In this document: positions 1-10,953 of the stretch, piece after piece
How the letters are laid out: each line of letters opens with the position of its first letter
How positions within the stretch are numbered: the stretch's first letter is position 1
Source of the DNA: a bacterium
Lineage (GTDB): Bacteria > Patescibacteriota > Minisyncoccia > Phycocordibacterales > Zambryskibacteraceae
Assembly: GCA_030649135.1 (NCBI GenBank)
Contig: JAUSGI010000003.1
Span: 1 to 10,953 of the forward strand
Length of the DNA stretch: 10,953 bases
Direction of reading: 5' to 3'
Made by a program: the position numbers and the translations under genes
Notes under the pieces: generated by a model
Told to the model about the DNA's origin: nothing
What the model saw: the letters and a program-made list of their open reading frames with translations, nothing else
Databases searched by the model: none

Positions 1-418
1 AGGGACTTCATCCATCACGCGGCGTCGCTCGATCAGGCTTTCGCCCATTGTCGAATATTCTCGGCTACTGCCACCCGTAGGTGTATGGACCGTGTCTCAG
101 TTCCATCGGTGGGGGTCACCCTCTCAGGTCCCCTAAGCGTCGTTGCCTTGGTAGGCCGTTACCCTACCAACTAGCTGATACTCCGCAGGCCACTCCGGAA
201 GCGAATTGCTCCTTTGGTATTGCTACCACATCTGGGATTACCCCCGCTTTCGCGAAGCTATACCAGACTTCCGGGTATGTACCTACGTATTACTACCTCG
301 TCTGCCACTAATTCAGATCGAGTCTTGCGACTTGATTTGAATCCGTTTGACTTATATGCCTCATCCACGCTGCCAGCGTTCATCCTGAGCTAGGATCAAA
401 CTCTAAATTTTAACGGAA
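1..418 (-). rRNA. rrs: 16S rRNA, 5' portion (about 415 nt). The gene continues beyond the left edge of the window.
   Basis: The reverse complement of 395-415 reads AGAGTTTGATCCTAGCTCAGG, the universal 16S 5' end. Collinear matches to 16S follow, including GAACGCTGGC, GGTAACGGCCTACCAAGGC, ACTGAGACACGGTCCA, and the 338 region as ACACCTACGGGTGGCAGTAG instead of ACTCCTACGGGAGGCAGCAG. Lengths match E. coli 16S with no insertion in the visible part. Confidence 0.93.
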
Positions 419-574
419 CAAAACAGAAAACAATATTTGGTTTCCATTTCCCCCATCGAGTCTGTCCTCGCTCACTTGGTTTCATTTTTTAGAATAGAAC
501 AGTTATTGTACTGCTCTTATCTTGTAATTCATTCAATTTTCAAAGTACACTGCCGTCCCAACTGGACGGTTTTA

Positions 575-585
575 AAGCGTAGTTA
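575..585 (-). promoter_or_regulatory. boxA-like antitermination motif in the 16S leader (minus strand CGCTTTAAAAC). A hairpin ccgtcc-N5-ggacgg lies adjacent at 554-572.
   Basis: It resembles the rrn boxA consensus (T)GCTCTTTAACAA. Position and orientation are appropriate, between the promoter and mature 16S. Confidence 0.3.
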
Positions 586-598
586 GGACGTGGGCATA

Positions 599-626
599 AG
601 TATACGGATATCATTCTTGGAGTCAA
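599..626 (-). promoter_or_regulatory. Sigma70-like promoter for the 16S rRNA: -35 TTGACT (revcomp of 621-626), 16-nt spacer, -10 TATACT (revcomp of 599-604).
   Basis: The minus strand reads gggggtcTTGACTccaagaatgatatccgTATACTtatg, 7 nt downstream of the secF stop codon and about 175 nt upstream of the 16S 5' end. Confidence 0.45.
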
Positions 627-632
627 GACCCC

Positions 633-1517
633 CTATTTCCTCCGAAATTTATAGAAAGTGACAAGCAAAGGCGAGGCCACAAAGATGGAGGAGTAGGTAC
701 CGGCAATCACTCCGATGATTAAGAGGAGGGCAAAATCTTTGGTAGCCGGAGAACCGATGAGAAAAAGGGCAAGTAGAGTTATAAAGATAGTCAGAGAAGT
801 ATTGATGGAACGACCAAATGTTTGGGTAACAGATTTCCCGACTATAACCTCGAAATCTTCGTGCGTATTCGTCTCTTTGCTGATACGTAAGTTCTCTCTA
901 ACACGGTCAAACACCACAATCGTGTCATGCACCGAGTAACCAAGAATTGCTAAGAGCCCCGTGACAAAAAGCAGGTCAATTTCTGCTCCCATGTAGTGCC
1001 CGAGCAAGACGAACGCCCCGGTCGGAATGATAATGTCGTGTGCGAGCGCCACGATAGTGGCAAGACCATATTTCCAAGACGAAACAGGTTGGGAAACCTT
1101 TCTGAAAGCAAAGGTGATAAAAAGCACAATCATCAGTATCACCACGAGAATAGCCTTGACTGCCTTGTCCTTAAGCTCTCGACCGGCTACAGGACCGATA
1201 GTGTTTTGTCTTTCCACGACGGCACTACCTAGAACCTCGATAAGCGCCTGTCTTTCCTCGGTAGTTAATTCTCTGGTACGGATGGCGTAATTAGCATCTC
1301 CGGAGGGACGAATTGAAATACCGCCCAGATTAAGCGCACCGATTTTTGATTCCACTTCATTCTGTGCCGGCCTTTCCGAAAATTTTACTTCTGTCAGGGT
1401 ACCACCCTTGAAGTCGATGGAGGTGTTAAACCCGAACACATACATTGCCCATAGAGAAACCGCGAGCAATAGACCGGAGATGGCGAAGAATATTTTCCTG
1501 TGTCGGACGATAAACAT
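633..1517 (-). CDS. secF: Protein-export membrane protein SecF
   Basis: 294 aa. N-terminal TM, the DFKGGT motif typical of SecF, and multiple C-terminal TM helices. ATG start 1 nt after the secD stop. Confidence 0.9.
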   Translation of the reverse strand: MFIVRHRKIFFAISGLLLAVSLWAMYVFGFNTSIDFKGGTLTEVKFSERPAQNEVESKIGALNLGGISIRPSGDANYAIRTRELTTEERQALIEVLGSAVVERQNTIGPVAGRELKDKAVKAILVVILMIVLFITFAFRKVSQPVSSWKYGLATIVALAHDIIIPTGAFVLLGHYMGAEIDLLFVTGLLAILGYSVHDTIVVFDRVRENLRISKETNTHEDFEVIVGKSVTQTFGRSINTSLTIFITLLALFLIGSPATKDFALLLIIGVIAGTYSSIFVASPLLVTFYKFRRK

Positions 1518-1518
1518 A

Positions 1519-2844
1519 TTATTTGTGGAAACCGTTACTGAAGAAGAATCTTTTGGTTTGGGTATCTGTGCGGGGCGCTATGGCAAAGAGGAAAGTGCGG
1601 CTGACGGTGATGGCGGTGAACATACTGATAAGCACTCCAATGCCCAAAGTCAGAGCAAAACCTTTGACTGCGGAAGTGCCGAGCCAAAAGAGTACCACCG
1701 CGGTAATGATTGAGGAGATATTTGAATCACGTATCGAGAGCCATGCTCTTTTGAATCCTTCATGCAGGGAGTCATGGATATTCTTATTTTTTTTAAGCTC
1801 CTCTTTCGTACGCTCAAAGATAAGCACATTGGCATCTACCGCCATGCCAATGGAAAGAATAAACCCAGCGATACCTGCGGCGGTGAGAGTAATGGGAATG
1901 AGTTTGAAAATGACAAGCGAGAGAATAATGTAGGAGACCAAGGCCACTACCGAGACCAGTCCCGGCAAGCGATACCAGAGAATCAAGAATAGCGAAAGCG
2001 CGATAAATCCAATTATGCCGGCTCGTACTCCAGAATTAAGAGCGGCTTCCCCGAGAGTGGCTCCCACGGTCTCGCTGGTAGAGAGAGTGATAGGCACCGG
2101 CAGGGCTCCGTAATTCAAATTACGTACCAAATCTTTCGCCTCCACGGGGGTGAAGGAACCAGTAATCTGCGCCTTACCATCATTAATCTCATCCACAATG
2201 ACAGGGGCCGAGAGCACCGCGCCGTCAAGCACGATACCCAAGACCTCTCCTTTATGCTCGCGAGTAATCTTGGCAAAGAGCTCACCTCCCTCCTTATTAA
2301 ACTCGAGCCCGACCAACGCAGCACCCGTACTCGGATTAAACTCTACTCGCGCTCGCGACAAATATCGACCGGACAGACCGGTAGGAACGAACAACTTATC
2401 GAGAGGCGCCTCTGGGTTAGCTTTCAATATTTCCTCTGTGTTGGGACTTGCCAAACGGAACTCAAGCAAGGGTGTCTGGCCTATGAGTGCGACGGCTTGA
2501 TCGATATCAGTTATGCCGGGCAGACCCACTATCAAGCGCTCGTCCTTGTTGCCCGATACTAATCCGGCACTTTCGGTCTGTACTAAAGGTTCGGAGACGC
2601 CGAAAATATTGACTCTGCGTTCGATGACCTCCTTCAAACTTTCCATAGCGCCGCGGGTATCATCCACTTTGGAAGTGTCGGCTTTGTATACCAGTTCCGT
2701 ACCCCCCACCAAGTCAAGCCCGAAACTGAAGGGGAATTTCGCCCCGGGTCTTTGTTCGACTACCAAAAAATAGCCCAGAAATATGAAAACAGCGAGGAGA
2801 ACGGCCGAAAGATAGATGTGCTTTCCTAATCCCATAGTGCGCAA
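1519..2844 (-). CDS. secD: Protein-export membrane protein SecD. The ORF-track start is TTG at 2844, and an in-frame ATG at 2835 (Met4) is the more likely start.
   Basis: 441 aa. GLDLVGGT motif, periplasmic domain followed by 6 TM helices. Tightly linked to secF, with TAA-n-ATG spacing. Confidence 0.9.
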   Translation of the reverse strand: MRTMGLGKHIYLSAVLLAVFIFLGYFLVVEQRPGAKFPFSFGLDLVGGTELVYKADTSKVDDTRGAMESLKEVIERRVNIFGVSEPLVQTESAGLVSGNKDERLIVGLPGITDIDQAVALIGQTPLLEFRLASPNTEEILKANPEAPLDKLFVPTGLSGRYLSRARVEFNPSTGAALVGLEFNKEGGELFAKITREHKGEVLGIVLDGAVLSAPVIVDEINDGKAQITGSFTPVEAKDLVRNLNYGALPVPITLSTSETVGATLGEAALNSGVRAGIIGFIALSLFLILWYRLPGLVSVVALVSYIILSLVIFKLIPITLTAAGIAGFILSIGMAVDANVLIFERTKEELKKNKNIHDSLHEGFKRAWLSIRDSNISSIITAVVLFWLGTSAVKGFALTLGIGVLISMFTAITVSRTFLFAIAPRTDTQTKRFFFSNGFHK

Positions 2845-2857
2845 TTATACGGCAAAT

Positions 2858-4207
2858 CTAGCGCCCGGCAATAGAAGCAAAAGTCTTAAGCGTCTGAAGA
2901 GCTATCTTTAGATCCAATAGGAAAGAACGGTTTTTGATGTAGTAGAGGTCGTAGGAAAGCTTGTTTTTAGTTTTATCCACATCAGTGCCATGGTGCGGGT
3001 GCTCGCCATATATCTGCGCCCAACCGGAGAGACCGGGTTTAATCAGGTGACGAACATTGTAGTAGGAAATCTCGTCAGTATAGCGCTTGACTGCTTCCGG
3101 GAATTCCGGCCGTGGCCCGATGAGCGAAATGTCGCCCCGAAGCACATTCCACAATTGTGGGAATTCATCTAGCCGAGTTTTCCTAAGAAAGTTGCCCACT
3201 CGAGTTACTTTATTCACCACATCTGTAGTCTGCCAATCACCGTTGTCGTTGAAAAGCATGGTCCGAAATTTCAAGATACGGATAATGTGGTTATTTCGCC
3301 CAACACGGTCCTGGACGGTAAAAATGGGCCCACTGCCTTCAAGTTTCATAGCCACAAAAATAAAAGGGCATGCGAGTATAGGAACCACAAGCAGAGGGAT
3401 GGACAGCAAGATATCCATTAAACGCTTCAGAATATCGTACCCACCGCGGGACGCAGTGGAAATATTCTCCAGAAACCAATCGTACCGAAGGAGTGAGAGC
3501 GGTACTCTGTCAAAAATATCCTCGTAAATCTTGTGCATATCGATAAAACTGATTTTGGAGAAAATCAGATTATAGAGATGGGGTAAGACGGGCTCGACAT
3601 TTTTATTGGCGAGGTCAATGGCTATAACGGAGACATCCTCGGCATAAACATGTGAGATAATCTCGTCCCAGAAACCCTTCTCATCGGCGCGATTCAGATC
3701 GACTGAAGAGACAAATTTGATATTGTAAATTGAATTGTTGTTGACTTCTTCATAGAGCTCTTTCATCTCATCTCCGGAGCCAATCAGGATGGCATTGTTC
3801 GGATGACCGTGGCCAATGATGAAGTAGCCATACATTCTCCAAGAAAGAATGAGCGCGAAAGATACTACCAGATATATGAATAGGATAGTCTTAGGCGTAA
3901 TACCGAAGAATGGTATGAAGTAAAAAAACATCACCGCCAAAGCTGAACTAGCCAGTTGAGTATTGGTGATAATAGTCGGCAGTTTCGACTTTAGAATAAC
4001 CGTGTGTTTCTCATATAAGCCGGCAATGTAGAAAACGAGAATCCATAGCACAAAAAGTATGCTAAAAGGCAGAAAGTGCGTTAGGAATAAGTCATTAGAT
4101 GGCACTTCCAAGCCCCGTATTAAAAGAGACAGCCAAAGCGCTACCACAAAAGAGCAAATGTCTCCCAAAAGCAGAATAAGGGCCTCTTTCCTATTGAGCA
4201 AACTCAT
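2858..4207 (-). CDS. Polyprenyl-phosphate hexose-1-phosphate transferase (bacterial sugar transferase, WbaP/CpsE-like initiating phosphoglycosyltransferase)
   Basis: 449 aa. N-terminal TM helices, then a C-terminal domain with DEFPQLWNVLRGDISLIGPRPE, the hallmark of the bacterial sugar transferase family. A TATAAT hexamer lies 8 nt upstream of the ATG on the minus strand, so a leaderless or short-leader transcript is possible. Confidence 0.85.
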   Translation of the reverse strand: MSLLNRKEALILLLGDICSFVVALWLSLLIRGLEVPSNDLFLTHFLPFSILFVLWILVFYIAGLYEKHTVILKSKLPTIITNTQLASSALAVMFFYFIPFFGITPKTILFIYLVVSFALILSWRMYGYFIIGHGHPNNAILIGSGDEMKELYEEVNNNSIYNIKFVSSVDLNRADEKGFWDEIISHVYAEDVSVIAIDLANKNVEPVLPHLYNLIFSKISFIDMHKIYEDIFDRVPLSLLRYDWFLENISTASRGGYDILKRLMDILLSIPLLVVPILACPFIFVAMKLEGSGPIFTVQDRVGRNNHIIRILKFRTMLFNDNGDWQTTDVVNKVTRVGNFLRKTRLDEFPQLWNVLRGDISLIGPRPEFPEAVKRYTDEISYYNVRHLIKPGLSGWAQIYGEHPHHGTDVDKTKNKLSYDLYYIKNRSFLLDLKIALQTLKTFASIAGR

Positions 4208-4275
4208 AGACGTGCATTATACAACAATAAACCTAAAATAGGAAGTGCACCCACACCCCCTAATATACCCTCAAC

Positions 4276-4311
4276 TACGCTACAATATGCCTATAGGTAG
4301 TGAATAACGTA
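4276..4311 (+). repeat. 36-bp direct repeat, left copy. It contains the -10-like TACAAT (4281-4286) and the palindromic core CCTATAGG, and ends on the A of the ATG at 4311.
   Basis: TACGCTACAATATGCCTATAGGTAGTGAATAACGTA aligned against 4881-4916 gives 30/36 identities, with a perfect 16-nt core TATGCCTATAGGTAGT. Confidence 0.8.
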
Positions 4312-4880
4312 TGGGTAAGTTAGAGAAAAAAGACAGAAAAAGAGGCGGGAAAGAGAATTTGCAGAGAATCATTTTGAGTTCAGTAGCCGCCGTCGGTGCT
4401 TTAAGTATTGGTCTTATTGCGCCAAATGTTATCAATGCCCTGAACAAACTTGGTATTTTGCCCAAACTTCGCCAGCAAGAGTACACCTCTTCTTCCGCTT
4501 CAAAACTTGTTAGACGAGGACTATTAAAGTTTAAGGATGGTTATTATCGACTAACAATAGATGGAGAAAAGGTACTGAGAAGATGGGAGTTATCAGATTA
4601 TAAATTAAAAAAACCAAAAAAGTGGGACAGAAAATGGAGAATGATCATTTTTGACATTCCGGAAAAGAAAAAGGGAATACGGAAACAAGTAACGGCCCTT
4701 TCCAACCAAGCGGGGTTCTATCGATTACAAGATAGTGTTTGGGTGTATCCATATGATTGTGAAGATATTATTGGACTTCTGAAAACAGATTTTGGTATTG
4801 GAAAAGATTTACTTTATGTCATCGCTAGTGAAATAGAAAACGATCGCCATCTTCGTTATAAATTTGGCCTCAACTCTTGA
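4311..4880 (+). CDS. PaaX-family-like transcriptional regulator: N-terminal winged-helix plus a C-terminal PaaX-C/Cas2-like domain
   Basis: 189 aa. The C-terminal segment KKWDRKWRMIIFDIPEKKKGIRKQVTALSNQAGFYRLQDSVWVYP matches the PaaX pattern as I recall it (WDGKWLLLL...GFG.L..S.W..P). The N-terminal part resembles a wHTH (..LVRRGLLKFKDGYYRLTIDGEKVL). This rests on recalled motifs, not a database search. Confidence 0.55.
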   Translation: MGKLEKKDRKRGGKENLQRIILSSVAAVGALSIGLIAPNVINALNKLGILPKLRQQEYTSSSASKLVRRGLLKFKDGYYRLTIDGEKVLRRWELSDYKLKKPKKWDRKWRMIIFDIPEKKKGIRKQVTALSNQAGFYRLQDSVWVYPYDCEDIIGLLKTDFGIGKDLLYVIASEIENDRHLRYKFGLNS

Positions 4881-4916
4881 TACGTCATATTATGCCTATA
4901 GGTAGTAGATAACGTA
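4881..4916 (+). repeat. 36-bp direct repeat, right copy. It contains the -10-like TATTAT (4888-4893) and starts immediately after the TGA stop of the preceding gene.
   Basis: TACGTCATATTATGCCTATAGGTAGTAGATAACGTA. See the left copy. No gene follows on the plus strand. Confidence 0.8.
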
Positions 4917-4970
4917 GTTTGTAAATATACGTCCAAGGAGACGGGATATTTGAAATAAAATGAAGATCGC

Positions 4971-4996
4971 CCAGCGCGCATGCGCGCTGGGCGGAG
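4971..4996 (-). terminator. Rho-independent terminator (26-nt perfect palindrome CGCCCAGCGCGCATGCGCGCTGGGCG) for the minus-strand receiver gene. It may be bidirectional.
   Basis: Perfect GC-rich inverted repeat. On the minus strand it is followed by ATCTTCATTTTATTTCAAAT (T-rich), 38 nt downstream of the receiver stop codon. Confidence 0.6.
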
Positions 4997-5034
4997 AAAA
5001 CAAACTTCATCACTCGAGTGGGACGAGAACGGCA

Positions 5035-5400
5035 CTACAACTCCTTGAGGATCTTGGAAACGAGCATCGAGATCATGTGTTTCTCTGCCTCGTGGCTACA
5101 ACCGATCTTCATCATTTGCTTCCGGAAGATGGAGCTTCCGGAAGCAGCCACGATGGGGCCCGGGAAAGTCTGGCGCATCTTCTGAATGAGCGATGCAGAA
5201 TTCAGCTTCTCACCGCCCACGCTACCATCTATGATCACGAGGGTGAGGTCGGCATTGGCTTCGAAAAGCCGTTCACCATCTTCTACAGAAGAGGCCACAA
5301 TGACTTCGGCACCTTCCCTCTTGAGATGGCGAGTCCATATGCGCTGCCATTCTTCCTCGTCCTCGACGATCAGAACTTTCGGTGAACTCGCTGTTGTCAT
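5035..5400 (-). CDS. Stand-alone response-regulator receiver domain protein (CheY-like)
   Basis: 121 aa. KVLIVEDEEE acidic pocket, the phospho-acceptor Asp context LTLVIIDG, and a conserved Lys region. GGAG Shine-Dalgarno 9 nt upstream of the ATG. No output domain and no histidine kinase in the window. Confidence 0.8.
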   Translation of the reverse strand: MTTASSPKVLIVEDEEEWQRIWTRHLKREGAEVIVASSVEDGERLFEANADLTLVIIDGSVGGEKLNSASLIQKMRQTFPGPIVAASGSSIFRKQMMKIGCSHEAEKHMISMLVSKILKEL

Positions 5401-5468
5401 GATAAGGTTCTCCTAAGTTAGTGATGTACTGCGGGCTCGAGAAGTTGGCTGTTCTTTGATAACTATAT

Positions 5469-6566
5469 ATGATAAAATGGCTATTGTCAATGAAAATTCT
5501 CTACGGTATAACCAAATCAAATTTTGGAGGCGCCCAGCGCTATGTATATGAATTGGCAGTAGAAGCTAAGAAGCTCGACCACAACGTGGCAGTACTCTGC
5601 GGTGGAAATGGCCCTCTTGCCCAAAAATTGAAAGCGGAAAATATCAGGGTTATTACCATACCCGGCTTCGGTAGAGATATGGCTTTATTAGCCGATGTCT
5701 CCCATCTGTTGTTTATCATTAAAACTGTTTGGCGTGAGAAGCCAGATGTCTTTCATATTAGTAGTGCCAAAATGGGAGGCGCGGGAATTTTTTCTGGTCG
5801 TCTGTTGGGTATCAGGAAAATAATCTTCACGGCCCACGGCTGGGCATTCAATGAACCGCGTCCGGCATGGCAGAAAGTTCTTATAAAATTTTTTACTTGG
5901 GTAACTATACTCTCGGCGCACAAAACTATTTTCGTGTCGGAAAAAACTAAAAAAGACGCCGAGAGGTGGCCCTTCATAAAAAATAAATTGACCGTGATTC
6001 ACAACGGGATATCAAGGTTTAACCTTGCTCAACGTGAAGATGTGTCGTTCACAGTCGGGACAATCGCAGAACTGCATAGAATCAAGGGCTTGGATATCTT
6101 GCTCAAAGCTTGGAATAAATTTCACAAAAAGCACCCAGAAGCGAAGCTCGTCATCATGGGTACTGGAGAGGAGAAAGAGAATTTAGAAACCCAAGCTCAA
6201 GAACTGGGCATTACTGATTCAGTAAACTTCAAAGGCTATGTGGAAAATGCCAAACAATATTTATCAAGCTTCGACATCTTCGTCCTACCCTCCCGTTCAG
6301 AAGCTATGCCTTACACTCTGTTAGAAGCAGGCTTGGCTGAACTACCGGTCATCGCGACTTCTGTGGGAGGTATTCCGGAGGTTATTGAAAGCGGCATAAA
6401 CGGTGTCCTCGTGCCAGCAGAGGAAGAGGAGGCCCTCTTCTCCACTCTCGTACTTTTGGCCGAAGATGAAGAGTTAAGAAAACGCCTTGGCACTAATTTG
6501 AAATCATCAGTCCAAGAAGATTTTTCATTCGAAAAAATGGTGAAAAATACTTTTGCTTTGTATTAA
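5469..6566 (+). CDS. Glycosyltransferase family 4 (GT-B fold, group 1 glycosyltransferase). An alternative start is Met8 at 5490.
   Basis: 365 aa. N-terminal MKILYGITKSNFGGAQRY, typical of GT4 N-domains. C-terminal EAMPYTLLEAGLAELPVIATSVGGIPEVI is the E-X7-E motif region. Confidence 0.85.
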   Translation: MIKWLLSMKILYGITKSNFGGAQRYVYELAVEAKKLDHNVAVLCGGNGPLAQKLKAENIRVITIPGFGRDMALLADVSHLLFIIKTVWREKPDVFHISSAKMGGAGIFSGRLLGIRKIIFTAHGWAFNEPRPAWQKVLIKFFTWVTILSAHKTIFVSEKTKKDAERWPFIKNKLTVIHNGISRFNLAQREDVSFTVGTIAELHRIKGLDILLKAWNKFHKKHPEAKLVIMGTGEEKENLETQAQELGITDSVNFKGYVENAKQYLSSFDIFVLPSRSEAMPYTLLEAGLAELPVIATSVGGIPEVIESGINGVLVPAEEEEALFSTLVLLAEDEELRKRLGTNLKSSVQEDFSFEKMVKNTFALY

Positions 6567-7672
6567 ATTACCCTCGGTCCTTGGGAATAGCGCTTCATGC
6601 TCGAGAGCATGCCGAGGGCAAACCACTCGGTCACTAAATGCGACCCACCGTAACTCATAAATGGAAAAGTGATACCCGTCACTGGTAAGACACCCATATT
6701 CATACCGGCATTGATGGCAATTTGGACAGAGAGCCAGATGACCACGCCTAGACCGAAAAAAGTTTCGAAATTAGTGGCAGCTAATTGAGCACTACTTGTG
6801 ATGCCCGCCAGTAAGACAAAACAGGAGAGCAAGAGAATAACTGCGCCGACAAAACCCCACTCTTCGGTGAAAGCGGCGAAAATAAAATCAGTCTCGTATT
6901 CCGGCAGAAAGCGTAGTTTCGACTGGCTACCTTGGCCAATTCCCTTACCAAGTACCCCGCCGGAACCAACAGCGACAGTTGATTGATAAGCGTTGTAGCC
7001 GGCACCTCGAACATCTGCGAGCGGATGAATAAAAGAGATAATACGAGCTTTCTGATAAGGGGCAAAAACCGACGTCCAAAGAATAGCCGAGGCCACTATC
7101 CCCAAAATTACTACGAAGGCAAAGTGTTTCTTGGAAATACCGGAGACTAGTACCATGCCTAACCAAATTCCGAAGATGACAATAGCCCCGCCAAAATCCG
7201 GCTGTAAAAAGACAAGCAAGAAAATCAGGAGGGCATAGACACCCGAGACCAGGATGTGCCGCAGATTTTTTATCTCAACGTGCCGGCGGGAAAAATATTT
7301 CGAGAGCATTAAGACTATTACCAGCTTGGCCGGATCAGAAGGTTGAAATGCGAAAGCTCCAAATTGAAACCAACTCTGCGCACCTCTGGTCGCTTGGCCC
7401 ACGACCAAAAGAAAAGCCAGCACTATTAGAGTAGCGACAAAAATTGGCACGAGCACTCTGGTCCGGCGCAGAAACCGCCAGTCAACCGTAGTGGCGACAA
7501 AGAAAATAATGAGTGATACGAGGAGCCAGATACTCTGACGGAAGAAAAAATAATTCTCACCGGAGAACGAGTCCATAGTGACCAGTCCGGCCAGAGACAA
7601 TAGGGCCGCTGGCACAAACATATACCAGTCAACATGGAGCCTCTCTCTAAACTTGAGTCCAAGCCCGATCAT
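6563..7672 (-). CDS. SEDS-family peptidoglycan glycosyltransferase (FtsW/RodA/SpoVE)
   Basis: 369 aa and about 10 TM helices. Conserved SEDS blocks FLPEYETDFIFAAFTEEWGFVGA and GVLPVTGITFPFMSYGGSHL. Convergent 4-bp overlap (TTAA) with the GT4 stop, and 4-bp ATGA overlap with the upstream VWA gene. Confidence 0.85.
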   Translation of the reverse strand: MIGLGLKFRERLHVDWYMFVPAALLSLAGLVTMDSFSGENYFFFRQSIWLLVSLIIFFVATTVDWRFLRRTRVLVPIFVATLIVLAFLLVVGQATRGAQSWFQFGAFAFQPSDPAKLVIVLMLSKYFSRRHVEIKNLRHILVSGVYALLIFLLVFLQPDFGGAIVIFGIWLGMVLVSGISKKHFAFVVILGIVASAILWTSVFAPYQKARIISFIHPLADVRGAGYNAYQSTVAVGSGGVLGKGIGQGSQSKLRFLPEYETDFIFAAFTEEWGFVGAVILLLSCFVLLAGITSSAQLAATNFETFFGLGVVIWLSVQIAINAGMNMGVLPVTGITFPFMSYGGSHLVTEWFALGMLSSMKRYSQGPRVI

Positions 7673-9066
7673 CGGAGAAAACTTTTGTTCGGAAGAACTC
7701 TTATGTAGATATCTATGACAGCCGGACTTTTCCTACAGATTTTAGTGGCGATTTGGTTATAAATACCGTTGAGTTCGTTCGTTGAGGGAGCGAAGTAAGC
7801 CTCGGCCGTGGTGGTTGCCAGCGTTTGCAAAAGATTCTTGTTCACATTCTTGCCGAGTCCAATGGTGTAGATACTGATGCCATCCTGCCGAGCCAACCTC
7901 GCGGATTCTACGGCATAAGTTTCAGGATAATTGCCCACCCCCGCTTTTATCGGCAAAGTTGGTATCCCGTCTGTTAAAAGTACCAAGGCCTTACCGGCCT
8001 TCTCGCGGTGACGAGTGGAATTTAATTCTTCCCTGGCAGCCAGGATGCCCGCACCGATGTTTGTATTCTGAATGGTGGTGGTGGCAATCGAAATATTAGT
8101 AATGGCCTGTCGAATAGTGTCGATATTTACACTAAACGCCGCATCAACCGGTGTACTTGCTTCGTTGGCAAAAGATATCAGGGAATGGCGGTCATTCTTA
8201 CCAAGATGGTTGATAAAGTAGAGCGCGGTATTCTTTACATCAGTTAGTGGTTGGGGCGGATTGGCTCCCAAATCATCCATACTGCCGGAGCGGTCGATAA
8301 CCAAAGCCACATCTACGGGAAAGCCACAGATATCTTCCTTAATCTTAAAGGGTTCTGACCAGTTAAAGACGACGGGTGTTAGACCCCCCCCGAGAAGATT
8401 CTCCACAAAAGTTTTGGCAGCCGCTATGAGGTTGCCGTCCTCCCCCGACACCAATGCCGTAAGTTCAATGTTGGCAGCCGAGCCCAGGGAATTGTTTACC
8501 AAGACGGCATCAATTCTCGGGTTGCTATCTCTACTGGTAAGAGCGGCATTTTTTACCGACAAGTCTATTGCCGTCTGGGTATTCTTCTGCCAGACAAACG
8601 CGTCTGTCTGCCACTCGAGTGTGGCCCGGACAGGCCGCCACTCTCCCATGTCCAGAGGACCTTCAAAGATAATAAAAGTATCACTCTTGGGTACAAAGGC
8701 CTCCGACTCTATGACACGAACGGGGGCCAAGGATGATTCTTCAAACAGTTTGAGAATATAGCGAGCATGATAAATCTCGGCAGTGACATTAGGGTTCTCT
8801 ACTACGGCCACTACCGCGTAGAGACTCGGCCCTAGCTCTAGCACTCGCGGGTCACCCTTGAGAATAAGCGGCAGAGACTGGGCAGTACAGAGAAGCTGGC
8901 ATGACCCGCCGCAGTCAATACCGGTTTCATCGCCATTTTGTTTTAGGTCACTGCAAGTTGGTGCTCTATAGAATAAGTAAAAAACGGGTACGCCAACAAA
9001 TATGATAAGGGTGAGAACCACAATAGAAAAAATAATTCTCTTACGCCCTACAGACCATTGATTCAT
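7669..9066 (-). CDS. Membrane-anchored von Willebrand factor type A (VWA) domain protein
   Basis: 465 aa. N-terminal TM helix, a Cys-rich segment (CSDLKQNGDETGIDCGGSCQLLC), a central domain I could not assign, and a C-terminal VWA domain with the MIDAS motif DRSGSMDD and LVLLTDGIPT. Translationally coupled to the SEDS gene. Confidence 0.75.
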   Translation of the reverse strand: MNQWSVGRKRIIFSIVVLTLIIFVGVPVFYLFYRAPTCSDLKQNGDETGIDCGGSCQLLCTAQSLPLILKGDPRVLELGPSLYAVVAVVENPNVTAEIYHARYILKLFEESSLAPVRVIESEAFVPKSDTFIIFEGPLDMGEWRPVRATLEWQTDAFVWQKNTQTAIDLSVKNAALTSRDSNPRIDAVLVNNSLGSAANIELTALVSGEDGNLIAAAKTFVENLLGGGLTPVVFNWSEPFKIKEDICGFPVDVALVIDRSGSMDDLGANPPQPLTDVKNTALYFINHLGKNDRHSLISFANEASTPVDAAFSVNIDTIRQAITNISIATTTIQNTNIGAGILAAREELNSTRHREKAGKALVLLTDGIPTLPIKAGVGNYPETYAVESARLARQDGISIYTIGLGKNVNKNLLQTLATTTAEAYFAPSTNELNGIYNQIATKICRKSPAVIDIYIRVLPNKSFLR

Positions 9067-9223
9067 AAGTTAATTTTAGCAGAGTTGGGGCAAACAAAAA
9101 GCCCCATGTATAAGCGGACTTTTTGTCTGCCGTCACAGGGCCTTAACCTCTAGAAACCCCTAGAACTCCGGATCGTGCTTCGCCCGCCACTCGATCTCGG
9201 CTAGGAGAAATTAAAATCAAGTA

Positions 9224-9334
9224 CTCTGTGCTAGCGCCTAGCTACTTTTGCCTTGCGACTATCATCGCCTCAACTGGGCTTAACTTCCGTGTTCGGAATG
9301 AGAACGGGTGGGACCCCGGCGACGAAGCACCAGA
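9224..9334 (-). rRNA. rrf: 5S rRNA (boundaries approximate, ±5 nt)
   Basis: The minus strand reads GGTCCCACCCGTTCTCATTCCGAACACGGAAGTTAAGCCCAGTTGAGGCGATGATAGT, matching the 5S loop B/helix III and loop C consensus (CCGAACACGGAAGTTAAGC, GATGGTAGT). The terminal helix pairs GUGCU with AGCAC. Confidence 0.8.
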
Positions 9335-9381
9335 ACATAAGGTTCGAATTTGTTTAAGTTGATTTCATTTAGCAGGACAGA

Positions 9382-9447
9382 GATACGAATTGTTACGAAT
9401 ATGATCGAATAGATTCGTATCATTCGATTGGATTCGCGTAAATTCGT
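9382..9447. repeat. 23S-5S spacer array. Three CGAAT motifs at about 10-nt spacing are followed by four ATTCG motifs at about 10-nt spacing, including a 9-bp inverted repeat GATACGAAT/ATTCGTATC (9382-9390 and 9413-9421).
   Basis: Read directly from the sequence tacgaattgttacgaatatgatcgaatagattcgtatcattcgattggattcgcgtaaattcgtgta. Confidence 0.5.
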
Positions 9448-9454
9448 GTAGTGA

Positions 9455-9695
9455 TTTCGAAGTTTCCTAATAGAATTCGGGCAATTAGTACGCCTCGGCT
9501 CAACACCTTGCGGTGCTTACACCTAGCGCCTATCAACCTGGTCATCTCCCAGGGCCCTAATAACGATTCCTAATCTTGGGGTTGGCTTCATTCTTAGATG
9601 CTTTCAGAATTTATCCGTGCCCGACTTAGCTACCCTGCGGTGCCCTTGGCAGGACAGCAGGTACACCAGAGGTCGGTTCAACTCGGTCCTCTCGT
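9455..9695 (-). rRNA. rrl: 23S rRNA, 3' exon (E. coli ~2657 to the 3' end). The 3' terminus is approximate.
   Basis: The minus strand starts ACGAGAGGACCGAGTTGAACCGACCTCTGGTG (the sarcin-ricin loop onward), continues through CTGAAAGCATCTAAG, and ends near GTACTAAT. Confidence 0.85.
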
Positions 9696-10491
9696 CGCGT
9701 CATTCCCCTATCACTAGGAGCGCAGACTATATCTTCACCCAAACATTTTAAAATGTTTTAGGGTGTTGGCGTATTACTTGCATATGCTGTCGTTTTCAAT
9801 GAAACGATTCCTCATTATGCAAGTCTGCCGGCTTTCACCGACAAGTCGTTACGGGGTCAAACCCAACATCTCTAACAATTCGTTTTTAGACCGCTTTTTC
9901 TTAGTAACATAATTTTCTTCTTGAATTACTAAGATAAGATCAGCTAAAACGAGTAGTTGCTTATTTATGAGTCGTCTCCGTTTGGCTAGAGAAAGAATTT
10001 CACAGGCTTTACGTAAAGCAATAGCCTGAAGTTTCTTGAAACGAATGTATGGCATAAGTGCTTTGAGTATATCTCGCACTTGTACGAATCCATTTATTCT
10101 TAATTCGGTCATTCCATCATTTCTTTTGGAAAGGTACCCGATACCAAGAATTTCTCTAACCCACATTAACGGCTTTTCATGTCGAGTGTCTTGATAGAAG
10201 CAAATGGTCGGCATAAAACGCCTTTTAAGCGCGCCGTCCTTACGCTTCTTGATTTGAAGCATTAAGCTTCCGTCTCCATCAAGAAACCCAGCAATATAAG
10301 CAAGATGATTGGATCGACTTCCCACGGTATTGTCTTGTGTTTTTCTGGTCCTCAAGTAAGTTTATACTTACCATTGTACCACTGCCTACGGACTAGGCCG
10401 GCAATAGTTATCAACAGACCAAACGTCCACAAGATTTCACCGTTATTAGCCACTTTGTCATCACAAATTACTTCGTGAAGTAGCAAAATTT
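9696..10491 (-). mobile_element. Group I self-splicing intron (about 796 nt) in the 23S rRNA, carrying a LAGLIDADG homing endonuclease ORF
   Basis: Exon continuity: ...GAGGGGATTTGACTCTAGU | intron | ACGAGAGGACC... restores the universal SRL sequence. The 5' exon ends in U and the intron ends in G (GACGCG). The P7 3' strand/S element AAGAUAUAGUCUGC (revcomp of 9722-9736) pairs with GCAGACU about 60 nt upstream. There is a P8-like hairpin CGUUU..AAACG, and a P9 hairpin UCCUA-GUGA-UAGGG with a GNRA tetraloop just before the 3' splice site. Confidence 0.75.
9849..10355 (-). CDS. LAGLIDADG homing endonuclease, single-motif and I-CreI-like, encoded in the intron. TTG start with an in-frame TAA 3 codons upstream.
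   Basis: 168 aa. LAYIAGFLDGDGSL motif at residues 18-31. Basic C-terminal region. Located in a peripheral loop upstream of P7. Confidence 0.8.
   Translation of the reverse strand: MRTRKTQDNTVGSRSNHLAYIAGFLDGDGSLMLQIKKRKDGALKRRFMPTICFYQDTRHEKPLMWVREILGIGYLSKRNDGMTELRINGFVQVRDILKALMPYIRFKKLQAIALRKACEILSLAKRRRLINKQLLVLADLILVIQEENYVTKKKRSKNELLEMLGLTP

Positions 10492-10953
<462 letters not shown>

Follow-up and report, generated by a model that had tools for sequence, protein, structure and literature searches.

The DNA analyzed in this study (the window, 10,953 nucleotides) is a contig of CPR/Patescibacteria, and the closest homologs of the proteins encoded in it are annotated as Zambryskibacteria/Parcubacteria. 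It includes the start of a 16S rRNA gene on the minus strand (positions 1–411), a 5S gene (9229–9334), and the 3' part of a 23S gene, which holds a group I intron with a LAGLIDADG ORF. The gene under study (4311–4880, plus strand) was predicted from PaaX_M, TIGR02277, and Foldseek matches to encode a PaaX-like DNA-binding protein of 189 amino acids, and its neighbors in the window encode SecDF, a sugar transferase, a receiver protein, GT4, FtsW, and a VWA protein.

The gene is bracketed by two 36-bp repeats lying in the same orientation. The left copy (TACGCTACAATATGCCTATAGGTAGTGAATAACGTA; 4276–4311, plus strand), which we propose to be a promoter-overlapping operator, has as its final base the A of the ATG at 4311, while the right copy (TACGTCATATTATGCCTATAGGTAGTAGATAACGTA; 4881–4916, plus strand), the proposed auxiliary operator, begins at the base directly after the TGA (4878–4880). 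They are identical at 30 of 36 positions (83%) and share a perfect 16-nt core. In all these respects, namely the coordinates, the identity, the core, and the abutment to ATG and TGA, a preliminary description of the locus was reproduced. Even when three mismatches were tolerated, the 16-mer TATGCCTATAGGTAGT had only two occurrences in the window, compared with an expectation of 0.05 matches, and two matches were obtained in 0 of 200 shuffles. The repeat pair was thereby confirmed to be real and far beyond chance, and no third cognate site was present in the window. Each repeat is, in its entirety, an imperfect palindrome with TACG..AT and AT..CGTA arms around CCTATAGG, and both copies contain arm mismatches; the palindromy of the whole repeat had been missed earlier. 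In addition, a short match, CCTCAAC, lies 5' of both copies.

A 26-nt palindrome at 4968–4993, located directly downstream of the receiver gene (5035–5400, minus strand), is terminator-like on the minus strand, where its T-run also lies. The right repeat had been described as pointing toward this palindrome as a terminator; being a minus-strand site, however, it provides no plus-strand terminator for a transcript from the right copy, and no plus-strand intrinsic terminator was found after the 189-aa gene in the window. The receiver gene and its hairpin were inserted later, between the right copy and GT4. Scans of the window against Rfam and for tRNAs gave no match at the repeat/gene locus.

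In the 189-aa protein, a basic arm at the N-terminus is followed by a predicted winged helix and then by a Cas2-like domain. The sole domain found in the ORF was PaaX_M (Pfam PF20803; residues 103–175, 4617–4835, plus strand), with an E-value of 1.9e-16 and 60.4 bits against a cut-off of 24. The winged-helix region (residues 52–92; 4464–4586, plus strand) gave a weak HTH_45 match (residues 64–92, E=0.016), and it includes Y58 (codon 4482–4484, plus strand), which is placed just before the recognition helix SSSASKL. An invariant R124 and a variable K125 (codons 4680–4685, plus strand) reside on helix alpha-1 of the Cas2-like domain. The PaaX equivalog model TIGR02277 was matched only partially (residues 62–157 to model positions 40–137; 29.8 bits against a cut-off of 264.55), the N-terminal Pfam model of PaaX gave no match to the protein, and neither did PaaX_C, the protein ending 14 residues beyond the Cas2-like domain. 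Moreover, no paa genes were detected near the 189-aa gene or in the related loci whose called genes were listed. Judging from this low TIGR02277 score (29.8 versus 264.6 bits), the lack of PaaX_C, and the lack of nearby paa genes, the 189-aa protein is not a PaaX equivalog.

The top Foldseek match was E. coli PaaX (8a39, E=1.6e-4), but with an rmsd of 11.5, and it was followed by Cas2/VapD chains with TM values of 0.5–0.65 on the target; weak matches to Lrp/AsnC (FFRP) proteins appeared at ranks 10, 42, and 46. A sequence search of the PDB with the 189-aa protein returned only 3kfw (E=0.64). The AF2 model was confident only for the Cas2-like domain (pLDDT 80–85); the N-terminal half of the monomer was poor, with pLDDT below 50 at residues 1–29 and 55–60, too poor for deciding whether residues 58 and 125 share a DNA-binding face. 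The C-terminal domain resembles Cas2 and VapD in its ferredoxin-like fold and in an invariant Asp at the end of strand beta-1 (Asp115), which we take to be the position where Cas2 carries its catalytic Asp. Unlike Cas2, it scored below the family cut-offs (TIGR01573, 21.6 versus 24.5; PF09827, E=0.062), it is fused to a winged helix, and neither cas1 nor a CRISPR or other repeat array was present in the window.

The protein had 1528 close homologs, with 2771 clusters at 50% identity, and in the first relatives fetched the gene already had this pair of elements around it, whether the synteny was shared (SecF-SecD-sugar transferase/gene/GT4-FtsW-VWA) or the context unrelated. Scanning a single genome for each species gave 443 relatives, and 80 loci were kept. 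Single genomes such as CAZGIA01, MHVH01, and JAUSDP01 encode at least 4–6 paralogs. These are 50–77% identical and group into clades of orthologs from different genomes, and near-identical copies were not encountered. When 81 loci (424 kb) were scanned with a position weight matrix combined with symmetry, 70 left and 76 right sites were detected, with a median score of 39 as against a best score of 19 in shuffled sequence; a stricter pattern scan of shuffled sequence yielded zero sites. In nearly every family copy (about 70 of the 81 loci) a 36-nt element ended on the A of the ATG, and in about 76 of the 81 a cognate right copy lay 0–52 nt after the stop codon, being retained across protein divergence down to approximately 50% identity.

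All of the elements are equal in length and conform to the consensus TAC[G/A]...C16...G21...[C/T]GTA, a 36-bp imperfect palindrome in which position i mirrors position 37-i. Positions 1–8/29–36 and 13–16/21–24 are complementary, whereas positions 9–12/25–28 are not, and T1, A2, C3, C16, G21, G34, T35, and A36 are nearly invariant. Between these fixed points the sequence differs among paralogs, both in the outer arms (ACGTTAT, ACATCTAT, ACACCAC, ACGATAT, and ACATTAT) and in the cores (GCCTATAGGC, CACGATCGTG, TGCGGTCGCA, AGCTATAGCT, and others). Despite this variation, 85% of the cells of the 12 symmetric pairs were Watson–Crick, as compared with 66% in column shuffles and 16–25% with slid partners, and the number of double-change cells (124–130, versus 46–51 in shuffles) was reached in 0 of 500 shuffles. 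As judged from these alignments, the palindromic symmetry is kept by compensatory change and is under selection.

A rival reading takes the repeats for RNA hairpins, one at either end of the mRNA (5' and 3'), hiding the AUG or acting as a stabilizer or terminator and perhaps bound by the Cas2-like (RRM-like) domain. Each element can fold, the right copies of relatives folded at -15.6 kcal/mol (z -3.9 to -4.9), the left element ends on the start codon, and the Cas2 and VapD relatives are RNases. When both strands of 134 elements were folded and the wobbles counted, however, no strand bias was detected: plus- and minus-strand folding energies were equal (Wilcoxon p=0.9 and 0.45), G:T cells (69–73 overall) occurred at a level similar to that of A:C cells (42–57) and in the right-copy stems were equally frequent (18 versus 18). 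In total symmetry the left and right copies were nearly equal. The elements of the window itself folded no better than shuffles (z -0.5 to -1.1), with a -10 in the left arm the transcript would begin mid-element, the right copies are not followed by a T-run, and the region had zero Rfam matches. The occurrence of stand-alone sites in both orientations and as abutting pairs, described below, likewise disagrees with a hairpin in the mRNA. The RNA-hairpin reading was thus rejected on the lack of strand bias, and we regard it as very unlikely. Since the symmetry shows no strand bias, the element behaves as double-stranded DNA rather than as RNA or a single-stranded hairpin, and it fits a double-stranded palindromic protein site.

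Residue 58 of the encoded protein was Y or F together with G4:C33 in 48 of 48 cases and I, V, or S together with A4:T33 in 18 of 18, while the helix SSSASKL that follows it was nearly invariant. This switch took place independently at least four times in the protein tree, on separate branches (e.g., locus L040 versus L041, and L063/L072 versus L058). In a phylogeny-aware test, in which same-branch changes were compared between every protein column and every DNA position (8178 tests), residue 58 with base pair 4 was the best pair (p=2.4e-6), and the result was the same for the left and the right copies. The third best was residue 125 with base pair 14/23 (D-C 25, E-A 8, N-T 7, R-T 6, and K-G 5), whose co-change (p=7e-5) fails Bonferroni correction. 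Judging from these pairings, the outer arms would be read by the winged helix and the core probably by the Cas2-like domain. The sites are conserved, symmetric, matched within a locus, and co-varying with the protein.

The matching within loci was pronounced, the left/right identity being 83% within a locus and 59% between loci, and for 41 of 67 left copies the best match was the right copy of the same locus. This resemblance followed the symmetry of the element: the identity was 0.8–1.0 at the symmetric positions but only 0.54–0.67 at positions 8–12 and 26–29, and outside the element the flank similarity was not significant (4.25 versus 3.91 of 12 positions), with the exceptions of locus L012 and of a 144-bp duplication in locus L069, which represent local duplications around the sites. 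In the ortholog group to which the window belongs, moreover, the left and right copies have separate conserved signatures, and they are therefore taken to be old, separately maintained sites. The suggestion that the repeats are the scar of a tandem duplication of a promoter-gene unit is not compatible with these separate orthologous left and right lineages, nor with an identity that resides at the symmetric positions and not in the flanks.

A related view holds the repeats to be a neutral remnant of local duplication or gene conversion, the second copy being functionless. The 3' half of the left copy of the window is identical to the right-copy type of its closest relative, which may reflect local conversion and may explain part of the high left/right identity in the window, and the CCTCAAC match before both copies points the same way. 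Nevertheless, a functionless copy would hardly be kept in about 76 of 81 loci, retain its symmetry by compensatory change, and co-change with residue 58, and the flanks lack the similarity that a duplication would leave. We consider a neutral origin extremely unlikely.

The left arm of the left copy contains a -10-like hexamer, TACAAT (4281–4286, plus strand; element positions 6–11), where left copies in the family usually have TATAAT. The preliminary description had noted a -10-like box in each copy, and both hexamers are present, the second being TATTAT at 4888–4893. Family-wide, however, only that of the left copy is conserved, as a perfect TATAAT occupied element positions 6–11 in 40 of 67 left copies compared with 8 of 67 right copies, and the TATTAT of the window was not conserved in orthologs. 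Because TATAAT was found in so few of its counterparts, the right copy is not a conserved promoter. No conserved -35 or Shine–Dalgarno sequence was seen, and the promoter call thus relies on the -10 alone; with this -10, transcription would start near the center of the palindrome (about 4293–4295), giving a leader of about 17 nt. The proposal of a short ncRNA or antisense RNA transcribed from the right copy was not borne out, given the lack of a conserved -10 and of strand bias and the mixed orientation of the downstream genes (33 plus, 24 minus strand). What stood of the proposed duplicated autoregulatory promoter/operator was its operator half, as both copies co-vary with residue 58 and the left one has a conserved -10.

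The right copy appears to be a genuine second site recognized by this protein. Its role would be either to form a cooperative loop with the left copy or to act as a roadblock or insulator, and the data favor neither. The left-right spacing (593–657 bp) showed no helical periodicity and gives looping no support. Without changing the identity of the operator, the right copy might instead be a protein roadblock or insulator, or the operator of a neighbor: the bound regulator would stop read-through out of its own gene or antisense transcription into it, or would modulate the next gene. Beside the lack of helical phasing and of a plus-strand terminator after the gene, this role would suit the ancestral synteny, in which the GT4 gene starts about 60–100 nt downstream of the right copy and the divergent Bac_transf promoter is about 70 nt away from the left copy, as well as the intergenic placement of the stand-alone sites beside terminators and promoters. 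Against its neighbor-directed form, the genes downstream of the right copy lie on either strand, as counted above, and at variable distances, so that a single role of this kind cannot explain a nearly universal right copy. Taken together, we hold a roadblock, insulator, or neighbor-directed function in place of looping to be possible, though doubtful.

Sites of this type are not confined to the family genes. With the pattern TACG-N9-GCCTATAGG-N-AG-N5-AACGTA, representing the window-type site, 37 loci were retrieved from metagenomes; about 15 of the matches flank a family gene, and at least 22 stand alone, with no family gene in the fetched locus. The stand-alone sites occur in both orientations, and many of them abut a site of a different paralog with a 36-nt period, CGTA of one site being joined to TAC of the next. 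They were found upstream of grpE-dnaK, topA, and a hisS-like gene, the products being named from ORF translations and not by family search. Pairs of sites belonging to other paralog types, picked up by the general site scan, were also seen in syntenic relatives of the window, either upstream of 16S rRNA or just after SecF. An earlier reading based on flanks of ±2.5 kb, according to which sites lie only beside the gene and there is no regulon, was overturned by the stand-alone sites. Given their location near other genes, the family proteins look like ordinary transcription factors with small, predicted regulons.

In order to see how the gene and its repeats travel, as the preliminary description had recommended, the locus was compared among relatives, and gene and repeats were found to be present or absent as a unit. 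The closest relative (L127, whose sugar transferase is 91% identical) has the gene, both sites, and the receiver gene as in the window. In contrast, in the syntenic loci L128–L130 (72–80%), GT4 and the sugar transferase stand back-to-back at a distance of 43–98 nt, and both the family gene and the palindrome are absent, leaving no solo repeat. The unit gained or lost extends from about 50–70 nt before the left site, through the gene and the right site, to about 60 nt beyond. Its breakpoints are thus located some 50–70 nt outside the repeats, with no target duplication, which together with the missing solo repeat argues against recombination between the repeats. Of the idea that the repeats mark the boundaries of a small inserted cassette, accordingly, the unit behavior was upheld but the boundaries were not.

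These findings bear on whether the unit is a mobile cassette, the palindromes being recombination or transposition ends recognized by an encoded nuclease or recombinase via the Cas2-like domain. Many copies per genome in unrelated contexts, ends cognate to the encoded protein and directly oriented in 54 of 67 loci, presence/absence polymorphism within conserved synteny, the invariant Asp115, and the local duplications around the sites in L069 and L012 would all suit such an element. A single small gene between copy-specific, directly oriented imperfect palindromes also recalls IS200/IS605 ends and integron attC sites. Those, however, are strand-specific single-stranded hairpins handled by HUH or tyrosine enzymes, and here strand bias, an enzyme of this kind, recent copies, and solo sites at empty loci were all lacking. 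Furthermore, the paralogs are old and diverged, the left and right copies evolve as separate orthologous lineages, the breakpoints do not coincide with the palindromes, and stand-alone sites lie at promoters of housekeeping genes. The ORF holds only PaaX_M and no known transposase or integrase, and a search of 2.9 million viral contigs revealed no relatives of the family. A mobile cassette consequently appears very unlikely.

The explanation that best accommodates these observations, and which we consider probable, is that both repeats are cognate double-stranded operators of the protein whose gene lies between them, an autorepressed PaaX-like regulator. The short regulator would bind the 36-bp site, probably as a symmetric dimer, with its winged helices reading the outer arms (positions 1–8 and 29–36) and its Cas2-like domain, via R124 and residue 125, probably reading the inner core (positions 13–24). 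As the left site overlaps the gene's own -10, the likely transcription start, and the ATG, its occupancy would repress the gene, as that of PaaX does at the Px promoter. The right site, promoterless and placed directly after the stop codon, most likely either cooperates with the left one across about 600 bp by a loop around the gene or blocks transcription at the 3' boundary. Binding, repression, and the role of the right copy are the steps that we infer.

An autoregulated repressor with palindromic operators is of a kind already known, and PaaX itself recognizes TGATTC-N27-GAATCA and, by sterically occluding RNA polymerase, represses its own promoter (PMC9493321). The present protein is similar to PaaX from E. 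coli and Pseudomonas in having a homologous central Cas2-like PaaX_M domain and a putatively homologous winged helix, and the sites are similar in being a long, spaced inverted repeat (about 39 bp for PaaX and 36–38 bp here) of the form TACGTTAT-N20-ATAACGTA, with the -10 in the left arm and overlapping the regulator's own putative promoter. In contrast to PaaX, it is shorter (189 versus about 305–316 residues) and lacks the PaaX_C effector/dimerization domain, it belongs to a multi-copy family with paralog-specific sites and no paa genes nearby, its Cas2-like domain seems to read a second, inner palindrome, and a second operator directly follows the stop codon.

A repressor gene placed between its own operators is reminiscent of phage repressors. 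Lambda CI has OR and OL, sets of three 17-bp sites 2.4 kb apart that control lytic promoters, of which the promoter-proximal operators autoregulate and the distal ones strengthen repression by DNA looping; coliphage 186 CI, similarly, has the flanking sites FL and FR. The gene studied here shares with lambda CI its position between two sets of its own operators, but the fold is another one, each side has one 36-bp site at a spacing of about 600 bp, no sign of a phage was seen, and looping would be a conjecture from the arrangement. Meanwhile, Lrp/AsnC (FFRP) proteins consist of an N-terminal winged helix followed by a beta-alpha-beta-beta-alpha-beta oligomerization domain and are usually autoregulated, often through several sites. 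Our protein is likewise small, with the same order of a winged helix and a beta-alpha-beta-beta-alpha-beta domain. Its C-terminal domain, however, is Cas2-like and not RAM, and the covariation suggests that it contacts DNA; RAM domains are not known to touch DNA. Compared with these systems, what is likely unusual here is the gene-bracketing operator pair, the paralog-specific code, the probable reading of DNA by the Cas2-like domain, and the heterotypic pairs at housekeeping promoters.

Gene regulation has hardly been explored in CPR/Patescibacteria, most of which have yet to be cultivated. No paper combining "PaaX" and "Cas2-like" was found in our literature search, and the CPR papers found made no mention of PaaX. 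The present analysis gives a family of 2771 clusters at 50% identity its predicted 36-bp sites, a candidate recognition code, and candidate targets, that is, the family's own genes together with the genes behind the stand-alone sites upstream of grpE-dnaK, topA, and 16S rRNA. Synthetic DNA and recombinant protein would suffice to test these predictions in vitro, without culturing. They also suggest that a Cas2-fold domain can read DNA sequence, and they offer a natural set of putatively orthogonal repressor-operator pairs.

A more far-reaching reading, which we put forward tentatively and would not expect to hold in full, is that left site, gene, and right site make up a self-contained module able to duplicate, which in Parcubacteria radiated into mutually orthogonal transcription factors with a simple code. 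Residue 58 would then read base pair 4 and residue 125 base pair 14, combinations of paralogs at abutting heterotypic sites would control the core promoters of rRNA, grpE-dnaK, and topA in these reduced genomes, and the operator pair would close a protein-bridged loop. Were this so, the Cas2-like domain would itself be a sequence-reading DNA-binding module.

In the syntenic relatives L128, L129 and L130, neither the regulator gene nor either of the two repeats was present. At these empty loci (L128, 3403-3500; L129, 3455-3500; L130, 3458-3500), the sugar-transferase and GT4 genes lie back to back, with their start codons only 43-98 nt apart. In the window, an insertion (4968-5400) separates the right repeat from the GT4 gene; it consists of a receiver-only response-regulator gene on the minus strand (5035-5400) and a terminator-like hairpin immediately downstream of it (4968-4993). 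This insertion was common only to the window and its closest relative L127, and was not found in L001, L006, L091 and others. Another terminator-like hairpin of the window, having its T-run on the minus strand (4239-4262), is located between the sugar-transferase promoter region and the left site.

Comparison of the left site of the window (4276-4311) with the orthologous loci L127, L001, L091 and L110 revealed that the left and right sites of the orthologs end differently, namely in ...TATAGTCAGATAATAACGTA and ...TATAGGTAGnAAnTAACGTA, respectively. The 3' half of the window left site was of the right type and identical to that of the L127 right site, and its -10 box was weakened (TACAAT). This pattern may reflect a local conversion.

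In L069, a stretch of 144 bp occurs twice as a direct duplication (2289-2432 and 3096-3239). It includes the right site together with the 3' end of the convergent gene for the CCA-adding enzyme, and the duplication puts a third, identical site upstream of the left one, at a distance of approximately 150 nt. In L059 (148-350) and L032 (846-881), a family palindrome is kept apart from the intact family gene, and that in L059 is followed by a decayed remnant of another paralog (MYYRCIGKLEKK...).

Stand-alone 36-bp sites further occurred in intergenic regions as abutting pairs with a period of 36 nt and the junction CGTA|TAC, the two members belonging to different paralog types (L093, 3350-3421; L124, 3876-3947; L091, 1565-1636; L111, 997-1068; L104, 7747-7818; L119, 1294-1365). 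Such pairs precede grpE-dnaK, for example; others lie upstream of 16S rRNA or follow SecF, or adjoin CYTH/NUDIX-like genes or a hisS-like gene, these gene names being read from ORF translations and not from a family search. This heterotypic arrangement suggests combinatorial control. Just 3' of stand-alone window-type sites, a small conserved hairpin, GTCCAAAGCCGA(G/A)CTTAGGAC, was observed on several unrelated contigs (L090, L096, L121, L097, L106 and L094).

All rRNA genes of the window lie on the minus strand, and the 16S gene (start at 411) is unlinked from 23S-5S, with approximately 8.8 kb of protein-coding genes between them. The 23S gene contains a group I intron-like segment (9704-10355, minus strand), whose Rfam score of 30 bits falls short of the gathering score and inside which a LAGLIDADG endonuclease ORF was identified (9849-10355); further rRNA segments, likewise on the minus strand, span 10495-10953 and 9229-9334, the latter being the 5S gene.

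Follow-up and report, generated by a model that had tools for sequence, protein, structure and literature searches.

A bitopic protein family encoded directly ahead of a RodA-like SEDS gene in Parcubacteria: a candidate non-PBP accessory subunit

Bacterial growth depends centrally on SEDS polymerases, which are also drug targets and are known almost entirely as SEDS-bPBP pairs from a handful of model organisms. The envelope biology of CPR bacteria is essentially unknown. The stretch of DNA analysed here (10,953 nucleotides, referred to as the window) carries a SEDS gene that is directly preceded by the gene of a membrane protein with a VWA domain, which we call the partner. This raises the question of what the partner contributes to the SEDS protein, if anything, and which part of it is linked to the SEDS gene. 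The features on which our answer is based are listed in Table 1; given their E-values, the ORF, domain and rRNA features cannot be attributed to chance.

Table 1 Features of the partner-SEDS locus (positions in the window).
Feature	Position	Strand	Basis
Partner gene, 465 aa, VWA-bearing form	7669..9066	minus	ORF listing
Cytoplasmic tail, residues 1-10 (MNQWSVGRKR), near-invariant W4 and R8	9037..9066	minus	Conservation
Single transmembrane helix, residues 11-33	8968..9036	minus	Kyte-Doolittle maximum 2.95, sole hydrophobic segment
4-Cys "DCGG" motif, residues 36-60 (PTC-D---NGDETG-DCGG-C---C)	8887..8961	minus	Extracytoplasmic mini-module
Ig-like beta-sandwich 1, ~residues 66-162	8581..8871	minus	Conserved ENPN loop (N91, N93), Y103, W159
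Ig-like beta-sandwich 2, ~residues 166-242, to the insertion point	8341..8571	minus	AF2 model and conservation
VWA domain, in the last hairpin of sandwich 2, bracketed by C247 and C444	7735..8328	minus	PF00092
MIDAS motif DRSGS, residues 258-262	8281..8295	minus	Sequence; invariant in alignment A1
Closing beta-strand and C-terminal tail, residues 448-465, PAVIDIYIRVLPNKSFLR	7672..7725	minus	AF2 strand 450-457
ATGA overlap of partner stop and SEDS start codon	7669..7672	minus	ORF coordinates and sequence
SEDS gene, RodA-like, 369 aa	6563..7672	minus	ORF listing and PF01098
Catalytic Asp D262 in ETDFIF	6889..6887	minus	Aligns with HTDFVF of T. thermophilus RodA
5S rRNA	9229..9334	minus	Rfam RF00001, 58.4 bits; 162 nt ahead of the partner ATG (9066)
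Strong stem-loop between 5S rRNA and partner gene	9089..9131	minus	RNA fold of 9235..9060: 17-bp stem

The locus and its SEDS protein

The reading frames of the partner and the SEDS protein share 4 nt, and the minus-strand letters at the junction read ...ctccgATGAtcggg. ORF coordinates and sequence thus agree with the first-pass annotation, which had described an overlap of the two genes in an ATGA and had placed the pair immediately downstream of a 5S rRNA, as we also find. From the overlap we infer that translation of the SEDS gene is probably coupled to that of the partner gene. The interval between the 5S rRNA and the partner gene folds with a region z-score of -3.3; its stem-loop stops ~23 nt ahead of the partner ATG and may be a terminator or processing stem of the rRNA operon. 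A consensus terminator scan did not include this stem-loop among its calls, and a sigma-70 scan returned no promoter in the interval.

The SEDS ORF matches FTSW_RODA_SPOVE (PF01098) with 307 bits (E 2.2e-91). It reaches 332.8 bits with the RodA equivalog TIGR02210, narrowly under the cut-off of 336.7, compared with 284.9 bits for the FtsW model TIGR02614 (cut-off 337.5), and scores above the cut-off of 150 with the RodA subfamily NF037961 (187.5 bits). Likewise, in a comparison with the PDB, RodA from T. thermophilus scored 199.6 bits and FtsW 159. Judged by these profile scores alone, the protein appears closer to RodA than to FtsW, and with the catalytic Asp and a FQPSDPAKL motif both present it looks active. 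No second SEDS gene was found in flanks of up to 10 kb around each of the related loci described below.

Beyond the SEDS gene, the window and many of its relatives carry a convergent GT4 gene and a Bac_transf gene (polyprenyl-phosphate sugar transferase), which would fit a pathway in which the pair acts with their products to polymerise or attach a surface glycan other than peptidoglycan. We regard this as highly improbable, since the two genes are variably present among related loci while the pair is constant (it is kept without them in L051, L053, L055, L060, L061, L063, L067 and others), and since the SEDS protein scores RodA-like and retains its catalytic Asp.

The conserved core of the partner and its VWA insert

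We found 837 homologues of the partner, with full-length matches down to ~41% identity, in which the conserved unit consists of the first ~245 and the last ~18 residues. Among 84 long and short forms, 99% have W4 and 98% have R8 in the short cytoplasmic tail, and both residues are invariant in a divergent short-form alignment (A4). The AF2 model places a helix at residues 3-32 (pLDDT ~90), three positive charges precede the hydrophobic segment, and all six cysteines of the protein (38, 52, 56, 60, 247 and 444) are invariant and lie in the ectodomain. Judged by the helix, the charges, the ectodomain cysteines, the DCGG motif and the likeness of the VWA domain to extracellular ones, the partner is predicted to be a type II (N-in) bitopic protein with the rest, including the VWA domain, outside. 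This agrees with the earlier description of a 465-aa single-pass protein with a MIDAS-bearing VWA domain and a Cys-rich N-terminal segment.

The central domain, which could not be assigned in the first-pass annotation, resolves in the AF2 model and a fold search into two Ig-like beta-sandwiches that follow the 4-Cys motif, and to that extent is now assigned; as to family, it still matches none. In sandwich 2, P183, N191, T219, F234 and W236 are conserved, and in short forms the closing strand and tail follow directly after this sandwich. The N-terminal module has no Pfam match at all, neither a solved relative nor literature on it was found, and the fold comparison, which returned a generic beta-sandwich, gave no connection to any known SEDS regulator. 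From this we conclude that the family is undescribed. The conservation of W4 and R8 in a tail of ten residues, together with that of the sandwich loops, suggests specific contacts on both faces of the membrane.

In the DCGG motif, C38, C52, C56, C60, E47, G49, D51, G53 and G54 are invariant. Arrays of 11-39 tandem copies of the motif occur in giant proteins, and several of these also have a sorting tail for type IX secretion (T9SS). AF2 confidence is low across the motif, and we found no Pfam model, no PDB relative and no paper containing the motif strings. The motif represents a secreted mini-module not described before, with a wide occurrence in giant surface proteins.

The VWA domain was recognised by PF00092 at residues 252-437 with 81.1 bits (cut-off 23.8, E 1.5e-22), and its MIDAS is complete, with D258, S260, S262, T335 and D366 invariant in 95 homologues. 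A Foldseek search with the AF2 model matched extracellular VWA domains with E-values of 1e-11 to 3e-14, the closest folds being PTMP1, the PilB minor pilin, ANTXR, collagen VI, vWF A3 and integrin I domains. An assignment as BatA was rejected: NF047508 gave 39.5 bits where 380 are required, and this in the VWA region only, and related NCBIfam models likewise stayed far below cut-off.

The VWA domain is an optional insert and not, as had been assumed, the defining feature of the family: about two thirds of the relatives lack it and keep the tight SEDS pairing. Short forms of 250-285 aa without a VWA domain account for 50 of the 80 species-representative loci and 57 of the 77 metagenome loci, and they align on both flanks of the domain, so that the insertion is cleanly delimited. 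The closest relative found (L025), whose SEDS protein is 85% identical to that of the window, has a partner without VWA domain that ends ...PRPFVDSVIDINIIIRILPDKSFLR and matches the window protein at residues 1-240, followed by 451-465. On the SEDS tree, the presence of the VWA domain switches at least 12 times, and no feature among the SEDS alignment columns tracks it (the best difference, 0.64, looks phylogenetic).

These forms also bear on the possibility that MIDAS-dependent attachment of an episymbiont to a host or another cell is the main role of the partner, which would then be merely co-transcribed with wall genes. The complete, invariant MIDAS and the adhesive extracellular VWA domains among the closest folds would fit such a role. 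However, the domain is missing from most members, the closest relative included, its presence changes repeatedly on the SEDS tree, and the pairing is kept all the same, so that adhesion through the VWA domain cannot be the conserved function. We consider this explanation decidedly improbable; host adhesion could apply at most to the insert and not to the conserved core.

Pairing with the SEDS gene across Parcubacteria

The family belongs to the Parcubacteria (Paceibacteria) group of Patescibacteria. All of the 80 loci from GTDB species representatives, and 6 further loci from metagenomes, have a SEDS gene directly downstream on the same strand. An independent scan of metagenomes, which started from a divergent short form, gave the same picture in 71 of the 71 informative loci. 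The junction is thus kept in 151/151 informative loci, with the identity to the window SEDS protein going down to 42% among paired loci. The pair was found together at every locus that we examined, and no homologue turned up only in an unrelated context, which argues for the earlier suggestion of a lineage-specific SEDS accessory.

Between the partner stop and the SEDS start, most related loci have -4 to +9 nt, and ATGA overlaps are frequent. For the metagenome loci, where the first SEDS residue was projected, most distances from the partner stop to it lie between -26 and +63 nt; two loci stand out with +157 and +210 nt. Fusions of the two proteins were not found among the species-representative and metagenome loci. 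The distance matrices of the partner and the SEDS protein correlate with r = 0.80, those of the partner and SecD with 0.72 and those of the SEDS protein and SecD with 0.76; given SecD, a partial correlation of 0.58 remains between partner and SEDS protein (permutation p ~5e-4). This mirror-tree signal hints at co-evolution of the two proteins, which could also reflect physical linkage, i.e. joint transfer or recombination, rather than co-adaptation.

The gene order of this lineage is conservative in general. A 5S rRNA lies upstream of the pair on the same strand within 600 nt in 54 of the 80 related loci with enough upstream sequence, and SecDF lies downstream; both positions are widely kept, although they are functionally unrelated to the pair. 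Adjacency by itself therefore counts for less in this lineage than it would elsewhere. The two proteins might be co-expressed without forming a complex, the partner being an independent structural or adhesive protein of the wall or S-layer whose gene order near the rRNA operon is frozen or which is needed at the same time. The conserved 5S and SecDF positions, which have no obvious functional link to the pair, would fit this, as would an ectodomain made of generic adhesion or spacer modules, i.e. Ig-like sandwiches and a Cys motif of giant secreted proteins. Yet the partner-SEDS junction is far tighter and more invariant than the other junctions of the locus: GT4 and Bac_transf are often lost and the distance between 5S rRNA and partner varies from 28 nt to 8 kb, against a pairing without exception. 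In addition, the near-invariant W4 and R8 in a short tail are hard to reconcile with a passive surface protein. We therefore rate co-expression alone as unlikely, while it is the most serious of the alternatives.

In line with the first-pass annotation, which had noted that no class B PBP is adjacent, no ORF of the window contains a class B PBP domain according to Pfam, and neither PF00905 nor PF03717 was found in any of the 29 ORFs with 430 aa or more that lie in flanks of up to 10 kb around 83 related loci. The related flanks thus hold no bPBP gene immediately beyond the SEDS gene in place of the VWA gene. The partner itself has no PF03717 pedestal, no PF00905 transpeptidase domain and no fold bearing SxxK/SxN/KTG. 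A SEDS protein for which the Ig-like partner takes the place of a bPBP, cross-linking being left to other enzymes or reduced, would explain this absence. In other bacteria, however, rodA and ftsW often do not lie beside their bPBP, so that the absence from the flanks carries little weight. A groundwater survey detected FtsW in 70-93% and FtsI in just 3-36% of MAGs, counted by KO annotation over all Patescibacteria (PMC8672522), which speaks for a replacement. Against it, CPR genomes are described as keeping dcw clusters in the account of Megrian et al. 2022 given in PMC10221324, and the canonical dcw cluster contains ftsI (PMC8871954); moreover, the partner has neither catalytic residues nor a transpeptidase-like fold. 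Altogether, a replacement of the bPBP appears improbable.

A proposed role and its relation to known systems

At the loci of these ultra-small bacteria, the RodA-like gene always directly follows that of the partner, often overlapping it, and the partner is for this reason probably an accessory subunit of the machinery of wall synthesis. Our favoured explanation, which we hold with about as much doubt as conviction, is that it serves a RodA-type polymerase throughout the Parcubacteria as a non-PBP accessory subunit and carries a lineage-variable, metal-dependent ligand-binding insert. The two genes would form one operon and be translated together, which we propose gives a fixed ratio of the proteins. 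The membrane helix and juxtamembrane motif of the partner would dock on the SEDS protein, placing the Ig-like ectodomain over its outer face, the site of glycan strand synthesis, where the partner might activate, stabilise or position the polymerase in the manner of RagB, MreC or FtsQLB/FtsN. Where present, the VWA insert would add a metal-dependent site for an acidic ligand, for which candidates are a further protein of the envelope, a component of the wall or the surface of a host, and would modulate the core function without being required for it.

A stronger version, in which the RodA-type core complex of Parcubacteria contains the Ig-like bitopic protein and not a bPBP, and in which the MIDAS ties wall growth to an external ligand, appears improbable. 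If true, it would amount to a SEDS synthase of new composition, and wall growth of a VWA-bearing episymbiont would respond to attachment to a host surface or wall component.

The partner is a candidate non-PBP SEDS subunit of CPR bacteria that is concrete enough to be cloned, and its family is tied to RodA-like SEDS proteins in hundreds of species within a large uncultured lineage. The natural forms with and without VWA domain represent a domain-deletion experiment already done by nature. Even if the pairing were mere gene order, the family would be a well-defined new one of Parcubacteria surface proteins. Our literature search gave no relevant hits for a SEDS partner or VWA protein of Patescibacteria or Parcubacteria, and a global survey of SEDS and bPBP proteins does not mention CPR (PMC12516126).

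Among known systems, MreC, RodZ and FtsQLB/FtsN resemble the partner in crossing the membrane once, with the N terminus inside, and in having beta-rich domains on the extracytoplasmic side. They regulate the synthase from its outer face, and their genes often lie near morphogenetic genes (PMC7793260, PMC8078798). The partner showed none of the hallmarks of MreC, FtsQ (DivIB) or RodZ, i.e. no matching profile, no MreC beta-barrels, no POTRA domain and no cytoplasmic HTH. With the class B PBPs (PBP2/FtsI) it shares a bitopic N-in architecture with short cytoplasmic tail, one TM helix and ectodomain, as well as a gene directly upstream of that of the SEDS protein, as in mrdA-mrdB. Unlike them, it has no pedestal and transpeptidase domains and cannot cross-link peptidoglycan.

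In the integrin beta subunit, the beta-I (VWA) domain is inserted into an Ig-like hybrid domain. The partner shows a similar design, with a MIDAS VWA domain in a loop of an Ig-like sandwich and the N and C termini of the VWA domain side by side at its base, whereas the host domains are not homologous. A disulfide between C247 and C444 would clamp this base as in vWF A domains and would limit piston-type allostery. Among the best structural matches, BatB (3ibs), the minor pilin PilB of S. sanguinis (7ba2) and Mfa5 (6tnj) are likewise surface proteins combining VWA domain and MIDAS; in contrast to BatA/BatB, PilB and Mfa5, the partner gene lies in no pilin or Bat operon, and its VWA domain is an optional insert of a SEDS-linked protein.

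A functional precedent is YrrS, a small bitopic membrane protein. Under the name RagB, this non-PBP protein of B. subtilis is reported to interact with RodA and has been proposed to stimulate the RodA polymerase (PMC12457691). RagB and the partner, whose N-terminal module is without Pfam match, are not detectably related in sequence or domains, and translational coupling to rodA has not been reported for RagB, unlike the ATGA overlap of the partner with the SEDS gene. RagB thus serves as a functional and architectural model, in which the interaction shown for RagB would have its counterpart in the one that we propose for the partner.

The partner-SEDS gene pair and its conservation

The domain searches bore out that the 465-aa partner protein carries a VWA domain and that the product of the gene downstream is a SEDS protein, and the ORF calls together with the sequence likewise placed the pair, with its ATGA overlap, behind the 5S rRNA gene, as the first-pass annotation had described.

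Features of the window and their coordinates
Feature	Coordinates	Strand	Basis and remarks
23S rRNA, 3' part	10953..9477	-	rRNA annotation
LAGLIDADG ORF in the 23S insertion	9849-10355		PF00961, E 8.3e-9
Intron in the 23S insertion	about 9704-10066	-
5S rRNA	9334..9229	-	rRNA annotation; ends 162 nt upstream of the partner ATG
17-bp stem-loop	9089-9131	-	ends about 23 nt before the partner ATG
Partner ORF, 465 aa	9066..7669	-	ORF call; PF00092, E 1.5e-22, residues 252-437
DCGG motif, partner residues 36-60	8887-8961		C-D---NG-E-G-DCGG-C---C
Partner-SEDS overlap (ATGA)	7672..7669	-	ORF calls and sequence
SEDS ORF, 369 aa	7672..6563	-	ORF call; PF01098, 307 bits
SEDS-GT4 overlap, 4 nt	6563-6566		3' ends
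GT4 glycosyltransferase	5469..6566	+	convergent with the SEDS gene
Receiver-like ORF, 121 aa	5035-5400	-	weak receiver-domain match, 25.9 vs Pfam cut-off 30.2 bits
PaaX-like ORF, 189 aa	4311-4880	+	PaaX central Cas2-like domain PF20803, E 1.9e-16
Bac_transf sugar-phosphate transferase, SecD, SecF	beyond the PaaX-like ORF, in that order	-	ORF/domain assignment
16S rRNA, 5' end	411..1	-	rRNA annotation

In order to follow the pair across related genomes, neighbours were located by tblastn in 80 species-representative genome loci and 6 metagenome loci. The SEDS gene lies immediately downstream on the same strand in all of them (80/80 and 6/6), with 49-85% identity to the window SEDS and a distance from partner stop to SEDS start of mostly -4 to +9 nt. 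An independent second sample came from scanning metagenomes with an alignment whose lead sequence was a divergent short form, i.e. a partner homologue without VWA; here, each of the 71 loci that extend 400 nt or more downstream has an adjacent SEDS gene, at identities to the window SEDS as low as 42%, and no partner-SEDS fusion was found among the scanned loci. Altogether, 837 partner homologues were detectable. The full-length ones measure 455-470 aa, with identities down to about 41%, and stem from MAGs named Wildermuthbacteria, Zambryskibacteria, Minisyncoccia and Parcubacteria, which all fall within the Parcubacteria group of Patescibacteria. That gene order is simply frozen, with no complex involved, is a plausible explanation for this conservation, since the 5S rRNA gene and SecDF are likewise conserved in position; their distances vary widely, however, and other neighbours have been lost, whereas the partner-SEDS junction is constant.

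The window SEDS scores higher with RodA than with FtsW models (TIGR02210, RodA, 332.8 bits, slightly under the cut-off of 336.7; TIGR02614, FtsW, 284.9 bits), passes the RodA subfamily model NF037961 (187.5 vs 150), and among solved structures matches Thermus thermophilus RodA (199.6 bits) better than Escherichia coli RodA (175) and Pseudomonas aeruginosa FtsW (159). D262, the catalytic Asp (ETDFIF), is retained, as is the FQPSDPAKL motif, and, judged by its sequence, the protein is apparently an active RodA-like SEDS. A passage of a review describes the dcw clusters of CPR bacteria as conserved (PMC10221324, citing Megrian et al. 2022); if this extends to Parcubacteria, the window SEDS would be a non-dcw, RodA-type paralogue. 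In the loci with gene tables, no mur, fts or mre genes were found within 10 kb.

The lack of an adjacent class B PBP (bPBP), the usual SEDS partner, had also been pointed out before, and indeed none of the ORFs in the window contains a class B PBP domain. In the flanks of 83 related loci, 29 ORFs measure 430 aa or more, and a transpeptidase or PBP-dimer domain occurs in none of them. A groundwater survey of Patescibacteria MAGs found FtsW-annotated genes to be far commoner than FtsI, based on KO annotation (PMC8672522). That the SEDS synthase works with the partner in place of a bPBP is a reading whose sole basis is the absence of bPBPs from these limited flanks, and we regard it as improbable.

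Architecture of the partner and its optional VWA domain

The partner was correctly described as a single-pass membrane protein: its only hydrophobic segment spans residues 11-33 and is probably oriented N-in, C-out, because three positive charges precede it (MNQWSVGRKR) and all six Cys of the protein follow it. W4 and R8 of the cytoplasmic tail are 98-99% conserved in both long (VWA-bearing) and short forms. In the Cys-rich N-terminal segment, which had likewise been recognized, four Cys (38, 52, 56, 60) are invariant in 95 aligned homologues and form the DCGG motif. The central domain, previously left unassigned, folds as two beta-sandwiches (residues ~66-162 and ~166-242) in AlphaFold2 predictions, which reach a mean pLDDT of 85-86 for both the full partner and residues 1-245 and show a long TM helix, but leave the Cys motif poorly resolved. 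In the full model, the second sandwich is followed by the VWA domain and a final strand (450-457). Selection is seen both on the very short cytoplasmic motif and on ectodomain loops.

The same motif, with the pattern PTC-DG-QNGDETG-DCGG-C--C, is repeated in tandem, in 11-39 near-identical copies, in giant proteins from the representative-protein search (P0121, P0124, P0126-P0128, P0130, P0134, P0148, P0151, P0161). Those scanned against Pfam contain DUF11, CAP and CBM31/GH26 domains, and three of them carry type IX secretion (T9SS) sorting tails. Because of its tandem copies in such giant proteins, several with T9SS tails, the DCGG motif appears to be an extracellular or secreted mini-domain that is so far undescribed; no Pfam model, solved relative in the PDB or literature was found for it.

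A search with residues 1-245 against 1.84 billion representative proteins returned 135 representatives at E <= 1e-30 in two length classes, and the partner lengths in the metagenome scan are bimodal as well (57 short, 20 long). Short forms of 250-285 aa precede the SEDS gene in 50 of the 80 genome loci; they match residues 1-240 of the window partner and, in the multiple alignment, its final ~18 residues as well. The closest relative found, L025, whose SEDS is 85% identical to that of the window, lacks the VWA domain and reads ...PRPFVDSVIDINIIIRILPDKSFLR, compared with ...SEPFKIKEDIC[VWA]CRKSPAVIDIYIRVLPNKSFLR at the window junction. Since the short forms, including L025, align on both sides of the VWA domain, we conclude that it sits as an insert in the final beta-hairpin of the domain before it, with the C247-C444 pair closing the base of the insert. 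On a neighbour-joining tree of the SEDS sequences, built without bootstrap support, there are at least 12 changes between presence and absence of the VWA domain, which suggests repeated loss, or exchange.

Both flanking Cys (247/444) and the full metal-site motif, MIDAS (D258, S260, S262, T335, D366), are invariant in the 95 aligned homologues. In a fold search, the best superpositions of the VWA model are with extracellular VWA domains of adhesive type, the matches including PTMP1 (a mussel protein), ITIH1, the Streptococcus sanguinis PilB minor pilin, ANTXR1/2, BatB, collagen VI, vWF A3 and integrin I domains. A role as adhesion factor, one suggestion of the first-pass annotation, is refuted as the shared function because most family members lack the VWA domain.

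Genomic surroundings and rRNA gene order

The rRNA genes are unlinked and show an unusual order on one strand, with 23S and 5S followed by ~8.8 kb of protein genes (partner, SEDS, GT4, Bac_transf, SecDF) and then 16S. The same order is present in many related Parcubacteria loci (L003, L005, L007, L009, L033, L036, L038, L039, L048, L049 and others). The 3' region of the window's 23S contains a ~790-nt insertion, which scores 30.1 bits with the group I intron model RF00028, below the gathering score, and codes for a LAGLIDADG homing endonuclease. In related loci, the 23S matches are likewise split, and LAGLIDADG ORFs occur there too. A stem-loop (GGCAGACAAAAAGUCC...GGGGCUUUUUGUUUGCC) separates the 5S from the partner gene, and a scan of this intergenic region found no sigma-70-like promoter. 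Transcripts of the partner and SEDS genes may start in the rRNA operon and read through, or arise from an atypical promoter.

The PaaX-like and receiver-like ORFs lie between the GT4 and Bac_transf genes, and no counterparts were found in the gene tables of six related loci (L001-L006). In some relatives, a ~610-640-aa protein with a PG_binding_1 domain is encoded several kb ahead of the rRNA operon (L001 837-2699, +, and the related L036 38-1969, +), and one flank ORF at another locus matched the PBP C-terminal domain BiPBP_C (PF06832); both are possible wall-related neighbours. The GT4 and Bac_transf pair beside the SEDS gene is conserved in many related loci, although not in all. A role of partner and SEDS in another glycan pathway together with these two enzymes is unlikely, since they are missing from many loci that keep the partner-SEDS pair.

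A putative SEDS accessory subunit

We give roughly even odds to a physical cooperation of partner and SEDS. Mirror-tree distances of the two correlate with r = 0.80, compared with 0.72 and 0.76 in the comparisons with SecD (partial correlation 0.58, permutation p about 5e-4), which lends weak support to such a cooperation; physical linkage could yield the same signal. Partner and SEDS would be made together and form a complex, in which the TM helix and the W4/R8 tail would contact the SEDS protein, while the tandem Ig-like domains would work on the outer face, at the site of glycan strand emergence, so that the partner, as a subunit, would activate, stabilise or position the SEDS. We class it among the bitopic SEDS accessory proteins, for which RagB/YrrS sets a precedent as a non-enzymatic bitopic regulator of Bacillus subtilis RodA (PMC12457691), alongside MreC/MreD (PMC7793260) and FtsQLB/FtsN (PMC8078798).

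The VWA and SEDS domains themselves are ordinary; what is new is a Parcubacteria-wide two-gene module, of which we found no description in the literature, and a conserved partner that represents an undescribed family. With a mechanism that we infer, it provides a concrete candidate, amenable to testing, for a SEDS partner other than a PBP in an uncultured radiation. The VWA insert, with its invariant MIDAS and disulfide clamp, would add a site at which an acidic ligand could bind in a metal-dependent manner and, being dispensable in most lineages, would modulate rather than define the core function. The integrin beta-I domain is a VWA domain inserted in an Ig-like hybrid domain, and the partner resembles it in carrying a VWA domain within an Ig-like domain, a likeness by analogy, not homology.

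Follow-up and report, generated by a model that had tools for sequence, protein, structure and literature searches.

The window, by which we mean the whole 10,953-nt stretch of DNA analysed here, carries rRNA genes on its minus strand and bacterial protein-coding genes beside them. Rfam models place the first 411 nt of a 16S gene at 411→1, a 5S gene at 9334→9229 and the 3' third of a 23S gene from 10953 downward, which is the only 23S copy visible in the window. The flanking genes encode SecF, SecD, a sugar transferase, a GT4 glycosyltransferase, FtsW/RodA and a VWA protein, and no tRNA genes were found in the window. Similarity of the 23S exons and similarity of the endonuclease described below both point to a host that is probably a Zambryskibacteria-like member of the Patescibacteria. 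A search for the spacer repeat pattern GAATWCG gave no enrichment; the motif ATTCG is not enriched over the whole window, yet its copies cluster in the spacer between 23S and 5S.

The 23S gene is interrupted by a long insert. In a first Rfam pass over the window the 23S match ended at this insert, and introns of this type, which split rRNA gene calls, are a practical annotation issue. When positions 9400-10953 were compared alone with the bacterial LSU model, one large insert appeared in helix 95, between CUAGUA and GAG. The 5' exon (10492..10953, minus strand) follows the Rfam LSU_rRNA_bacteria model from position 2223 onward, whereas the 3' exon (9470..9695, minus strand, with an approximate 3' coordinate) starts with ACGAGAGGACC and runs to about the 3' end of the 23S rRNA; the exons score 393-470 bits with the Rfam LSU model. 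An earlier reading of this DNA from its letters alone (the sequence-only reading) had claimed a group I intron of 796 nt at 9696-10491, inserted between U2656 and A2657, and had proposed an alignment to E. coli rrlB as a check. In that alignment, made with MAFFT on the joined flanks, the 5' exon ends with U2656 (10492) and the 3' exon begins with A2657 (9695), so that the junction lies inside helix 95. The coordinates given by the sequence-only reading are exact, although the feature reads on the minus strand, as 10491→9696.

Joined, the flanks give CTCTAGTACGAGAGGACC, the universal sarcin-ricin loop (SRL), which is what had been claimed for them. The spliced junction is predicted to set the 5' exon ...GACUCUAGU onto the 3' exon ACGAGAGGACC..., i.e., ...CUAGU-ACGAGAGG..., with an ambiguity of one base, as an A starts both the intron and the 3' exon. 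Homologues with G-initial introns (L028 and L079, UAGU/GA...) remove this ambiguity and place the junction at U2656/A2657. In two relatives without the intron (L165 and L176), identity with the spliced 3' part of the window's 23S gene is 96% over 688 nt, and both are continuous across the junction; hence, excision of 10491→9696 restores exactly their uninterrupted arrangement. The uninterrupted junction, sought by exact match in the window's own helix-95 context, is also present in at least 120 metagenome contigs. The insert is an optional element, present in some close relatives and absent from others.

To describe its distribution, one genome per GTDB species was scanned with the pattern AAGAYATAGTC N{12,42} ACGAGAGGACC, i.e., the J8/7-P7' consensus followed by the 3' exon. 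The same-site intron occurs in at least 119 species-representative genomes, and among the matches listed nearly all are Patescibacteria/CPR MAGs. Loci labelled Elusimicrobiota (L018), Gammaproteobacteria (L059) and WS2 (L080) also occur, and these may be mis-binned Patescibacteria. In 106 listed loci the 5' splice site was located by demanding complementarity between the six bases upstream of UAGU and the six downstream of GGACC, which together form the stem of helix 95. This complementarity is 6/6 in all 106 loci and the position of the 5' splice site is identical in all of them, so that the 106 listed homologous introns share the window's site, L2656 ('2657' or 23IS14 in Tsurumaki 2024). The listed homologues range in length from 279 to 889 nt.

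A secondary structure model was drawn by eye from the window and from members that lack an ORF, and was scored on 102 listed introns with 10-nt exon flanks. Over 100 pairs and 102 introns, 86.6% of cells are paired as modelled, compared with 37-45% when the partners are slid by 1-3 columns. Compensatory changes occur in 79 of the 100 modelled pairs, and none of 500 shuffles attains any of the observed measures. These changes fall in P2, P3, P5, P6, P7.2, P8, P9.0 and P9; P2, P3, P6, P9.0 and P9 are 90-97% paired and show many double changes. P1, P4 and P7 are essentially invariant across the 102 introns, so that P4 and P7 yield no covariation evidence.

All elements of the model read on the minus strand. 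P1 (10481..10495) pairs the 5' exon UAGU and the intron AA with the internal guide UUGCUA, and 99.5% of its cells are paired; it contains the wobble between U2656 (10492) and the G at 10484, which is U•G in 102 of 102 aligned homologues. The P2 hairpin (10461..10478; UCACGA/UUGUGA, loop AGUAAU) has compensatory changes in 6/6 pairs and is 96.6% paired. In P3, the 5' strand at 10449..10453 pairs with GCCAA at 9766..9770 (4/5 pairs compensatory, 95.7% paired). The P4-P5 domain (10324..10443) consists of P4 (10443-10438 with 10329-10324), which is nearly invariant and 99.8% paired, P5 (10434-10428 with 10339-10333), which is 78% paired, and a P5 extension (10427-10340) with an AGUCC loop at 10394-10390 and the motif CUUGAGGACC at 10356-10347; P5a and P5b within the model are 72-82% paired. 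P6 is formed by GGGAAGUCGA (10314..10323) and UUGACCCC (9853..9860), and is 95.8% paired with three compensatory pairs (GUC/GAC to GAC/GUC or GCC/GGC). It is followed at 9844..9852 by J6/7 (GUAA), C9848 and the P7 5' strand GACU (9847-9844, partner 9728-9725). Every position of this stretch, GUAACGACU (9852-9844), is invariant or at least 90% conserved in the 102 sequences. Between P7 and the P3 3' strand lie P7.1 (9843-9826, with a GAAA loop) and P7.2 (9823-9777), together 9777..9843, and the outer stem of P7.2 has compensatory changes in 8/8 pairs. The P8 hairpin (9736..9765) also covaries in its outer stem, which is 85-97% paired. J8/7 and the P7 3' strand follow at 9724..9735 as AAGAUAUAGUCU, in which P7' is AGUC (9728-9725); this segment is invariant among the homologues, but the scan pattern itself demanded it. 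The last element (9696..9723) comprises P9.0 (9723-9721 with 9699-9697), the P9 hairpin (9720-9705) with a GUGA loop at 9714→9711, and the terminal G (omega-G) at 9696. Compensatory changes are found in 9/9 pairs of P9.0 and P9, three of them in P9.0, at 90-97% pairing, and the intron is G-final in 108 of 108 listed homologues. Of the hallmarks listed by the sequence-only reading, the U at the 5' splice site, the terminal G, the S element at 9735→9724, P8 and the GNRA-capped P9 are all borne out by this model.

The 7-bp P7 (GCAGACU/AGUCUGC) proposed by that reading was probably mis-assigned. GCAGACU (9828→9822) sits at the P7.1/P7.2 junction, and as a P7 strand it is 81% paired with no covariation, 201-489 of 500 shuffles attaining the observed measures; AGACU (9826-9822) could also pair with P7' in about 81% of cells. 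The P7 5' strand is most likely the invariant CGACU directly after J6/7, and Rfam sets CGACU on the P7 strand of the model in its alignment of an ORF-less homologue (L106). P7 as modelled has only 4 bp, GACU/AGUC. A fifth pair across the bulge, C9848-G9723, was also considered and rejected, as G9723 instead covaries with C9697 in P9.0.

The search with RF00028 that the sequence-only reading had suggested gave a significant match to the window (E 2.2e-5), but its 30.1 bits are below the gathering score of 50, and much of the alignment runs wrongly through the ORF. In RF00028 scoring, the 461-nt L6 insert and P7.1/P7.2 are penalised as insertions. For the ORF-less homologue L106, the same model gives E 4.2e-9 and 41.2 bits (gathering score 50) and reproduces the P1-P9 assignment, treating P7.1/P7.2 as inserted sequence that separates P7 from P3'. 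Both halves of the G-binding site, namely AAGAUAUAGUCU for the J8/7-P7' consensus AAGAUAUAGUC and GUAACGACU for the J6/7-P7 strand, align to RF00028. The presence of P7.1/P7.2 between P7 and P3' is reportedly a hallmark of subgroup IA, as Michel and Westhof are said to have described in 1990. As modelled, the insert is a group I intron with IA-type architecture.

Loop L6 of the intron holds an ORF for a LAGLIDADG homing endonuclease (9849..10355, minus strand). Read mechanically from a UUG at 10355, it encodes 168 aa and stops at the UAA of J6/7 (9851-9849). The likely translation start is the GUG at 10325-10323, which would give a protein of 158 aa, with the upstream UUG as the alternative; no Shine-Dalgarno sequence was found near the candidate starts. 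The in-frame GUG lies inside the invariant ACCGUGGGAAG of P4'/P6, and the UAA inside the invariant CCCCGUAACGACU of P6'/J6/7. The description of the product as a one-motif LAGLIDADG protein is confirmed by Pfam, where the 168-aa ORF matches LAGLIDADG_1 in a single stretch (residues 21-103) with E 8.3e-9 and 36.7 bits, above the curated cut-off of 23.1. In the PDB, the protein matches best the chains of I-CreI derivatives, I-MsoI and I-CvuI, at E values from 4.6e-24 to 1.8e-16. There is a single motif, LAYIAGFLDGDGS, in which the catalytic Asp is kept, and a GF.DGDG motif is present in all 60 intact listed homologues. In an alignment to I-CreI, the residues that we take to be D20, Q47 and K98 in I-CreI numbering are conserved, and R51 is replaced by His. 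At E ≤ 0.001 the protein database contains 2,976 homologues. Identity reaches 84-94% in the nearest, and those of them that carry a name, at 84-89% identity, bear Zambryskibacteria labels. Relative to L025, the nearest genomic homologue (87% amino-acid identity), dN/dS is 0.14, which indicates that the ORF is under purifying selection.

The DNA at the insertion point has a symmetry of its own. The intron-less sequence CTCTAGT/ACGAGAG (the slash marks the insertion point) is symmetric at 6/7 positions per half-site, the best of 674 centres in the spliced 688 nt, and it lies within the intron-less SRL-coding contexts CTCTAGTACGAGAG and GGGGATTTGACTCTAGTACGAGAGGACCGAGTTGAA. Such a near-palindromic target is consistent with a homodimeric LAGLIDADG enzyme, although symmetry does not prove recognition, and cleavage may occur around the central GTAC, with predicted 4-nt 3' overhangs inside GTAC or adjacent to it.

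These data very probably describe a mobile IA-type group I intron in the single 23S gene region of a member of the Patescibacteria (probably Zambryskibacteria), placed between U2656 and A2657 in the SRL, which would splice and would home by means of the endonuclease encoded in L6. After transcription, the intron RNA would fold into the P1-P9 ribozyme core, in which P1 would offer U2656 as a U•G wobble for attack by the guanosine cofactor. The 3'-OH of U2656, once free, would attack after the terminal G (9696), so that the exons are ligated and the SRL is intact again. On the DNA level, the 158-aa single-motif I-CreI-family protein would, as a homodimer, cut intron-less CTCTAGT/ACGAGAG, and repair off an intron-bearing copy would insert the intron (homing). 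We infer splicing, dimerisation, cleavage and the cut positions in this scheme.

Maturases are known among LAGLIDADG proteins (I-AniI and the bI3 maturase, for example), and the alternative that survives best is that the intron is spliced as above while its ORF product is mainly a maturase, or is an endonuclease that has become inactive and is decaying. We regard this as improbable. The states of the ORF in 105 listed homologues bear on both versions: 60 are intact from GUG to UAA (59 of them 155-164 aa long and one 62 aa), 28 are disrupted, and 17 introns are without an ORF and have only a short L6 hairpin. Disruption in 28 of the 88 ORF-bearing listed homologues speaks for decay or for a maturase role, as does the His aligned to I-CreI R51. 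However, the 17 listed homologues without an ORF keep the ribozyme core, which argues that splicing needs no protein of the intron's own. The window ORF, moreover, is intact, retains the catalytic Asp and shows the low dN/dS given above; the insertion point centres the near-palindrome, which suits a homodimeric nuclease, and the patchy spread among relatives is what homing would produce. In most full-length copies the length of L6 is 2 mod 3, keeping GUG and UAA in frame. Read as a homing element, the series of intact, disrupted and absent ORFs is that expected from a cycle of invasion, decay and loss.

It is far less probable that the insert is an IVS of the RNase III-processed type, cut out without ligation and leaving a fragmented 23S rRNA. 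Cleavage of the SRL by alpha-sarcin at G2661-A2662 inactivates ribosomes, a point against an unligated break in this loop. Bacterial 23S genes often contain IVSs, and such inserts are suspected at other CPR sites, 23IS2 and 23IS4 (Tsurumaki 2024; PMC11270868). Nevertheless, that type is a short extended hairpin on a helix tip (H25/H45) and has no ribozyme core, whereas the insert in the window, located in the loop of H95, spans 796 nt and carries a homing endonuclease gene; its group I core is complete and covaries, with U•G at the 5' splice site and G as the last base. Finally, an assembly artefact or chimera, or a dead rRNA copy, can be dismissed almost entirely: the assembly is probably metagenomic and one 23S copy is visible, but more than 100 genomes, assembled independently of one another, have the same intron at this very nucleotide, the flanking exons are well conserved (both in their Rfam LSU scores and in their 96% identity to intron-less relatives), and a single set of rRNA genes is usual in CPR genomes (PMC11270868).

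Within the mobile intron reading, two further features are candidates, and we regard them as improbable. The first is that the protein may be an active homodimeric meganuclease with an uncharacterised specificity for the universally conserved SRL-coding DNA CTCTAGT/ACGAGAG. The second is that the 3' exon may be aligned in an unusual way, through the loop of the P5 extension, with P10 (at most 1 bp) essentially absent. A GGUCC-like loop is present in the P5 extension of 94 of 104 listed introns and is complementary to the 3' exon GGACC (SRL G2663-C2667); among the introns without an internal GGACC copy, 17 of 21 still carry it. If true, this pairing between the P5-extension loop and the 3' exon would represent an exon-binding contact of a type new to group I introns.

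The site itself is not new. The sequence-only reading had suggested a new homing site, but position 2657 (23IS14) is already recorded for CPR (PMC11270868), and the intron occupies it in the 119 or more species-level genomes counted above. Tsurumaki, Sato, Saito and Kanai (2024, J Bacteriol; PMC11270868) examined 348 CPR 23S genes, found insertions in 82% and numbered 14 recurrent sites, with LAGLIDADG_1 proteins predominantly in the insertions at 1917, 1931, 1952, 2593, 2604 and 2657 (23IS6-8 and 12-14). The same study states that no earlier report of group I introns at 23IS14 existed for other bacteria, and that I-ShaI, a related CPR enzyme of 23IS7, cleaves its own insertion site and dimerises (PMC11270868). 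The 23IS14 introns share with that of the window the gene, the nucleotide position, the intron class, the Pfam family and the bacterial clade, and nothing essential differs. The window intron is a typical representative of an intron family that had already been catalogued in CPR, at a known and very common insertion site. In the accessible portion of PMC11270868, 23IS14 appears as a catalogue entry (Rfam hit, Pfam domain and position), and neither a secondary structure nor a subgroup was found there, nor any account of where the ORF lies, of target symmetry or of biochemistry. The literature searched, including searches that combined the SRL with group I introns, yielded no biochemical or RNA evidence for the 2656/2657 site. 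The further suggestion of a new endonuclease specificity therefore stands only in a weak sense, i.e., that no biochemically tested enzyme for this site appears in the literature searched, while the site as such is already catalogued.

Comparison with better known systems places the intron among familiar relatives. The Chlamydomonas chloroplast intron Cr.LSU with I-CreI, and the systems of I-MsoI and I-CvuI (L2593), likewise pair a single-motif LAGLIDADG protein of about 160 aa with a group I intron located in the LSU gene's 3' part. The enzymes are homodimers whose target is a pseudo-palindromic rDNA site, and in the PDB their sequences match the window protein best. They differ in their site (2593 rather than 2656), in an unrelated target sequence and in their organelle hosts, and the proteins are only distant homologues (E 4.6e-24 to about 1e-10); no intron was found at 2593 in the 23S gene of the window. 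The 23S introns of Thermotoga, Coxiella and Simkania (L1917/L1931/L1951; Nesbø & Doolittle 2003, in PMC11809585) resemble that of the window in being self-splicing group I introns with LAGLIDADG genes at critical conserved sites. They lie in domain IV, in contrast to the SRL in domain VI, and self-splicing in Thermotoga has been shown by experiment, whereas that of the window intron is predicted. Among Patescibacteria, tRNA introns are almost all of subgroup IA (PMC13011429) and so share both the phylum and the IA-type architecture with the window intron; in vitro self-splicing has been shown for the tRNA introns. They are located at tRNA position 35/36 and mostly lack endonuclease genes, the remainder having HNH, in contrast to the LAGLIDADG gene of the window (PMC13011429).

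What the present analysis adds to the catalogue is modest, namely an IA-type structure supported by covariation, the placement of the ORF, which takes up L6 and has both its start and its stop codon in the conserved core, and the prediction of a near-palindromic target, by which the enzyme would be a candidate for a new meganuclease scaffold. The broader point, made at catalogue level in 2024, is that mobile introns in CPR/Patescibacteria reach the most conserved and critical rRNA sites. As the site is the factor-binding SRL, every functional ribosome of the host would depend on accurate splicing of this intron.

The order of the rRNA genes in the window is unusual, with the 16S gene unlinked from the 23S-5S pair. 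All three lie on the minus strand: the 3' part of the 23S gene occupies 9470-10953, Rfam matches place the 5S gene at 9229-9334 and the 5' end of the 16S gene at 1-411, and the 16S gene starts approximately 8.8 kb downstream of 23S-5S. The protein genes in between encode VWA, FtsW/RodA, a GT4 glycosyltransferase, a PaaX-like protein, a sugar transferase and SecD/SecF, and no tRNA genes were found in the window. The 23S-5S spacer (9345-9479) contains 9 of the window's 20 ATTCG pentamers, four on the minus strand followed by five on the plus strand at a spacing of about 10 nt. Together they form a set of CGAAU/AUUCG inverted repeats, which may represent a processing stem.

BLAST alignments of many relatives to the spliced 23S sequence of the window break at query position ~398/399, corresponding to E. 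coli ~2593. This break is seen in metagenome loci (L131, L155, L158 and L195, among others) and in genomes (L025, L074 and L092), and the classical L2593 site therefore appears, judging from these alignments, to be occupied by an additional insertion in these relatives; the window has no insertion there. The intron of the window is also present, at the identical sarcin-ricin loop site, in contigs labelled as Elusimicrobiota (L018, JAYEJT010000171.1), Gammaproteobacteria (L059, CAZFGO010000001.1) and candidate division WS2 (L080, MWBO01000044.1). These occurrences could reflect mis-binning or mislabelling, or genuine spread beyond the Patescibacteria. Among the matches listed, many intron-bearing metagenome-assembled genomes carry the label 'Saccharibacteria', a group described as lacking such introns (Tsurumaki et al. 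2024, PMC11270868), and these labels may be generic.

Within the ribozyme, a GGUCC-like pentamer in the hairpin loop of the P5 extension (AGUCC in the window, 10394-10390, minus strand) is kept in 94 of 104 homologous introns among the matches listed. The complementary sequence GGACC is found in two places, the 3' exon part of the sarcin-ricin loop (9689-9685, minus strand) and a conserved internal motif, UUGAGGACC, that resembles exon GAGAGGACC; the P5 extension of the window carries CUUGAGGACC at 10356-10347 (minus strand). Among the listed introns without the internal GGACC copy, 17 of 21 still have the loop motif. Because P10 comprises at most 1 bp, this loop may form a contact with the 3' exon. 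A second segment, AGACU at the P7.1/P7.2 junction (9826-9822, minus strand), had been taken for P7 in the sequence-only reading. In an alignment of 102 introns, about 81% of cells in this segment are complementary to the 3' strand of P7, with no covariation seen; it is probably not P7 itself and may provide an alternative pairing or tertiary contact.

The likely GUG start of the endonuclease (10325-10323, minus strand) lies inside conserved P4'/P6 and its UAA stop (9851-9849, minus strand) inside conserved J6/7. Both are also kept by introns without an ORF, and the length of L6, the loop holding the ORF, is 2 modulo 3 in most full-length copies. Since both codons fall within the conserved ribozyme core, the same nucleotides must, on this reading of the sequence, be contested by translation and ribozyme folding.
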